Source: Spirochaetota bacterium (GTDB lineage: Bacteria; Spirochaetota; Spirochaetia; Treponematales; UBA12059). Taken from it: a stretch of DNA of 64,000 nucleotides. The notes below the pieces were generated by a model. That model saw nothing but the letters and a program-made list of their open reading frames with translations, searched no databases and had not been told where the DNA came from. The stretch lies in the NCBI GenBank assembly GCA_018262985.1, contig JADFDI010000010.1:9274-73273 (forward strand), in the 5' to 3' direction. This document shows, piece after piece, positions 1 to 64,000 of this stretch. Position 1 is the first letter of the stretch, and the number at the start of each line of letters is the position of its first letter. The translations under genes were made by a program, and so were the position numbers.

Positions 1-870
1 GCGCTCGCCTTAGCCACGGGAACCGTCCTTTTCGTGGCCGTACAGGCCTGGCTCGTCGCCTCGGGGCTCGGCATCCGCCTCGGCCACGTGGAAGCCATTC
101 CACGTTCCCGGGCGGGGCGTTCCGAGATCGGACAGGTGTTCGCCGAGGCGGCTGAAGGGATCGTCGCGGAGGCGCCCGGTCCGCAGGCTCCGCGCGCCGG
201 AACGTACGCGCGGCCCGACGGCGCGGGTGGAGCGCTCGACGAGCTGGCCGCCCTCGAACGGCTCCGCGAGCGCCTCGCGCGTTCGGAAGCGGAAGGCGCG
301 TTCGGGCAGGGGGAGCGGAGCGCCTCGGGCGCCGGAGCGGATCCGGAGGGCCGAGCGGCGCCGGACGGCGGCCCGGCCGAGCCGGACGAGGCGGGCGGCT
401 CCGTCACGAGGGGCCGGCCCCCCGCCGCGGCCCCGGACTCCGGCTCGGGCGATGACGGCGAGGAAGGCGCGGGCGGAGGCGCCGGGGGACAGAGCTCCGG
501 AACCGGGAGCGGGGACGACGGTCCGGGCTCCGCCGCCGCGGGTGATTCCGCCCCCGAGGGGACCGAGGGCCGGGGATCGCCCGGCGCCGCCACGAACGCC
601 GGAACCGGCCACGAGGGTTCGGGGAGCAGCCTCGAGGCGAGCCCGCTGGTCGACTATCGCGCGCGCTTCGAGCGACTGCTGGCCGCGCGCCTGGCCGGCG
701 CGCCGGCCGCGTACGCCGCCTCGCCCTTCCTCTCGCCGGAACGCTACGCAGAGACGGTCGCGCGCGCCTACGGAAGCCTCCGCATCGGCATCGCCGCGAC
801 GGCCGACGAGGAAGCGACGGCCCTGGCGCTGTCCGCGGCCTGGGCGGCCCTGCGGGAGGCCGCGCGATGA
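1..870 (+). CDS. hypothetical protein, 5' partial; hydrophobic N-terminal segment then Gly/Asp/Ala/Pro-rich low-complexity region
   Basis: Frame 1 is open from the window edge to the GTG at 34, so the true start may lie upstream. Third-position GC is high. Stop overlaps the next start (ATGA at 867-870). No family recognised. Confidence 0.45.
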   Translation, partial: ALALATGTVLFVAVQAWLVASGLGIRLGHVEAIPRSRAGRSEIGQVFAEAAEGIVAEAPGPQAPRAGTYARPDGAGGALDELAALERLRERLARSEAEGAFGQGERSASGAGADPEGRAAPDGGPAEPDEAGGSVTRGRPPAAAPDSGSGDDGEEGAGGGAGGQSSGTGSGDDGPGSAAAGDSAPEGTEGRGSPGAATNAGTGHEGSGSSLEASPLVDYRARFERLLAARLAGAPAAYAASPFLSPERYAETVARAYGSLRIGIAATADEEATALALSAAWAALREAAR

Positions 871-1652
871 ACGGGATGCGGCGGCCCGGCAGGGGAGCGT
901 CCCGTCTCGGTTCCGCGTTCCGGGCATCGCGCGGGCCGATCGGCCGCTTCGCGGGGTTGGCCGAGGGCCGCGTCGCCTTCGCGCTCGCGGCGGCCTGCGT
1001 CGGAGCGCTCCAATGGGCGCTCGCGGCCATCCTCCAGCGAGCTCTGTCCCTCGACGGGGCGGGCTCGCCGACGCCGGAGGCCTTGCCCCGCGTCGCGGCC
1101 GCCGTCCTGACGGAAGAGCTGCCCCGTCTCGCCGCCGGCCTGGCCTTCGCCCTCGCGGCGCGGAAGGCGCGCTACGGGGCCCTCGCGCTTTTCGGCCCGG
1201 TGGCCTCGACCGCCTTCGCCCTCCTCGAGAACCTCGCCTTCCTCGCGGCTTTTCCCGACGCCTCGGCCTTCCGGCGCCTCTTCTGGTCGACGCCGCTCCA
1301 TGTCGGCGCGGCGCTCGGCTTCGCCCTGGCCTTCGCGCCGCTCGCGCGCGGCGAGTCGGCGAAGGCCGCGCGTCCCCTGGCCCGCGGCGCCATCGCGTTC
1401 GGGACGGCCTTCCTCTGGCATCTTACCCTCAATCTCGGAGCGCTCGCCGGACCCGGCCCCGCGCTCCGGACGGCCGTCGGCGCGGCCAACCTCGCCGCGC
1501 TGGCGATCCTGGCCGCGCGCGCGACCGCGGCCCTCGACCGCCCTTCGCTCATCGACCTGGATACCCCGCGCCCGGCGCGGAAGAGAAGGCGCGGACGCGG
1601 CGACGAGCGCGACCCGACCCGAGGAGTACACGATGGATTCGAACGAGCTTGA
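867..1652 (+). CDS. polytopic membrane protein, possibly PrsW-like intramembrane protease (weak)
   Basis: Several hydrophobic helices. Motifs ALLENLAF and WHLTLN (HxxxN) resemble PrsW-family signatures. Start is coupled to the upstream gene (ATGA). Confidence 0.5.
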   Translation: MNGMRRPGRGASRLGSAFRASRGPIGRFAGLAEGRVAFALAAACVGALQWALAAILQRALSLDGAGSPTPEALPRVAAAVLTEELPRLAAGLAFALAARKARYGALALFGPVASTAFALLENLAFLAAFPDASAFRRLFWSTPLHVGAALGFALAFAPLARGESAKAARPLARGAIAFGTAFLWHLTLNLGALAGPGPALRTAVGAANLAALAILAARATAALDRPSLIDLDTPRPARKRRRGRGDERDPTRGVHDGFERA

Positions 1653-2643
1653 ACGGGGCCTCGCGCGGGTGCGGGACTTCTACGACCGCTACCGCCTTTA
1701 CGCGGGCGAGCGGGTGCTCGGCTGCCCGGAGCTCCTCGAGAAGCTCTTCATCGCCCTGCTCTCGGGCGGGCACGTGCTGCTCGAGGGCGCGCCGGGCCTC
1801 GGCAAGACGAGCCTGGCGCGCGCGTACGCGGAGTTCCTCGGGCTCGGCTTCCGGCGCGTGCAGTTCACGCCGGACCTGATGCCGCTCGACGTCATCGGCT
1901 CGAACATCCTCGAGCAGGACGAGACGGGCGTCCGCCGCTTCCGCTTCTTCGAGGGTCCCATCTTCACCAACGTGGTGCTCGGCGACGAGATCAACCGCGC
2001 GACGCCGAAGACGCAATCGGCCTTCCTCGAGGCCATGGAGGAGCGGAGGGTGAGCGTGCTCGGCGAGACGAGGACGCTGCCCGATCCTTTCTTCGTCATC
2101 GCCACGCAGAACCCGATCGAGCTCGAGGGCACCTACCCCCTGCCCGAGGCGCAGGTCGACCGCTTCTTCATGAAGCTCGATTTCCGGATGCCATCCTTCG
2201 CCGACCTGGTTTCGATCCTCGAACTGGGGGAAAGGCGCCCCGTCGGGCGGTCGGCGGAGCTCGGGGAAACCCAGGAGGTCCTGGCCGAATGGAACCGGCT
2301 CCACGCCGAGCTCGCGGTGCCGCCGTCGCTCAAGGCGTACGTCGCCCGGCTCGTGCTGGCGACGCACCCTTCGCCTTCGAGCCCGGAGGCCGCCCGCCGC
2401 ATGGTGCTGTCGGGCGCCTCGCCGCGAGCGGCCATCGCGCTGCTCAAGGCGGCCAAGGCGCGCGCCGCCGTCCGCGGACGCGCGCGCGTGTCGTTCGACG
2501 ACGTCGACGAGCTCTTCGGCGACGTGGCCGCGCACCGCGTGGTGCTCTCGTTCGAGGCGGAGAGCGAGGGCGTCGACCGCCGCGAGCTGCTCTCGAACCT
2601 GGTCGGCGAAACGCGGCGCGCCTTCGCGGAGCGCGACGAGTGA
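1633..2643 (+). CDS. MoxR-family AAA+ ATPase
   Basis: Start MDSNELERG at ATG 1633. Walker A GAPGLGKT, Walker B VVLGDEINRA, ATQNPIELEGTYPLPEAQVDRF are typical of MoxR/RavA-type ATPases. Confidence 0.9.
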   Translation: MDSNELERGLARVRDFYDRYRLYAGERVLGCPELLEKLFIALLSGGHVLLEGAPGLGKTSLARAYAEFLGLGFRRVQFTPDLMPLDVIGSNILEQDETGVRRFRFFEGPIFTNVVLGDEINRATPKTQSAFLEAMEERRVSVLGETRTLPDPFFVIATQNPIELEGTYPLPEAQVDRFFMKLDFRMPSFADLVSILELGERRPVGRSAELGETQEVLAEWNRLHAELAVPPSLKAYVARLVLATHPSPSSPEAARRMVLSGASPRAAIALLKAAKARAAVRGRARVSFDDVDELFGDVAAHRVVLSFEAESEGVDRRELLSNLVGETRRAFAERDE

Positions 2644-3479
2644 TCCTGCCCGACGCCGCGTGCCCGGCCATCGCGGCGGCCTTCTCGCGCCGCGCCGTGC
2701 GAGCCTTCCTGCCCGCCTCGGTGCGCGCGCGGGAACCCATGTTCCGGCGCTCGGGCTCGAGCTTCGACCTCAAGACCATCCGCGAGTACCAGGGTTCCGA
2801 CGACCCGCGCTCCATCGACTGGCGCCTCCTCGCGCGCACCGACCGCGCCTACGTCAAGGAATTCCGGGACGAGGCCGGAGAGGGCGTGGCCTTCCTGCTC
2901 GACGCCTCGGCCTCGATGGAGATCTTCGACCGGGAGGACTACGGCAGGCTCGTAGTGTCGCTCGGCTGGCTGCTCGGCGCGCTCGGCATCGCCGTAGAGG
3001 CGGCCGTCTTCGACGAAGCCTGCGCGCCGCGGGTCACGAGGCTCGGACGGCGCGGCGACGCGCGCGCCCTGGCCTCGCTCTTCGAGGCGACCGAGTTCCG
3101 GGGGCGCACCGACATCGGCCGTGCCGTGAACTCGCTCCGGAGGCGCAGCGCCTTCAGGCGGCTCTTCCTCTTCTCGGATTTCCTCGACCCGCGCTTCGAT
3201 CCGCGCAGGCAGCGCTTTCCCGACACCTTCCTCTTCCAGCTCCGCGCACCCTTCGCCGCCCTCGCGCCGGTCGAGGGCGAGCTCGAGATCGAGGATCCGG
3301 AGACGGGCGGGCTGCTCCGCGCGCCCTGGGACGCGGCCGAGGCGGCTCGCTACGAGGCGGAGGAGGAAGCGCTCCGCCGGAAGCTCTCGTCGGCGCCGCG
3401 CACCGGGCACTGGACGCTCGAAAAGGGCGCGGACCGCGAGGCGGTCTACTGGGCCGCGCTGGAGCGCCTCCATGCCTGA
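2640..3479 (+). CDS. DUF58 family protein (MoxR partner, vWA-like)
   Basis: GTG at 2640 overlaps the moxR stop (GTGA). REYQGSDDPRSIDWRLLARTDRAYVKEF is the DUF58 signature region. An alternative ATG start lies near 2739. Confidence 0.8.
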   Translation: MILPDAACPAIAAAFSRRAVRAFLPASVRAREPMFRRSGSSFDLKTIREYQGSDDPRSIDWRLLARTDRAYVKEFRDEAGEGVAFLLDASASMEIFDREDYGRLVVSLGWLLGALGIAVEAAVFDEACAPRVTRLGRRGDARALASLFEATEFRGRTDIGRAVNSLRRRSAFRRLFLFSDFLDPRFDPRRQRFPDTFLFQLRAPFAALAPVEGELEIEDPETGGLLRAPWDAAEAARYEAEEEALRRKLSSAPRTGHWTLEKGADREAVYWAALERLHA

Positions 3480-4953
3480 GTTCGCGGTACGCCTCGCGTT
3501 GCTGTTGATGCCCGTCGCGGCGCTGCTCTTCGCGGGGCTCCTCAGGCGGCAACGGCTCCGCTACCCGCACACGCTCTTCCTCGGGCGCGACGGGCGGACC
3601 GCGGGCCGGCTCCTTTTCAGGCGGCTCAGGCTCTTCTACGACGCCGCCATCGACGCGTTCATCGCCCTGGTCATCGCGGCGGCGCTCGGAGGCTGGCCCG
3701 GGCCGCGCGAGCTGCCGGCCGCCTTCGTGGTCGACTGGTCGCGCTCAATGGCCGAGGGCTTCCCCGGCTCGCGCCCGGTCGACCTGGCCATCCGCTCGCT
3801 CCGGGCCGATCCGCGCGCCGAGGGCGCCTCGTGGTTCCTGCTCAGGCAGGACCCGCTCTCGGGGGAAGCGGTCGTGGAGGACGCGACGGCCGCGATCGCG
3901 GGCGGGGGCGATCCGGCCTCGCTCGTGGCGGTGCTGCGCGCGACGCGGCCCATGCTCGGCGCGGACCCCTCCGCGCTCGCCGCGCTTTCGCGAAAGGCGC
4001 GCCGCGACATCGTGCTCGCGAGCGATTCCGCGGCCTACGAAGCGGTCGGCTTCGAGCTGCTGGCCATGCCGAGCTCGCCCGTACGAGCCGCCCTGCCAGC
4101 CCGGGTTTCGCGGGACCACGAGGCGGGCGGCTGGACCGCCTTCCTGGCGGCTCGGGGCGGCGCCCGCGAGCTCCTCGTCCTCGAGCCGGGTCCGGAAGGC
4201 GCGGCGCCCAGGCCGCTCGGACCGGAGCGCGCCGCCGTCGAAGCCGTCGACGGCGGCTGGAAGGTCAGGCTCTCCGCGCCGGGCGCCTACCTGGCCATGG
4301 CCGAGGACGCGACGCTGCCCTTCGTCGCGACGGAAGGACCCGGGCGCCCGTCCGGGCATGGCTCCTTTTCCGCCGCCATGGCGGGGGTCTTCGAGTTCCT
4401 GCCGGATCTGGGCGGAAGGGGCGCGGTCTTCACCGATGCCCCGCAGGGGGACGGAGCTCGCGGTCCGGCTCCGGTCGGCGGCGTCGACGGCGCGCGGATC
4501 GTGGCGAGCGCTATCGCGACCGATGCGGAAACCGCGGTCCGCCTCGCCGATCCCGCCTCGACGCGCGGACGGCTCCTCGCGCTCGGCGCGCCCGGGGCAG
4601 GGCCGCCGGAGGCGGACTTCGTCCTCGCCCCGCGCGCCCTCGACAACCCGAACCTGCCGCTCGCCTACTGGACCGTACTGGAGCGAGAGGCCGCGCGGAT
4701 CGACGGGGCCTTCGAGGCGTTGAAGATCGTGAGCGCCGGTGACGGCCTGTTCGCGTACGGCTCCGACGGCCGGGTCCGCGCCGCGGCGCCGCCGGCCGCC
4801 GAGTACGAGGAGGCTACGCCGGGACCGCGCGTCGTCCTCCCCTCCCCCGAAGCGCGCCGCTGGATTCCGGCGTCGCTCCTGGCCCTGCTCGCCCTGGCCA
4901 AGCTCGCATTGGCCCGCGCCTTCGCCCGTCCGGGGAGGAAGGGCGGGCCTTGA
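3472..4953 (+). CDS. BatA-like membrane-anchored protein with putative vWA MIDAS motif
   Basis: Start overlaps the DUF58 stop. N-terminal TM helices, FVVDWSRSM (DxSxS MIDAS-like) and a C-terminal TM helix. Position downstream of MoxR-DUF58 matches Bat operons. Confidence 0.6.
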   Translation: MPEFAVRLALLLMPVAALLFAGLLRRQRLRYPHTLFLGRDGRTAGRLLFRRLRLFYDAAIDAFIALVIAAALGGWPGPRELPAAFVVDWSRSMAEGFPGSRPVDLAIRSLRADPRAEGASWFLLRQDPLSGEAVVEDATAAIAGGGDPASLVAVLRATRPMLGADPSALAALSRKARRDIVLASDSAAYEAVGFELLAMPSSPVRAALPARVSRDHEAGGWTAFLAARGGARELLVLEPGPEGAAPRPLGPERAAVEAVDGGWKVRLSAPGAYLAMAEDATLPFVATEGPGRPSGHGSFSAAMAGVFEFLPDLGGRGAVFTDAPQGDGARGPAPVGGVDGARIVASAIATDAETAVRLADPASTRGRLLALGAPGAGPPEADFVLAPRALDNPNLPLAYWTVLEREAARIDGAFEALKIVSAGDGLFAYGSDGRVRAAAPPAAEYEEATPGPRVVLPSPEARRWIPASLLALLALAKLALARAFARPGRKGGP

Positions 4954-4956
4954 GTC

Positions 4957-6390
4957 TCAGGTCCTGAACTTCCGGTAGCGCTCGAAGAACGAGAGCTTGA
5001 GGTCGTGGACCGACTGGGTGAGCGCGACCTTGTAGGCGTGCGGATTGAGCAGGCGCAGGTAGGTGGCGTCGAAACGGGCGAGCTCGGCGTCCAGGACCCG
5101 CCGCGCGTCCTCGAGGCCGCCGCCCGCGGCTTCCCGCCGCCCCTCCGTCATGACGCGGCGGAGCAGGGGGCGCGCCTCGCAGCAGGGCGTCCAGGCGAAG
5201 CGCCGGGCGTCCAGGGCCGGGTGGTGGAAGGTCTGCTCGACGCCGGTCGGGATGCCCTCGCCCTCCGGAGCGAGCACGTCCGCCTTGGCCATGCCGCGCT
5301 CGTCGTAGAGGCGCCAGACGTCCTTGACGCCGGGATTCGTCGCCTTTTCCGGGACGTCGGAGAACTTCATCACGGGCTCCAGCCGCCCGTCCTCGCCCGC
5401 CCGCGCGGCCAGCTTGTAGACGCCCGTGAAGGAGCTCTCCGAGCCGCCGGTGACGAGGTTGGTGCCGACGCCCCAGGTGTCCACAGGCGCGCCTTCGGCC
5501 ACCAGATGCTCGACGATCTCCTCGTCGAGCTCGTTCGACACGACGATGTAGGCGTCGCGGAGGCCCGCGGCGTCGAGGGCTTCGCGCGCGCGGATCGAGA
5601 GGTACTGGATGTCGCCCGAGTCCAGGCGTATGCCGAAGCGGCGACCCTCGGCGGCCAGGCGCCTGCCGACCTTGATCGCGTTCGGGACGCCGGAGCCGAG
5701 GGTGTCGTAGGTGTCGACGAGGAAGACGCTGCGGTCCGGGTAGAGGGCCGCGTAGGCCTCGAAGGCTGACAGTTCGTCGGGGAAGGCCATGATCCAGGAA
5801 TGCGCCATGGTGCCCATGGCGGGAATGCCGAAGGTCCGGGCGGCCAGCGCGTTCGAGGTGCCGGCCGCCCCGCCGACGTAGGCGGCGCGGGAGGCCGAGA
5901 GGGCGCCGTCGGGACCCTGGGCGCGGCGGAGCCCGAACTCCATGATGCCCGCGCCCTTGGCGGCCAGCTTGAGGCGGGCGGTCTTGGTGGCGACGAGGCT
6001 CTGGTAGTTCAGGCGGTTGAGGATGAGCCCTTCGACCAGGGCGCACTCCACGATGCCGCCGGAGACGCGCACGAGCGGCTCCTGCGGGAAGACGAGCTCG
6101 CCTTCCCTGGCGGCGTCCACCGTGCCGCGGAAGCGGAAAGCCGCCAGGAAGTCGAGGAAATCCTTGGCGAAGGCTCCCTGGGCCTCCAGCCAGGCGAGGT
6201 CCTCGTCCCCGAAACGGAAGGCCTCGAGGTCCTCGAGCAGGGGTTCGAGACCCGCGAAGACCGAATAGCCGCCGTGCCAGGGCTGCCTTCGGAAGAACAT
6301 CTCGAAGACGGCCGGCCGGTCGGCGCCGCCCTTGAAAAAGCCCTGGGCCATGGTCAGCTCGTAGAAATCGGTGAAAAGGGCGCTCGTCAT
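4957..6390 (-). CDS. pncB: nicotinate phosphoribosyltransferase
   Basis: Starts MTSALFTDFYELTMAQGFF (ATG at 6390). GIPAMGTMAHSWIMAF and overall colinearity fit PncB. The longer ORF to 6765 is an upstream extension overlapping pncA. Confidence 0.9.
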   Translation of the reverse strand: MTSALFTDFYELTMAQGFFKGGADRPAVFEMFFRRQPWHGGYSVFAGLEPLLEDLEAFRFGDEDLAWLEAQGAFAKDFLDFLAAFRFRGTVDAAREGELVFPQEPLVRVSGGIVECALVEGLILNRLNYQSLVATKTARLKLAAKGAGIMEFGLRRAQGPDGALSASRAAYVGGAAGTSNALAARTFGIPAMGTMAHSWIMAFPDELSAFEAYAALYPDRSVFLVDTYDTLGSGVPNAIKVGRRLAAEGRRFGIRLDSGDIQYLSIRAREALDAAGLRDAYIVVSNELDEEIVEHLVAEGAPVDTWGVGTNLVTGGSESSFTGVYKLAARAGEDGRLEPVMKFSDVPEKATNPGVKDVWRLYDERGMAKADVLAPEGEGIPTGVEQTFHHPALDARRFAWTPCCEARPLLRRVMTEGRREAAGGGLEDARRVLDAELARFDATYLRLLNPHAYKVALTQSVHDLKLSFFERYRKFRT

Positions 6391-7025
6391 GGCCGCAACA
6401 GCTCCGCGGAGGAGACGAGGCGGACGCCGGCGCTCTCCATGACCTGGAAGGCGGCCTTCTCGGACCCCGCGGGGACGCCGACCGCCCGGACCGCGTCGGA
6501 GACCACCCAGGTGTCGAAGCCGAGCCTGGCGGCGTCGAGCGCGGAGAAGAGCACGCAGTAGTCCGTGGCGAGCCCGGCGAGGTAGACGCGCCTGACGCCG
6601 AGACCCTGCAGGTAGCCGCGGAGCCCGGTCGGCGTCACGCGGTCGTTCTCGAAGAAAGCCGAGTACGAGTCCAAGCCGGGATTGGCGCCCTTTCGGATGA
6701 TAAGGCGGTAGGGACGGAGGTCGAGGTCCGCGCGAAGCTCGGCGCCCTTCGTCCCCTGCACGCAATGGTCGGGCCAGAGCACCTGCTTGATGCCGCCGAC
6801 GTCGGCGGAGTCGTGGACGGCGGCGCCCGGATGCGCGCTCGCGAAGCTGGCGTGGCCGGCCGGGTGCCAGTCCTGGGTTGCGACGGCGAGGGGGAAGCGC
6901 GGCGCGAGCGCGTTGGCGATGGCCACCACCTCGTCTCCGCCGGGCACGGCAAGGGCCCCGCCGGGGCAGAAGTCGTTCTGGACGTCGACGAGGACGAACG
7001 CGGCGTCCCCGAATAGCTCGCTCAT
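6387..7025 (-). CDS. pncA: nicotinamidase / pyrazinamidase (isochorismatase fold)
   Basis: MSELFGDAAFVLVDVQNDFCPGG, QDWHPAGHASF, LATDYCV (catalytic Cys). 4-nt overlap with the pncB start. Confidence 0.9.
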   Translation of the reverse strand: MSELFGDAAFVLVDVQNDFCPGGALAVPGGDEVVAIANALAPRFPLAVATQDWHPAGHASFASAHPGAAVHDSADVGGIKQVLWPDHCVQGTKGAELRADLDLRPYRLIIRKGANPGLDSYSAFFENDRVTPTGLRGYLQGLGVRRVYLAGLATDYCVLFSALDAARLGFDTWVVSDAVRAVGVPAGSEKAAFQVMESAGVRLVSSAELLRP

Positions 7026-7141
7026 GGCTCCTCCGCGCGCCGCGCCCCGCTCGGGCACCGGCGACGGCTGACAGTACCCTTTCCCGAGCCCTTCCGTAAA
7101 GTGCGAATCCGCGGGGCGGCGCCCGGACCTATACTCGAGAC

Positions 7142-7837
7142 ATGGGAAACACGATGACCGCCAGCCTGGCGGAGGCCGCGCGGGACTACCGCTGGCTGCT
7201 CGACCGGGGCTACCCGGAACGCGGCTCGGCGACGCTGGTCGAGGACCGCCGCCGGCTCGACGCCGCCGAACGGCTGGCCCTCTATCGGGGCGTCAGCTCC
7301 GCCGCGGCCTCGCGATCACGCGCCGCGAAGCGCCTCGGCTCGATCGGGGGCCGCATCCTCGCGCTCGACGCCTACAACGCCCTGTTCCTCTGCGCCAACC
7401 GCCTTGCCGGGCATTTCATCCTGATCGCGGACGACGGCTTCGTGCGCGATGCCGGAGGCGCCCACGGCCGGGTTGCCGACCCGACCCGCTTCGCGCGCGC
7501 CGCGGAACTGGTGGCCGACGCGGTCGCGGCCGCCCGTCCCGCGCGCGTCATCGCCGCCTTCGACTCACCCGTGCCCCGTTCGGCGGAACACGCGCGCGCC
7601 TTCGCCGAGGCGTTGGCCGCGCGGGGCGTCGCGGCGGGGACAGAGCTCGCGAGGAGCGCCGATTTCGCCGTGAAAACCGCGTGCCTCCGGGACGGCGCCG
7701 TGGCCGGCACGGGCGACTCGGCCCTCGTCGACTCGGTCTCGGAGGCTTGGGACGCGGGCCGGGCCGCGCTGGAAGCCTTGGACGGCAGTCCGCCGCCGTA
7801 TGCCGACTTCGGGGTAGCGCTCGGCGCGGGAGCGTGA
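7142..7837 (+). CDS. hypothetical protein, DUF434-like N-terminus (tentative)
   Basis: N-terminal YRWLLDRGYPERGS resembles the DUF434 motif as I remember it. High GC3 in this frame. Contains one motif copy (7637). Confidence 0.4.
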   Translation: MGNTMTASLAEAARDYRWLLDRGYPERGSATLVEDRRRLDAAERLALYRGVSSAAASRSRAAKRLGSIGGRILALDAYNALFLCANRLAGHFILIADDGFVRDAGGAHGRVADPTRFARAAELVADAVAAARPARVIAAFDSPVPRSAEHARAFAEALAARGVAAGTELARSADFAVKTACLRDGAVAGTGDSALVDSVSEAWDAGRAALEALDGSPPPYADFGVALGAGA

Positions 7838-7884
7838 CCGCGGAGACACCGAGGCAAGAGGGAGAGCAGGATGGGGAAAAGGAA

Positions 7885-7910
7885 GCGCCCGCGGCGGGGG
7901 CCGCGGGCGC
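7885..7910. terminator. bidirectional GC hairpin between convergent genes
   Basis: Perfect 10-bp stem GCGCCCGCGG / CCGCGGGCGC with a 6-nt loop. T-containing tract downstream on + (cgtgttgt) and a T-rich tract on - (tccttttcccc). Confidence 0.5.
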
Positions 7911-8025
7911 CGTGTTGTACGTTGGAACTGTGACCTCCGTGGACGCATCGGTCGCGGCCGAACCGCATCGCGCCGCCGAAGTCACGCCCCCATCGGAGCG
8001 ATGGAAAGGGCCCGCGGCGAAACGC

Positions 8026-9251
8026 TCAATAAACGGTGAAGGTGCTCGCCTGTATGGAAAGCATCTTCCAGTATCCGACGGGCATCATGATGCCCGTAGA
8101 GTACTTGGTGGTCGTCGCGAAGCTCGTGCCGTCCGAGAAGATCATCTGGAAATCGTAGATTTTCGTAGTTGTACCGGTCGAAAGCCTTCCCCAAAGGTAC
8201 AGGTCGTCGCCGTTCGCGAGGGGCAGGTTCTCGGTCCAGGAACTCCAGTCCGTGACGTAATGCTCGCGGTACTTCAATCCCGACAGGACCTTCCCCGATA
8301 TATTGGAGACCAGAAGGGCCGCACCGGTCCAGACGTTCACGGTCTTTTCGGCGAGGACCCAGCGTCCGTCCGCGTCGGTGATCTTGACTCCCACCGTGGA
8401 CGTGTCGGTGCGGGTAAGGAAATTGGGGAGATGGAGCGTGGCGGTCGAAGCGGTCTGCCCGGATTGCGCCGCGTCGTCTACCTGCCATTCGTAGGAATAG
8501 GCCCCGGAATAGCCCGCCTGCGTCACCGAGGAGGTGAAATGGGCCGGCTCGTAGGGATAGAGGTAGTCATCGTCGACGGCCAGGGTCGCGGTAGGCCACG
8601 GGACGGGATCGTTGACCGCGAGGGTCGCGGATGCGGTATCAGTCCTAGCGCCGTCCGTGACGGTGACGCTGACGTTCAGCTGGTTGTACTTGACGGGAAC
8701 CGCCGTCCACGTGTACGTGGTGCCCGTTTCTTCGGCGAGCACCTGGCCACCGGCCTTCCACGTGAAGGCCAGGGACGACGCATCCGGAACGTCCACGCTC
8801 GCCGTGAAGACGACCGCGTCGCCGAGGTTCGCGGAGCTCGCGGAACAGGCCAGGGTGACGTCGACCAGGTTGACCACGTCGATCGCCACGGAAGCGGAGG
8901 TCGAATTACGGTGCGTATCCGAAACGATCACCTCGATGGTTACCGAGTTTCCGCCATCGCCATAGGGCGTGTACTCAAAGACGCTCCCGGTTTCCCAACT
9001 GTACTGCGTTCCGTCGACGTACCAGGCGTAGCTCAGAGGATCTCCGTCCGGATCGGAGGCGGTCGCGGTGAAGGTCACTCTGGTGTATTCGTCCGGCGTG
9101 GTGGTGGACGCGCTGAGCTCGACCACGGGCGCGGCGCCGCTGGGGCCGAGCAGTTCGCATCCGCCGAGGCCCACGACGGCGAGCAGGCCGAGTGACAGGG
9201 CGGCGGCCGTCGCGGCGAGAGTGCCGCGGCGGCGAGTTTCGTTGATCGTCA
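8026..9251 (-). CDS. lipoprotein with PKD/Ig-like repeats
   Basis: Start MTINETRRRG at 9251. Lipobox LAVVGLGGC. Repeated segments (TFTATASDPDGDPLSYAWYVDG; FTASVDVPDASSLAFTWKAGG; YSYEWQVDD) look PKD-like. GC is clearly lower than the neighbours. Confidence 0.7.
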
Positions 9252-9289
9252 TGAGTACTCTCCCGGTTCTGCGCGAACGGGGCCGGGGC

Positions 9290-10738
9290 TCATGCACCTC
9301 CGACCTTGACGCGCCGCTTCCAGCGCAGGTTCCAGGCCGCCTCCGGAGCGCCATCGGACGGGGCGGCAAAACCGAGCGAAGCGGAAAGCGCGCCGCCCGC
9401 GAGGGGCAGTGTCGCGCCGAGGGACGCCTCCAGTCCGGGAGGGGCGACGAGCGCCAGCGGCAGCTCGAGCGCGAAGGCGGCGGACAAGGCCAGGCCGGCG
9501 GTCTTGAAGGCGACCGAGGGGACGAGGTGCAGCGAGAGCGAATCGGCGTCGGCGAGGGCCGACGCCAGGTCCGCGAGATCGGCCAGTATCCGGCACGAGA
9601 AGTCCGCCTCCAGCGCGCCCCCGTCGAAGCCGGCTTCAAACTCCGCGCCGAGGCGGGGCGGATCGCGCGCGGGACCTTCGCGCGTGAAGCCCAGGGCGAT
9701 CCGCCACGGGCCAGGACTCGCCTCGACGTCGAGGGCGAGATCGAGCTCGCTGCCTTCACCCTCTTCGCTCGACGAGACGAGCCGCGCGTCGAGGACGACG
9801 AAATCGGAAGGCTCGAACGAAAGGTCGGCGCGGAGCAGCAGGGCCGCGCCCTGCCGTCCCGTCGGAGTAGACCAGGCCCCGGAGCGCGCGGCGGCGGCGG
9901 CTTCGAGACCGAAAGGCCCCGAGCGGAGCCCCGCCTCCAAGCGGACGGCCGCGCCCTCCGGCCCGCGGAGCGCGTCGGTGAAGCCCGCCGCGAGGCTGGC
10001 GCGGGAGGAAGCGCGAGCGAGCGACGCGTGGAAGGCCAGCGCGAGCGCGGGACCCGCGGCCGCCACCGCCTCCGCGTCGACCCAGCTCCGCGTCGAGGGC
10101 CCGGTTTCGACGAAGCGCCAGGCGAGGAGGCCGTACGAGGCGGCGCGGGCGGGCGAAGCGTTCAGCCAGACCGTCAGGACCGGAGCCTCTCCCGCCGGCA
10201 CCCAGGCCCCGGCGCCGAACCCGTCGCCGCCCAAGGCGACTCCGAGCCTCGACGACTCGAGCGAAGCGTCGAGGGCGAAGGGACTTCCATCGGGCGCCGT
10301 CAGCCTGAAGCCCTCTCCCGCCGGGTCGAGGAGGAAGCGAGCGAGTCCGGACAACTCGAGCGGACCGACGAGCGCGTAGGTCGAGGAGAGGCCGGCGCGA
10401 ACCTCGAAGACCCGGCCCTCCGCGCCGGAGGCGGAGAGGACGAAGCGCGATGCTCCGTCCGTCAGCGCGAGGCGCGTTTCCGCCTCGGGAAGGAGGAGGC
10501 CGCTCCCGGCCGACGCGAGGGGCAGCTCCCCCGACAAGGCTTCGGAACAATCGATGACGTAGGAGCGGAGTCGCGCGTCCGCCGGGGCCGTGGCCTGGGC
10601 GGACGCGACGAACGGCCCGACGGCGGGGAGCGAGAGGAAGCAGGCGAGCGCCGCGCCGCGTAGCCGGCGGAAGGCCCGCGGTCGCGGCGGAAGCGGGCTC
10701 GTCGGAATCGGGCCAAGGGAGAACGATCCGTATGCCAT
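9290..10738 (-). CDS. secreted or outer-membrane hypothetical protein
   Basis: Signal-peptide-like RRLRGAALACFLSLPAVGPFVASAQA. Ala/Gly/Leu/Ser-rich with alternating beta-like patterning. 38 nt upstream of the lipoprotein gene on the same strand. Confidence 0.5.
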   Translation of the reverse strand: MAYGSFSLGPIPTSPLPPRPRAFRRLRGAALACFLSLPAVGPFVASAQATAPADARLRSYVIDCSEALSGELPLASAGSGLLLPEAETRLALTDGASRFVLSASGAEGRVFEVRAGLSSTYALVGPLELSGLARFLLDPAGEGFRLTAPDGSPFALDASLESSRLGVALGGDGFGAGAWVPAGEAPVLTVWLNASPARAASYGLLAWRFVETGPSTRSWVDAEAVAAAGPALALAFHASLARASSRASLAAGFTDALRGPEGAAVRLEAGLRSGPFGLEAAAAARSGAWSTPTGRQGAALLLRADLSFEPSDFVVLDARLVSSSEEGEGSELDLALDVEASPGPWRIALGFTREGPARDPPRLGAEFEAGFDGGALEADFSCRILADLADLASALADADSLSLHLVPSVAFKTAGLALSAAFALELPLALVAPPGLEASLGATLPLAGGALSASLGFAAPSDGAPEAAWNLRWKRRVKVGGA

Positions 10739-10814
10739 GCTCCCTTATCGCCCGCGCGACGAAGCCGCGCTTGCGATCCGGGACGAGGCCGGGCGGGATG
10801 CTCCCGCCGGACTC

Positions 10815-12188
10815 CTACGCCTGGCCGGAGCCGGAATCCGGGGCCGGCGCGGGACGCTCCGCCCGGGCCGGCAGCGAGCCGGGTCCCCGCGCGCGGTTCC
10901 AGGCGGAGAGCGCGAAGAGCCCGAGCGCCCCGAGCGCCGAGGTGAGCGCGATCGGCCCCCAGACCGCGCGCGCGCCGAAGGCGTCAGCGAGCGGTCCCGC
11001 GACGAGGGGCGATAGCACGCCTCCCATGATGTAGGCCAGCGAGAGCGCGCCGTTCACGCGCCCGCGATGGCTCTCGGGCGCTCGCTCGGCCACGAAGGCG
11101 TTGCCGTTGGTGGCGCCGAGGATCTCGCCGAGGGTCCAGAAGGCGGTGACGCCGAGGAAGGCCGGAACGCCGCTCACCCATCCGTAGGCGCCGAAGCCGA
11201 GCGCGTAGAACACGGAGCCGAGCGCCACCGCCGCGAGGCTCGGAAGCCTGCGGGAAGCGAGGGTGACGAGGGCCGTGGCCGCCACCACGGTGAGGCCGTT
11301 GACGCTCATGGCCCAGGTGAAGGCCTGCGCGCCGAGCGCCTCGCCGAAGGTTTCCTTCAGGGTGAGCGGCAGGGCGAAACGGTGCTGGTCGTAGACGAAG
11401 GCGGTGAGCACCGCGAGGAGGCCGTACGCGCTCAAAACCGGGTCGGCGCGGAACACCGCCAGGGTGCTCGCGCGGCCGAGGACGGGCGCCCCTCCGGCGG
11501 AGCCGTCCGCCCGGGTGGAGGGATCCGGTTTCACGGAAGGGAGCGACGACGCCGCGGCGCCGCTCCGCCTCGCCGCCCTACCCGCCGCGAGCTCGGGCAC
11601 GAAGAGCGTCGCGGTGGCGGCCGCGAGGAGGAGGGCCAGGGCGTTGCCAGCGAAAAGGGCGCGAGGGGCGTGGACGTAGAGGAAGCCCGCGAGCGCGGGC
11701 CCTACCGAGAAGCCCACGTTGTTACCCCAGTATAGAAGGGAAAAGGCCTCGCGCCGGCGCTCCGGCGGAGCGTGGTCCGCCACGAGGGCGTTGATGGAAG
11801 GCCAGGAGCCGGAAAGCAAGGCGAGGGCGACCGCCGCGAGGGCCGGGGTCCAGGGTCCGTAGCCGACGACGGCGGACGCGAGGAAGATGGCCGCGGCGAG
11901 GCTCTGGAGGAGGGCGAGGACGCGGCGACGGCCGAACGCGTCGCCGAGCTTGCCGCCCAGGAGCGATCCGACGCCCGAGAGACCCGCGACGAGCGACATG
12001 AACACGCCCGCCGCCGAACCCGACCAGCCGAGCCGGCCGGTCAGGATCATGACGAGGAGCACGTGCACGAAGCTGCCCGCCGACACGACCAGGCGGATGA
12101 GGAAGAGCGCGTAGATTGCGCGCGGCAACGGAGGCTTCCGGACCGGTGTCGCGGCGGGGACTTCGGTAGTGGACGGCATGGACCGCAT
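10815..12188 (-). CDS. MFS transporter
   Basis: About 12 hydrophobic helices, with GDAFGRRRVL (the MFS loop 2-3 motif). Start taken at MRSMPST (ATG 12188; alternative ATG 12179). The ORF extension to 12299 is unlikely. Confidence 0.8.
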   Translation of the reverse strand: MRSMPSTTEVPAATPVRKPPLPRAIYALFLIRLVVSAGSFVHVLLVMILTGRLGWSGSAAGVFMSLVAGLSGVGSLLGGKLGDAFGRRRVLALLQSLAAAIFLASAVVGYGPWTPALAAVALALLSGSWPSINALVADHAPPERRREAFSLLYWGNNVGFSVGPALAGFLYVHAPRALFAGNALALLLAAATATLFVPELAAGRAARRSGAAASSLPSVKPDPSTRADGSAGGAPVLGRASTLAVFRADPVLSAYGLLAVLTAFVYDQHRFALPLTLKETFGEALGAQAFTWAMSVNGLTVVAATALVTLASRRLPSLAAVALGSVFYALGFGAYGWVSGVPAFLGVTAFWTLGEILGATNGNAFVAERAPESHRGRVNGALSLAYIMGGVLSPLVAGPLADAFGARAVWGPIALTSALGALGLFALSAWNRARGPGSLPARAERPAPAPDSGSGQA

Positions 12189-12335
12189 TCTATCCACCCG
12201 AACGGCGGCGCGGACAGGGGTGCCCCGCGGAAATGCGCAGCGAGCTTGAGCGTGCAGGGGGCATAGGGCATCATCCCGCGTGACTGGGCGAAGCCCCATT
12301 TCCCCTTCCCCCGCGCCTCCGTCCCCGTTCCTCCC

Positions 12336-12540
12336 GAGCTCTGTCCCTCTTGAGCTCTGTCCCTCCCCGAGCTCTGTCCCAGAGCTCTATCCCTGAGCTC
12401 TGTCCCTGAGCTCTGTCCCTGAGCTCTGTCCCTGAGCTCTGTCCCTGAGCTCTGTCCCTGAGCTCTGTCCCTCCCGAGCTCTGTCCCTCTTGAGCTCTGT
12501 CCCTCCCGCGGCGGGCTCTGTCCCTCCCGAGCTCTGTCCC
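12336..12540 (-). repeat. array of 14 copies of GAGCTCTGTCCC(T), including 7 consecutive 13-bp tandem units
   Basis: Copies start at 12336, 12352, 12369, 12382(v), 12395, 12408, 12421, 12434, 12447, 12460, 12476, 12492, 12513(v), 12529. An identical 36-nt block occurs at 12331-12366 and 12471-12506. Confidence 0.95.
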
Positions 12541-12566
12541 TCAGCGCGGCCCGCAGCGCCGAGGCC

Positions 12567-12595
12567 TTGACCCGATCCGGAGGGGGCGCTATATT
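12567..12595 (+). promoter_or_regulatory. sigma70-like promoter for the glutaredoxin-like gene
   Basis: TTGACC (12567-12572), 17-nt spacer, TATATT (12590-12595). Followed by an AT-rich leader and RBS GGAGGA before ATG 12632. Confidence 0.55.
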
Positions 12596-12631
12596 ACATA
12601 TAGTTTTCTATATATTGCGGAGGAAAGCGAC

Positions 12632-12859
12632 ATGGCGATTTCCGTCTATACGACCCCCACCTGCACCTACTGCCGGCTCGTCAAGGACTGGCTCAAGCAG
12701 CGCAACGTGCGCTTCGACGAGTACGACGTGGCCCGCGACCCGCGCCGAGCCGACGAGATGGTCCGGAAGAGCGGGCAGATGGGCGTGCCCGTGACCGACA
12801 TCAACGGCCGCATCATCGTCGGCTTCAACCAGGGCGCGCTCGAGGCGGCCCTGCGCTGA
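12632..12859 (+). CDS. glutaredoxin-like protein (NrdH/YruB-type, 75 aa)
   Basis: ISVYTTPTCTYCRLVKDWL has the CxxC active site. GVPVTDINGRIIVGFN is the typical glutaredoxin C-terminal half. Confidence 0.85.
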   Translation: MAISVYTTPTCTYCRLVKDWLKQRNVRFDEYDVARDPRRADEMVRKSGQMGVPVTDINGRIIVGFNQGALEAALR

Positions 12860-13035
12860 GTACCCGGGCGGAAGGCCCGCCCGACTGCCCGGCTGCCGCG
12901 CCGCGCGCGCCGGGGCTCCGGCGGATTCCCGCCGACATGGAACGGCTCGCCCAGGTCCGGGCGGGCCGTTTCCATTTTCGCCGCTCTTCCGTCTTTCATC
13001 GGCGTCGCAGGCGGGCTATGCTACTCCGTGTAGCT

Positions 13036-14187
13036 ATGCGGAGGAACGCCGTGAAAACCAAATCGTCCGTGATCGCTTGCCTCGCGTTCGCCGCGGCGCT
13101 AGGCGCCGCCGCGCAGGAACGCCTGGCCGTGCTCGACACCGTTCTGCCCGAAGGCATCGACGGGCGCGTGGTCATCCCGATCACCGAGAAGATCATGGAG
13201 GAGTTCGTCCGCTCGAAGCGCTTCGTGGTGGTGGACCGCGCCTTCATCGAGAAGACCCTGTCGGAGAAGGAATTCAGCCTCTCGGACCTGGTGGCGGACG
13301 AGGGCAAGCTGGCCGAGTTCGGCGGCTTCCTCAAGGCCACCTACGTGGTCGTGTCGACCGTGCAGCGCCTCGAGACGCGCTACTTCATCTCGGCCAAGAT
13401 GATCGAGGTGAGCACGGGGGTCATCGTCGCGCAGGCCTCGGCGGACAAGGACGGGACCGCCACGGTCCTGATCGAGCTGGCGGGGACGGTGGGCGAGCGG
13501 CTCGTGGCCGCGGCGCTGGGCGAGAGCGGGGGCGCGTCCTCGGGTCCCGGCGTGGGCGTCGCGGCGCCGGCGAAGCCCGAAAAGCCCGCGAAACCCGCGA
13601 GCGCCCGATCCGCCTACCCGGGCGGCCGCTTCGCGAGCGCGGGCGCCTGGGTCGGGATCGGCCTCGATTCCATGGCCTTCACCAACGGCAGCGGCTACTA
13701 CCTCGACTTCTACTCGCTCGCGGACCTCGAGCTCTATCCGGCCGAGACGGTCGCGGCGATCGCCTTCGGCCTCGACGCGCGCTTCCCCCTCGGCGGCATC
13801 TTCTACGCCGGCGCCGCCGCCGGCTATGCCGAGTACTACTTCGAGGACGCGAGCTACAACGAGACCTGGACCTGGTTCCTCAACCTGGCGGGCGGCGCGG
13901 GCCTCATGCTCGAGCTCGCGGGATGGCAGGCATATCTGGGCGGCCTCGTCGGGTTCTGCGCCGGCGGGGGCGAATATTGGAACTCGTCCGGCTCGTTCAT
14001 CGAGGACTACGGCTGGGCGGGCTTCCCGCTCGGCTTCGAGCTCGGCGCGGACCGCCGGCTCTTCGGGCCGCTCACGGTCGGCGCGCGGCTCCACGGGCTC
14101 TACGGCTGGCTGGAATCCGACTCCGGAGTCAACGATACCGACAGCGCGGAATACGCGCTGTCGCTGCGGCTGGGCTGGGCGTTCTAG
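13036..14187 (+). CDS. secreted protein: CsgG/LpoB-like N-domain fused to a predicted beta-barrel C-domain
   Basis: Signal peptide. LAVLD...RFVVVDRAFIEKTLSEKEFSLSDLV...YFISAKMIEVSTG resembles the CsgG/LpoB-type fold. The C-terminal Gly/aromatic-rich region ends in ...LRLGWAF (terminal Phe, an OMP signature). Confidence 0.55.
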   Translation: MRRNAVKTKSSVIACLAFAAALGAAAQERLAVLDTVLPEGIDGRVVIPITEKIMEEFVRSKRFVVVDRAFIEKTLSEKEFSLSDLVADEGKLAEFGGFLKATYVVVSTVQRLETRYFISAKMIEVSTGVIVAQASADKDGTATVLIELAGTVGERLVAAALGESGGASSGPGVGVAAPAKPEKPAKPASARSAYPGGRFASAGAWVGIGLDSMAFTNGSGYYLDFYSLADLELYPAETVAAIAFGLDARFPLGGIFYAGAAAGYAEYYFEDASYNETWTWFLNLAGGAGLMLELAGWQAYLGGLVGFCAGGGEYWNSSGSFIEDYGWAGFPLGFELGADRRLFGPLTVGARLHGLYGWLESDSGVNDTDSAEYALSLRLGWAF

Positions 14188-14355
14188 GAGCGCGTCGCCC
14201 GGAGGCCCCGGGCCCTTCCTCCCCCTTGCGGAAGCCGGCGCGATGTCGGATAGTCCGGAGGATCCGTTCCGGCCGCGTACCGGCTTGATCCGGGCCGCCC
14301 CCTTCCCGGGCGGCGAACGGCAAATCCCGGACGCACCCTCCCCGATGGAGCACCC

Positions 14356-15168
14356 ATGACCGTGGTCTACAACGCCGTGCCGGAACTGCAGCTGGGACTG
14401 GCGGCCGTCTTCGTCTGCGTCGGCTTCGGCTTCCTGGTCCTCGCTCTCGTGTTCAGGAAGGTCAGGGGACCCGGATTCTGGGCGCTCTCCTTCTTCTCGA
14501 ACTCGGCCGGCTTCGCCTTCTGGTCCGGCCTCGTCCCGATCGACCCCGTCGCGTACCAGGTGGTCGGGGAAGCGTTCCACATCGCGGGATTCTACCTGCT
14601 CGCGGTAGGGGCGCTGCTCTTCGCCGAGGTCAGGATACCCGCGCCCGTCTACGTACCCTTCCTCCTGCTCTGGGGCCTCGCCTGGTTCCTTTCCATACGG
14701 TACTTCGGGGAGCGCCCCTACCTGGCGGGGCTCTCGCTCAAGGCGCTCCGGGCGCTCGTGCTGCTGATCTCCGGAGCCGTCCTGATGGTCGGCAGGAAGG
14801 GCCGGAACCCGGCGGGAACGAACATCGCGGGCGGCAGCCTGATCCTCTGGTCGGCCTACATCCTCGCCTCCGCGTTCGTCAGGATCGACGGCGTGGTCTA
14901 CTACGGGTTCCTCGTGGGCCTGCAGATCCTCGCCGCCTTCGGCATGGTGGCCATGCTGGTCGACGGGATCCGGACGAGCATCGGCAGGATGGAGCGGAAG
15001 GTGGAGCAGCTCGAGGGCATCCTGCCGATCTGCTCCTACTGCAAGAAGATCCGCGACGGAAACGACGAATGGCACGTGATCGAGGAATACATCGAGACCA
15101 GGTCCAAGGCCGAATTCAGCCACGGCATCTGCCCGGAATGCTTCGCCAAGCACCGGCCGGATCGATGA
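14356..15168 (+). CDS. 7-TM membrane protein with C-terminal CxxC...CxxC module
   Basis: About 7 hydrophobic helices, a short coiled segment, then ICSYCKKIRDGNDEWHVIEEYIETRSKAEFSHGICPECF. Confidence 0.7.
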   Translation: MTVVYNAVPELQLGLAAVFVCVGFGFLVLALVFRKVRGPGFWALSFFSNSAGFAFWSGLVPIDPVAYQVVGEAFHIAGFYLLAVGALLFAEVRIPAPVYVPFLLLWGLAWFLSIRYFGERPYLAGLSLKALRALVLLISGAVLMVGRKGRNPAGTNIAGGSLILWSAYILASAFVRIDGVVYYGFLVGLQILAAFGMVAMLVDGIRTSIGRMERKVEQLEGILPICSYCKKIRDGNDEWHVIEEYIETRSKAEFSHGICPECFAKHRPDR

Positions 15169-15275
15169 CGGGAACGGCGTCCCCCCGCCCGCCCCACGCG
15201 GCGCGGCCCTAAAGGAAGCCCCGCGCCGACGGAACGGCTTGCCGCGGGGCCCGGGCCGCCGTATCCTCGGACACC

Positions 15276-16070
15276 ATGAACTCCGACCAAGTGAAGGTTC
15301 TGCTCCTCGACACCGCCGAGTGCTCGACCGACTTCTCCGTGGTGCTCTCGGGCAAGGCGAGCAAGGTGGCCAACGGCATCTACAAGCCGGCCACGCGCGA
15401 GATCGTCCTGCACAACCGCAACTTCGACGACGACGTCCAGCTGGTCTACACGGCCCTGCACGAGTACGCGCACCACCTGGTGGCGGAGCGGCAGAACTTC
15501 GTGACGACGGGACGGCCCCACACCAACGAGTTCTGGAGCGCCTTCCACGACTTGCTGGAAAAGGCGGAAAAGAAAGGCCACTACCGCAACGTGTTCGAGT
15601 CGGACCCGGCCTTCGGCGAGCTCTCCGGCCGCATCAAGGCGGCCACGGGAGAGAACGGGAGGCTCCTCCTCGAGCTCGGCGCCCTCATGGTCGAGGCGGA
15701 AAAGCTCTGCCGCGAAAAAAAGGTGCGCTTCGAGGACTTCGTCGACCGCGCGCTCGGCCTGCCCCGCACGACGGCCTACGCGTCGATGCGCGCCACGACC
15801 TTCGCCCTGCCGGCGGAACTCGGCTGGGACGCGATGAAGCACGCGTCGACGCTGAAGGATCCGGAAAGGCGCGCGGTGGCGGTGGAGGCGTACCGGGCGG
15901 GCAAGGCGCCGGAGCAGGTGAAGGCCCTGGTGCGCGCCGCGGCGCCGGAAACCGATCCCGCGGAACGGCTCGAAAAGGAAAAGACCCGCCTCGAGCGGAC
16001 CATCGCCATGCTGGCGGACAAGCTCGAGCGGGTCACCCGCGAGCTCGAGAACCTGGGTTCGCCCCCCTGA
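15276..16070 (+). CDS. SprT-like HExxH zinc-metallopeptidase-domain protein with helical C-terminal region
   Basis: NGIYKPATREIVLHNRNF...VYTALHEYAHHLV (HExxH) resembles SprT-like domains. C-terminal coiled-coil (EKEKTRLERTIAMLADKLERVTRELE). Confidence 0.55.
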   Translation: MNSDQVKVLLLDTAECSTDFSVVLSGKASKVANGIYKPATREIVLHNRNFDDDVQLVYTALHEYAHHLVAERQNFVTTGRPHTNEFWSAFHDLLEKAEKKGHYRNVFESDPAFGELSGRIKAATGENGRLLLELGALMVEAEKLCREKKVRFEDFVDRALGLPRTTAYASMRATTFALPAELGWDAMKHASTLKDPERRAVAVEAYRAGKAPEQVKALVRAAAPETDPAERLEKEKTRLERTIAMLADKLERVTRELENLGSPP

Positions 16071-16225
16071 GACGAAGCCAGCCGCGGAGGCGCGGAGAAC
16101 GCGGAGAATAATGGACACGCCAGAGGAGTCGGGAAGCCGGGAGCTTGCCGATGGAATTGTCCCCGTTCCGCCGGTCCCTCTTCGTCTCCGCGGCGCAAGT
16201 CTCCTGAGATTGGGGGACTGCTGGC

Positions 16226-17188
16226 TCACAGGCCGAAGAAGAGCGGCACGAGGACGGGGACGGCGAGCGAGAGCAGGGCGCCCGAGGCGAAGGCGACCGG
16301 CACGCTCGCCGGTCCGAGGCCCTGTTCGATGAGCGGGAGGGTCACGTCCATCGCGGTCGCGCCGCCCGCGCCGATGGCCGCGAGCGGGACGCGCGTGCGC
16401 GCGAGGAAGGGGATCAGGACGAGGGCGAAGGACTCGCGGAGCAGGTTCGCAAGGAAGGCCGCCGAGCCGAGCGCGGGATCGCCCAGGTCGGCGATGAGGA
16501 CGCCCGAGAGGCTGTACCAGCCGAAGCCCGCCTGCAGGGCGAGCGCGCGGCCGAGGCCGAGGTCGAAGGCGGGCGCGAGGACGAAGGCGGCGGCGAGCGA
16601 GCCGAGCGCCGTCGCGAGGGGCACCGCGAGCGTTTCGGGGCGGAGCGCGGCTTCCTTGAACGAGATGCCGGCCTGCGCGAACTGCATGCCGACGAAGAAG
16701 AGCAGGGCGTTGAGGATCCACGCCGTCGCGAGGCCCGTGTCGAGCCCGAGGGGCGGAAGGAGCAGTCCTCCCAGCAACGCGGCGACCACGTAGGCGAGCA
16801 GGACGAGGGGATCGCGGAATCGCTTCAGGAGCGGAACGGCGCCACCCGTGCGCCCGCGGTCAGCGGTCCCCGCGCCGAGCGCCGTCCGTCCGAGGCCGGG
16901 CCGTCCGCTCAAGCGCTCGATGAGAAGCTCGACTGCGCCCACGATTACGATGGTTCCAGTCAAGCCCCCCAGGCTCGAAGCAAGGGCAAGGAGGCCGATG
17001 TCACCGAGTCGAGCCGCCAGGGCCGGGTCGTTGCCGAGCCGGAAGCCCATGACCGCGAGCAGGGCGCGGAGCACGACGCGCACGAGCAGGTCGACCGTGC
17101 GGCGCGACGGAGCCAGGCGGAGGCGCGCGGCGAGAGCGCCGGCCACGAGAAAGGCGACGAGGACGAGGATCTGCAGGAAGCCTTGCAT
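16226..17188 (-). CDS. lysO: LysO-family (DUF340, YbjE-like) lysine exporter
   Basis: GFGWYSLSGVLIADLGDPALGSAAFLANLLRE...GGATAMDVTLPLI closely parallels E. coli YbjE/LysO. Confidence 0.8.
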   Translation of the reverse strand: MQGFLQILVLVAFLVAGALAARLRLAPSRRTVDLLVRVVLRALLAVMGFRLGNDPALAARLGDIGLLALASSLGGLTGTIVIVGAVELLIERLSGRPGLGRTALGAGTADRGRTGGAVPLLKRFRDPLVLLAYVVAALLGGLLLPPLGLDTGLATAWILNALLFFVGMQFAQAGISFKEAALRPETLAVPLATALGSLAAAFVLAPAFDLGLGRALALQAGFGWYSLSGVLIADLGDPALGSAAFLANLLRESFALVLIPFLARTRVPLAAIGAGGATAMDVTLPLIEQGLGPASVPVAFASGALLSLAVPVLVPLFFGL

Positions 17189-17211
17189 GCGGGCAGTCTA
17201 GCAGAAGCGGA

Positions 17212-17389
17212 GGGCTCTGTCCCCGTCGAGACGGGCTCTGTCCCCGGAAGCGAGCGATCGCGCGGGCCGGCCGCCGAACGGGGTTGAGCTCTGTCCCTAA
17301 AGGCATCCCACGGGGCTGAGCTCTCCGATGCATTCGCCGGGGTTGAGCTCTGTCCCTCCGATGCATTCGCCGGGGTTGAGCTCTGTCCC
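17212..17389 (-). repeat. array of GAGCTCTGTCCC copies (3 exact, 2 GGGCTCTGTCCC variants, 1 decayed) with a 33-bp higher-order unit
   Basis: Copies at 17212(v), 17233(v), 17286, 17318 (decayed), 17345, 17378. The 33-nt unit ggggttgagctctgtccctccgatgcattcgcc starts at 17339, and the next unit starts at 17372. Confidence 0.9.
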
Positions 17390-17465
17390 TGATGGCAGTC
17401 CGGGCGCGAAACCCGGCCGCCCTCGCTTGACCCCCCGCGCGACGCGCCGCTAAGCTCGCCGGAAC

Positions 17466-18233
17466 ATGGTGCGGATAGACACGGAACTCCTCTCGAAGCG
17501 GCGCGTGGCCGAAGGGTACTTCGAACTCCGCTTACGCTGGCCATCCGGTGCGGGCGCGCCCGCAGCGGGCCAGTTCCTGACGCTCCGAGCGCGCGGGGGG
17601 GGCGATCCTCTACTAAGGAGACCCTTCGCGTTCGCTTCGCACGACGCGGCGGAGGACGAAGCCACGCTCGTCATCCAGGAGAGGGGAAGCGCCACGCGCG
17701 CGCTCGCGACCCTGGAGCCGGGCGCGAAGCTCGACCTGCTCGGCCCCCTCGGACGCGGTTTCGCCTTCCCGGAACGGGGGACGGAGCCCGTGCTGGTAGC
17801 GGGCGGCATCGGCGTCGGCCCCGTGCTCTTCCTCCGCGCGTCCCTGGACGCCGCGGGCGTCGCGAGCCGCTTCATCCTCGGCGCGCGGACGGCCGCCCTG
17901 GTGCCCGAGTCGCTGTTGCCGCGCGGCGCGGGCGTGGAGGTCCGCACCGACGACGGCAGCCTGGGAACGCGAGGTACGGCGGCCGACGCGGTCGCCGCGC
18001 TTCCCCGCGACGCCCGCGTCGCGCTCTTCGCCTGCGGACCGAAACCCATGATGGCGGCCCTGGACCGGATCGCGGCGGAACGCGGATGGCCCTACCAGGC
18101 GGCGGTCGAGGAATGGATGGCCTGCGGGGTCGGCGCGTGCATGGGCTGCGCGGTGCCGCTCAAAGGCGGCGGATACTCGCGCGCCTGCGCCGACGGCCCG
18201 GTCCTCGACGGGAGGCTCGTGAAATGGGACTGA
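17466..18233 (+). CDS. pyrK: dihydroorotate dehydrogenase electron-transfer subunit
   Basis: RRPFAFAS (FAD-binding RxxS/T-type motif). C-terminal CGVGACMGCAV...C 2Fe-2S cluster motif. Overlaps the pyrD start. Confidence 0.85.
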   Translation: MVRIDTELLSKRRVAEGYFELRLRWPSGAGAPAAGQFLTLRARGGGDPLLRRPFAFASHDAAEDEATLVIQERGSATRALATLEPGAKLDLLGPLGRGFAFPERGTEPVLVAGGIGVGPVLFLRASLDAAGVASRFILGARTAALVPESLLPRGAGVEVRTDDGSLGTRGTAADAVAALPRDARVALFACGPKPMMAALDRIAAERGWPYQAAVEEWMACGVGACMGCAVPLKGGGYSRACADGPVLDGRLVKWD

Positions 18234-19189
18234 ACGACGCGACTCGCGCGCCCGTCGGCGCGGCGCCGGAACCCTTCGCCCCGGACCTCTCCGTCCGGAT
18301 CGGGCCGCTCACGCTGGCGAACCCCGTCGGGGTCGCCTCGGGCACCTTCGGCTACGGCGAGGAATACGCGGCGTTGCTGGACCTCGACGCCCTGGGAGCC
18401 GTCTACACCAAGGCCGTCACGGTCGAGCCGCGCGCGGGCAACCCGGCGCCGCGCCTCGCCGAGACTCCCTGCGGGATGCTCAACTCCATCGGGCTCGCCA
18501 ACCCGGGGCTCGTGGCCTTCATCCGCGACAAGCTGCCCGCCCTTCGCGCGCGGCGCTTCAGGACCGTCGTCAACGTGGCCGGCGCCGCGCTCGACGACTA
18601 CGTCCGCGTGGTCGAGGAAATCGAGGCGGCGGGCGGCGTCGACGCCTACGAGCTCAACGTGAGCTGTCCGAACGTCAAGTCCGGGGGCATGGCTTTCGGC
18701 ACCGACCCCGCCCTGGTGGCGCTCGTCACCGAGGCGGTCCGCCGCGCCACGAAGCGGGCCCTCGTCGTCAAGCTCTCGCCGAACGTGACGGACATCCGCG
18801 AGACGGCGCGCGCGGCGGAAGCCTCGGGCGCCGACGCGGTGTCGGCCATCAACACCCTGGTCGGCATGGCCGTCGACGTGAAGACCCGGCGGCCCCGCCT
18901 GGCCATGAAGACCGGCGGACTCTCGGGACCGGCGCTCAGGCCCGTCGGCGTCGCGGCGGTCTACCGGATTTCCCGCGCGGTGAAGATCCCCGTCATCGGC
19001 CTCGGCGGCATCGCCACGGCAGACGACGCGCTCGAATACCTGCTGGCCGGCGCGGACGCGGTGCAGGTGGGCACCGCCACCTTCGCCGACCCGGGCGCCG
19101 CCCTACGCGTCCTCGAAGGCATCGAAGCGTGGATGCGGCAGAATCGCGTCGCCCGCGTCGCGGACATAAAGGGCTTGTTGATCGAATAG
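18224..19189 (+). CDS. pyrD: dihydroorotate dehydrogenase catalytic subunit (class 1B)
   Basis: ATG at 18224. NPVGVASGTFGYGEEY, ELNVSCPNVK, KLSPNV, GGLSGPA, IGLGGI are all typical PyrD motifs. Confidence 0.9.
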   Translation: MGLNDATRAPVGAAPEPFAPDLSVRIGPLTLANPVGVASGTFGYGEEYAALLDLDALGAVYTKAVTVEPRAGNPAPRLAETPCGMLNSIGLANPGLVAFIRDKLPALRARRFRTVVNVAGAALDDYVRVVEEIEAAGGVDAYELNVSCPNVKSGGMAFGTDPALVALVTEAVRRATKRALVVKLSPNVTDIRETARAAEASGADAVSAINTLVGMAVDVKTRRPRLAMKTGGLSGPALRPVGVAAVYRISRAVKIPVIGLGGIATADDALEYLLAGADAVQVGTATFADPGAALRVLEGIEAWMRQNRVARVADIKGLLIE

Positions 19190-19202
19190 AGCGGTTCAAC
19201 GA

Positions 19203-19235
19203 TCTAACCATACGCTAACAATCCGCTGACGATGG
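19203..19235 (+). promoter_or_regulatory. candidate Pho box (three direct repeats at 11-bp phasing)
   Basis: CTAACcatacg / CTAACaatccg / CTGACgatggc start at 19203, 19214 and 19225, about 120 nt upstream of the pstS GTG. Confidence 0.4.
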
Positions 19236-19355
19236 CCTCACGGGACTCCGCCATGTTTACGCCCGCCGGGGGCGTGAACGCGCCCGGACGGACGCGGGGC
19301 GGACGCGGGAAAGCGGCGCCTCCTCCGAACGCCTTTTCCGACCACGGAGGCCATC

Positions 19356-20330
19356 GTGAAGAAAACGCTCGCCATCACGCTCCTTGCCCTCGCCGCCAGC
19401 TCGGCGCTCGCGCAAGGCAAATTCACTTGGGTCGCGAAGGTATCGGACGACCCCGACAAGCTGCTCCCCGGCGTAGATCCCGCCAGGACGACCGGCGCCA
19501 TCGTCACGGCCGGCTCCTCGACGGTCTACCCGGTCAGCGAGTACATCGCCGAGATCTTCAAGGAGGACGGCTTCACCGGGCAGGTGAGCATCGACTCCAT
19601 CGGCTCGGGCGCCGGCTTCGAGCGCTTCGCCAAGGCCGGCGAGACCGACATCGCCAACGCCTCGGCGCCGATGCCCGCGAGCAGCTACGAGGCCGCCAAG
19701 GCGATCGGCCGCTACCCGATCGAGTTCCGCATCGGCACCGACGCGCTCGCCGTGGTCGTGTCGAAGAAGAACACTTTCGCGAAGGACGTCACCCAGGCCG
19801 AGCTCGCCCTGCTCTTCTCCACCGCGGTCAACTGGTCCGACGTCCGCCCGAGCTGGCCGAAGATGCCCGTCAAGCGCTACAGCCCCGGCACCGACTCGGG
19901 CACCTTCAGCTACTTCGTCGAGCATCTCTTCAAGAAGAAGAAGGAGCCCCTGCTCGGCGCGGCGAACCTGCAGCTCTCCGAGGACGACAACGTCCTGGTG
20001 CGCGGCGTCGAGGCCGACCAGTACGCGATCGGCTACTTCGGCTTCGCCTACTACCTCGAGAACAAGTCGAAGCTGAACGTCCTGAAGATAGACGGAGTCG
20101 AGGCCAACGCCGCGAACGTGGACGCCGGCACCTACCCGCTGGCCCGCCCGCTCTTCCTCTACTCCGACGCCAAGATCATCAACGAGAAGCCCCAGGTGGC
20201 GGCCTTCCTGACCTACTACCTCTCCAACGTCGACGAGGCGCTCGAGGCGGTCGGCTACTTCCCCGCCCCCGAGGCCGACATCAAGGCCGCCAAGCGGAAA
20301 CTGCTCGACGCCATGAAGGGCCGCTACTAA
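19356..20330 (+). CDS. pstS: phosphate ABC transporter substrate-binding protein
   Basis: Signal peptide. TAGSSTVYPV, GSGAGFERF and PGTDSGTFSYF are PstS motifs. RBS GGAGG precedes the GTG. Confidence 0.9.
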   Translation: MKKTLAITLLALAASSALAQGKFTWVAKVSDDPDKLLPGVDPARTTGAIVTAGSSTVYPVSEYIAEIFKEDGFTGQVSIDSIGSGAGFERFAKAGETDIANASAPMPASSYEAAKAIGRYPIEFRIGTDALAVVVSKKNTFAKDVTQAELALLFSTAVNWSDVRPSWPKMPVKRYSPGTDSGTFSYFVEHLFKKKKEPLLGAANLQLSEDDNVLVRGVEADQYAIGYFGFAYYLENKSKLNVLKIDGVEANAANVDAGTYPLARPLFLYSDAKIINEKPQVAAFLTYYLSNVDEALEAVGYFPAPEADIKAAKRKLLDAMKGRY

Positions 20331-20348
20331 CAAGAAGCCCGATACGCG

Positions 20349-20373
20349 TCCGTCCCGCGGACCGCGGGACGGA
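20349..20373 (+). other. intercistronic palindrome between pstS and pstC
   Basis: TCCGTCCCGCGG a CCGCGGGACGGA, with 12-nt perfect arms, 19 nt after the pstS stop. No T-run, so more likely an mRNA stabiliser or attenuator than a terminator. Confidence 0.4.
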
Positions 20374-20442
20374 TCGATCCCGAAGCACCGGGCCGGGCTA
20401 CGAACGCGGAGGGCCCGGCCTTCAGCCAGAAACGGAGCGTAC

Positions 20443-21372
20443 ATGACAGGCAATTTTCCGGAGGAAACGAACGGCCGCCCGAGCCTAGCCAGGCGCGCGC
20501 GCCCCTTCGAGGCGGCCATCCGCGGCCTCCTCTTCGTCTCCGCCGCCATCTCGGTGCTGACGACCATCGGCATCGTGCTCACCCTCGGAACGGAGTCCTG
20601 GGGCTTCTTCCGCGAGGTGGGCGTCCTCGAGTTCCTCGGCTCGCTCGAGTGGCAGCCGGTCATCGGCGACTTCGGCATCTGGCCCCTGTTCAACGCCACG
20701 CTGACGACGAGCTTCTACGCCATGCTGGTGGCCCTGCCCGTCGGCCTCATGGTGGCCATCTACCTGGCCGAGTACGCGAGCGACCGGGTGCGCGAGACCC
20801 TCAAGCCCGTGCTCGAGGTGCTCGCGGGCATCCCGACCGTGGTCTACGGCTACTTCGCGCTCGCGACCGTGACGCCCTTCCTCCGCTCCCTGCTGGGGAC
20901 AGAGCTCGTGGGCGTCTACAACACCTTCTCGGCGGGGCTCGTCATGGGCATCCTGATCCTGCCCTTGGTGAGCTCGATGTGCGAGGACGCGCTTTCCGCC
21001 GTGCCGCGTTCGCTCCGCGAGGGCGCCTACGCCATGGGCGCCACGAAACTCGAAGTGGCCACGCAGGTGGTGGTGCCGGCGGCCTTCTCGGGGCTCGCGG
21101 CGGCCTTCATCCTCGGCCTTTCGCGCGCGGTGGGCGAGACGATGATCGTGGCGCTGGCCGCTGGCGCGGGACCGAAGTTCACCCTCAACCCCTTCGAGCC
21201 CGCCGAGACCATGACCGGCCACATCGTCCGCATCTCGGGCGGCGACATCTCCTACGACTCCATCGACTACCGGAGCCTCTTCGCCATCGCCCTGGTGCTC
21301 TTCCTGGTCACGCTGGCCCTCAACATCCTTTCGCGCCGCATCGTGGCGAAGCACTGGGAGGTCTACGAATGA
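20443..21372 (+). CDS. pstC: phosphate ABC transporter permease
   Basis: 6-TM permease with an EAA-type loop (REGAYAMGATKLEV). Position after pstS. Confidence 0.9.
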   Translation: MTGNFPEETNGRPSLARRARPFEAAIRGLLFVSAAISVLTTIGIVLTLGTESWGFFREVGVLEFLGSLEWQPVIGDFGIWPLFNATLTTSFYAMLVALPVGLMVAIYLAEYASDRVRETLKPVLEVLAGIPTVVYGYFALATVTPFLRSLLGTELVGVYNTFSAGLVMGILILPLVSSMCEDALSAVPRSLREGAYAMGATKLEVATQVVVPAAFSGLAAAFILGLSRAVGETMIVALAAGAGPKFTLNPFEPAETMTGHIVRISGGDISYDSIDYRSLFAIALVLFLVTLALNILSRRIVAKHWEVYE

Positions 21373-22643
21373 ACGCCGGGAAATTCCGCGCCGCCACCGG
21401 CGCGCGCGGCGACGGGAGCTTCCTGCCGAACCTCGGGAAGCGCCAGGCTGCCGGCAGGCGCTGGGCGGCGGCTTTCGCCGCGGCCACCATCGCCGCGGTC
21501 CTCGTGCTCGGCGCCCTCGTCGCGAGCATCGTCAACGACGCCTTCGGCCTCGTGGCCATGGAGTACACGGTCGACCCCGCGACCCTCGCGCCGGGCGGCG
21601 ACATCGAGAAGCTCTCCGACGCGGAGCTCGTCGCGGCGCTGGAGGGCAACCTGAAAAGCCGCCGGCTCCGCGCCCTCGGCAACGAGAAGCCGCTCGCCGA
21701 ACGCGAGCGCGCGGACCTGCTGGCCCTGGTCGAGGACGAGGTGATCAAATGGGAAGTGGTCGAGACTTTCTCGCTCGCGGAATCGCTCCTCGGCCGCGCC
21801 GAGGTGGACGCCTTCGTGGCCGCGGAGCACCCGCAGGCGAAGCTGGTCTTCCGCTCCTGGGTCAACGCGCGCTATCTCTCCGCCTCGCAGTCGGCCACGG
21901 CCATCGACGCGGGCGTTCGCAGCGCCCTCATCGGCACCCTGATGACCATCCTCATCACCGTGGCCACCGCCTTCCCGATCGGCATCGCGGCCGCGATCTG
22001 GCTCGAGGAGTACGCGAAGGACGACAAGTGGAACCGCTTCATCCGGGTGAACATCTACAACCTGGCCGGCGTCCCGTCCATCATCTACGGCATGCTGGGC
22101 CTGGCCATCTTCGTGCGCGCGCTCGAGCCCGTGACGAGCGGGGCGGCCTTCGGCGCCGCCGCGGACCCGACCGGCGCCAACGGCCGGACCATCCTCTCGG
22201 CCGGGCTGACCCTGGCCCTGCTCGTGCTGCCGGTGATCATCATCAACGCGCAGGAAGCGTTCCGGGCCGTGCCGCGCACGCTGCGCGAATCGGGCTACGC
22301 GGTGGGCGCCACCAAGTGGCAGGTGGTGTGGCACCACGTCCTGCCCGCGGCCTTCGACCGCGTGCTCACGGGCACCATCGTCGCGGTGAGCCGCGCCATC
22401 GGCGAGACGGCGCCGCTCGTGGTCGTCGGCGCGTCGACCTTCCTCACCCAGGACCCGACTTCGGTCTTCTCGAAATTCACCACCCTGCCCATCCAGATCT
22501 ACCAGTGGACGGCCCGACCCCAGGAGGACTTCCACAACATCGCGGCGGCCGCGATCCTGGTGCTGCTCGTCCTGATGCTCTCGCTCAACGCCTTCGCCAT
22601 CATCCTGCGGAACCGCCTCCGCGCCAAGAAGAGGTTCGCCTGA
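21369..22643 (+). CDS. pstA: phosphate ABC transporter permease
   Basis: ATG at 21369 overlaps the pstC stop. Long periplasmic loop, then a permease core with [15 protein letters not shown]. Confidence 0.9.
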
Positions 22644-22644
22644 C

Positions 22645-23448
22645 ATGAAGAGAGACAGCGCCACCGATCCCTTCGACCTCGCCGTCGAGACGGGCGAGAC
22701 GCCCTGGGCGCTCGAGACCAGGGGAATGAGCGTCGACTACGGCGCCTTCCGCGCCGTGAAGGACCTCACCATGGGCTTCGAGAAGCGGCGGGTCACGGCC
22801 ATCATCGGCCCTTCCGGCTGCGGCAAGAGCACCGCGCTCCGCGCCTTCAACCGCATGAACGACCTGATACCCGGCTGCCGGACGGAGGGGCAGGTGCTCT
22901 TCCACGGCGCCGACGTCTACGCGCCGGAAGTGGACCCGGTCAAGGTGCGGCGCTGGATCGGCATGGTCTTCCAGAAGCCGAACCCCTTCCCCAAGAGCGT
23001 CCGCGAGAACATCCTCTGGGGAGCCCGCATCAACGGGTACTCCGGCGACGAGGAGGAGCTCGTGGAGGGCTCGCTCCGCCAGGCCGCGCTCTGGGACGAG
23101 GTGAAGGACAAGCTCGACAAGTCCGCCCTCGCGCTTTCAGGCGGCCAGCAGCAGCGGCTGTGCATCGCGCGCGCCGTGGCGGTCAAGCCCGAGATCCTGC
23201 TCATGGACGAGCCGACGAGCGCCCTCGACCCGATCTCGACCTCGCGCATCGAGGACCTGCTCGAGGAGCTCAAGTCCCGCTACACCATCATCATCGTGAC
23301 GCACAACATGCAGCAGGCGGGCCGGGTCTCCGACCGCACGGCCTTCATGCTGCTCGGCGACCTCGTGGAGTACGCACCCACCAAGGAGCTCTTCCTGAAT
23401 CCGAAGGACGGGCGCACCGAGAACTACATATCCGGCCGCTTCGGCTGA
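22645..23448 (+). CDS. pstB: phosphate ABC transporter ATP-binding protein
   Basis: Walker [10 protein letters not shown], signature LSGGQQQRL, Walker [14 protein letters not shown]-loop VTHNMQQA. Confidence 0.95.
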
Positions 23449-23469
23449 GACCCCGGGGAGGGACAGAGC

Positions 23470-24129
23470 ATGCATTCGCGCATCCAGTTCATGGAGGAGC
23501 TTTCGCGCCTCCACCACGACATCCTGTCCATGGGGACCCGCGTCGGGGAAAACCTCGCCAAGGCGCTCGAGGCGCTCCGCTCCGGCGACGCCGAGCTCGC
23601 GGACGAAGCCCGGGCGGGCGACGGCGCCGTCGACGCCATGCAGGTGACCATCGAGGACCGCGCCGCCGTCCTCATCGCCACCCAGCAGCCGGTGGCCGGC
23701 GACCTCCGCGAGCTCGTGACGGTCTTCAAGCTGACCGAGCACCTGGAACGGATCGGCGACTACGCCTCGCACCTGGCGAAGGCGGCCAAACGGCTCGCGA
23801 AGGAGCCCTACCCGCGCTCGATCGAGCCGCTCGAGAGCATGGCCGAGCTCGAGATCTCGATGGTCCGCGACGCGGTCGCGGCCTTCCTGAACCGCGACGC
23901 GGAGCTCGCGCGCGCCTGCGCCGCGCGGGACGACGAGGTCGACGCGAGCCACAAGGCCTTCCTCGAGGAGGCGCTCGACTTCGTCCGCGAGAACCCGGAC
24001 AAAGCGCAGCAGGGCATGCGCCTCATCCGCGCCTCCGCCTGGCTCGAGCGCCTCGGCGACCACGTCACCAACATCTGCGAGGCGGTGGTGTTCATGGTCG
24101 AGGGGCGCCACGTGGAGCTGAACGAGTAG
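23470..24129 (+). CDS. phoU: phosphate signalling complex protein PhoU
   Basis: Two PhoU repeats (ERIGDYASHLAK and ERLGDHVTNICE). Located directly after pstB. Confidence 0.9.
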   Translation: MHSRIQFMEELSRLHHDILSMGTRVGENLAKALEALRSGDAELADEARAGDGAVDAMQVTIEDRAAVLIATQQPVAGDLRELVTVFKLTEHLERIGDYASHLAKAAKRLAKEPYPRSIEPLESMAELEISMVRDAVAAFLNRDAELARACAARDDEVDASHKAFLEEALDFVRENPDKAQQGMRLIRASAWLERLGDHVTNICEAVVFMVEGRHVELNE

Positions 24130-24155
24130 GAAAGCGGCGGCGGGAACCGGCGGCG

Positions 24156-24230
24156 GGGACAGAGCTCGCCGCGCGAGGGACAGAGCTCGTTGCGCGAGGG
24201 ACAGAGCTCGTTGCGTGAGGGACAGAGCTT
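24156..24230 (+). repeat. four GGGACAGAGCT(C/T) copies at exact 21-bp phasing
   Basis: Copies start at 24156, 24177, 24198 and 24219(v). Unit is gcgcGAGGGACAGAGCTCgtt. Lies between the phoU stop (24129) and the regulator start (24280). Confidence 0.95.
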
Positions 24231-24279
24231 GCCGCGGAAGTCCTCCCGTCGCATAGTGGTACAAGCGGAGGAACGCGCC

Positions 24280-24972
24280 ATGGGCAAGGCGACGATACTC
24301 GCCATCGAGGACGACCCGGACATCCGCGAGCTGCTCGCGTACGCCTTCGGCAAGGAAGGCTGGACCCTCGTCGAGGCGGAGAGCGCGGAAGAAGGACTCG
24401 TGGCCGCCCGGCGCTCCATGCCCGACCTGATCGTGCTCGACGTGATGCTGCCGGGCATGGACGGCCTCGAGGCCTTGCGCCGCTTGAAGGCGGACCCCGT
24501 CCTGGCGCGCGTGCCGGTGATCCTGGCCACCGCGCGCGGCGAGGAATCCGACGTCGTCTCGGGCCTCGAGCTGGGCGCGGACGACTACGTGCCGAAGCCC
24601 TTCAGCCCCAAGGTGCTGGTGGCGCGCATCAGGACGGCGCTCCGCCGCGCCGAGCCCCGAGACCCGGCGCGGGGCTCCGCGCTCCGCGTCCACGGCCTTT
24701 CCATCGACGCGGAGCGCCACGAGGCGCTCGCGGACGGCATCCCGCTCGAGCTTTCCGCGACGGAGTTCTCCTTGCTCGAGCTCCTCTGCCGCAGCCCGGG
24801 CCGCGTCTACTCGCGGCAACGCATCATCGACGCGATAAAAGGGCCCGATTATCCGGTGACGGACCGCTCGGTGGACGTGCAGGTCCTGTCGCTCAGGCGC
24901 AAGCTCGGGGAGAGGGGCGTCCTGGTGGAGACGGTGCGCGGCGTCGGCTACCGAATGAGGGCGGAGGCGTGA
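24280..24972 (+). CDS. phoB: OmpR/PhoB-family response regulator
   Basis: Receiver domain (ILAIEDDPD, LIVLDVMLPGMDG, KPF) plus winged-helix domain (LSATEFSLLELL, VRGVGYR). The PhoB assignment rests on context next to pst-phoU. Confidence 0.75.
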   Translation: MGKATILAIEDDPDIRELLAYAFGKEGWTLVEAESAEEGLVAARRSMPDLIVLDVMLPGMDGLEALRRLKADPVLARVPVILATARGEESDVVSGLELGADDYVPKPFSPKVLVARIRTALRRAEPRDPARGSALRVHGLSIDAERHEALADGIPLELSATEFSLLELLCRSPGRVYSRQRIIDAIKGPDYPVTDRSVDVQVLSLRRKLGERGVLVETVRGVGYRMRAEA

Positions 24973-26813
24973 GGCGGCGCTCGCTCGCGGGCCGGGTGGG
25001 CGCGGCCTTGGCCCTGGCCGCGCTCGCGGGCGTGGCGGCCTTCGGCGCCCTCTCGTTCGCGGTGGCGCGCTCGGTGTACGCGGACGCGAACCGCTTCGCG
25101 CTGGCCGAATCGGCACGCGCGCTCGCCAACCTGGCGGCGGAGGTTTTCGCCGAGCCGGGCCAAGCCGGGACCTGGGCGGCCCGCGCGGCGTCGGGTTCCG
25201 GCTTCCGCTTGACCCTGGTCGCGGCCGGCGGGGCCGTCATCGCGGAGACGCGGGCGGACGCCGCCGCGATGGAGAACCACGCGGACCGCCCGGAAGTGGC
25301 GCAGGCCCTGGCGGGCGCGCCCGGCTGGGCGACGCGGCGCTCCGCCACGACCGGAGTCGAAACGCTCTACGCGGCCGCGCCCGTCCTGCGGGGCGGAGAG
25401 CCGGTCGGGGCGCTACGGCTATCGTTCGCGGCGCCCGAGCTCGCGGCGCGGCTCGCGCCCTTCGCGCTGGCCTTCCTGGCGGCCGCGGCGGTCTCCGGGG
25501 CCGCCTGGGCGTTCGCCGCGCGCGCCGTGGGCAAGGCCCTCGTCGCGCCGGTGGCCGAACTGGCGGCCGCGGCCGGCGACTGGGCCGCGGGGCGGCTCAC
25601 GCGGCGCGCCGGCCGCGCCGGGATTCCCGAGCTCGACGCCCTCGCGGGAGTCCTCGACGACATGGCCGCCGAGCTCGACGCGCGCATGCGAGAGTCGGAG
25701 TCCCGCGGGCGCGAGCTCCTGTCCATACTGGACGGCATGGGCGAGGCGGTGGTCGCCGTCGACGCCGCGCTCCGGGTCCGCAGGCTCAACCCCGCCGCCC
25801 GGAAGCTCCTCCTTCCCGGGTTCGGATCGGACAGCGCCGGACGGAGCCTGCTCGAGGCGCTCGGCAGCACCGCGCTCGCCGAGCTGGCCGCGGCCTGCGT
25901 CAAGAGCGCGGAACCGCTCGAGGAGGAGTTCCAGCTTTATCGGGACGAGCGGCGCCATTTCCTCGTGTACGCGGCCCCGCTCGGAGCCCCGGGCGCTCCG
26001 GTGGAGGGCGCGGTGCTCGTCCTCAACGACATCACGCGGCTCCGCGCGCTCGAGCAGGTGCGGACCGATTTCGTCGCCAACGTCAGCCACGAGCTCCGCA
26101 CCCCGATCCAGCTGGTCAAGGGCTTCACCGAAGCCCTCCGCGACGGCGCGGTCGACGATCCGGCCGAAGCGCGCCGCTTCCTCGGCATCGTCTCGCGGCA
26201 CGCGGAGCGGCTCGAGGCCATCATCGACGACCTGCTCTCGCTCGCCCGGCTGGAGCAGGCGGGCGGCGGGAACCTCGGCTACGCGCGGGCGAAGGTCCAC
26301 CTTCCGCTCGCCGAGGCGCTCGCCGCGCTGGAGGCGCGGTCCGTCGGCGCGACCGCGCGCGTCTCGCTCGAATGTCCCGCGGAGCTCGAGGCCGACTGCA
26401 ACCCGGGCCTGCTCGAGCAGGCCGTCCTCAACCTGGTCGACAACGCGCTCAAGTACGCCCCGGATACATCGCCCGTGGACCTGGTCGCGCGCGCCGAAGG
26501 CGGGAAGCTCGTCATCGAGGTGTCCGACCGGGGACCGGGTATCGCGCCGAAGGACGCCGAGCGCATCTTCGAGCGCTTCTACCGCCTCGACAAGGCCCGG
26601 AGCCGCGATTCGGGCGGCACCGGCCTCGGGCTCGCCATAGTCAGGCACATAGCGCTGGCGCACGGCGGCACCGTCTCCGTCAACCCGCGGCAGGGCGGCG
26701 GCTCCGTTTTCCGCCTCGAAATCCCCCTTCGCCTGGAGGAAGGGAAAAACCGCGGAGACGCATGGGCACAAAGGGAGGAAGGGGTCCAGGAAAGCCAAGA
26801 AACCGGAGAATAA
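24969..26813 (+). CDS. phoR: PhoR-like sensor histidine kinase
   Basis: Start overlaps the regulator stop. Two TM helices, HAMP/PAS-like region, H-box SHELRTP, N box NLVDNALKY, G boxes DRGPGI and GGTGLGLAIV. Confidence 0.8.
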   Translation: MRRRSLAGRVGAALALAALAGVAAFGALSFAVARSVYADANRFALAESARALANLAAEVFAEPGQAGTWAARAASGSGFRLTLVAAGGAVIAETRADAAAMENHADRPEVAQALAGAPGWATRRSATTGVETLYAAAPVLRGGEPVGALRLSFAAPELAARLAPFALAFLAAAAVSGAAWAFAARAVGKALVAPVAELAAAAGDWAAGRLTRRAGRAGIPELDALAGVLDDMAAELDARMRESESRGRELLSILDGMGEAVVAVDAALRVRRLNPAARKLLLPGFGSDSAGRSLLEALGSTALAELAAACVKSAEPLEEEFQLYRDERRHFLVYAAPLGAPGAPVEGAVLVLNDITRLRALEQVRTDFVANVSHELRTPIQLVKGFTEALRDGAVDDPAEARRFLGIVSRHAERLEAIIDDLLSLARLEQAGGGNLGYARAKVHLPLAEALAALEARSVGATARVSLECPAELEADCNPGLLEQAVLNLVDNALKYAPDTSPVDLVARAEGGKLVIEVSDRGPGIAPKDAERIFERFYRLDKARSRDSGGTGLGLAIVRHIALAHGGTVSVNPRQGGGSVFRLEIPLRLEEGKNRGDAWAQREEGVQESQETGE

Positions 26814-26971
26814 AATCTTTTTAGAACGTTTTCCCCTGTCACCCCTTCGCACTCTGCTCTCCCGCCTCCGCGTCTCCGCCGCTTCGCGCTTTCGGAATGG
26901 AAGGGATCGCGGCGCCCGCTCGTCGCGCGCTTCCGCGTCCGCGTCTCCGTGGTTCCTTTCCTTATCGGGGT

Positions 26972-27700
26972 TCACGGGACGAAGAGGCAGCTCGTAACGC
27001 GGCCATCGGCGTCGACCGACACATCGAGCGCGAGGCCCGGGGCGAGGAAGCGGCGCACGCCCGGAGGGAGGCGGGCCGCGGCCTTTCCTTCCGGATCCGG
27101 CGCGAGCGGAGCGCCGGCGGGGCTCTCGTCCACGAAGGCGCCGGGAAGCCCCTCGAGCTGGACGGATGCCGACGCGGGCGCGGAGAGGTCCGTGACCCGG
27201 AAGGCCCCGTCGGCGAGGCGGGCGGCCACCAAGGCGGGCTCGAGCGCCCAGGGGTCCGCCAGCCTCGATGCGGCCTCGCGCTCGAGCCGCGCCCAATCCA
27301 CGGAGGCCGCGAGGCGCGCGTCGCGCGAGCTCAGCATGGCGCAGACGCTCGCCGCCCAGCCGCCCGCCGCGGTCGGAACGAGCCTTTCGCCGGCGAGGCA
27401 GTGCGGCCATACCGTGCCCAGGGGCCTGAGCGGCAGCGGATTCCCCGCGACGGACGCGAGCAGGAAGACGGGCAGGACTTCCTCCGCCCCGACCTCGAGC
27501 CCGAGGTCCGCGCCCGGAGCCAGCCAGGAGCTGAGTCCAGCGGCCTCGAGGCTCCAGCCCGAGACGAAGCCGGGGGCGGACCAGGCTTCCGGCAGGGGCG
27601 GCGCGACGAGAATCACGCGCTCGGGCGGGAACAGGCGGCACCCGGCGAGGCACGCGCAGGCCGCGATGAGGAAGGGGGCGGGTAGATCGAAACGTCGCAT
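26972..27700 (-). CDS. hypothetical lipoprotein
   Basis: MRRFDLPAPFLIAACACLAGC is lipobox-like. High GC3. No family recognised. Confidence 0.55.
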   Translation of the reverse strand: MRRFDLPAPFLIAACACLAGCRLFPPERVILVAPPLPEAWSAPGFVSGWSLEAAGLSSWLAPGADLGLEVGAEEVLPVFLLASVAGNPLPLRPLGTVWPHCLAGERLVPTAAGGWAASVCAMLSSRDARLAASVDWARLEREAASRLADPWALEPALVAARLADGAFRVTDLSAPASASVQLEGLPGAFVDESPAGAPLAPDPEGKAAARLPPGVRRFLAPGLALDVSVDADGRVTSCLFVP

Positions 27701-27767
27701 GCCGGCCTACCGTCCGCGAGGAGCGCGGCGCTTGCCGCCTGAAGCGATTTCGCTCATACTCTCCCGC

Positions 27768-29192
27768 ATGGACGCTCCCGACGCCTTCGCCCGCGCATTG
27801 AAAGAACGCCTCGACGCGCGGGCGAGCCACCTCGACCGACACGACCTCAAGAAGCTCCGCGACGCCTTCAAGCTCTTCCAGACCGCCTTCCAGGGCATCC
27901 ACGCGGTGCTCCTCCGAAAGGGCGTCATCCAGGAGGATCCGTACAAGTACGAGCTCAAGATCTCGGAGGTCGGCGTACCGAGCGAGAGCCCCTTCACCGA
28001 GAACGAAAAGCTAGAAGCCATGAGCATCCGGCTCTCGCAGTACGAGAGCTACCTCGATTTCCTCAACAACTACTACCAGTTCTCGGTCGATTTCCTCGGC
28101 ATGGCCCGCATCAAGCGCCTCCTGCAGCTGACCCGCTACTTCAACTTCACCCAGTTCGCCGAGACCTCCAACCAGCTCAACACCCGCTACTTCGCCGAGA
28201 TCGTGGCGCAGGTGCGCAAGGGCTCCGACCAACTCTCGTCCGGCATACTCGGCGAGGCCCTGCTACAGCTCGACCGCGCGACGCGCGAGATCCTCGGCAT
28301 CCTCAAGGCCCTGACCGACTGGCACAAGGAGCGCTGGAAGCTCGAGCTCAGGAAGGCGGCGGGCGACTCGCTCCAGGGCCTCGAGCGCGACTGGATCGTC
28401 ACGCACCCTGACGAGACGGTGAGGAAGCTGCGCCAGATCTGGACGGAGGCCGCGGGCGACAAGCCTTTCTACCCCGAGCTGGCCCAGGACGTCCTCTCCG
28501 AGGACTGGTCGAGCGAGGCGGAGTCGCTGCGCGACGCCGTCATGAAGCGGCTGGAGGTGCCCGAGGAGAAGAAGTCCGCGCAGGAGGAGCGCAACTTCAA
28601 GCTCATCATCCTGGACGGCGTGCGTTCCGTCGCGTCGTCCGGATTGCAGCTCGAGGACTCCCTCCAGAAGCTCATGGAGAACCACACCCTGCTCCGCTCG
28701 GCCGACCGTTCCTTCGCCGTCCGTCTCGGACGGGCCTGGCGGAGGCTGACCGGGGCGCCGGAACCGGAGGTCACCTACGAGATCGAGTTCGTCGAGCAGG
28801 CCACGAGCGAGCGGAAGACCGAGAAGGTTCCCTTCGTCCGCTTCCACGAGGAAGCCTCGCGCAAGGCCTCCCTCTACCGCTCCATCTCTTCGCGGAGCTC
28901 GGCGGCCTACAAGCGCCTCGAATCCGCGACCGAGGAGCAGGCCTTCAACTACCTCGAGCGCAACCTCGAGGAAGTCCAGAAGCTCCACAAGACCATGACC
29001 GCCCTCGACGAATTCTTCAAAGGCCGGCTGGCCGAGACCGAGTTCAAGGACAGGGTCAGGGGCATCAAGGTGGAGCTTTCCTCGATGAAGAACGCCATCA
29101 TCAAGGCCAACCAGAAGCGCTACGAGTACGTCGCGCAACGCGAGGAGCTCGAGCAGTTCAAGAAGCTCGGCATCCACACCGACCAGGCCTGA
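27768..29192 (+). CDS. hypothetical helical protein (474 aa)
   Basis: ATG at 27768. Mixed-charge, helix-rich sequence with normal amino-acid complexity. GC is locally lower (one line counted at 52%). No family recognised. Confidence 0.6.
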   Translation: MDAPDAFARALKERLDARASHLDRHDLKKLRDAFKLFQTAFQGIHAVLLRKGVIQEDPYKYELKISEVGVPSESPFTENEKLEAMSIRLSQYESYLDFLNNYYQFSVDFLGMARIKRLLQLTRYFNFTQFAETSNQLNTRYFAEIVAQVRKGSDQLSSGILGEALLQLDRATREILGILKALTDWHKERWKLELRKAAGDSLQGLERDWIVTHPDETVRKLRQIWTEAAGDKPFYPELAQDVLSEDWSSEAESLRDAVMKRLEVPEEKKSAQEERNFKLIILDGVRSVASSGLQLEDSLQKLMENHTLLRSADRSFAVRLGRAWRRLTGAPEPEVTYEIEFVEQATSERKTEKVPFVRFHEEASRKASLYRSISSRSSAAYKRLESATEEQAFNYLERNLEEVQKLHKTMTALDEFFKGRLAETEFKDRVRGIKVELSSMKNAIIKANQKRYEYVAQREELEQFKKLGIHTDQA

Positions 29193-29304
29193 CCAGGCGC
29201 CGCGAAAACGCGCGCGGGACCGTGCGCGCCGGGCCGCTTCATGGTAGTGTTAGGGGGTCCGCCGGCCGTGAACCAAAACCGGGCCGGCCCGGAGGTTCCA
29301 CCCC

Positions 29305-30930
29305 ATGCACCGCCAGATCGCTGCGGCCCTCGCCGCGTTCCTCCTTTTGGCCGCTCCCGCCGCGCTCGCCGGACAGGAGCGTACCGAGCTCGTCGTGTCC
29401 TGCCCCGCGGGGGGGATCGACTTCGACCCGCATTCGGCCATCACCGCGACCGAGGCCCAGATCTTCACCGCCATCTACGAAGGCCTGTTCACCTACGATC
29501 CCGCCACGCTCGAGCCGGTCAAGGCCGCCGCGGAAGCCTTTTCGCGCTCGCGCGACGGCAAGGTCTACACCTTCACCATCGCGGCGGACGCCCGGTGGTC
29601 GAACGGCGACAAGCTCACCGCCGCCCACTTCCGCGATTCATGGCTCCGCATGCTCGAGCCGGAGCGAAAGGCCGACTACGCGGCCTTCTTCGACGTCATC
29701 GCGGGCGCCAAGGATTTCAGGACCGGCAAGCTCAAGGACAAGGCCAAGGTCGGCATCGTCGCGAAGTCGGACTCCGTGCTCGAGGTGCGCCTCGAAAACC
29801 CGGCCGCGTACTTCACCCGCCTGCTCTGCCACCACAGCTTCTCGCCCGTCCACCCCTCCATGCTCGCCCTGGACGACTGGGAAGGCGTCGCCGCGGCCGG
29901 CGAGCTGCCGGTGAACGGACCCTTCACCGTCGCCTCGTACAGCGCCGACGAGTTGCGCGTCGTACGGAACCCGCTCTACCGCGACGTCGCGGCGGTCCGG
30001 CTCGACGCCATCCGCTTCCCCTTCATCGATGAGGACGCGGAGGTAAGCCGGCTCTACAACAACGGCGAGATCCACTGGGCTACGGGCAACTTCGACTACG
30101 ACTCGCTGCTGGCCAAGGAGGATCTCCAGGCGCACCCGATGTTCGCCACGCACTACTGGTTCTTCCGCTCGGATTCCGGCCCCTGGGCGAAGGCGGACGT
30201 GCGCCGGGCGCTGGCGCTGCTGCTGCCCTGGGACGAGATCCGCGACGAGGAGCTCTACGGCATCGTCGCCGAAACGCTCGTGCTGCCCTTCGAGGGCTAC
30301 GAGGCCCCCGAGGGCATCGCCGAGGCCGACCTGGACGAGGCCATGGCCTTGCTGGAGAAGGCCGGCTTTCCCGGCGGGCAGGGCCTGCCCGCGATCCGCT
30401 TCATGATCCCCGACGGCGAGGACGCCCGCCGGATCGCGGCCCTGATGGGCGACGCGTGGAAGGAACTGATCGCCCTCGAGTACGAGGTGGCCGTGGTCCC
30501 GCCCTCCCGCTTCTTCGAGAAGGTCAAGTCGGAGGACTACGACGTCTCGCTCACCAGCTGGATCGGCGACTTCGCCGACCCGTTGGCCTTCCTGCAGATG
30601 TGGGTGTCGGATTCCAACCTGAACGACGCGCGCTGGAAGGACGCCGAGTTCGACAGGCTGATCGCGGAATCCAACGCGCAGGACGGCGCGAAGCGCGCGG
30701 CGACCCTGGCGAAGGCCGAGGCGCTCCTGCTCGGCGGCGCCGCGGTCATGCCCATCTACCACAGCCTCGCCATCAACCTGGTCAATCCCGAGGTGGTCGA
30801 CGGCTGGTTCGACAACGTGCTCGACATCCATCCCTTCAAGGCGATGGGCTTCGGCTCGTGGCGGCCCATGCCGGGCGTGGCCTCGGGCATCGCCTTCCCG
30901 TCCGCCACCGTCGCGTTCGGCTCACACTGA
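29305..30930 (+). CDS. ABC transporter substrate-binding protein, family 5 (peptide/nickel type)
   Basis: Signal peptide. DPHSAITATEAQIFTAIYEGLFTYDP...YTFTIAADARWSNGDKLTAAHF is characteristic of OppA/DppA-like SBPs. No cognate permease or ATPase genes are adjacent. Confidence 0.8.
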   Translation: MHRQIAAALAAFLLLAAPAALAGQERTELVVSCPAGGIDFDPHSAITATEAQIFTAIYEGLFTYDPATLEPVKAAAEAFSRSRDGKVYTFTIAADARWSNGDKLTAAHFRDSWLRMLEPERKADYAAFFDVIAGAKDFRTGKLKDKAKVGIVAKSDSVLEVRLENPAAYFTRLLCHHSFSPVHPSMLALDDWEGVAAAGELPVNGPFTVASYSADELRVVRNPLYRDVAAVRLDAIRFPFIDEDAEVSRLYNNGEIHWATGNFDYDSLLAKEDLQAHPMFATHYWFFRSDSGPWAKADVRRALALLLPWDEIRDEELYGIVAETLVLPFEGYEAPEGIAEADLDEAMALLEKAGFPGGQGLPAIRFMIPDGEDARRIAALMGDAWKELIALEYEVAVVPPSRFFEKVKSEDYDVSLTSWIGDFADPLAFLQMWVSDSNLNDARWKDAEFDRLIAESNAQDGAKRAATLAKAEALLLGGAAVMPIYHSLAINLVNPEVVDGWFDNVLDIHPFKAMGFGSWRPMPGVASGIAFPSATVAFGSH

Positions 30931-30941
30931 AGGAGATCATC

Positions 30942-31928
30942 GTGCGCAAGGTCTTCGCCTCGCTCGTCTACGCCTTCGTCGCCCTGCCCGTGCTGCTCGG
31001 CGCGATTTTCCTCGCGGGCGCTTCGCCCCGACTCCTCGACCGGGACACCTGGACGGACGCCCTCGGCGACGAGCGCCTTTGGACCGCGGCGCGGACCTTC
31101 GAGCCGCCCGCGGAAAGCCTCGAGGCCGCCGTCGCCGAGCTGCCCTCGGGCGCGCGGATCGATGCGCGCCTCCTGTGGAACGCCGCGCGCGAGGAACTGC
31201 CCTGGGACGACCTGAAGATCCAGACCCTCAACTCCTTCGCCGATTTCTGGGACGAGGCCCGGGGCTCCGGGAACGACGACCTGGTGCGGATCGAACCATT
31301 CCGGACCATCCTCGAGAACAGGGCGGACGAAATCGCGGCGGCCTACGCGGCGGGTCTCGAGCCCGCCCCCTCGGGGACCATCCCCGATCCGACCGACCTG
31401 ACGGTCCTTCCCGCGGGAGCGAGCGCGAAGGACGTCGCCCGCGGCATCGAGGCGGCGCTGCGCGAAGCCGCCGGCCGCATCCCCGACTCGGTCCCGATCG
31501 AAGGCGCGGGCGCTCCCGCGGCCGACCTGGTCGCGGCCCGCCAGGGGCTCGGCGCCGCCTCGCGCGCGTCGCTCCTCGCGGGAGCCGCGCTCTGGATCGG
31601 GCTCGCTTTCGCCGCCTACGGCTCCTGGTCGCGCCGGGTGCGCTGGCTGGGCACCACGCTGGCGATACCCGGCGGCATCGTGCTCGGAACGGGGCTGCTC
31701 CTCCGCCTGCCCCTCGAGGCGGCCCTCTCGGGCGCGCTCCGCTCGCCGGAACTGGCCGCCATGCTGAGCGGCCCGGCCGCCGAGGGGCTCGCCGCCTGGG
31801 CGCGCGGCCTCGCCGGCCTCGTTTCGAACGGCTTCATCGTATCGGGCGGCGTCGCGAGCGTCATCGCGGCCGTCGCCCTCGGGGCTTCGCGCCCGATCGA
31901 GGCCGCCGAGCGCGGGGAGGACGAGTGA
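30942..31928 (+). CDS. hypothetical membrane protein
   Basis: GTG at 30942 follows RBS AAGGAG. N-terminal TM helix, soluble middle region, then 3-4 C-terminal TM helices. Confidence 0.5.
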   Translation: MRKVFASLVYAFVALPVLLGAIFLAGASPRLLDRDTWTDALGDERLWTAARTFEPPAESLEAAVAELPSGARIDARLLWNAAREELPWDDLKIQTLNSFADFWDEARGSGNDDLVRIEPFRTILENRADEIAAAYAAGLEPAPSGTIPDPTDLTVLPAGASAKDVARGIEAALREAAGRIPDSVPIEGAGAPAADLVAARQGLGAASRASLLAGAALWIGLAFAAYGSWSRRVRWLGTTLAIPGGIVLGTGLLLRLPLEAALSGALRSPELAAMLSGPAAEGLAAWARGLAGLVSNGFIVSGGVASVIAAVALGASRPIEAAERGEDE

Positions 31929-33040
31929 GCCCCGACGAAGCCTCGCCCCTGTCCCTGCTCCGGAGCCTCGGCTTCCCCGAGCTGAAGCTCCACCGCGCCT
32001 TCGGACACTTCGACTTCACGCGCTCGGGCCGGCGCATCCTCGTCATCGGACCCATGGGCTCGGGAAAGACGGAATTCTCCGCCCGCATGTGGCGCGACAG
32101 CCGCGTCGCCCTGCGCAAGGGTCCCGCCGTGGCCGCGCGCACCTCGACCGACGGCGCCGACCGCCGCGAGCTTTTCTTCGTGCGCTCGGTGCTCGACCTC
32201 GGACGCTTCAAAGACTACCCGACCGACGCCCTCGCGTACCGCGGCGGCTTCGAGCGCCTCGGCGAGCGCATCGCGAGCGTGCGCGACTCCTTCGAGCTCG
32301 AGAGCGTCATCGCGTCCCACCCGGAGGTCGGCACCTTCGTCGTGGACGAGGCGGCCTTCTACGACGAGCGAATCGCCTACCTGATGCGGAACGAGTCGGA
32401 GCGGCGCGGGCTCGTCTTCGTACTGCCCACCCTCGTGCTCAACTTCCGCAAGGAGATCTTCAACCAGACCGCGCGCCTGCTGCTCGACACGGCGACCGAC
32501 GTCTTCCCCCTGACCGCCTACTGCGAGCATCCTGACTGCGTCGCCGATTCGCTCTACACCTACCGGTACTACCTGGCGGACGGCGTCGAGTGCCCGGCGC
32601 TCTACTTCGACCCGCTGATCATCGTGGGCGGCGACGCGACGCGCGACGACGGGAAGGAGCCGAACTACTGCACGCGCTGCGACGCGCACCACCACCTGCC
32701 GGGCAAGGAGTACACCTTCTTCACGCTGAAGCCCCTCGGCGAGAAGGCGGCCCGCGGCGAGACCAAGCCGCTCCTGGCGGAGCTCGCGGCGATAGCGGGG
32801 GACATCGGACGCTCCCGGCTCGCGGCGTCGCTGCGCAAGGCCCGGGGCGAGGATGGGGAGGGCCCCGAGCTCGACGCGCTCCGGGTGCCCTGCATCGCCG
32901 AGCGCGCCCTCGTGTACCTTTTCGCGGAGCAGAACCTGCTGCCGGTGGACCTGCTCAGGAGCATCGTCGACGACCTCGGGCTCGACCGCGAGTTCCTCCG
33001 GAAGCGGCTGGCGGACAACCGGCGGCCCGTGGAACTGTAG
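31925..33040 (+). CDS. thymidine-kinase-fold P-loop protein (divergent) with C-terminal extension
   Basis: GTG overlaps the upstream stop (GTGA). IGPMGSGKTE (P-loop), FVVDEAAFYDE (Walker B position), LTAYCEHPDC ... IIVGGD ... YCTRCDAHHH (Zn-ribbon/lasso-like positions) are colinear with type II thymidine kinases. Extra tail of about 110 aa. Confidence 0.55.
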   Translation: MSPDEASPLSLLRSLGFPELKLHRAFGHFDFTRSGRRILVIGPMGSGKTEFSARMWRDSRVALRKGPAVAARTSTDGADRRELFFVRSVLDLGRFKDYPTDALAYRGGFERLGERIASVRDSFELESVIASHPEVGTFVVDEAAFYDERIAYLMRNESERRGLVFVLPTLVLNFRKEIFNQTARLLLDTATDVFPLTAYCEHPDCVADSLYTYRYYLADGVECPALYFDPLIIVGGDATRDDGKEPNYCTRCDAHHHLPGKEYTFFTLKPLGEKAARGETKPLLAELAAIAGDIGRSRLAASLRKARGEDGEGPELDALRVPCIAERALVYLFAEQNLLPVDLLRSIVDDLGLDREFLRKRLADNRRPVEL

Positions 33041-33210
33041 GCGCGGCGATCCGATCGGAACGCGACGCGCGAAAGGCCGGTCCGGGACGGGCTCGAGGCG
33101 TCCGCTTTTTTTTTGCGGCCGCGCGCCCGGCGCGCCCCGCTTCGTGCTAGGATGCTCCCTGCCTCCACAACTCAAAAGCGTTCCAAATCAAGAGCTGACG
33201 GAGACGGGCG

Positions 33211-34857
33211 ATGGGCATGTTCGCGTCCTTGCTTTCGGAAGAGTCCAAGCGCGGAGAGCGCGCCTCGTATTTCATCCGCTGGGGCATGATCGCCTTCCTC
33301 GCGGTCATGGCCGGCCTCCAGCTGGCCGATCCCGTGCAGGCCCCCGCGGGACGCTGGGGCTTCGTCAACATCGCCGTGGCCGCCGCCTGGAACCTCGGCA
33401 TGCTCCCGCTGGTCATCCGCAAGCGCTACCCGGCCTGGCTACGCTGGATCTCGGTCAGCGTCGACGTGCTGCTCGTGAGCGCGAGCATCCTGACCACGAC
33501 GCTCTTCATGCACCCCTCGGGCGCCGCCACCACCGCCATATCGCTGCTCTACCCGGTGGTGATCCTCGTGGCCGCGTACCGCCACGAACGGCGGCTCGTC
33601 GTCTACGCCACGCTGCTTTCCATCGCGAGCTACAATCTCGTCTACTGGAGCACGGTGGCCGCGGTGCCGCCCGAGCTCTACGCGTACGCTCCCCACGCCA
33701 AACCCTCGGGACAGTTCTATCGGAGCATGTACATCCTGCTCTTCGGCGCGGGACTCCTCTATATCCCGGCGACCATCGAGCGCCTGCTGAAACGGCAGCA
33801 GTCGGCCTTCGACGCCGCCACGGAAAAGTACCAGGCCATGGCGATCACGCTCCTCGGCGAGGTAGGGAAGCTCAAGGACACGGGCGCCCGCCTGTCCGCG
33901 GAAATGAGCGCGGCCCACGCCGCCGTGCACGGCATCGGCGCCATGCTCGAGGACTCCCGGTCGAAGATCGCGGGCCAGGGCGAGCTGAGCCAGCGGCTCG
34001 CGGGCCTGATGGATTCCATGAACTCGTTCTCCGCCGAGCTGGAACTGCTGATCCGCGAACAGGCCGCGGCCGTGACCGAGACCGCCGCCTCGACCGAGCA
34101 GATGATCGGCAACATCGGTTCGATCGAGCGCCACGTGGGCGAGACCAAGTCCGGCGTCGAGTCGCTCATGACGAACAGCGAGGAAGGCCGGGCCAAGCTC
34201 GACGAGGTGCTCTCGGCCATCGAAGCGATCGCGGAGAAGAGCCGCGGCATGCTGGACGCGGTGGAGATCATTTCGGGAATCGCGGGAACCACCAACCTGC
34301 TGGCCATGAACGCGGCCATCGAGGCCGCGCACGCGGGCGACGCCGGGCGCGGCTTTTCCGTGGTCGCCGACGAGATCCGCAAGCTGGCGGAACAGACCGC
34401 ATCCCAGTCGCGCGAGATCGCCGCCGAGCTCGGGGCGATCAAGGCGTCGATCGACGGGGCCGTCGAGTCGTCGGGGAGCGCGAGCTCGTCGTTCCAGCTG
34501 GTGCTCGAGGGAGTCAGGGCGGTGGCGGACCACATGACCGAGGTGGGCCACGCGATGAGAGAGCAGGCCGCGGGCTCGGCCCAGATATCCGAGGCGATGC
34601 GGGACATGCACGAGGCGACCGCGAAGGTCCGCGAAGGCGCGCTGTTCCTCAGGGAGAAATCCGGCACGCTCTCGACGGCCTCGAGCGAGCTGTCCGAAGG
34701 GAACGCCGCCATCAGCGCCGACATGGAAGGCGTCGCGGTCGAGAGCGTCCGCATCGAGGCCGCCACCAAGACGGTGCTGGAGCTCGCGGAAGCGAACGAG
34801 CGCTTCGTCGGCCGCATCGGCGCCGAGGTCGGCGCGTTCAAGGTCGTTTCGGACTAG
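33211..34857 (+). CDS. methyl-accepting chemotaxis protein with multi-TM N-terminal module
   Basis: [36 protein letters not shown] is the highly conserved MCP signalling hairpin. N-terminus has about 6 TM helices. Confidence 0.9.
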
Positions 34858-34875
34858 GGCGCGGCGGCGAGGGCC

Positions 34876-35709
34876 TCAGGGGAAAAGACGGCGTTCGAGA
34901 TCCTTGAGGGTCCCGCCCGATCCGAGCGTGGACTCGAGCGCGGCCAGGAAGAGGAAGGGCGATACGAGCGAACGCGCGGCCCGTTCGCCGAGTCCCGCGA
35001 GCTCGTCGAAATCGCCGACCCTGAGGCGGGAGGCCGCCACCGCCAGCGCCGCCCGACCGGCCTCGGCGGGCGATAGGGCGATGGAGGCGCGGAGCGTCGC
35101 CGCCGCGGTCAGCGCAGCCGCGGCGCGTTCCGGGCTGGCCTTGCCCGAGCGGGCCAAGCCCGCCACGCCCGTCACGGCTTCGAGCTCGATGCCGTTCCGC
35201 ATGGCCAGGGCCACTGACACGTAGAAGGCGGCGGACTTGGAAGCGGTCGGCCATTCGGGACCGAGCGAGCGGGCGAGCGCGGTCCAGCGCGCGGCGTCGG
35301 CCTCGAGGGCTTCGGCGGCGGTCTCGGGCGAAGCGCCTTTCGCGGCGGCCTCCCTCAGGCGGATGCGGAACGCCTCGGCGGGCGCCCCTGCCTCGATGGC
35401 GGGAACCGCCGCGGCGAGCAGGCGATCGCGCACCGAGAGGAAGCGCGAAACCTCGCGGGAGGTCTCGAGCCAGCTTCCGAGAGACTCGATGGCGGAGATA
35501 TCCGATCCTGTCCGCGCTCCCGGGCCCGAGGACGTTCCGCCGCTCCGGTCGGGCACACCCGTCCCCGGAGAACCCGGCGCGGGGCCGGCGCCGGGCATGG
35601 CGCCGCCCGGACCGCCAGCGCCGCCCTGAGCCGCCAACGACGCGGCGAAGCACAGGGCGAGGGAGAACGCAGCGGCCTTACGCCAGTCGATTCGCTTCAT
35701 GGCCTTCAA
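34876..35709 (-). CDS. secreted hypothetical protein
   Basis: Signal peptide AAAFSLALCFAASLAAQ, Gly/Pro-rich linker, then an Ala-rich helical domain. Downstream of the sigma / anti-sigma pair on the same strand. Confidence 0.5.
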   Translation of the reverse strand: MKAMKRIDWRKAAAFSLALCFAASLAAQGGAGGPGGAMPGAGPAPGSPGTGVPDRSGGTSSGPGARTGSDISAIESLGSWLETSREVSRFLSVRDRLLAAAVPAIEAGAPAEAFRIRLREAAAKGASPETAAEALEADAARWTALARSLGPEWPTASKSAAFYVSVALAMRNGIELEAVTGVAGLARSGKASPERAAAALTAAATLRASIALSPAEAGRAALAVAASRLRVGDFDELAGLGERAARSLVSPFLFLAALESTLGSGGTLKDLERRLFP

Positions 35710-35755
35710 AACCTCCGTACTCCGGCACGCCCGCGGGGGCGCGGCCGGAACGCGC

Positions 35756-36247
35756 TCAGAGCGATATGGTCGAGACCCCGCCGCCGAGCCCGTCGTCGAG
35801 CACCTGGCGGGAGGCCGGGTCGGGGACCCAGCGCTCGCCGTCTATCAGGAAGATGTAGGAATACGAGGCGCCCTTGCGGAGCGGCACCGTTATGGACCAG
35901 GTTCCGGAAGCGTCGCGCTCGAGGGCGTAGCCTTCGCCAGTCCAGCCGTTGAAATCGGCTGCGAGGCGGACCTCGGAGGCCTCGGGGGCTTCCAGCACGA
36001 AGCGCACCTGGGCGGAGGCACCGTCGCCGATGATCGCGAGGGTTGCGAGCGAGGACAGGACCGCGACGAGCGCGGCGGCCGCGACGTAGCGCACGAGCCT
36101 GGAGCGGACGAAGGCCGGGAAGTCGAGGACCGCGGGCGCGCGATCGGGCGCGCCGAGAGAGCGCACCCTCGCCATGACGGCTTCGGCGCTCCGGGCGGCC
36201 CGATCGGGATCGCGCTCGAACAGCTGCGTGCGTACGGTCTCCTTCAT
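35756..36247 (-). CDS. putative anti-sigma factor with extracytoplasmic CBM48 / AMPK-beta-like E-set domain
   Basis: Start overlaps the sigma-factor stop. One TM helix (YVAAAALVAVLSSLATLAII). C-terminal VRFVLEAPEASEVRLAADFNGWTGEGYALERDASGTWSITVPLRKGASYSYIFLIDGERWVPDP matches the glycogen-binding E-set pattern. Confidence 0.6.
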   Translation of the reverse strand: MKETVRTQLFERDPDRAARSAEAVMARVRSLGAPDRAPAVLDFPAFVRSRLVRYVAAAALVAVLSSLATLAIIGDGASAQVRFVLEAPEASEVRLAADFNGWTGEGYALERDASGTWSITVPLRKGASYSYIFLIDGERWVPDPASRQVLDDGLGGGVSTISL

Positions 36248-36846
36248 ATACCACCTCTACCCCTCGCGGAGCGCTCCGGTTGCGGCCGCTTTTCAAGGAG
36301 GGCCGCGAGTTCCTTCCGGGCCCGGAACAGGCGCGACTTGACCGCCTCCTCTCCGAGTCCCAGGGCTTCGGCCACCTCAGCCACCTGGAGGCCGCCGAAA
36401 TAGTAGAGCTCGACCGGTGCCCGTCGTTCGGGGGAAAGACCGCCCAGCGCCGCGCGGATCGACTCGGCGTCGAGGGCCGCGAGGGCGAGCTCCTCCGGAC
36501 CCGGGCTCCTACGATCCGCGAGCTCGTCCAGCGAATCCTCGCCCTCCGCGGAACGCGCGAAACGGGGCAGTCCGGCGCGGGCCTTGTAGCGGCTGCGCAC
36601 GCGATTGGCGGCGATGGCGAAGAGCCAGGAGCGGAAGCTGCGCGTCACGTCGAAGGAGCGGAGCGAACGGAAGGCGCGGACGAGTACGTCCTGCACGGCG
36701 TCCTCCGCGTCGCCCGGATCGCCGAGCCGGGCCGCGCAGAAACGGTAGATCGCGTCGGAATAGCGGGCCACGAGGCCCCTGAAGGCCTCGACCTCGCCCG
36801 AGAGCACGCGCGAGACGAGGGCGGCGTCGTCCGACCCGGTTTCCAT
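36244..36846 (-). CDS. ECF-type RNA polymerase sigma factor
   Basis: Region 2 (AFRGLVARYSDAIYRF...DAEDAVQDVLVRAF...SWLFAIAANR) and region 4 (ELYYFGGLQVAEVAEALGLGEEAVKSRLFRARKEL). Start taken at METGSDD (ATG 36846). Confidence 0.85.
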   Translation of the reverse strand: METGSDDAALVSRVLSGEVEAFRGLVARYSDAIYRFCAARLGDPGDAEDAVQDVLVRAFRSLRSFDVTRSFRSWLFAIAANRVRSRYKARAGLPRFARSAEGEDSLDELADRRSPGPEELALAALDAESIRAALGGLSPERRAPVELYYFGGLQVAEVAEALGLGEEAVKSRLFRARKELAALLEKRPQPERSARGRGGI

Positions 36847-36888
36847 GGAGGAGACATATAGCACGCCGACGCGGGAAAAGTCAGGGGC

Positions 36889-37052
36889 GGGCTCTGTCCC
36901 CGCCATCTAGCTCCGAGCTCTGTCCCTACCATCGAGCTCCGAGCTCTGTCTCCGCTGACGGCCTCCATCTACCACGAGCGAGCTCTGTCCCCAGGGGCGA
37001 GCTCGGCTCCCGGCGAACCCAGTCACCGCCACCGAGCTCCGAGCTCTGTCCC
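36889..37052 (-). repeat. array of GAGCTCTGTCCC copies (3 exact, 2 variants)
   Basis: Copies at 36889(v), 36915, 36941(v), 36980, 37041. The extended unit (a/t)(c/g)cgagctccGAGCTCTGTC recurs. Confidence 0.9.
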
Positions 37053-37174
37053 CAATTACATCGACCCAATTTGCCACGACCCGATTTCCGGCAACCGCAG
37101 GCGCCCAATCGTGGTAACCCGATGTACAGGCTCCGGAAGCCGCGCCCCGCGCGGAAAGCCGGACGACAGGAGGT

Positions 37175-37630
37175 ATGAACTTGAAAAAGCTGATGATCGT
37201 CATCGCGTTGTTGGCCATCGGCACCATGGCCTTCGCCTTGGGCGCCCGCGAATCGATGACCGAGGACGAGGCCCTCGCCGCGCTCGAGCTCAAGATCGTC
37301 GAGCTCGGCCTCACCGACGAGGAAGCCGTGGCGGTGCGCGAGGCCTTCTACGCCCTCGAGGAAGGCGGATTCCAGGCCAGGCAGGCGCTGCGGCTCGCAG
37401 AGGATTGCCTCGAAGAGGGTCTCCGTACCCAGGAGATGCTCCAGCTGGCCGAGCAGGTGCGGCTCAGGACCAAGGCCGGCGACTCGCTCGAGAAGCTCGA
37501 GGAAATGGTCCGCGAACGCATCCGCACCGCGACCCGGGCCGGCGGCAACGGCAACGGCCAGGTGCCCGGCGGCGCCGAGGGTGCGGGCGCCGGGACGGGT
37601 TCAGGAACGGGTTCCGGTATCAAGCCGTAA
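37175..37630 (+). CDS. small secreted helical protein
   Basis: RBS AGGAGG, then a signal peptide MNLKKLMIVIALLAIGTMAFALG. Helical acidic core with a Gly-rich tail. Confidence 0.55.
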   Translation: MNLKKLMIVIALLAIGTMAFALGARESMTEDEALAALELKIVELGLTDEEAVAVREAFYALEEGGFQARQALRLAEDCLEEGLRTQEMLQLAEQVRLRTKAGDSLEKLEEMVRERIRTATRAGGNGNGQVPGGAEGAGAGTGSGTGSGIKP

Positions 37631-37662
37631 GCGCTTTCGTCCGCTTCCGCCTCGGACGGGAA

Positions 37663-37691
37663 GCCGTCGCGCTCTCGCGCGGCGGCTTTTT
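37663..37691 (+). terminator. possible intrinsic terminator
   Basis: Imperfect GC stem gccgtcgcgc / gcgcggcggc followed by TTTTT. Overlaps the stop codon of the convergent alaX-like gene. Confidence 0.35.
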
Positions 37692-38884
37692 CATGCATCG
37701 CCGAGCTTGCCGACCGCCGCCTTCACGAAGGCCTCGAGCGAAGCCGCGTCGTCGAATGCGGCCTGGAACTGCGTCGGACCGCCGCCGCCCTTCCCGCCCG
37801 AGGCCGCCGCCAGGGGCTTGAGGCGCTCGCCGAGGCGGGCGTCGGGAGCCGGAGCCGCCACCGCGACCTTCAGCTCCGCCGCGGAGGATCCCAGCACCGG
37901 GGAACCGAGCTTGAGGCTGACGGCCTTGACGGTTTCGAGGATTTCGGCGATCGGCCGATCCGCCCACCGGAAAACGCGGCAGCCCGTTCCCCCTGCCCCT
38001 TCATCCTTCGACGCGAGCTCGGCCTCGAGCGCCGCTCGTTCCCGGACCATGGACGCGAGGGAGGACTCGAGCGCCGCGAGCCGTTCCTTCTGTTGGAGCG
38101 ACTTCCCCGACAGCTCGTCCTCGGAACAGGCGAAGGTCCGCGCCAGAACGCGAGCGAGCGCGGCCAGGCGCTTCCAATCGGAGACGGCGCGGTCGCCGGC
38201 CAGGAAATAGACGCGGGTCATGCCCTTGTACTTTTCTGCCTTGATGATCCGGAACGCGCGGATTCGCCCCGTGTGCTCGAGGTGGGTGCCGCAGCAGGGA
38301 GAGTAATCGAGCCCGTCGATCTCGACGATGCGGAGCGTTTCCTCGCCCGCGGGGGGACGTTTCCTGAGCGGGAAGTCTTCGCTGTTCTCGGGCGGACATA
38401 CGTGAACCCTGATCGGATACTCGTCGAGGATGACGCGTTCGATCTCGGCCTCGACCGCCGTGATGTCGGATGCGTCCATGGCGGGGAGGTCTACGTCGAT
38501 GGAAGAATAATCCTCGCCGAGGTGGAAGGAAACGGTGGAGCCGCCAAGGAGGCGCAGGATGACGGCGGAGAGCAGGTGCTGGGCCGTGTGCTGCTGGGCG
38601 TGGTCGCGGCGTCTCGGGGAATCGAGCAGGCAGGCGACCGATTCCGCGCCTTCCGGCAGGGGGCGTTCGAGGATCACCGCGACCTCGTCGCCGAGTTCGA
38701 TCGCGTCGACGACGGGAATGCCGTCGACGAAGCCCAGGTCCGCGGGCTGTCCACCGCCTTCGGGATAGAACACCGACTCGGCGAGGACCGCCGCAGGCTT
38801 CCCGTCAAGTTCGAGGCGCCGCGTGACCCGGGAGACGAGCGCGTCGAGTCCCGGCCGTTCGTAGTAGGTCCTTCTGGTAGCCAT
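37691..38884 (-). CDS. AlaX-L type alanyl-tRNA editing protein (AlaRS editing domain plus DHHA1-like C-terminus)
   Basis: Start MATRRTYYE at 38884. FYPEGGGQPAD, HTAQHLLS, CCGTH (zinc motifs HxxxH / CxxxH). C-terminal GGKGGGGP as in DHHA1 domains. Confidence 0.8.
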   Translation of the reverse strand: MATRRTYYERPGLDALVSRVTRRLELDGKPAAVLAESVFYPEGGGQPADLGFVDGIPVVDAIELGDEVAVILERPLPEGAESVACLLDSPRRRDHAQQHTAQHLLSAVILRLLGGSTVSFHLGEDYSSIDVDLPAMDASDITAVEAEIERVILDEYPIRVHVCPPENSEDFPLRKRPPAGEETLRIVEIDGLDYSPCCGTHLEHTGRIRAFRIIKAEKYKGMTRVYFLAGDRAVSDWKRLAALARVLARTFACSEDELSGKSLQQKERLAALESSLASMVRERAALEAELASKDEGAGGTGCRVFRWADRPIAEILETVKAVSLKLGSPVLGSSAAELKVAVAAPAPDARLGERLKPLAAASGGKGGGGPTQFQAAFDDAASLEAFVKAAVGKLGDA

Positions 38885-39317
38885 GGCCGCATGATAGCGC
38901 GGCGCGGAGGCGGGGTCAAAGGAGGTTCGCGCGAGCGCGGCCTGGGGCTTAATCCAAACACGCTTGAGCGGAGCCTGGCACGCGACAACACACCGCCCTC
39001 GCTCGGGACCGTTCGGGGGCGCGTCATCGCGCGCGACCCGCCGTTCAGCCGTCAGCGAAAAAGCGTCTCCGGGCATGCGCCGGCACGCCGCGGATCCTGG
39101 GGGGGAAACTTGCGTTTTTTCCTTTACCCGGAAAAGCGGCGGGCGTGGCCCACACCCGGCGAAGCACGGTTCCAGAACGACAACGCGGGGGGTGGAGAGG
39201 GGAAACGCACTCCCGAAGCGTAGCGGAGGGAGCGTGTTTTCCGCGACAGGAACTCCGGGGACCTGCTTGGGGAAAAGTTCTCCGCCGCGCGGCGTGGAAG
39301 GTAGGGGGCCAGGCCCG

Positions 39318-40943
39318 CTAGCGGATGTCGAAGTAGCGCCGTTCTATCGCGGCCACGCGGTCGGATGCGTCCTGCCACCAGGCGCTCTCGGGGAACTCGT
39401 CGCGAACGCGCTTGTAGGCCGCGTGCGCCTTGCGGATGTCTCGCAGGGGACCGGGTTCCTCGTAGACGCGGCCGAGCAGGTACCATGGCTCGTCGCCCGA
39501 GTTCGGATAGAGCGACACGAGACGTTCGAGGTTGCGGCGGGCGTTCTCGAAACGGCCGGCGGCCATTTCGTCGCGCGAGAAGCGCAGGAGGTCGGCATAG
39601 GAATCCGAAGCGGGCGAGATCGCCGCGGGGGTGGCGGAGACGGAAGCGGCAACCGGGCTCGCCGGAGCGGTCGCGGCGAAGGATCCGGTCGTCACGGTCG
39701 AAGGAGAGACAGCGATAGGGACAGAGCTCGCGGCGGGCGGGACGGAACCCGAGGCGGCGGGGGCTGCCGACGACGGGCTGAGCGCGGGCGGCGGGACGAC
39801 GGCAGAGGGGACAGAGCTCACGCCTGCCGTGGGAGCGGAGCCCGGCGTGGCGGCAACCGGGACAGAGCTCGCGTTGGATGCCGAGGGCGGTAGCGGAGGG
39901 ACAGAGCCCGCGCCGGCCGCGGGAGCACCGGACGCCATCGGGGGGACAGAGCTCGCGCTTGCGGCGACCGGCGAAGGCGACGAAACCCGGCTGCCCGTGA
40001 CGCTGCCCATGATGCCGGTACCGAGACCGCTCAAGGGAGCCCCGAGCGGCACCGCCGCGTCGGTCACCACGATGCGGGCGGTCTTCGACTCGGGCACGCC
40101 AAGCAGTGGATCGAGCCTGCGGAAGTCGAGGAGATAGTCGCCCGCGCGCTCGGCGCTCAGGGCGAATATGGCGTCTCCGTCCTGGAAGCGTCGATGCTCG
40201 TACGCGATGCCCTCCTGACCCGCCGACTCGCCGAGGTAGGTCCAGCCGGATCCGGAAACGCGAATCTCGAACCGGTCGCCCCGGCGAATCCCGAACTCGA
40301 GATCCGGGCCGCGGGAAAGAGACGAGGGATCGAGCACCTCGGGCGCACCCATGGGTATCACGGCGATCGAAGGAGCCGGAGCGGCGACCGGGGCCGGCGC
40401 GGGGCTCTCAACTGGTTTCGCGGGCACGGCGGGGCTGGCGGCCGGCGCCGCGACAGCCGACGCCGGCACGGCGGGTTTGGGAGTGGGAGGCGACGGGGCT
40501 GGAACGGCAGGTGCGGGCTTCGCCCCGGCGGGCGTTGTGGCCGTGAGAGACGGCGAGGGAGCTGGCGCAGGGGCCGGAGTCAGGCCGGGAAGAACCGGAG
40601 ACGTCGAACTCTCGGGGCTCGCCGCCGGGACGGCGGGAACCGGAGCGCCCGGCGCGGGTTTCGCGGCAGGAGCGGGCACGGGGGCGGCGGGTTCGTAAAG
40701 GGGAACGCCGATGGGCCCGACAGCCTGCGCGGGAGCGAGGTAGGTTACCGCCGGTCCGGGGTCGGGAACCCTTTCCTCAGGGGGTGTCCCGGAAGCGGGT
40801 TCGCCGGTGTTCGGCTCTTCCGCCGATTCCGCCAGGGCCGCAGCCTGCTCCGGAGCGGTCGCGCAGGATGCGAGGGCGACCGAGACGCCGAACGCGATCA
40901 ACGGCCAGATCCAGCGAATCCCAGCGTCTCCGCTTTTCGGCAT
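39318..40943 (-). CDS. lipoprotein with long Pro/Ala/Ser-rich linker and TPR/BamD-like C-terminal module
   Basis: Lipobox VSVALASC. Low-complexity linker contains 5-6 motif-derived (S/G)SVP units. C-terminus FENARRNLERLVSLYPNSGDEPWYLLGRVYE is TPR-like. Confidence 0.6.
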   Translation of the reverse strand: MPKSGDAGIRWIWPLIAFGVSVALASCATAPEQAAALAESAEEPNTGEPASGTPPEERVPDPGPAVTYLAPAQAVGPIGVPLYEPAAPVPAPAAKPAPGAPVPAVPAASPESSTSPVLPGLTPAPAPAPSPSLTATTPAGAKPAPAVPAPSPPTPKPAVPASAVAAPAASPAVPAKPVESPAPAPVAAPAPSIAVIPMGAPEVLDPSSLSRGPDLEFGIRRGDRFEIRVSGSGWTYLGESAGQEGIAYEHRRFQDGDAIFALSAERAGDYLLDFRRLDPLLGVPESKTARIVVTDAAVPLGAPLSGLGTGIMGSVTGSRVSSPSPVAASASSVPPMASGAPAAGAGSVPPLPPSASNASSVPVAATPGSAPTAGVSSVPSAVVPPPALSPSSAAPAASGSVPPAASSVPIAVSPSTVTTGSFAATAPASPVAASVSATPAAISPASDSYADLLRFSRDEMAAGRFENARRNLERLVSLYPNSGDEPWYLLGRVYEEPGPLRDIRKAHAAYKRVRDEFPESAWWQDASDRVAAIERRYFDIR

Positions 40944-40948
40944 ACCGT

Positions 40949-41521
40949 CTACTCCAGACCGTCCAGCATCGTATCAACCTTTTCGCGCACGCGCGACTCG
41001 ATATCCCGAGTATCGACCCATTCCAGGTCCGGCATGAGGAGGAGGAGATCCTCATCGGAGAAGACGGATCGACGGGGACGGTCGAGCGGAAACACGGCGG
41101 CGTCCGGCATGGGTTCAGGCGGTTCGAGGCGACCTGCCAGTTCGAGCCAACGCCGTTCGGGCGGCGGCGGCGCCTCTACGGGCTTTGGCGGTCGGGCGGC
41201 GACCGCGAAGGCCACGAAGAGCGCCAGCACGAGCGCCAGGAAGACGGCAAGGCCGAAGACGAGTCCGGGTCGGTCCTTGAGGCCGACCACTCCTTCCTTG
41301 AGAAGCTCGGAGGGCTTCACGCGGGCGCTCTTGAGCGCGTCCGCGGCGACGTGGGCCGCGTCGTCGTCGAAACCAAGGGCGGAGACGGCCGCGTCGTCGT
41401 CATTGGCCGGAGGCGGCGCTTTCGCGTCCTTCGAGAAGCGGGCGCGGGCTTCCTTCACGATCCGTCCCGCCGCCGCGAAAAGCTTCGCCGGTCCCGTTCC
41501 GGAAGACGCCTTGCCGGTCAT
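40949..41521 (-). CDS. hypothetical single-pass membrane protein
   Basis: Central TM helix GLVFGLAVFLALVLALFVAFAVAA. Starts immediately after the smc stop (41522). Confidence 0.45.
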   Translation of the reverse strand: MTGKASSGTGPAKLFAAAGRIVKEARARFSKDAKAPPPANDDDAAVSALGFDDDAAHVAADALKSARVKPSELLKEGVVGLKDRPGLVFGLAVFLALVLALFVAFAVAARPPKPVEAPPPPERRWLELAGRLEPPEPMPDAAVFPLDRPRRSVFSDEDLLLLMPDLEWVDTRDIESRVREKVDTMLDGLE

Positions 41522-44500
41522 CTAGCTCTGTCCCTCTCCGCCGACGGGACCGTCGCCATCACCGGTACCGGCGGTCTCCGAGCTCTGTCCCTCTCCGCCG
41601 GTTCCGGCATCGTCCGGGATCGGGGCGTCAACGGGGTCGCGGAAGGCGCCATCCTCGATGCCGGGGGCGGAGGATGCGTCGTCAAGGCCGAGCGAGAGCT
41701 CGCGGCCGTCCTCCCAGGGCACCTCCTCCTCGTCCTCCATGGCCACGATGGGCTTGGGCGGGACGATCGGGGCGCCGTCGGAGCGCTCGAGGCGCATGGC
41801 GATGGCCTTGGTGACGCCGGATTCCTCCATGGTCACGCCGAGCAGGGCGTCGGCGCCGGTCACCGTCTTCTTGTTGTGCGTGATGACGATGAACTGGCTC
41901 ATGCGGCCGAATTCTCGGAGCAGCGTGACGAAGCGCACCACGTTCTGCTCGTCGAGGGCGGCGTCGATCTCGTCGAGGAAGCAGAAGGGCGAGGGCTTGA
42001 CCATGTAGGTCGCGAAGAGGAGGCCGATGGCGGTCATCGACTTCTCGCCGCCGGAGAGCAGGCTGATCGCCTCGAGGCGCTTCCCCGGAGGCTGGGCGTA
42101 GATCTCGATGCCCGACTCGAGGACGTGGTCCGGGTCGACCATGCGGAGCTCGCCCCGGCCGCCGCCGAAGAGCCTTCGGAAGAGGTTGTGGAAGTTCTTC
42201 TTGATCTTGTTGTAGGTCTCGAGGAAGAGCTCGGCGCTCTCGGCGCGGATCTCGGCCGTGATGCGCTTCAGGTCCTCGCGCGCCTTCTCGAGGTCCGCGA
42301 GCTGGGTCGAGAGGAAGTCGTAGCGCTCCTTGACCTCGGCGTACTCCTCGACGGCCATGAGGTTGACCGAGCCGAGGTCCTTGAGCTTCGAGCGCGCGGC
42401 GGCGAGCTTCTCGCGGAGGTCAGCCATCGGCGCGCGAAGCTCGTACATGCGCTCCTCGAACTCCACGAGCTCGCGCGAGTACTGCTCGCGGAAGTTGTCC
42501 TTGACGTTGCGGATCTCGGTCTCGACCTGCGCGAGGCCCATGTGGAGCCGCTCGAGCTCGGACTGCACCTGGCCGAGCTTCTCCATCTTCTTCCTGAGCT
42601 CGCCCTGGCGGTTCGAGAGCTCGGAGTTGCGGAGCGCGATGTCCTTCTCGAGCTTCTCGAGCGCCGCGGTCAGTTCCCGTCCCTTCTTCTCGATCTCGGC
42701 GATCTCCTCGTCGAGGTCGGAAAGGCGCTCCTCCGCCTCGGCGTGGCGCTTCTCCTCGAGCCAGGCCTCGTTCTCGAGTTCGCGGAGCATGGCCTCCTGC
42801 GCGGCCACCTCGCGGCGGAGCAGGGCGAGGCTCTCCTCGGCGGCCTGGGCCTGGGTCTGGATGCGGATGCGGTTGCCGCGGAGCTCCTCGAGGGTCTTGC
42901 GGTACTCGTCGACCTTGAGCGCGAGCTCGCGGTTCTCCTCGCGGCGGCGCGCCATATCCGCGCGGCGCGAGGCGACGCCCTCGGCGATCTTCCGGATGCG
43001 CTCGTCGGCGCTCCGCTTCTTGGTGATGATGCCTTCGGGCGAGAGGAACTCGTCGAGGAAGGCCGGGCTCGTGGCCTTGTAGCGGGCGAAGCGCTCGCGG
43101 AGCTCGAGGCTTTGCGCGGCGGTCTCGTCGAGGGCCGCGCGGGCGCGGCGCAGCAGTTCCCTCGCGGAGTCCGAACCCACGTCGCGGAGCTTCTCGAGGT
43201 CGTCGAAGAGGGCGGCGCGGCCCTCGAGCCGGGCCACGATGCCGGCCACGAGCGCGTCGATGGCCTCCTCGGCCGCGCGGCGCTCCTGGGCGGAATAGCC
43301 GGTCTCCTTGAGGCGGGCGTCGAGCTCGGCGACGATGTCCTCGGTGATGGCGTCCAGCTCTCGCTGGGCCTCGCCGCGTTCGAGGTCAAGCTTGAGGATC
43401 TCCGCCTCGGCCTTGACGACGGCGGCCTCGTTGTCCTTGATGCGGCCGTCGGCGACGGCGATGTTCTCCTCGAACGAGGCGACGTTGCGGTCGATCTCGG
43501 CGAGGCGCCCCTTGACGGAACGGAGCTCGCCCTCCTTCTCGTCGACGTCCTCGCGCAAGCCCTCGAGCCGTTCGGAAACGCCCTTGGCCCGGAGCCGCGC
43601 CTGGTCCGCCTTGGCCTTGGCCTCGGCGACGCGCTCCACCAGGAGCTTCCGCTCCTTTTCCTTGCCGGCGCGCTCGACGGCGAGGCCGTACACGGTCTTC
43701 TGGTGCTCGACGAGCGTAGCCTCCATCGAGTTGACCACGTCGAGGCTCTCCTCGAGGGTCTGGTTGATGGCGTCTATCTCGCCCTTCACCTTGTCGCGCT
43801 CGCGGGTGCGGTGACCGACTTCCTCGTCGCGGCGCGCCTTCTCGTCGACGAACTGGCGCAGCTTGAGGAGGTGGAGGTCGAGCTCGGACTCGAAGACCTG
43901 GTCGCGCAAGGCCCGGTAGGCGAGCGTCTTGTCGGCCTGGACCTTGAGGGTGTCGTGGCTGCGCTTGACCTCGCCGAGGATGCCCTGCACCTGGCGCAGG
44001 TTCTCCTCGGTGCGCGCGAGCTTCTGCTCGGCTTCCTTCGAGCGCACCTTGTGCTTGGTGATGCCGGCCGCCTCCTCGAAGAGGTAGCGGCGTTCCTCCG
44101 GCTTCGAGGAGAGGATCTGGTCGATGCGGCCCTGCTCCATGACGGAGTAGGCGCTCTTGCCGATGCCCGTGTCCCAGAAGAGCTCGCGGATCTCCTTGAG
44201 CTTGGCCTGAGTCCCGTTGAGCAGGTACTCGCTCTCTCCGGAGCGGTAGAGGCGGCGCTTGATCTGGACCTCGGGCAGGTCGATGGGAAGCCGGCCCGTC
44301 TCGTTGGAGATGGTGAGCGTGACCTCGGCCACCGATAGGGCTTTGCGCGTCTCGGTGCCGTTGAAGATGATGTCTTCCATGCTCTCGGCGCGGAGGCTGC
44401 GGGCCGACTGCTCGCCGACCACCCACTTGATGGCGTCGACGACGTTGGACTTGCCGCAGCCGTTCGGGCCGAGCAGGGCGGAGATGCCGTCGGCGAACTC

Positions 44501-44560
44501 GATGCGGGTCCGGTCGGCGAAGCTTTTGAAGCCGAAAATTTCGAGGCTTTTCAGGAACAC
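41522..44560 (-). CDS. smc: chromosome partition protein Smc
   Basis: GTG start. Walker A GPNGCGKSN, long coiled coils, hinge, signature LSGGEKS, Walker B FCFLDEIDAALD. Acidic C-terminal extension of about 95 aa. Confidence 0.95.
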   Translation of the reverse strand: MFLKSLEIFGFKSFADRTRIEFADGISALLGPNGCGKSNVVDAIKWVVGEQSARSLRAESMEDIIFNGTETRKALSVAEVTLTISNETGRLPIDLPEVQIKRRLYRSGESEYLLNGTQAKLKEIRELFWDTGIGKSAYSVMEQGRIDQILSSKPEERRYLFEEAAGITKHKVRSKEAEQKLARTEENLRQVQGILGEVKRSHDTLKVQADKTLAYRALRDQVFESELDLHLLKLRQFVDEKARRDEEVGHRTRERDKVKGEIDAINQTLEESLDVVNSMEATLVEHQKTVYGLAVERAGKEKERKLLVERVAEAKAKADQARLRAKGVSERLEGLREDVDEKEGELRSVKGRLAEIDRNVASFEENIAVADGRIKDNEAAVVKAEAEILKLDLERGEAQRELDAITEDIVAELDARLKETGYSAQERRAAEEAIDALVAGIVARLEGRAALFDDLEKLRDVGSDSARELLRRARAALDETAAQSLELRERFARYKATSPAFLDEFLSPEGIITKKRSADERIRKIAEGVASRRADMARRREENRELALKVDEYRKTLEELRGNRIRIQTQAQAAEESLALLRREVAAQEAMLRELENEAWLEEKRHAEAEERLSDLDEEIAEIEKKGRELTAALEKLEKDIALRNSELSNRQGELRKKMEKLGQVQSELERLHMGLAQVETEIRNVKDNFREQYSRELVEFEERMYELRAPMADLREKLAAARSKLKDLGSVNLMAVEEYAEVKERYDFLSTQLADLEKAREDLKRITAEIRAESAELFLETYNKIKKNFHNLFRRLFGGGRGELRMVDPDHVLESGIEIYAQPPGKRLEAISLLSGGEKSMTAIGLLFATYMVKPSPFCFLDEIDAALDEQNVVRFVTLLREFGRMSQFIVITHNKKTVTGADALLGVTMEESGVTKAIAMRLERSDGAPIVPPKPIVAMEDEEEVPWEDGRELSLGLDDASSAPGIEDGAFRDPVDAPIPDDAGTGGEGQSSETAGTGDGDGPVGGEGQS

Positions 44561-44733
44561 GGGTCACCCTCGGGGACAGAGCTCTGCGGGAAGGGCGCAT
44601 CCTAGCACGCCGCCCCCCGCCCCCGCAAGACCGAGGCTAAAGCCTTATATCAAAAAGAGAACCGCGGAGGCTCGGAGGCGCCGGAGGCCACGGCCTCGAA
44701 GTCGGCCGTCGCCGGTTTCGAGGCCGGGCGCGC

Positions 44734-46863
44734 TCAGTCGGCCAGGCAGCGGTCGCGGCCCGAGGCCTTGGCGGCGTAGAGCCGCCTGTCGGCGAGCGCC
44801 ACCATCGCCTCGACCGAGAAGCCCTCGCGTTCGAATTCCGCGCTGTCGGCCACGCCGCCGCTGAACGTCATGCGGATCGCGCGGCCTTCGAAGTCGAGGG
44901 CCAGCGCCCGCGCCGCGCCCATTATGCGTTCGAGCATGACGATGACCTCGCCCTTTCGGGCGCTTGGCGAGACGATGAGGAATTCCTCGCCGCCGTAGCG
45001 TCCGAGCAATTCGTAGGGACGTATCGACGAGGCGAGCAAGGCCGCGAAATTCCTGAGCACCAGGTCGCCCGCCTGGTGGCCGAACGTATCGTTGATGGCC
45101 TTGAAGCGGTCGATGTCTAGGATCGAGACGCAGAAATTCCTCTCGCGCCGCACGTACTCGGCGCCGATCGCCTCGAGGCGCTCGAAGAGGTGGCGGCGGT
45201 TGTAGGCTCCCGTGAGCGGATCGCGGACCGCGAGCTCGCGGATGCGCTCCTCCATGAGCTTTTTCTCGGTGATGTCGGAGTGGGTGCCGTACATCTTGAG
45301 CGGCCTGCCCTCCGCGTCGCGCTCCACCACCCGCCCGCGGTCGAGCACCCAGACCCACGAGCCGTCGCGGTGACGCATGCGGCTCTCGTGCTCGTAGTAC
45401 GGCGCGCGCCCCTCGAAGTGCTCGGCGAGGAGCCGATCCGACTCCGCGAGGTCGTCGGGGTGCGCGAGCGCTTCCCAGGTGCCGATGCTCGTCGGCGAAA
45501 GCTCGGCGAGCGAATAGCCCAGCATTTCCGCCCAGCGTTCGTCGAACACCGTCTCGCCGGTCCGCACGTTCCACTCCCAGGTACCGAGCCGCGTGCCTTC
45601 GATGACGTTGGCGAGGCGCTTCCGCTCGACCTCGAGCGCCTCGCGCAGGGTCACGGTCTCGGTGACGTCGACCATCACCGTAAGCAGGAATCGCCGGCCT
45701 TGCGTCTCGATGAGCTCGCCGGAGAAGAGCCCGTGGATGAGCGCGCCGTCCTTGCGGCGCAGCTCGAGCTCGCGGTTCCGGACGCGCCCCCCGGCCTCGA
45801 GCTCCCCGACCGCGCCGCGCCAGCGGCGGCCGTCGACGAAGAGCCGGAGCTCGGGGCTCCGCACGCCGATCACCTCGCGCCGCTCGTAGCCCAAGACGCG
45901 GAGGAAGGCCTCGTTGACGTCGACGAAGCGGTGGTCGGGGACAGAGCTCACCGCCATCGCCGCGGGATTGCCGTGGAAGAGCCGCTCGAATTTCTGGAGG
46001 GCGGCCTGCTCGGCGCTGAGGTCCTTCGACACGCCGAAGATGGCGGGGCGCCCGTCCCACTGGCCGAACCAGACCCGCGTCTCGACGGGCACCCGGCTGC
46101 CGTCGCGGGCGCCGAGCTCGAGGGGACAGCGGTCCAGCTCGCGCCGGAACATGGCGTCGAGGATGCAGGCCGCCTCGTCGCGCTTGTCGGCCGGGTGCAG
46201 CTCGATGATGGGCAAGCCCACGAAGTCCCCGCGCGCGTAGCCCAGGCGGCGGCACGCGGCCTCGTTCGCGTAGACCACGCGGCCCTCCGTGTCGCCCACC
46301 ACGATGATGTCGTCCACCGTCTCGAAGAAGGTCCGGAAATTCGCCTCGGAGACGGCGATCCGGTCGCCGAGCAACTTCTTGGCGTACGCCGTCGAGACGA
46401 TGCCGGAGATGGTCCGCAACGTCTCGATCTCCGTCGAGGTCCACGCCCGATGGCCGCAGCATTCGTCGAAGCCGAGGAAGCCCCGCACGCCGCCTTCGAC
46501 CAGGAGGGGCGCGAAGACGATGGCGCTGATGCCCTGCGCTTCGAGCACGCCGCGGACGTCGTCAGGCAAGGTGCCGACATCCTCGACCGGGTAGACCACC
46601 TTCCGGTCCAGGATGGCCTTCCAGCTGGGAATGGAAGCGTAGGGGATGTCCTTCAGGTTGTCGATCTCGGGCTCGACCCCCTCGGCGCACCACTCGTGGG
46701 TGTTGGAGGTGGTTTCTCCGTCGTCGGAATCGAGGAACAGGTAGCAGCGGGAAACGCCGAGGCGCGAGCCCATGAGCGCGAGGCTGCGGTTCACCTGAAC
46801 GTCGAAGCCGTCGCCCGTGACGAAGATGAGGGCTATCTCGGAGATGGTCCCGGATTCCAGCAT
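44734..46863 (-). CDS. GAF-PAS-PAS-PAS-GGDEF diguanylate cyclase
   Basis: N-terminal GAF-like domain, three PAS-like repeats, and a C-terminal GGDEF domain with RYGGEEF and DRFKAINDTFGH. Confidence 0.9.
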   Translation of the reverse strand: MLESGTISEIALIFVTGDGFDVQVNRSLALMGSRLGVSRCYLFLDSDDGETTSNTHEWCAEGVEPEIDNLKDIPYASIPSWKAILDRKVVYPVEDVGTLPDDVRGVLEAQGISAIVFAPLLVEGGVRGFLGFDECCGHRAWTSTEIETLRTISGIVSTAYAKKLLGDRIAVSEANFRTFFETVDDIIVVGDTEGRVVYANEAACRRLGYARGDFVGLPIIELHPADKRDEAACILDAMFRRELDRCPLELGARDGSRVPVETRVWFGQWDGRPAIFGVSKDLSAEQAALQKFERLFHGNPAAMAVSSVPDHRFVDVNEAFLRVLGYERREVIGVRSPELRLFVDGRRWRGAVGELEAGGRVRNRELELRRKDGALIHGLFSGELIETQGRRFLLTVMVDVTETVTLREALEVERKRLANVIEGTRLGTWEWNVRTGETVFDERWAEMLGYSLAELSPTSIGTWEALAHPDDLAESDRLLAEHFEGRAPYYEHESRMRHRDGSWVWVLDRGRVVERDAEGRPLKMYGTHSDITEKKLMEERIRELAVRDPLTGAYNRRHLFERLEAIGAEYVRRERNFCVSILDIDRFKAINDTFGHQAGDLVLRNFAALLASSIRPYELLGRYGGEEFLIVSPSARKGEVIVMLERIMGAARALALDFEGRAIRMTFSGGVADSAEFEREGFSVEAMVALADRRLYAAKASGRDRCLAD

Positions 46864-47020
46864 GCGGCGCGTCCCTCCACGGGCGGCGCGTCGATCCGTG
46901 GCCGCCCGGTATCATAAGGATAGGAACCACCGCCGGCGTGTCAAACTTCCCCTCGCTGGATGCCGTCGAGCCGTTCGGCGACGAGGGCGCCGCGGGCGAT
47001 TTCGCCCGCGGCCTGTCTCG

Positions 47021-48253
47021 CTACTTCAGCACGCCCAGTTCCCTGCCGGCCTCGGCGAAGGCCTGCACGGCGGCGTCGATCTGCTCCGTCGTATGCGCGG
47101 CGCTGATCTGCACGCGGATGCGTGCCTTGCCGCGCGGCACCACGGGGAAGCTGAAGCCGATGACGTAGACGCCCTTCTCGAGGAGGCGGTCCGCCAGCGC
47201 GTGCGCGAGCTTCTCGTCGTAGAGCATGACCGGCACGATGGGGTGGACGCCCGGGCGGATGTCGAAGCCCGCGGCCGTCATCCTCTCGCGGAAGCGCTTC
47301 GTGTTCGCCTCGAGCCTGTCGCGGAGCTCGGTGCTCGCGGTGAGGAGCTCGAGCGCGGCGAGCGTGCCGCCTACGATGGAGGGCGCCAGGGTGTTCGAGA
47401 ATAGGTAGGGCCGCGCCTTCTGCCTGAGGTACTCGACGATCTCCTTCCGCGCCGCCACGCAGCCACCCGAGGCGCCGCCCAGCGCCTTCCCGAAGGTCGT
47501 CGTGATGATGTCGATCCGGCCCGCCACGCCGCGATATTCCCAGGTGCCGCGGCCCTTCGTCCCGGTGAAGCCCGTAGCGTGGCTGTCGTCCACCATGACG
47601 AGGGCGTCGTACTTCTCCGCCAGGTCGCAGATCGCCTTGAGGTCGGCGATGTCGCCGTCCATCGAGAAGACGCCGTCGGTGGCGATCATGCGGAACTTAG
47701 CGCCCTTCGCCTCCTTGAGGCAGCGCTCGAGACCCTTGGCGGTCTTGCCCGTGTCGGGGTCGGTCTCCTCCACGTCGCGGAGGTCGCCGTGCTTCCAGAT
47801 CCAGCGCTTCGCCTTGCACAGGCGCACCCCGTCGATGATGGACGCATGGTTCAGGCTGTCGGTGATGATGGCCGAATCCTCGTCGAGGAGCGGCTCGAAG
47901 ACGCCGCCGTTCGCGTCGAAGCAGGACGAGAAGAGGATGCAGTCTTCGGTCCCGAGGAAATCGGCGACCGCCTTCTCGAGCTTCTTGTGCAGGTCCTGCG
48001 TGCCGCAGATGAAGCGAACGCTCGAAAGCCCGTAGCCGCGCCCGTCGAGCGCCGCGCGGGCGCCCGCGACCACCGCCGGATGGTTGGAAAGGCCGAGGTA
48101 GTTGTTGGCGCAGAAGTTCACCACTTCCTTGCCGTCGGAGGTGCGGATCAGCGCGCCCTGCGGCGTCGCGATCACGCGCTCGTTCTTGTAGGTCCCGTCG
48201 GCCCGGATGGCCGCGAGCTTCTTCGTCAAATCGTCTTTCAGCGCGCCGTACAC
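47021..48253 (-). CDS. kbl: glycine C-acetyltransferase (2-amino-3-ketobutyrate CoA ligase)
   Basis: GTG start. Colinear with E. coli Kbl throughout ([64 protein letters not shown]). Confidence 0.9.
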
Positions 48254-48537
48254 CTCTGTCCCTCCCGTGGAAACTGTCGCGACGATGATACACCCTTTTA
48301 TCGAAACCGGCCATGCGTAGAAAGATGCGCGAGCGCGCAGATACTCCGAGAGGATGACCGTAAGGGAGGATGCGAATCGGGGCGGGGGAGACAGGCGCCG
48401 AAGTCCGCAGCTCGCCTCGCCCGCCTCGAGACGGCACGCGAACGCCTCCGGGCGGCCGCGGCGACGAAGCCGCGGAACTGCTTCGCCGATATTCCGGCGC
48501 AGGCTCGGGCGACAGCGATCGTGCCAGTCATCACATA

Positions 48538-48732
48538 GGGACAGAGCTCACAGGGCAACAAGCGAGTCCCCCCCATAGGGACAGAGCTCAGAGATGGCAA
48601 CAACGGAATCAAAGGGACAGAGCTTCCGGCAACAACGAGAGCAGGGACAGAGCTTCCGGCAACAACGAGAGCAGGGACAGAGCTCTCATGAAGGAACGAC
48701 TCGGTTCCAGGGACGTTTTGGGGACAGAGCTT
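48538..48732 (+). repeat. array of six GGGACAGAGCT(C/T) copies immediately upstream of the RAYT-like gene
   Basis: Copies at 48538, 48578, 48614(v), 48644(v), 48674, 48721(v). The 30-nt unit ggcaacaacgagagcagggacagagcttcc occurs twice. catagggacagagctca occurs twice. Confidence 0.95.
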
Positions 48733-48793
48733 CAGCGATGTAAAAATATTCTGCGAGCGCAAGCGCCCTGTCGTCTTTTGACGGTACGATGGC

Positions 48794-49342
48794 ATGCACA
48801 AACCACGCTTGCTGAGGGATGGCGCCTTGTACCACGTCACCGCGCGCGCAAACCGCCAGGAGCTCGTGATGAAGGGGGCCGCCATGAAAGCGCTCTTCAT
48901 CCGTACGCTCCGCCGCGCGAGGAAACGGTACGATTTCCGTCTCGAGAACTTCTGCGTCATGGGAAACCATTTCCACCTCATGATCCGCCCCGGCCCGAAC
49001 GAAAGCCTCTCGCGGATCATGCAGTGGATCATGAGCGTCTACGCCATGGCCTGGAACCGTCGCCATCGGCTGACCGGTCACCTTTGGGGCGATCGGTTTT
49101 TCTCGCGAATCATCGAAGGCCTCAAAACCTTCCTCGAAGTGTTCAAGTATCTCGACGACAATCCGGTGAGCGCCGGGCAGGTATCGAATCCGCGCGAGTG
49201 GCGCTTCGGAGGGCTCTGGCGCCAACGTACCGGGTTCCCGGATCCCGGCGAGCCGCCATCCTCGCACGTGGCGCTGCTCTTCCCGGAACACGTAAAACTC
49301 GCGTTGCCCGCGCCCGTCACGACTTTCGATTCAACGTCGTGA
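48794..49342 (+). CDS. IS200/IS605-type Y1 (HUH) transposase homolog, RAYT-like
   Basis: LYHVTARANRQE, CVMGNHFHLMI (HUH), WNRRHRLTGHLWGDRFFS, YLDDNPVSAG are colinear with the Y1_Tnp / REP-associated tyrosine transposase family. Single gene with no tnpB. GC lower than surroundings. Confidence 0.75.
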   Translation: MHKPRLLRDGALYHVTARANRQELVMKGAAMKALFIRTLRRARKRYDFRLENFCVMGNHFHLMIRPGPNESLSRIMQWIMSVYAMAWNRRHRLTGHLWGDRFFSRIIEGLKTFLEVFKYLDDNPVSAGQVSNPREWRFGGLWRQRTGFPDPGEPPSSHVALLFPEHVKLALPAPVTTFDSTS

Positions 49343-49687
49343 ATCGCCCCCTCTCCATCAACATCCGCGTCCCGGCCCATCCTCGCCCCCGCACGCCGCT
49401 CGCCCCCTACGCGGCAACGCAACCGCCCGGTCGAACTCCCGCCGACGGAGCGCCCTAACCGCGATGCGGGGTGTCGTCATCCATGACGTACCCGTCCGAC
49501 GAGCGGACGGGCCAAATGTCTGGCGCGCATGCGTCCTTTCGGTTCGCTTTCGGCAAGGAAATGGTTACAGTGCCCGCGTTCCGCGCGGGCGACCTCATCC
49601 TTGCGCGCCTGCTGCGCGGCTTGGTAAACCCCGCCGATGTTTTCGGGGTGAATGCGACGCGGAGGGTGGCGCGTGGAAATACGCCTG

Positions 49688-49717
49688 CGCGCGCTCCAAG
49701 CGCGCGGGTGTTTTTTT
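49688..49717 (+). terminator. intrinsic terminator
   Basis: 7-bp GC stem cgcgcgc/gcgcgcg with loop tccaa, then ggtg plus T7 (49711-49717). Confidence 0.6.
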
Positions 49718-49796
49718 CCTGCGACAGGACCCCCGCTCGCGGACTCTGATAAAACCTTCGACGCTTTCCCCAGAAATCCTCGGTGCGGACGGCGCG

Positions 49797-50060
49797 CTAT
49801 TTCGACGCGCCCGAGTACGCCTCGATGGCCTCCATCTCCGTCTCCAGCCGTGAGAGGTCGCGGAGCAGGCGGTCGATGCGGAGGCTCACGACGTCGCGGC
49901 CGCCCTGGCCGGCGGCCTCGGCGAGGCGCTCGAAGGGGCCGGCCAGGGACTCCTCGAAGCTGGCTCGGCTTTCCTCGGCGGCCTTCGAGCCGCAGTAGGG
50001 GCAGAAGGCGAAGCTGCGGAGTATCATCCGGCCGCAGGAGGCGCAGAACGCGACGCGCAT
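49797..50060 (-). CDS. small zinc-ribbon protein
   Basis: N-terminal CASCG...17 aa...CPYCG zinc-ribbon pattern followed by a helical tail. 20 nt downstream of phoH2 on the same strand. Confidence 0.5.
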   Translation of the reverse strand: MRVAFCASCGRMILRSFAFCPYCGSKAAEESRASFEESLAGPFERLAEAAGQGGRDVVSLRIDRLLRDLSRLETEMEAIEAYSGASK

Positions 50061-50080
50061 CGCCCTTCCCTCCCTTGGTC

Positions 50081-51388
50081 CTAGAGCAGGGTCGAGGCGA
50101 GCTCGGCGAGCTCGCTCCGCTCGCTCCGGGCGAGCGTGACGTGGCCGTAGCAGGCCTGGCCCTTGAACGCCTCCACGAGGAACGAGAGCCCGTTCGAGTT
50201 GGCGTCCAGGTACATGTTGTCGATCTGGTAAGGATCGCCGGTCAGGATGACCTTGGTGCCGTCGCCGGCGCGGCTGACTATGGTCTTGACCTCGTGGGGA
50301 GTGAGGTTCTGCGCTTCGTCGATGACGATGTAGAGGTTCGGGAGCGAGCGCCCGCGGATGTAGGTCAGGGCTTCGATCTCGATGACGCGGTCCTTAAGCA
50401 GCTGTTCGGCGCTCTTCATGTTCGGGCGCTTGTGGACGCCCAGGATATACTCGAGGTTGTCGAAGATGGGCTGCATCCAGGCGCTCATCTTGGCGGACTT
50501 CTCGCCGGGCAGGTAACCGATGTCCTTGCCGACGGGGATGACGGGCCGCGACACGAGCATGCGCGAGTACTTCTTCTCGTCGAGGATCTTCTTGAGGCCC
50601 GCGGCGATGGCCATGAGGGTCTTGCCCGTGCCCGCCTTGCCGACCAGGGTGACCAGCTTGATCCGGTCGTCGAGGAGGAGGTCGAAGGCCATGCGCTGGC
50701 GCTCGTTGAGCGCCGAGATGCCGGATACTTCCTCGTACTTGGCCTCCACGAGCTCAAGGCGGCCTTCGACGGCGTCGTAGCGGGCCAGGCGCTGGAGGTC
50801 GCCGGAGCGCGAGCGGAGCGTGACGAACTCGTTGGCCAGGAGCTTGTCGGGCCAGGGCAGCCCGACGCCGGAATCGAGGGCGGCGAGGTCCTCGCCCGTG
50901 GCGACCGCGTCGCGGAAGCCCGAGTGGAGCCGGTCGATGTCGACCTTCTGCTTGTCGTAGTCGACGGCCCTGATGCCGAGCGCCGTGGCCTTGACGCGGG
51001 CGTTGATGTCCTTGGAGACGAAGAACACCTTGCGCCCCTCCTGCTGGAGGGCGTAGGCGCAGAGGATGATGCGGTTGTCGTACTTGCCCGCGTCGAACTC
51101 CCGGGGGCGCTCGGCGGGCAGATCGAGGGCGACGCGGAGGGTCGAGCCGTTCTCCAGCTTCACGCCCGCGTGCAGGTTCCCCTTCCCCGACACCGAGTCG
51201 AGGAAGCGGATGGCGTCGCGGGCGGCCTTCCCTTTGTAGTCGGGCGAGATCTTGAGCCCGTCGAGCTCCTCGAGCACCCAGAGGGGGATGACCACCTCGG
51301 TGTCCTTGAAGGACATGACCGCCTCGGGGTTGTGCACGAGCACGTTGGTGTCCACCACGAAGGTCTTGATCGACTTGTCCTCGGACAT
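50081..51388 (-). CDS. PIN-domain plus PhoH-like ATPase (PhoH2 / YlaK type)
   Basis: N-terminal PIN (FVVDTNVLVHNP). PhoH domain with Walker A GKAGTGKT, IVIDEAQNLTPHE, GDPYQID. Confidence 0.9.
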   Translation of the reverse strand: MSEDKSIKTFVVDTNVLVHNPEAVMSFKDTEVVIPLWVLEELDGLKISPDYKGKAARDAIRFLDSVSGKGNLHAGVKLENGSTLRVALDLPAERPREFDAGKYDNRIILCAYALQQEGRKVFFVSKDINARVKATALGIRAVDYDKQKVDIDRLHSGFRDAVATGEDLAALDSGVGLPWPDKLLANEFVTLRSRSGDLQRLARYDAVEGRLELVEAKYEEVSGISALNERQRMAFDLLLDDRIKLVTLVGKAGTGKTLMAIAAGLKKILDEKKYSRMLVSRPVIPVGKDIGYLPGEKSAKMSAWMQPIFDNLEYILGVHKRPNMKSAEQLLKDRVIEIEALTYIRGRSLPNLYIVIDEAQNLTPHEVKTIVSRAGDGTKVILTGDPYQIDNMYLDANSNGLSFLVEAFKGQACYGHVTLARSERSELAELASTLL

Positions 51389-51482
51389 GCTGCCTCCCGC
51401 GCTCCGGCCTACCCCTCAAGTATAGGAAGGGCGGGGAGCGTTTCCACTCCCCGCCCTTCGATGCGCCGCGTTTCCGCTCCGC

Positions 51483-51866
51483 TCAGGAAGCCTTGGGCTT
51501 CCGGCCGCGCTTCTTCGGGCCGGTGGCCGCCACGGGCTCGACCTCGATGGCCGGGGGCTCGTCGTCGGTGAGCTCGAGCACCTCGTGGAACTCGAGGCGC
51601 TTCTGGCGCCCGCGGGTCTGGTCGCGGCCGCGCACCGACACGTACTCCTCGGTGACGCCGGCGACCACGCCCCATTCCTGGCCCTTGGAGGTTTCGAAGC
51701 GGACGAAGGCGCCCACGTGAAGCTTCTTCATGAGATCCTTGGCTCCGGCCTTGCGGAGCTCGAGGCGGCGCGCGTCGATGCGGGCGACCAGCGCGTCGAG
51801 CTCCCCGAAGCCGGCGCCGTCCACGAAATCGGCCGCGTCGTCGAAGCCGGAGTTCTTTCCTGCCAT
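51483..51866 (-). CDS. hypothetical protein with basic C-terminal tail
   Basis: Strong SD-containing leader CCACGGGAGGGACAC before the ATG. High GC3. C-terminal KKRGRKPKAS. No family recognised. Confidence 0.45.
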   Translation of the reverse strand: MAGKNSGFDDAADFVDGAGFGELDALVARIDARRLELRKAGAKDLMKKLHVGAFVRFETSKGQEWGVVAGVTEEYVSVRGRDQTRGRQKRLEFHEVLELTDDEPPAIEVEPVAATGPKKRGRKPKAS

Positions 51867-52075
51867 GTGTCCCTCCCGTGGGTGTGTTGGTTTGGTTCAT
51901 AGAGTATACGACACCGCGCCGCCCTCCGGGGAAGCCTTTCCGCCCGAAAAACGCCGCCGCGCCGGGCGGTGCGGCCGGCGGGTCGAAGCGGGCTGTCGGG
52001 TGCCGGGGACGGAGCCGCCGCCCGAGCCGCGAAGGCCCCCGAGTTGCCCTTTCCCCCGGCGCTTCCTTCCCCGCC

Positions 52076-52636
52076 TCAGGCCTTGCGGGGGCGGAGGAAG
52101 CCGAAGAAGGCGCCCATGAGGCCGCCGATGATGTGGGCGAACTCGCTGACCTGGTTCGAGGCGAAGCTGGCGAGCACCTCGCGGCCGAGGAAAAGGACCA
52201 TGACGAGGAGGAAGGTGACCGGTATCTCGCCCTTGCCGAAATTGGTGAAGCTGGCGAGGAGGATCATCATGAAGACGATGCCGGACGCGCCCATGAGCGA
52301 GGTCGGGAAGATCAGGGCGTTGAGGATGCCGGTGGCCAGGGCCGTGACGCCGCCCATGAGCAACATGAGGCCCGAGCCGTAGACTGCCTCGAGGATGGGG
52401 CCGAGCAGCAGGATCATCATGAAGTTCGAGAGGAAGTGCTCGAGACCCGCGTGGCCCGCGACGTGGGACACGAGGCGCAGCCAGTCGAGCGGATCGCCGG
52501 CGCGGAAGGTGCCGCGCGCGGGGGCGCTGAAGAGGTTCTCGGCGAGGCCCGGGAAGGCGACGGAATCGAGCGCCAGGACGAGGCCCGACACGAGCGTGAA
52601 CGTGAGCACCGCCGGCGCGTTGTACTTGATCTTCAT
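52076..52636 (-). CDS. rhomboid-family intramembrane serine protease
   Basis: Start MKIKYNAP at 52636. 6 TM helices. GASGIVF (catalytic Ser) and FAHIIGGLMG (catalytic His) motifs. Confidence 0.75.
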   Translation of the reverse strand: MKIKYNAPAVLTFTLVSGLVLALDSVAFPGLAENLFSAPARGTFRAGDPLDWLRLVSHVAGHAGLEHFLSNFMMILLLGPILEAVYGSGLMLLMGGVTALATGILNALIFPTSLMGASGIVFMMILLASFTNFGKGEIPVTFLLVMVLFLGREVLASFASNQVSEFAHIIGGLMGAFFGFLRPRKA

Positions 52637-53412
52637 ACGTCCAGGCTCACGGAGACGGGGCAGTGGTCGCTGCCCTGCACCTGGTCGAGGATGGCGGCGC
52701 CCGTGACCTTGGTCGCGAGATCCCGGTCGACGCAGTGGTAGTCGATCCTCCACCCTATGTTCTTCTCGCGGGCGCGCGTGCGGTAGCTCCACCAGGAGTA
52801 CTTCTCCGGCGAGGGGTCGAACATGCGGAAGGTGTCGACGTAGCCGGAGCCCAAGAAGGAATCCATCCAGGCGCGCTCCTCGGGCAGGTAGCCGGGGTTG
52901 CCCTCGTTCTCCTTCGGGCGGGCGAGGTCGATCGGCTTGTGCGCGATGTTGAAGTCGCCGCAGACGAGCACGCGGCGCCCTTTGGCCACGAAGCCGTCGA
53001 GCAGGTCCTTCATGGCCGCGCAGTAGCCGAGCTTGTACTCAAGGCGCGCGCCCGCGTCCTGCGAGTTCGGGAAGTAGGCGGAGACGAGGACGAAGAGCCC
53101 GAAGTCGGCCACGAGGGTGCGGCCTTCGTCGTCGAATTCCGGGACGCCCATGAACGAGACCGAGCGGGGTTCCTCGCGCGACCAAATGGCGACGCCCGAA
53201 TAGCCGCGCTTCTTCGCGCTGGCCCAGTAGGCGCGGTAGGGGCGGCCTTCGGAATCCGCGGGCGCGAGCAGCTCCTTCGGGAGCTGGTCCGGGTCGGCCT
53301 TGGTCTCCTGCAGGCAGAGCACGTCGGGGCGCTCCGCGTCGAGCCAGTCGAGCAGTCCTTTCGAATGCGCGGAGCGCACGCCGTTGACGTTCCAAGAGAT
53401 CAGCCTGGTCAT
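52633..53412 (-). CDS. xth: exodeoxyribonuclease III
   Basis: SWNVNG, LCLQETK, GDFNIAH, WSYR, IDY, GSDHCPVS are full-length ExoIII/APE motifs. Confidence 0.9.
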   Translation of the reverse strand: MTRLISWNVNGVRSAHSKGLLDWLDAERPDVLCLQETKADPDQLPKELLAPADSEGRPYRAYWASAKKRGYSGVAIWSREEPRSVSFMGVPEFDDEGRTLVADFGLFVLVSAYFPNSQDAGARLEYKLGYCAAMKDLLDGFVAKGRRVLVCGDFNIAHKPIDLARPKENEGNPGYLPEERAWMDSFLGSGYVDTFRMFDPSPEKYSWWSYRTRAREKNIGWRIDYHCVDRDLATKVTGAAILDQVQGSDHCPVSVSLDV

Positions 53413-53471
53413 GCCTTCATCCTTCCGGGCTCCCCGCGGATCCGGGCGGCGCCGGGGGCCCGCGCGGGGGA

Positions 53472-54467
53472 TCAGGGTCCTTCGGTCACCTCGAGCTGGA
53501 CCGAGAGGACGATGTCGTAGGTTCGCCCCTTCACGGCGGTGAAGCGGCGGGTGACGGTGTAGTCGCCGAGGCGGCAGACCAGCGTGTGCTCGCCGGCTTC
53601 GATCTCGAGGCGCGGGTTCGCGGCGTGATCCCAGGGAAGGCCGTCGAGCTCGATGAGGGCGAGGTCGGGCGCCTGGACGCGGAGGACGGGGGCCGTTCCA
53701 GCGAGCTCGAGCGCGAGTTCGACGACGCGGCCGGCCTCCACCGTGACCGTGCGGTGCTCGTCGCGGAAACCGGGAACCGAGACCTGCACCGAGCGGACGC
53801 CCTTCTTCAGGATGATGAGTCCTTCCCTGAGCTCGACCTTCTTGCCGTCGACCCAAACCTCCGGCGCGGCGGCCGGGGTCGCGCCTTCGGCGTTGCGGAG
53901 CGTGAGCGCGATGCCTCCCTCGTCGGTGTAGAGGGGTCGGACGCGGAGGCGGAACACGGCCTTCTCGAGCTCCGCGGAGACGCCTTTGCCGGCCGCCTCC
54001 AGGTGGAACAGCAGGGGATAGCGGTTGGAGGCCACGAGCTCGGGTATGACGAGGGCGTAGGGACCGCCGCGGAGGGTGTGGCGCGCGATGGCGGGCACCT
54101 GGACGACGAGGGAAACGCGCGCCGGAAGGGGTTGCGTCGCCACGTGGATCGCGCGGTAGTCGAAGAGGTCCTTCGAGGGTTCCGGCGCGAGGGAGCGCCA
54201 GACCGACCAGAGTATCGACGACGAGGCGGCCATGGCCGGCGGCGGAACGCGCAGCTCGAACTCGAGGCCCTGGATGAAGGGGTTCGGGGAGTCGAAGGTG
54301 ACGGCGACCGCGTCGCCGAGCACGCACTCCACCCAGGCGCCTTCCTCGGCGAGGCCGGAAAGTTCGACGACGGCGGCCACGGGAACGCGGAGCCGCTCCT
54401 GCGCCGCGACGGGCAGGCACAGGGCGAGAAGGGTAGCCGCGAGCAAGGTCGTGCGTAGGTTCATCAT
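53472..54467 (-). CDS. secreted hypothetical protein with PEGA-like beta domain
   Basis: Signal peptide MMNLRTTLLAATLLALCLPVAAQ. C-terminal VWVDGKKV...GVRSVQVSVPGFRDE resembles PEGA-type domains. Confidence 0.5.
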   Translation of the reverse strand: MMNLRTTLLAATLLALCLPVAAQERLRVPVAAVVELSGLAEEGAWVECVLGDAVAVTFDSPNPFIQGLEFELRVPPPAMAASSSILWSVWRSLAPEPSKDLFDYRAIHVATQPLPARVSLVVQVPAIARHTLRGGPYALVIPELVASNRYPLLFHLEAAGKGVSAELEKAVFRLRVRPLYTDEGGIALTLRNAEGATPAAAPEVWVDGKKVELREGLIILKKGVRSVQVSVPGFRDEHRTVTVEAGRVVELALELAGTAPVLRVQAPDLALIELDGLPWDHAANPRLEIEAGEHTLVCRLGDYTVTRRFTAVKGRTYDIVLSVQLEVTEGP

Positions 54468-55414
54468 GGATTCCGGGGTAGGACCGGCAGGGGGTCGCGC
54501 GCCGCGCCCCCCAAGCGGACCTCGAAATGCAGGTGCGGACCCGTCGATTGGCCCGTGCTGCCGACTTCTCCGATGATACTACCGGATGCGACGACGTCGC
54601 GCAATGCCGCCAGCCTTTTCGAGAGGTGTCCGTAGAGGGTTGACCAGCGGCCCTCGTGCTCTACGACGAGGTACTCGCCGTAGACCGGGTCGAAGCCCGC
54701 CGCGGTCACGGTGCCCGCGCGCGCGGCGTAGACCGGGGTGCCGGCCGGCGCGGCCAGGTCGATGCCGGCGTGCATCGATGGCTTTCCGGTGAAGGGGCTG
54801 GGGCGAGAGCCGAACGAGCTCGTAAGGCGTCCCTTGGGCAGCGGGAAGCGGAACTGGATGTTGAGGAAGAAGGCCCGCTCGCTCGGATTGAAGCGGGCGC
54901 CCGGCAGGAAGCGGAAGCGGGCGGCGCCCGAGGGCAGGGCCAGCTCGACGGGATAGCCCGCGTCGGGCTCCTCGACGCGGCCAGCGGCCACGAGGTGCTC
55001 GAGGTCGTTCGCGGGGCTCGCGGCTACGAAGATTCCCGGCACCGATGGTATGACGACGAGGCGCCCGGCGGGGATGGCCTCCTGGCCGGCGAGGCGGTTG
55101 GCCGTGACGATGGCTTCGTAGGGCAGGTCGAAGCGCGCGGCCAGCGAGAAGACGTCGGTCGGCGCGTCGGAGCGCCAGAAGGCGAGCACCAGGTCTGGCC
55201 AGGGGGCGGTGCCCGCTTCCGCTCGGCGCCCCTGGGCGGCGGAGTCGGTGAATTGGCGGAACACGAGGTCGACCGGGTCGAGGCGGCGGATGAGGGGATA
55301 GACGAAGGCGGCGCCCTGGGCCGCCGAACGCGCGCCGAGGGAGAGCGAGAGCCAGGCGACGAGGCAACCGAAGAGGGCGCGAACCGGTATCCGCGCGAAC
55401 CGCGAGCCGCTCAG
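54464..55414 (-). CDS. M23 family metallopeptidase with LysM-like segment; start codon uncertain
   Basis: HAGIDLAAPAGTPVYAA and GSTGQSTGPHLHFEV are M23 motifs. A signal-peptide-like RIPVRALFGCLVAWLSLSLGARSAAQG lies just inside the 5' end. No ATG/GTG/TTG nearby, so a CTG at 55414 overlapping the upstream stop is proposed. Confidence 0.75.
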   Translation of the reverse strand: MSGSRFARIPVRALFGCLVAWLSLSLGARSAAQGAAFVYPLIRRLDPVDLVFRQFTDSAAQGRRAEAGTAPWPDLVLAFWRSDAPTDVFSLAARFDLPYEAIVTANRLAGQEAIPAGRLVVIPSVPGIFVAASPANDLEHLVAAGRVEEPDAGYPVELALPSGAARFRFLPGARFNPSERAFFLNIQFRFPLPKGRLTSSFGSRPSPFTGKPSMHAGIDLAAPAGTPVYAARAGTVTAAGFDPVYGEYLVVEHEGRWSTLYGHLSKRLAALRDVVASGSIIGEVGSTGQSTGPHLHFEVRLGGAARDPLPVLPRNP

Positions 55415-55824
55415 GAAGCGCTCCGGGCGAAGAGCGCGAGCCCCGCCGCCAGGACGAGCGCGCCGACGAGCGGTACGCCGAGCCAGGGCAGCCGCGCGGC
55501 GAGGGCGAGCGCGGGGAGGGCGGCGAGCGCGCAGCCCGCGAGCGCGAGGCTCCGGGCCGCGCCGAGGCGATCGGCGCGGGGCGCGCCCGCGCGCCGAGCC
55601 GCCGCGCGCGATCGGGCGGAAGCGAGGACGAGCGCGGCACCGGCGAGAACCATGATCGAGAGCGCGTAGGCTCGCGGGTTCGAGGTGGCGGCGAGCCAGA
55701 GCGGCCACGCGACCAGGGCGCTGAGGCAGCCCGCCAGGACCACGGCGATCGCGAGGCCGGCGCCCGTCCTCAACGCCGCGAGATAGCCGCGCGCCACCTT
55801 CCCAAGGGCTTCCGACGCCCTCAT
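55411..55824 (-). CDS. hypothetical membrane protein (4 TM)
   Basis: Ala/Leu-rich hydrophobic helices. 4-nt overlaps with both neighbouring genes. Confidence 0.45.
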   Translation of the reverse strand: MRASEALGKVARGYLAALRTGAGLAIAVVLAGCLSALVAWPLWLAATSNPRAYALSIMVLAGAALVLASARSRAAARRAGAPRADRLGAARSLALAGCALAALPALALAARLPWLGVPLVGALVLAAGLALFARSAS

Positions 55825-56594
55825 TTCGCGCTCCCCGCCATCGGACGCGCGCGCGCGTAGGCCAGGAGCAGGGGCAATTCGGCACGGGCGGCCGTGCGCC
55901 TGAGCTTCCGGAGCAGGGAAGCCCGGTCCGCGGAGGGCTCGGAAAGGGCTCGGGCCGATTTGAGGGTCGAAACCGCGTAGATGCGATCCTCTATCGCGGC
56001 GCAGAGCGCATCCAGGTCGGAGGCGTCGCGGGCGTCGAGCTCGACGCGCGGTGGGCCGGAGATCCAGGCGGCGAAGGCTTCCGGCTCGAGGAGCGTGGCG
56101 TCCTCCAGGGCTTCCTCCATCATCGAGACCGCGGGGCTGGTCCGGAAGAAGGCGCGGTCGAGGGCGAGCCGGAGGCTCGCGAGGCGGGTGGAGAAGGCCG
56201 GCGAAGCCAGGGCCCGGCGTTCGAGCCAGAACCAGGATGCGACGGCGCCGAGCCCGGACACGAGGAGCTCGTCGACGAGCGGCACGGGATCGCGTATGAC
56301 GATGCCCAGGAACAGGTAGAGGACGATGAAGACGAGCGAGGCGACGGCCAGCCGGAAGGCGAAGCCGCGATCGAGGGCGTCGGCCTTGGCGCCGGAGTCC
56401 AAGGCCGCCTGCAGGCGGGAACGCAGGGCGGCCGGATCGACCGCGCCGTCCTCGGCCGAACCGAGCAGGCCCTCGAAAAGGATCGTGGAGGCTTCCGCCC
56501 GGAAGACCCGCGAGCCGGGGTAGAAGGGGTGGAGGAGGAGGGAGGAGCCGGGTCGGGACCGCAGCTCGAAAACCCGGAACGGCTCGGCGCTCAT
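55821..56594 (-). CDS. hypothetical membrane protein
   Basis: Two central TM helices (FRLAVASLVFIVLYLFLGIVI; LLVSGLGAVASWFWL). High GC3. Confidence 0.5.
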   Translation of the reverse strand: MSAEPFRVFELRSRPGSSLLLHPFYPGSRVFRAEASTILFEGLLGSAEDGAVDPAALRSRLQAALDSGAKADALDRGFAFRLAVASLVFIVLYLFLGIVIRDPVPLVDELLVSGLGAVASWFWLERRALASPAFSTRLASLRLALDRAFFRTSPAVSMMEEALEDATLLEPEAFAAWISGPPRVELDARDASDLDALCAAIEDRIYAVSTLKSARALSEPSADRASLLRKLRRTAARAELPLLLAYARARPMAGSAK

Positions 56595-56640
56595 GGGGTC
56601 AAGGTACGGAACGGCCCGGAGGCTGTCAAGCGGAGGCGGG

Positions 56641-59600
56641 TCAGCGCCTTCTCGCGCGCAGTACCGCGTCCGCCAGGGCCTTGAGCTTCGGATCGCCGCC
56701 GACGCCGGGTCGGGCGCCGCCAGAGTCTATCTGGAAGAGGCCGTCGCGCAACACGATGAAGCCACCCTCCGCGGCCGCCCCTTCTTCGTCCCCTTCGTCG
56801 CCGGAGAAGCCGTCCATGCGCTCCGAGAGCTCGCCGAGTTCGAGGAGTTCGGCGAAGGCGGAGGGTGCGTCGTCGGTTCCCCCGATCGATTCGATCTCGC
56901 CCTCGGCCGCCGCGCGGAAGCGGGGACTGCCGCTTTCCGGCGAGCGGTAGGCGAAATACGAGGGCGAGACCGGCACGGCGTCAGTCGGCGCCTCGTCCTC
57001 GCGGGACTCGGCGGTGGGTAGCTCCTCGACGCGCTCGCGCTCCTCGTCCGAGAGCATCGGGATCTCGCCGTCGCGGATGGCGGAATCGTCGGCCTCCTCC
57101 TCGGCGGCGCCGGCCTCGAGCTCTGCCAGCGCGTCGGCGGGGCGCGGGGCCGAGAAACCGGCTTCCTCGCGCCAGCCTTCGAGTCCGCTCAGGTCGAGCG
57201 ACGACAGGTAGATCTCGTATTCGGCCTCGTCGAGGAGCTCGTCGGATTCCTCTTCCCCGACAGCCTCGCGGATTTCGTATGCGGCGCCGGTGGCGTCCAC
57301 GAAGACCTCGGCATCCGAGAGCACGCCGGCGACCGCCCCGCCGGTCGAAGTGTCGGATCCTGCCTCGAAGGAGCCGGCGTCGGAAGCTTCATCGAAAACC
57401 GGGACGTTCTCGATTTCCGCGCCCGCCCCGGGAGCAGCCGCCTGCACGGAACCTCCGGGCTCCCCGAGCTCCTCGAGCTCCCCGAGCTCCTCGAGTTCCC
57501 CGAGTTCCTCGAGTTCCTCGGGTTCAACGAGTTCCTCGGGCTCCGCGGGCACTTCGGACTCCGCGACATCGACCGGCTCCTCGACAGCCTCAAGCTCCTC
57601 GATGGTCTCAAGTTCCGCCAGATCCTCGATCGCTTCCGCGCCGTCGGCCCCGGCCGGCGCCGGCGGGCGCGGGGCGGCGAACCGGCATCCATCACGCGCG
57701 CCCAAGGCGGGGACAGAGCCGGACTGGTCGTCTTCGAGCGACAGCGAGGCCGCCTCCAGATCGACTGCGTCCTCGTCCCCCGCAGATCCTTCGACGAGGG
57801 CGAGGATTTCCTCGATGGCCGCTTCGTCCACGAGTTCAAGCCCGATGGATTCCGGGATGACCGGCACGTCTTCGTCCGCCTGGAAGTCGAAGATGGTGGA
57901 TCCATCATCGTCCTCGGCGAGCGCTTCGAGCTCCTCGAGTTCGTCGGACGCGCCGCCGCCCGCTTCCTCGACACCGGCTTCCGCGTCGGCCGCGGGCTCC
58001 GCACCGCCTCCGGTTTCCCCCTCGGACGCGCCGGCGCCGATGGGCGAGTAGATCCGGATGCTCGAGCCCACGGCGACGTTCTCGTCGGCGGGACCGGTCA
58101 GCAGCTCCTCGAGCTGGTCCGCCGGAGCCACGTCGCCCCAGGCGGTCAGCGAGGGCTTCTCGACGAAGACCTCGAGATCCTCGAGATCTTCCTGACCCTC
58201 CACTTCAAGGGCGCTTTCGGAAGCGAGCGCCGCTTCCTCCGTTTCGAGCTCCTCGAGCTCCTCGGCTTCCGCGAGCTCTTCGAGCTCCTCAAGCTCCCCG
58301 GCTTCGACAGGCGCTCCGGTTTCCTCAGCTTCCCCGGCTTCGGCCGGTTCCTCGGCTTCCGCGAGCTCTTCGAGTTCCTCAAGCTCCCCGGCTTCGACAG
58401 GCGCTCCGGTTTCCTCAGCTTCCTCGGCTTCGGCCGGTTCCTCGGCTTCGGCCAGTTCCTCGACTTCGGCCAGTTCCTCGGCTTCGGCCAGTTCCTCGGC
58501 TTCGGCCAGTTCCTCGGCTTCGGCCAGTTCCTCGATTTCGGCCAGTTCCTCGATTTCGTCCAGTTCCTCGGCTTCGGCCAGTTCCTCGGCTTCGGCCAGT
58601 TCCTCGGCTTCGGCCAGTTCCTCGATTTCGGCCAGTTCCTCGATTTCGTCCAGTTCCTCGGCTTCGGCCAGTTCCTCGGCTTCGGCCAGTTCCTCGGCTT
58701 CGGCCAGTTCCTCGATTTCGGCCAGTTCCTCGATTTCGTCCAGTTCCTCGGCTTCGGCCGCTTCCCCGGGTTCCTCGAACGACTCGAGGTCCTCCGCTTC
58801 CTCGACGGCGGCGGGAGCGGCGAGGGCGGCGCGCGCCCCCGCCTGGGTTTTTCCGGCTACGACTGGCGCGGGGGAGGCAGCGACGACGATGTTGCCGCCG
58901 GACAGGGCCTTGCCGAGGAGTTCCTCGAGGCGCTTCGCGTCGATGCGATCCGTTCCGCCGAGACGCGCGTCCAGGACCGCGAGGATCTCGGACCAGCCCT
59001 TGTCCACGAGCCCGTCGAGCTCGGCTTCGCGCTTCTTCGGCACCTTCCCGAGCTTGCGCCGGAGGGCGGCGCGGGCCTCGGCCCGCCGCGATTCCAGTTC
59101 GGCGCGCCAGCGGCGGAGGTCGAGCTCCCCTTCCCGTTCGAGATATTCCTCGACGAGTCCGATCTGAAAGCGCTTGACCCGGTCCGCGACCACGACGAGG
59201 GGATCCTGCCTGAGGTTGAGGACCAGGAAGGCGACGAGGAATACAGTGACGAACACGGCGCCGAGCAGCACCAGGCGCATCGCGCCGGGCAGGCGGAACC
59301 AGGAGGCGGGGGCCAGGTAACCGACGCGCTGGAAGGAACCGCGGGACGTGAACAGGACGAAATCGCCCGAGGCCTCGGAACCCGCGACCGGGACGGGTTC
59401 GTCTCCGAGCCCGCCGGACCAGGCTTCGGCGACCCGCGCCGGGAGCTCCTCGCGGCCGAAAGCGGGCACGCCCGCGAGCACGCCGGCCTCGCCGGCGAAC
59501 ACGGGCGCTTCGCCGACGGACAGCAGCCCCTCGCGGGTCAGATGGCCGGCCAGGCCGCCGCGGGACACCCAGAAGACCGCGACTCCCCGCTCCACGCCGA

Positions 59601-60147
59601 ATTCGTCGGAAAAACGGTAGGCGAAGGCGACAGCGTCCATACGGGCGTCGATGAAGACGTTCGAGTCCCGGCCGGACGGCAACGCGAAGTCCGAGTAGGG
59701 ACGGTCGGCCTCGTCGCCCCAGGCGCGATACACCGTGCGGAAGGATTCCCGCCGGAGAACGTCGCCCTCGAAGCCGGAATAGTGGAGGCGCCGGCCGTCC
59801 GCGTCGAGGACGCGGGCGCCGAGGTAGCCCGGCGTGGCCTCGGCGAGCAGGCCGAAGGCGCGGTCGCGCTCGGCGATGTCCTCGGCGGCCTGATTGGGCA
59901 GCCAGGAGCGCTTGACGGCGTCCATGGCCACGACGGCGGAAAAGCGCCCGTCGAGGGACTCGCGCCAACGCTCCATTCCTTCGGCCATGCCGCCCGCGCG
60001 GGCGGCCGCCGCCCGGGCTACGCGCGGGTTGTAGAAGCGCAGCTCGATCTCGCCGAACAGCCCGGAATAACCGAGCACGGCGAACCCGGCGAAGAGTATC
60101 ACGCCGAGCAGGAGGCTGATCGATGCTTTCTGGCCCGTAGTCATCAT
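56641..60147 (-). CDS. large membrane-anchored acidic repeat protein (1168 aa)
   Basis: TM helix, extracytoplasmic domain of about 270 aa, second TM helix, coiled-coil, then several hundred residues of Glu/Ala/Leu repeats (AEELAE, DEIEEL, ELEELGE). Confidence 0.7.
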   Translation of the reverse strand: MMTTGQKASISLLLGVILFAGFAVLGYSGLFGEIELRFYNPRVARAAAARAGGMAEGMERWRESLDGRFSAVVAMDAVKRSWLPNQAAEDIAERDRAFGLLAEATPGYLGARVLDADGRRLHYSGFEGDVLRRESFRTVYRAWGDEADRPYSDFALPSGRDSNVFIDARMDAVAFAYRFSDEFGVERGVAVFWVSRGGLAGHLTREGLLSVGEAPVFAGEAGVLAGVPAFGREELPARVAEAWSGGLGDEPVPVAGSEASGDFVLFTSRGSFQRVGYLAPASWFRLPGAMRLVLLGAVFVTVFLVAFLVLNLRQDPLVVVADRVKRFQIGLVEEYLEREGELDLRRWRAELESRRAEARAALRRKLGKVPKKREAELDGLVDKGWSEILAVLDARLGGTDRIDAKRLEELLGKALSGGNIVVAASPAPVVAGKTQAGARAALAAPAAVEEAEDLESFEEPGEAAEAEELDEIEELAEIEELAEAEELAEAEELAEAEELDEIEELAEIEELAEAEELAEAEELAEAEELDEIEELAEIEELAEAEELAEAEELAEAEELAEVEELAEAEEPAEAEEAEETGAPVEAGELEELEELAEAEEPAEAGEAEETGAPVEAGELEELEELAEAEELEELETEEAALASESALEVEGQEDLEDLEVFVEKPSLTAWGDVAPADQLEELLTGPADENVAVGSSIRIYSPIGAGASEGETGGGAEPAADAEAGVEEAGGGASDELEELEALAEDDDGSTIFDFQADEDVPVIPESIGLELVDEAAIEEILALVEGSAGDEDAVDLEAASLSLEDDQSGSVPALGARDGCRFAAPRPPAPAGADGAEAIEDLAELETIEELEAVEEPVDVAESEVPAEPEELVEPEELEELGELEELGELEELGEPGGSVQAAAPGAGAEIENVPVFDEASDAGSFEAGSDTSTGGAVAGVLSDAEVFVDATGAAYEIREAVGEEESDELLDEAEYEIYLSSLDLSGLEGWREEAGFSAPRPADALAELEAGAAEEEADDSAIRDGEIPMLSDEERERVEELPTAESREDEAPTDAVPVSPSYFAYRSPESGSPRFRAAAEGEIESIGGTDDAPSAFAELLELGELSERMDGFSGDEGDEEGAAAEGGFIVLRDGLFQIDSGGARPGVGGDPKLKALADAVLRARRR
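58261..58740. repeat. five consecutive 90-bp tandem units (2 near-identical plus 3 identical) inside the acidic protein gene
   Basis: 58471-58560, 58561-58650 and 58651-58740 are identical. 58261-58350 and 58351-58440 differ at 2 positions. The underlying unit is the 18-bp ggccagttcctcggcttc. Confidence 0.95.
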
Positions 60148-60393
60148 GCTTTGCCGCGTACCCGGCCCCGAGGGCGCGGAACGCGTACTTCGTTATCGGC
60201 CGATCGCGGTCCCGGGCCGAGTCCATTCCACGAGACCTCGCGGCCTCGCGGCGTATCGGGGCTTTACCCGCGCCGCGCGCCTTCGACTATACTGCATCCG
60301 CGCCAGCCGCGCCGCGCGAGCTCTGTCCCCGAGGCGCGTCGCAAGGCGCGTCAACCGGAAAGATCCGCCCGCACGGCGGAAGGAGTTCCCGCC

Positions 60394-63300
60394 ATGCGCT
60401 CCCGGATCAAGGCCTTCCCGCGCTTCACCCTCGCGGCGCTCCTCTCCGTTCTCGCCGCGGCGTACGGCCATGCCGACCTCTACGCCCCGAACCGCCCCCT
60501 GCTCGAGATCCGCACGGAACGCTTCGCCATCGCCTTCCCGCCGGAGCTCGAGGAAACCGCGCGACGCCTCGCCTCGTTCGCGGACTCCGCCTGGGAGGAA
60601 GTCGCCGCCAAGCTCGACCCCGAGGGGGCGGGAACGGTGAGGAGGGACGGACCGCGGATCCCCGTCATGCTCACGCCGGATTCCGGGGTAATCAACGCCT
60701 ACCGCGCGAGTTCGCCCTATGGCCGCATCGTGCTCTACGCGGCGCCCGCGGAGCTCGATTCGACGCTCGGTTCCTTCGACGACGACCTGCGCTCGGCGTT
60801 CCTCCACGAGCTGACCCACGAACTCTCGCTCTCCATCCGCTCGCCCTTCTGGCGCGCCGCGGCGGCCGTCCTCGGCGACGCCTGGGCTCCCGCCGCGCTC
60901 TGGACCGCGAGTCCGCCCATGATCGAAGGCGTCACGACAGCCTTCGAGAGCGAAGCCCCGGACGGGGGCGCGGTCGCGCAAGGCAGGGCCAATGATCCGC
61001 TTTCGATGGCGACCGTGCGGCAGGACCTCGCGGAAGGCGTCAGGCGCAGCTGGGCCCAGGCTTCGGGAGCGGGCGACCGCTACCCCTGGGGCGCCAACCA
61101 TTACCACTACGGCGGCGCCTTCTCGCGCTGGCTCCGGGAAACGCGCGGACCGCTAGCCTATGCCGCGCTCTGGAAGGAACTGGGAGCGGGGCGCCCGCTC
61201 GAGGGCGAAGGTAGCAACGCCTTCTCCTCGGGCGCGTTCGAGCGCGCGTACGGCGAGGACCTGGACGAGCTCTGGACGGCCTTCCTCGTCGCCCTGACGC
61301 CCCGGGTTCCCCTGCTCGTCCCCCGCCTGCTCGAACCGGGAGACCCAGGCCTGCGCGCGCCGACGTTCCGAGTCGTCGCGCTGGCCGCCGGCCCGGGCGC
61401 GCTGTTCGTCGCCGACGCCTCGCGGGCCGCGGTCTTCGCCTACCCGGCCGATGGCGGCCCGGTCGAGCGCCTATTCGCGATCGACGGCTACGTGTCGCGA
61501 CTCGACGCCTCGACCGACGGTACGCGGCTCCTCGTCTCGTACGCCCGGACCGGTTCGGGCCAGACGAAAGCCGAGGCTCGCGTCTGGAACCTCGAATCGG
61601 GACGTTGGGCAGACGCCCCGATCGGCAACCTCGCCGCCGCGGCTTTTTCCGGGGCTTCCTCCATCGTTGGCCTGGAGCCGGGAGCCTTCGAGGCCGACCT
61701 GGTCGAGGTGCTTCGGGACGGCTCGCGCCGTATCCTGCTCGAAGGGGGATCCGGACGGACCTACGGAGCGCCGGTGCCGCTCCCGGACGGCTCGATCGCC
61801 TTCGCCGCCGATCTCGCGGATCTCGCGGGCCCGGCCGGCGCCCCGGAGGGAGGGCGGCGCTGGACCGTGTTCCGCCTGCTGCCGGACGGTACCTTGCTCG
61901 AGCTCGCGGTCGAGGACGACGAGGGTGACGCCCTCTTCATGGCCGGAGGGGAACTCGGCTGGCCGCGCTTCCTTTCGCGCGGCCGCGGCGACGGCCTGCT
62001 TTTCTCGGTCGCGCGCGACGACGGCTTCTACCGCCTGGCCCGGCTCGAGGGAGGCGCGCTGCAGGTCATGGGCGCGGAAATCTCGGGCGGCGTCCAGAGG
62101 CCCGTCGAGCTCGCGGTTCCCGGCGGGGACAGAGCCGTGGCCTACCTCGGCGCCTTTTCCGACGGCGAACGCCTCTGCCTGCTGGATCCGGCCGCCCCGG
62201 AACTGGAAACGAGAGCCTACGAGGTCATCTGGCGCGCTTTCGAAGACAACAGGGACAGAGCTCGCACGGCCGACCCGGGTTCGTCGGCGGGCTCGGGCGG
62301 CGAGGCCGCGGGAGCGGGGACCGGAGCGGCCGACGCCGGGAAGCGCCCCGGAGCCGGGTACGAAGTCGGCGCGTGGAACCCCTGGCCCTGGATCCTGAGG
62401 CCCCTGCGCTGGCCGGTCATGGACGTGACGGTGGAAAACGGCTCCTTCCGCGCGCGCGGGCTCGGAGCCGGGGCGATGTTCGCCGATCCCGCCGAGCGCT
62501 GGATCTTCCTCGTCGAGTCCTCGTGGGATTTCGCCGCCGGAGCCGCCGATCTGTACGCGGAGCTCGCCGTATCGGCCGGTCCCTTCTCCGTGACGCTGGC
62601 CGGTCGCGACGGGTTCTCCGCGCTGGAGGACGGCAGTCCGTACCGGCTATCCGCTGGGGCGGCCTCGCTCGCGGCGGACTTTCCGCTGGTTCCGTATTGG
62701 CGGGCCCTGTCGGCCCGGTTGACCCTCGCCGCCTCCCGCCTCGCCGAGGCGCCGTCGGGAGATCCGTACGGCGGCGAGGTCGCCGCCTCCTTCGCGACCC
62801 TCGACGCGAGCGCTGCCTGGTCCAGCCTCCACCGCGAAACGCGCCGCGGAATCTTCGGCGAGGAAAGGGCGCGCGCGGGGTTCCGCTTCGCCCTCCGCGG
62901 CACGCTCGAGGCGGACGCCGAAGGCTTGGTCGAGCCCTCCGACGCGAGGCCGGCCTTTGAAGGCGCCTTCGAGCTGGCCGAGGCGCGGAGCGCCCTCTCG
63001 TTCGCGGCATGGGCCGCTTGGGCGCCGCTCGGCGGCGCGGCTTTCGGCCCCGGAGGGCGGGTTCTCGTCGACGGCGGAAGCTTTTCGCCCTCGAGCCTCC
63101 TTCCATGGTATCCTGTTGTGGGCGAGTTCGCGGGCTCCGGTCCGGCGGCGACCTTCTACGCCCAGCTCGACGCCCGGCTCACGCTCGCGGCCGTCGAGCT
63201 GCAGGGTCCGCTCCCCCTCCTGCCCGTCTACCTGGCCCGGACGATCCTCTCGGCGGGCGCGCGCTCGGCGCTGGGTCCGGAGCTCTTCCAGCCTTCGGTC

Positions 63301-63450
63301 TACGGCCGGCTCGAACTGTCGGGCTCGCCGCCCGCGGGCGGGTTGTCACGGATCAAGGCGAACGCGGCCGCGGAACTAGGCTACGCGTTCGGTCGGGCGG
63401 GCGCCCCGGGCGCGTGGGGCTGGACGCTCGGTCTCGAAATCGGGTACTGA
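60394..63450 (+). CDS. large secreted HExxH protein with beta-propeller-like middle region and OMP-like C-terminus
   Basis: RBS GGAAGGAG. Signal peptide FTLAALLSVLAAAYGHA. AFLHELTHELS (HExxH). TolB-like repeats (DGTRLLVSYA, DGSIAFAAD). Ends ...WGWTLGLEIGY (terminal aromatic). Confidence 0.65.
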   Translation: MRSRIKAFPRFTLAALLSVLAAAYGHADLYAPNRPLLEIRTERFAIAFPPELEETARRLASFADSAWEEVAAKLDPEGAGTVRRDGPRIPVMLTPDSGVINAYRASSPYGRIVLYAAPAELDSTLGSFDDDLRSAFLHELTHELSLSIRSPFWRAAAAVLGDAWAPAALWTASPPMIEGVTTAFESEAPDGGAVAQGRANDPLSMATVRQDLAEGVRRSWAQASGAGDRYPWGANHYHYGGAFSRWLRETRGPLAYAALWKELGAGRPLEGEGSNAFSSGAFERAYGEDLDELWTAFLVALTPRVPLLVPRLLEPGDPGLRAPTFRVVALAAGPGALFVADASRAAVFAYPADGGPVERLFAIDGYVSRLDASTDGTRLLVSYARTGSGQTKAEARVWNLESGRWADAPIGNLAAAAFSGASSIVGLEPGAFEADLVEVLRDGSRRILLEGGSGRTYGAPVPLPDGSIAFAADLADLAGPAGAPEGGRRWTVFRLLPDGTLLELAVEDDEGDALFMAGGELGWPRFLSRGRGDGLLFSVARDDGFYRLARLEGGALQVMGAEISGGVQRPVELAVPGGDRAVAYLGAFSDGERLCLLDPAAPELETRAYEVIWRAFEDNRDRARTADPGSSAGSGGEAAGAGTGAADAGKRPGAGYEVGAWNPWPWILRPLRWPVMDVTVENGSFRARGLGAGAMFADPAERWIFLVESSWDFAAGAADLYAELAVSAGPFSVTLAGRDGFSALEDGSPYRLSAGAASLAADFPLVPYWRALSARLTLAASRLAEAPSGDPYGGEVAASFATLDASAAWSSLHRETRRGIFGEERARAGFRFALRGTLEADAEGLVEPSDARPAFEGAFELAEARSALSFAAWAAWAPLGGAAFGPGGRVLVDGGSFSPSSLLPWYPVVGEFAGSGPAATFYAQLDARLTLAAVELQGPLPLLPVYLARTILSAGARSALGPELFQPSVYGRLELSGSPPAGGLSRIKANAAAELGYAFGRAGAPGAWGWTLGLEIGY

Positions 63451-63509
63451 ACAAGGCCCGGTCGGTCGCGCGCCGCGGTCGGCCGGCGAGCATACGTCAA
63501 GGAGACGCC

Positions 63510-64000
63510 ATGAGAAGCGACTTCGGCGAACGCGTCAAGCGCGCGGCCGCCTCGATCCCCCCGGGCTTCAAGCCCGAGACCGCCGTCATCCTCGGGTCGG
63601 GCCTTTCCGGCATCGTCGAGGGCCTCGGATACCGCGAGGTCCCCTTCGGCGAGATCGCCGAGTTCCCCAAGCCCACCGTGCAGGGCCACAAGGGCGTACT
63701 CTGCCTCTCGGGCAAGAACGCCATCATGGCCGGACGCTTCCATTACTACGAAGGCCACCCGATGGACGACGTGGTCCTCCCGATCTTCGCGCTCAAGGCC
63801 CTTGGCGTGAAAAACCTGATCCTCACCAACGCCGCGGGCGCCGTCAACGAAGCCTACGCTCCCGGCGACCTCGTGCTGATCCGCGACCACCTCAACTTGA
63901 TGGGCACCAACGCCTTCATCGGACCCAATCCCCTCGACGCCGACGGGCGCCCCTTCGGCCCCCGCTTCTTCGACATGAGCGCCATCTACGATCCCGGCCT
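63510..64000 (+). CDS. punA: purine nucleoside phosphorylase (PunA type), 3' partial
   Basis: RBS AAGGAG. AVILGSGLSG, PTVQGHKG, GRFHYYEG, LTNAAGAVN, RFFDMSAIYD. The ORF runs off the window end. Confidence 0.85.
   Translation, partial: MRSDFGERVKRAAASIPPGFKPETAVILGSGLSGIVEGLGYREVPFGEIAEFPKPTVQGHKGVLCLSGKNAIMAGRFHYYEGHPMDDVVLPIFALKALGVKNLILTNAAGAVNEAYAPGDLVLIRDHLNLMGTNAFIGPNPLDADGRPFGPRFFDMSAIYDPG

Follow-up and report, generated by a model that had tools for sequence, protein, structure and literature searches.

A RAYT-like Y1 HUH nuclease gene of Spirochaetota and a short, non-palindromic motif that is most likely its cognate site

In a 64-kb stretch of DNA from a Spirochaetota bacterium (the whole of the analyzed sequence, referred to here as the window), a RAYT-like gene lies directly downstream of an array of a short, non-palindromic motif. 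On balance, we favor the reading that its product is an intact, probably active class-2 Y1 HUH ssDNA nuclease of a family restricted to Spirochaetota and that R-GGGACAGAGCT-C-R would be its cognate site. As the combination of gene and motif recurs in about 80 related loci, it looks like a new, non-palindromic form of the REP/RAYT partnership. In the window, the 12-mer GGGACAGAGCTC has 50 matches at one mismatch or fewer against 0.85 expected, and none of 100 shuffles reached 50. The features of the window are listed in Table 1.

Table 1. Coordinates of the RAYT-like gene, its upstream boxes, and the motif copies and arrays in the window
Feature	Start	End	Strand	Basis or context
RAYT-like class-2 Y1 HUH nuclease gene, 182 aa	48794	49342	+	profile matches, alignments, AF2/Foldseek
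Conserved boxes between motif and ATG: CAAGC 48760-48764, TACGAT 48785-48790	48755	48793	+	interlocus conservation
Six direct copies of R-GGGACAGAGCT(C/T)	48538	48732	+	coding strand, directly 5' of RAYT-like gene
Motif copy nearest the gene, start 73 nt ahead of ATG	48721	48732	+	comparison with homologous loci
Largest array in the window, 14 copies, mostly 13-bp period	12336	12540	-	between MFS transporter gene and divergent FlgO/LpoB-like gene
Five-copy array including 33-bp units	17212	17389	-	upstream of LysO-type exporter gene
Four-copy array, 21-bp period	24156	24230	+	just upstream of or overlapping start of OmpR-type response-regulator gene
Five-copy array including 26-bp units	36889	37052	-	5' end of ECF sigma-factor gene
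Five-copy array, mixed spacing	39718	39954	+	
Two in-frame copies 57 bp apart	41523	41591	-	3' end of SMC_N ATPase gene
Dispersed single copies: 486, 1039, 4448, 7637, 20896, 44573, 45938, 60318, 62252	486	62263	both	

The first-pass annotation had recognized a RAYT-type Y1 HUH protein from the boxes YHVTARAN, NHFHLMI, and YLDDNPV in the 182-aa product, and the searches against Pfam and RAYT profiles that it suggested both gave matches, the latter narrowly. PF01797, the sole domain detected in the Pfam search, matched with an E value of 2.7e-15 (57 bits versus a cutoff of 23), and the NCBIfam REP_Tyr_transpos equivalog NF047646 was passed only marginally (81.9 bits versus a cutoff of 80). Within the HUH motif NHFHLMI, H59 (nt 48968-48970) and H61 (nt 48974-48976) form the His-hydrophobic-His metal site of the HUH Y1 transposase superfamily, while N123 and P124 complete a Y---NP signature (Y119-L-D-D-N123-P124). 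We identify Y119 (nt 49148-49150, in KYLDDNPV) as the predicted catalytic tyrosine on helix alpha-D because it aligns with Y115, the catalytic residue of Escherichia coli TnpAREP (PMC3479197), and is invariant across 22 homologs, as are H59, H61, N123, and P124. In the phmmer alignment to 4ER8, the four residues Y119/H59/H61/N123 fall on the active site Y115/H59/H61/N119. The protein thus has its fold and active-site layout in common with TnpAREP (4ER8; PMC3479197, PMC3333891), comprising the two HUH histidines, the helix alpha-D tyrosine, and an asparagine metal ligand, and it has the HUH/Y1 fold in common with IS200/IS605 TnpA proteins such as those of IS608 and ISDra2, which are its best structural matches. 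When an AF2 model of medium confidence (pLDDT 69.6) was compared by Foldseek, the top 30 matches were all IS200/IS608/ISDra2 TnpA or TnpAREP 4ER8, the core superposing over 81 residues at an rmsd of about 2.1 A. Judged from these profiles, alignments, and structural matches, the ORF encodes a real, intact class-2 Y1 HUH protein of the RAYT/TnpAREP type, which is probably active as a nuclease.

The gene stands alone between a Kbl-like aminotransferase gene and a Zn-ribbon/PhoH pair. There is no tnpB among the adjoining genes, and tblastn found no second RAYT copy within the window, in agreement with the first-pass annotation. The gene is also, as had been noted, poorer in GC than its surroundings (61.4% versus 70.1% for the window); taking this as a mark of foreignness does not hold up, since the gene is lower in GC than its own locus in 80 of 81 loci and yet tracks host GC (r = 0.83). 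Its 3' half is a mosaic between two near-identical strains. Scanning the whole window with Rfam at gathering thresholds and for tRNAs gave no match. Between the motif array and the ATG, the CAAGC and TACGAT boxes occupy matching positions in most of 80 homologous loci, and no Shine-Dalgarno sequence is visible in that interval. These 39 bp may be a promoter whose mRNA would be leaderless or have a short leader; because a sigma-70 consensus scan of positions 48250 to 49850 gave no promoter match, this putative assignment is drawn solely from the interlocus boxes.

The six copies of the upstream array start at 48538, 48578, 48614, 48644, 48674, and 48721, and hence at the spacings of 40, 36, 30, 30, and 47 bp given by the first-pass annotation, and they include two exact 30-bp tandem units. 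Its description of this array as the only one with mixed spacings is incorrect, as those beginning at 17212, 36889, and 39718 are mixed too. A close relative shows an equal arrangement of array and RAYT-like gene, and in its counterpart of the array at 39718 it has one additional 51-bp unit; the arrays therefore grow or shrink by complete units. The ambiguous first base R is G in 17 of the 50 window copies and in most copies of other genomes. Several of the dispersed copies are located within ORFs, including the one at 45938, antisense in a PAS-GGDEF gene, and the one at 20896, in the ORF at 20443-21372, and the last copy in the SMC_N ATPase gene provides its TAG stop codon. Two caveats entered in the first-pass annotation, that the motif does not form a palindrome pair and that the 3' flank of the RAYT-like gene contains none, were borne out by folding and by scans of that flank, which has no motif copy in the window.

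The association extends well beyond this locus. About 80 homologous loci with 58 distinct upstream contexts, all chosen for carrying the RAYT-like gene, were compared, and in 70 of 80 GGGACAG is present on the coding strand with its start 45 to 130 bp upstream of the gene (p of about 3e-69, the background probability of a plus-strand GGGACAG per 45- to 130-bp window being 0.071). The number of direct copies on the coding strand immediately upstream of the gene ranges from one to seven per such locus, and the proximal copies cluster at about -51, -62, -73, and -87 from the ATG, i.e., with a phasing of about 10.5 to 11 bp. At one locus (L078), the sole motif copy in 11.8 kb is located at -51, so that the pairing is kept despite the rarity of the motif elsewhere. 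In 76 loci, the 150 bp past the stop codon contained neither an enriched k-mer nor an inverted copy of the motif, and a TIR arrangement was rejected on that ground. A homolog of the gene is also present in Treponema sp. TIM-1, a relative that can be cultivated.

Motif variants follow the same pairing. Where a TGC variant lies beside the RAYT gene, the TGC variant is the one dispersed in that genome (odds ratio 7.7, p = 2e-8), and the same is true of a GGC variant (odds ratio 80, p = 6e-15); the RAYT clades follow the motif variant in part, and in JAPLSN two variants coexist in one genome, each beside a different paralog. A scan for residues associated with the variants returned L to F at position 62 (7 of 7 TGC-type proteins versus 6 of 53 AGC-type), which we set aside as evidence because phylogeny confounds such a scan. 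Several genomes hold at least four or five copies of the gene. Among related MAGs, the paralogs of a single genome diverged long ago, belong to different clades, and each have syntenic orthologs in other genomes, a picture of low copy number (one copy in the window) and vertical inheritance. Against the favored reading, motif density is not coupled to the number of RAYT copies: in the LacPavin MAG, at least five paralogs are accompanied by few dispersed copies.

Outside the clade, which appears restricted to Spirochaetota, the nearest relatives, at about 30% identity, are the proteins of its sister group, the TIRYTs. These were described with TIRtrons, whose published TIRs read GGGGWSAS (Di Nocera et al. 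2013, PMC3733652), and they correspond to TnpAY1 subclass 2.1 (Quentin et al. 2018, PMC6006769) and to the Group 1 RAYTs of Bertels. The two groups agree in their Y---NP signature, in a HUH motif of the form NH[YF]H, and in being without canonical REPs, and in both a GGGGWSAS-type motif is found upstream of the gene, at a fixed short distance, on the coding strand and beside the promoter. Class-2.1-like relatives from metagenomes carry GGGTCA[GA] on the plus strand in 50 of 58 cases (mode -45), with the consensus R-GGGTCAGGTCTTG compared with R-GGGACAGAGCTC-R in the present clade, in agreement with the published TIRs of TIRYTs, and the sister-clade motif GGGTCAGGTCT is homologous and has an equal position upstream of the gene. 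The motifs of the two groups have GGG-W-CAG-R-K-CT in common, and R-GGGACAG matches the GGGGWSAS consensus when R is G. There are also clear differences: TIRYTs have a median of about 238 aa and a C-terminal HTH-like domain (DnaA_C/HTH_23/28), whereas the present protein has 182 aa and the tail is absent in the alignment, and WGxRFFS and W-x-F/Y-GGLW stand where TIRYTs have FQGRF and W-x-W-SS. An inverted motif follows the stop codon in 19 of 44 class-2.1-like loci, whereas none is conserved in the 76 loci of the present clade. Further, the present clade has its motif multiplied genome-wide, including within genes, a spread unreported for TIRYTs.

The first-pass annotation had linked the gene to the GGGACAGAGCTC family from the window alone, and the comparisons bear this link out. 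Given the 70 of 80 adjacency, the match between variants beside the gene and variants dispersed in the genome, and the homologous motif in the sister clade, the motif is most likely the cognate site of the RAYT-like protein. To our knowledge, however, the Y1 enzymes characterized so far recognize ssDNA hairpins, which counts against a cognate site of this kind.

Genome-wide, the exact 10-mer has 666 copies in 1.16 Mb. With coding and intergenic sequence split by a self-trained codon model, its density is 0.37 per kb in coding sequence (183 sense and 181 antisense) versus 1.70 per kb in intergenic sequence, and more than half of the copies are inside genes. It ranks first among 10-mers in most of the 80 loci, and in these genomes no oligomer is more over-represented than the motif in the lineage-specific variant, or "dialect," that also lies beside the gene. 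Copies within genes were compared with orthologs, and as 243 of 257 alignments were free of gaps, an insertion origin was rejected in favor of origin by substitution. Among orthologs of 70 to 75% identity, 71% of the copies have been retained versus 4.8% of control 10-mers. Clustered copies are mostly direct (300 versus 59 inverted). A role as a general promoter element was rejected because, in other intergenic regions between tandem genes, the motif points the same way as its neighbors in 41 cases and the opposite way in 39. No replication-strand bias was detected (67 events on the G-rich strand versus 78 on the C-rich strand, p = 0.41), nor is there any hairpin propensity (MFE of -13.0 for motif windows versus -14.2 for controls). 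The motif contains no GTAG and no palindrome, and a logo of its flanks indicated no longer structured element. A literature search on the motif strings and on spirochaete uptake sequences returned only unrelated eukaryotic primer matches.

A classical REP/REPIN-RAYT system, in which hairpin extragenic palindromes with a 5' GT[AG]G are mobilized as ssDNA by a RAYT that they flank on both sides, is a very improbable account of these data. Such a system is suggested by the narrow match to the REP_Tyr_transpos model and by a flanking oligomer that is highly over-represented genome-wide, which is a criterion for RAYTs (PMC5581495) and is seen here for the 12-mer; the E. coli RAYT and the present gene are alike in low copy number, in vertical inheritance, and in being flanked by the most over-represented short repeat of the genome. 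However, E. coli REPs are imperfect palindromes of 20 to 40 nt with a 5' GTAG, strictly extragenic and on both sides of the gene, whereas the present motif is 12 to 14 nt long, non-palindromic, confined to the 5' side, arranged in direct arrays, and also present within genes, and palindromic flanks with GT[AG]G are not found on either side of the RAYT-like gene. As it has no hairpin, no excess folding energy, no GTAG, and no 3' copy, and as it occurs within genes on both strands, the motif is not a REP. The guide-recognition residues Q95/E100/H101/R104 of the E. coli protein are, moreover, replaced by G99/S104/R105/E108. We give equally little credence to an active insertion sequence of the IS200/IS605 type whose left end would be the motif array. 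The Y1 transposase fold, the several gene copies in some genomes, and the mosaic 3' half would suit it, and yet the signature is the Y---NP of class 2 TnpAY1 rather than the Y---Q of IS200/IS605 (PMC6006769), the IS200 NCBIfam model NF033573 scored 29.6 bits against a cutoff of 55, and the paralogs within a genome are old and have syntenic orthologs elsewhere. Nor do these loci have a conserved right end or the subterminal hairpins that IS200/IS605 elements bear at both ends; the tnpB that frequently accompanies such elements is missing next to the gene, and identical multicopy elements with defined ends at non-syntenic sites of one genome were not seen. Just as improbable is the possibility, raised by the first-pass annotation, of a catalytically dead, domesticated protein with Phe in place of the nucleophilic Tyr. 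It started from GHLWGDRFFS, at a place where some relatives show R-Y (GGRYYS, QGRYHS), and it came from an alignment error: this segment pairs with NIWQPRFWEH of E. coli, in the W94 region, so that RFFS aligns with the PRFWEH of TnpAREP and is noncatalytic. It belongs to a different motif, WGxRFFS (residues 98-104), which is invariant in the clade, and class 2.1 relatives likewise have F there. In the catalytic column the tyrosine is present, with Y115 corresponding to invariant Y119 and the metal ligand N119 to N123.

The remaining alternative draws on a functional analogy. The DUS of Neisseria and the USS of Pasteurellaceae are short, strand-symmetric motifs that occur about once per kb, arise within genes by substitution, are conserved, and form dialects. 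The dispersed motif might likewise belong to some other cellular system, as a DNA-uptake-sequence-like, nucleoid, or regulatory site, and RAYT-like genes would then carry it only as a regulatory element that the Y1 protein does not recognize. We regard this as unlikely, although it accounts for much of the genome-wide behavior: the core of 10 to 12 nt, the density of about 0.4 to 1.7 per kb, the equal use of both strands, and the occurrence in all reading frames resemble DUS and USS, as do the lineage dialects; the lack of a replication-strand bias is in its favor as well, and the substitution origin, strand neutrality, and conservation of genic copies among orthologs also fit a site of another host system. 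The phasing of the proximal copies relative to the ATG is what a duplex-binding regulator would be expected to produce. Against it, class-2.1 relatives from unrelated metagenomes carry a homologous motif in the same place, with the Y1 gene as the sole common factor (PMC3733652), and the motif, free in orientation elsewhere, is nearly always co-oriented upstream of the RAYT-like gene. Neither direct tandem arrays nor so strict a linkage in cis to a Y1 HUH gene is found for DUS and USS, and the two variants of JAPLSN each accompany their own paralog.

If the motif is indeed the cognate site, the RAYT-like protein would bind, and perhaps nick, R-GGGACAGAGCT-C-R. The gene-proximal copies may be a "left end" that has been kept and also serves as an operator beside the promoter, allowing autoregulation. 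The dispersed copies could persist either through some benefit that the interaction of protein and motif brings the cell or through a bias that it gives to repair or conversion in favor of the motif; they would not be kept by REP-like transposition of hairpin elements. The first-pass annotation's reading of the gene as a driver of the motif family, in the sense of mobilization, is a tentative one, and genic copies go back to substitution rather than insertion. A bolder and rather doubtful extension is that this spirochaete clade keeps thousands of non-palindromic sites of 10 to 14 nt, through genes and spacers, for a family of HUH tyrosine nucleases that has been domesticated. Selection, or short-patch conversion toward the motif started by the nuclease, would maintain these sites, and the intergenic direct arrays would be hot spots produced by the same activity. 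Such a genome-wide "motif drive" or chromosome-marking system would be new and, if it exists, would link RAYT/TIRYT biology with the evolution of uptake-sequence-like motifs.

For the cellular role of RAYTs and the spread of short repeats in bacterial genomes, the present clade offers a contrast to the REP/REPIN paradigm of Escherichia and Pseudomonas, as its partner sequence is short and linear, lies on one side only, enters genes by substitution, and is strongly conserved. This sequence also has an evolutionary connection with the GGGGWSAS repeats of TIRYTs/class 2.1, a group that is itself poorly understood. The system raises the issues of non-hairpin site recognition by a Y1 HUH enzyme, of autoregulation through the motif, and of the upkeep of dispersed copies. 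Finally, GGGACAGAGC and its dialects are a strong genomic signature of a large group of uncultured Treponematales and Spirochaetales.

The first-pass annotation described a lone Y1-type RAYT gene, lower in GC content than its surroundings and with no tnpB beside it, and this description stands. In the Pfam search that it proposed, the 182-aa protein matched PF01797 (Y1_Tnp; E = 2.7e-15, 57 bits against a cutoff of 23); it also narrowly passed the NCBI equivalog model for REP-associated tyrosine transposases (NF047646; 81.9 bits against a cutoff of 80) and failed the IS200 equivalog model (29.6 bits against a cutoff of 55). A tblastn search found no further RAYT-like sequence in the 64-kb window, the GC content of the gene is 61.4% versus 70.1% for the window, and tnpB is not among the flanking genes: one neighbor encodes a Kbl-type aminotransferase, and those on the opposite side encode a Zn-ribbon protein and a PIN-PhoH ATPase.

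A further claim, that Phe replaces the catalytic Tyr in the stretch GHLWGDRFFS, did not hold. As the alignment reference, we used E. coli TnpAREP (4ER8), the sole solved RAYT structure, whose active site comprises Y115, H59-M60-H61, N119, H123, and E161 (PMC3479197). In the phmmer alignment, GHLWGDRFFS pairs with NIWQPRFWEH (the W94 region) and KYLDDNPV with DYIYINPV, and the residues matching the TnpAREP site are Y119 (opposite Y115), H59-F60-H61, and N123. The column of the catalytic Tyr, whose inspection had been proposed, is thus occupied by Tyr, and the nucleophile lies outside GHLWGDRFFS. H59, H61, Y119, N123, P124, and the entire W-G-x-R-F-F-S stretch show no variation across 22 aligned homologues; Phe at the “RF” position is also found in class-2.1 relatives (GHLFQGRF), and Y---NP is the signature of all class-2 TnpAY1 proteins (PMC6006769). 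The protein thus possesses the full set of residues predicted for an active enzyme, and we rejected the reading of a missing Tyr; a dead enzyme is likewise not supported. The top 30 PDB matches of an AlphaFold2 model of the protein (pLDDT 69.6, medium confidence) were exclusively IS200/IS608/ISDra2 transposases and 4ER8, with a core rmsd of ~2.1 Å over 81 residues.

Searching a library of 1.84 billion representative proteins, we identified 23,292 representatives of the broad family at E <= 1e-3 and just 60 at E <= 1e-30, the latter therefore forming a compact clade. The nearest database proteins with an organism name (55 to 99% identity) are from Spirochaetota MAGs (Spirochaetia, Rectinemataceae, and Treponema), and the next-closest relatives (~30% identity), which carry FQGRF, W-x-W-SS, and an HTH-like tail at the C terminus, are long proteins of the subclass 2.1/TIRYT type (PMC6006769). 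With each GTDB species represented by a single genome, a scan recovered 239 relatives, the best 80 of which (L004 to L083), all selected for carrying the RAYT-like gene, made up the comparative set; nearly all of these loci are from Spirochaetota (Treponematales/Spirochaetales), two records being titled just “bacterium”, and their GC content lies between 43% and 69%. In several genomes there are at least four to five RAYT-like copies, same-genome paralogues sit in separate clades of the neighbor-joining tree, each with orthologues in other genomes, and the 80 loci fall into 58 distinct upstream-context groups, including several syntenic sets. These copies are old, stable paralogues rather than insertion-sequence copies, and this, together with the failed IS200 model, leaves an active IS without support. 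Further, the GC content of the gene is below that of its own locus in 80 of 81 loci (mean, −9.3 points) and tracks host GC content (slope, 0.79; r = 0.83; 81 loci); its low GC content is therefore a family trait and not a sign of recent transfer.

The motif GGGACAGAGCTC has 50 matches in the window at <=1 mismatch, against 0.85 expected, and none of 100 shuffles reached 50. As first reported, six copies with unequal spacings lie directly 5' of the gene, the most proximal beginning 73 nt before the ATG. The claim that no other array has mixed spacings proved wrong, three more being irregular (see the table); apart from this and the Tyr, the original observation was real. In 70 of the 80 loci, GGGACAG on the coding strand starts 45 to 130 nt 5' of the ATG, with one to seven copies per locus; the background chance of such a copy in intergenic sequence, per strand, is P = 0.071 per interval, which gives p ~3e-69. 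The upstream copy is kept even where the motif is scarce, as in L078, whose sole copy within 11.8 kb lies at −51, and likewise in L028 and L043; in L063, L069, and a few others, which together form a small clade, the upstream copies are in reverse orientation. Proximal copies in the homologous loci are never nearer to the ATG than −50 and group at about −51, −62, −73, and −87 (Rayleigh nR2 of ~13 at a period of 10.5 to 11 bp, a value that ignores locus kinship and the number of periods tried). Between motif and ATG, the loci share two conserved boxes (CAAGC/CAATC near −35 and GCGTAT/TATAAT-like near −12) and no Shine-Dalgarno sequence is visible, and we infer a putative promoter of a leaderless or short-leader mRNA; a sigma-70 consensus scan of the window gave no match at this region. 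The 3' flank lacks the motif, as originally noted, with no conserved word or inverted motif in the 150 bp after the stop in 76 loci. An intact class-2 Y1 HUH gene is found here in strict, oriented, and ancient cis-association with the motif.

Features of the window, with positions in nucleotides
Feature	Position	Strand	Details
Motif array	12336-12540		5' end of MFS transporter gene
Motif array	17212-17389		5' end of LysO-type exporter gene; irregular spacings
Motif array	24156-24230		5' end of OmpR-type response-regulator gene
Motif array	36889-37052		5' end of ECF sigma-factor gene; irregular spacings
Motif array	39718-39954		Irregular spacings
Two motif copies	41523-41591	−	Same frame (…GQS…), 57 bp apart, 3' end of SMC_N ATPase gene (1012 aa)
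Six-copy array	Starts 48538, 48578, 48614, 48644, 48674, 48721	+ (coding strand)	Spacings 40/36/30/30/47 bp
RAYT-like ORF	48794-49342	+	182 aa; ATG start
Segment diverged from L001	49069-49470		68-90% identity; GHLWG codons to ~130 bp past stop
ORF	49471-49749		No Pfam match
70-bp element	49530-49599		RBS-like AAGGA, then ATG/GTG, at its opening
Intrinsic terminator	49681-49711	+	Strong; 12-bp stem + T7
ORF	56641-60147	−	1168 aa; no Pfam match
Tandem repeat within ORF 56641-60147	58330-58773		18-bp unit, 90-bp super-unit, ~24 copies

Inverted repeats with a common GGGGWSAS, set about equally far from the coding sequence, flank the TIRYT genes described by Di Nocera et al. (PMC3733652), which are RAYT-like and were equated with subclass 2.1 by Quentin et al. 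(PMC6006769). Among 80 loci of class-2.1-like relatives gathered from metagenomes, GGGTCA[GA] was present on the coding strand in 50 of the 58 with enough upstream sequence (mode, −45), the consensus being R-GGGTCAGGTCTTG and continuing into a TTGCAA-type −35 box. An inverted copy following the stop codon by no more than 300 bp, the TIRtron layout of TIRYTs, was present in 19 of 44 such loci (by no more than 20 bp in 15). The spirochete R-GGGACAGAGCTC-R and the class-2.1 consensus share GGG-W-CAG-R-K-CT in the same place and orientation. As the Y1 gene is the only component common to these distant hosts, the adjacent site is best explained as the putative recognition sequence of the Y1 protein itself. 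Compared with TIRYTs, the spirochete clade has retained the 5' copy, whereas the inverted copy on the 3' side and the HTH tail have been lost and the site itself has multiplied.

The motif 10-mer occurs 666 times in the 1.16 Mb of loci, all of which carry the gene and some of which are from related genomes that several of the following statistics pool; gene calls were from a self-trained model and were consistent with database calls for L001, a close relative of the window, and L003, a further locus. Coding copies number 364 (0.37 per kb; 183 sense and 181 antisense, in all three frames) and intergenic copies 302 (1.70 per kb; 102 of them upstream of RAYT genes), against a chance expectation of ~0.0035 per kb from base composition. 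Away from RAYT genes, the motif follows no rule of orientation (41 co-oriented versus 39 anti-oriented in tandem intergenic regions). G-rich and C-rich strands show no bias (67 versus 78). Conservation in the flank logo ends at one purine on each side, and the unit is therefore at most 14 nt. The folding of 44-nt windows centered on the motif is no stronger than that of random ones (−13.0 versus −14.2 kcal/mol) and no GTAG precedes the motif, which is therefore not a REP, in line with the earlier caveat that it is unlike classical palindromic REPs; on the same grounds, classical REP/REPIN transposition is not supported. At orthologous positions in related genomes, 176 genic copies are identical, 67 substituted, and 14 gapped, the gap-free alignment therefore indicating origin by substitution, not insertion. 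These copies are kept far above background: where local identity is 70 to 75%, 71% of them are identical, compared with 4.8% of control 10-mers from those alignments, and at 80 to 85% identity, 74% versus 21%.

Most genomes use GGGACAGAGC (561 copies outside RAYT-upstream intervals). A TGC variant 5' of the RAYT gene is accompanied by dispersed TGC copies in the flanking 10 to 20 kb (odds ratio versus AGC, 7.7; p = 2e-8), and a GGC variant by GGC copies (odds ratio, 80; p = 6e-15), the counts being pooled within genomes such that the p-values overstate independence. Some paralogues in MAG JAPLSN have AGCT upstream and others TGCT; in the RAYT protein tree, the variant groups appear as partial clades, and residue-variant associations are present but confounded by phylogeny. 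The first-pass interpretation was thus partly right: its main point, a tie between gene and motif family, is strengthened far outside the window by the adjacency in 70 of 80 loci and by this co-variation, and its reading of the Tyr fell away. Where copies cluster, 300 cases are direct and 59 inverted, at spacings of 12 to 60 bp, the spacer and period being particular to each array (13, 21, 26, 30, and 33 bp in the window). Between the window and L001 (98.5% identical), one array differs by a whole 51-bp unit, which points to change by local slippage or unequal exchange.

Gene-proximal and dispersed variants co-vary, dispersed copies are substitutional and strongly kept, and arrays change by whole units. 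We hypothesize, at slightly better than an even chance, that the Y1 protein binds and possibly nicks the motif, that the proximal copies represent an element end that was retained and doubles as an operator beside the promoter, and that the dispersed copies persist through this interaction, which either would be useful or would bias repair toward the motif. Transposase ends overlapping their own promoters are established IS biology and provide an analogy for the end-plus-operator arrangement. The dispersed motif might instead serve another system, as an uptake-sequence-like element or a site for a nucleoid or regulatory protein, the gene merely being regulated through it. The genic, strand-neutral, conserved, and dialect-like features of the dispersed copies and the helical phasing of the proximal ones would suit such a role; however, it accounts neither for a homologous site beside the gene in unrelated hosts nor for orientation mattering at the RAYT gene alone, and we consider it rather unlikely. 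The system is a new case within the RAYT/TIRYT kind, with a short, linear, one-sided putative cognate motif that is spread through genes and spacers of an entire spirochete clade and maintained there. We found no account of this motif in spirochetes in the searched literature, which may be incomplete.

Several minor features concern the arrays. The larger arrays at 5' gene ends (see the table) may be so placed by coincidence, given the lack of orientation preference in the wider data, and some arrays lie in or across ORF ends; the TAG stop of the SMC_N gene consists of the last two bases of its final motif copy and the next G. Adjacent direct spacings of 12 to 52 bp are multiples of three in 116 of 212 cases, versus one third expected, with orthologous arrays counted repeatedly. 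In L030 and L053, one orthologous group, the proximal motif and an inverted copy downstream of it (GACAGAGCTCG-N12-CGAGCTCTGTC) form an 11-bp hairpin ~50 nt 5' of the ATG, with the conserved CAATC box in its loop; such a hairpin is absent from most other loci, including the window. Direct same-strand arrays occur several hundred base pairs 3' of the gene in L009 (10690-10870), L024 (2270-2476; units alternating between ~26 and ~43 bp), and L031 (10770-11000), with no inverted copies in them.

Over the array and the 5' half of the RAYT gene, the window and L001 (GCA_020047475.1) are identical, and the diverged segment that follows is a recombination or gene-conversion patch replacing the C-terminal half of the protein; L001 has an extra ~60-bp insertion near 49476. 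The 70-bp element is the sole non-RAYT sequence in common with the nonsyntenic L004 (80% identity), has related sequences twice in L001, and could be the start of a small ORF (…RAGDLI…). Elsewhere in the window, the 18-bp tandem repeat would encode a highly repetitive acidic segment rich in Leu, Ala, and Glu.
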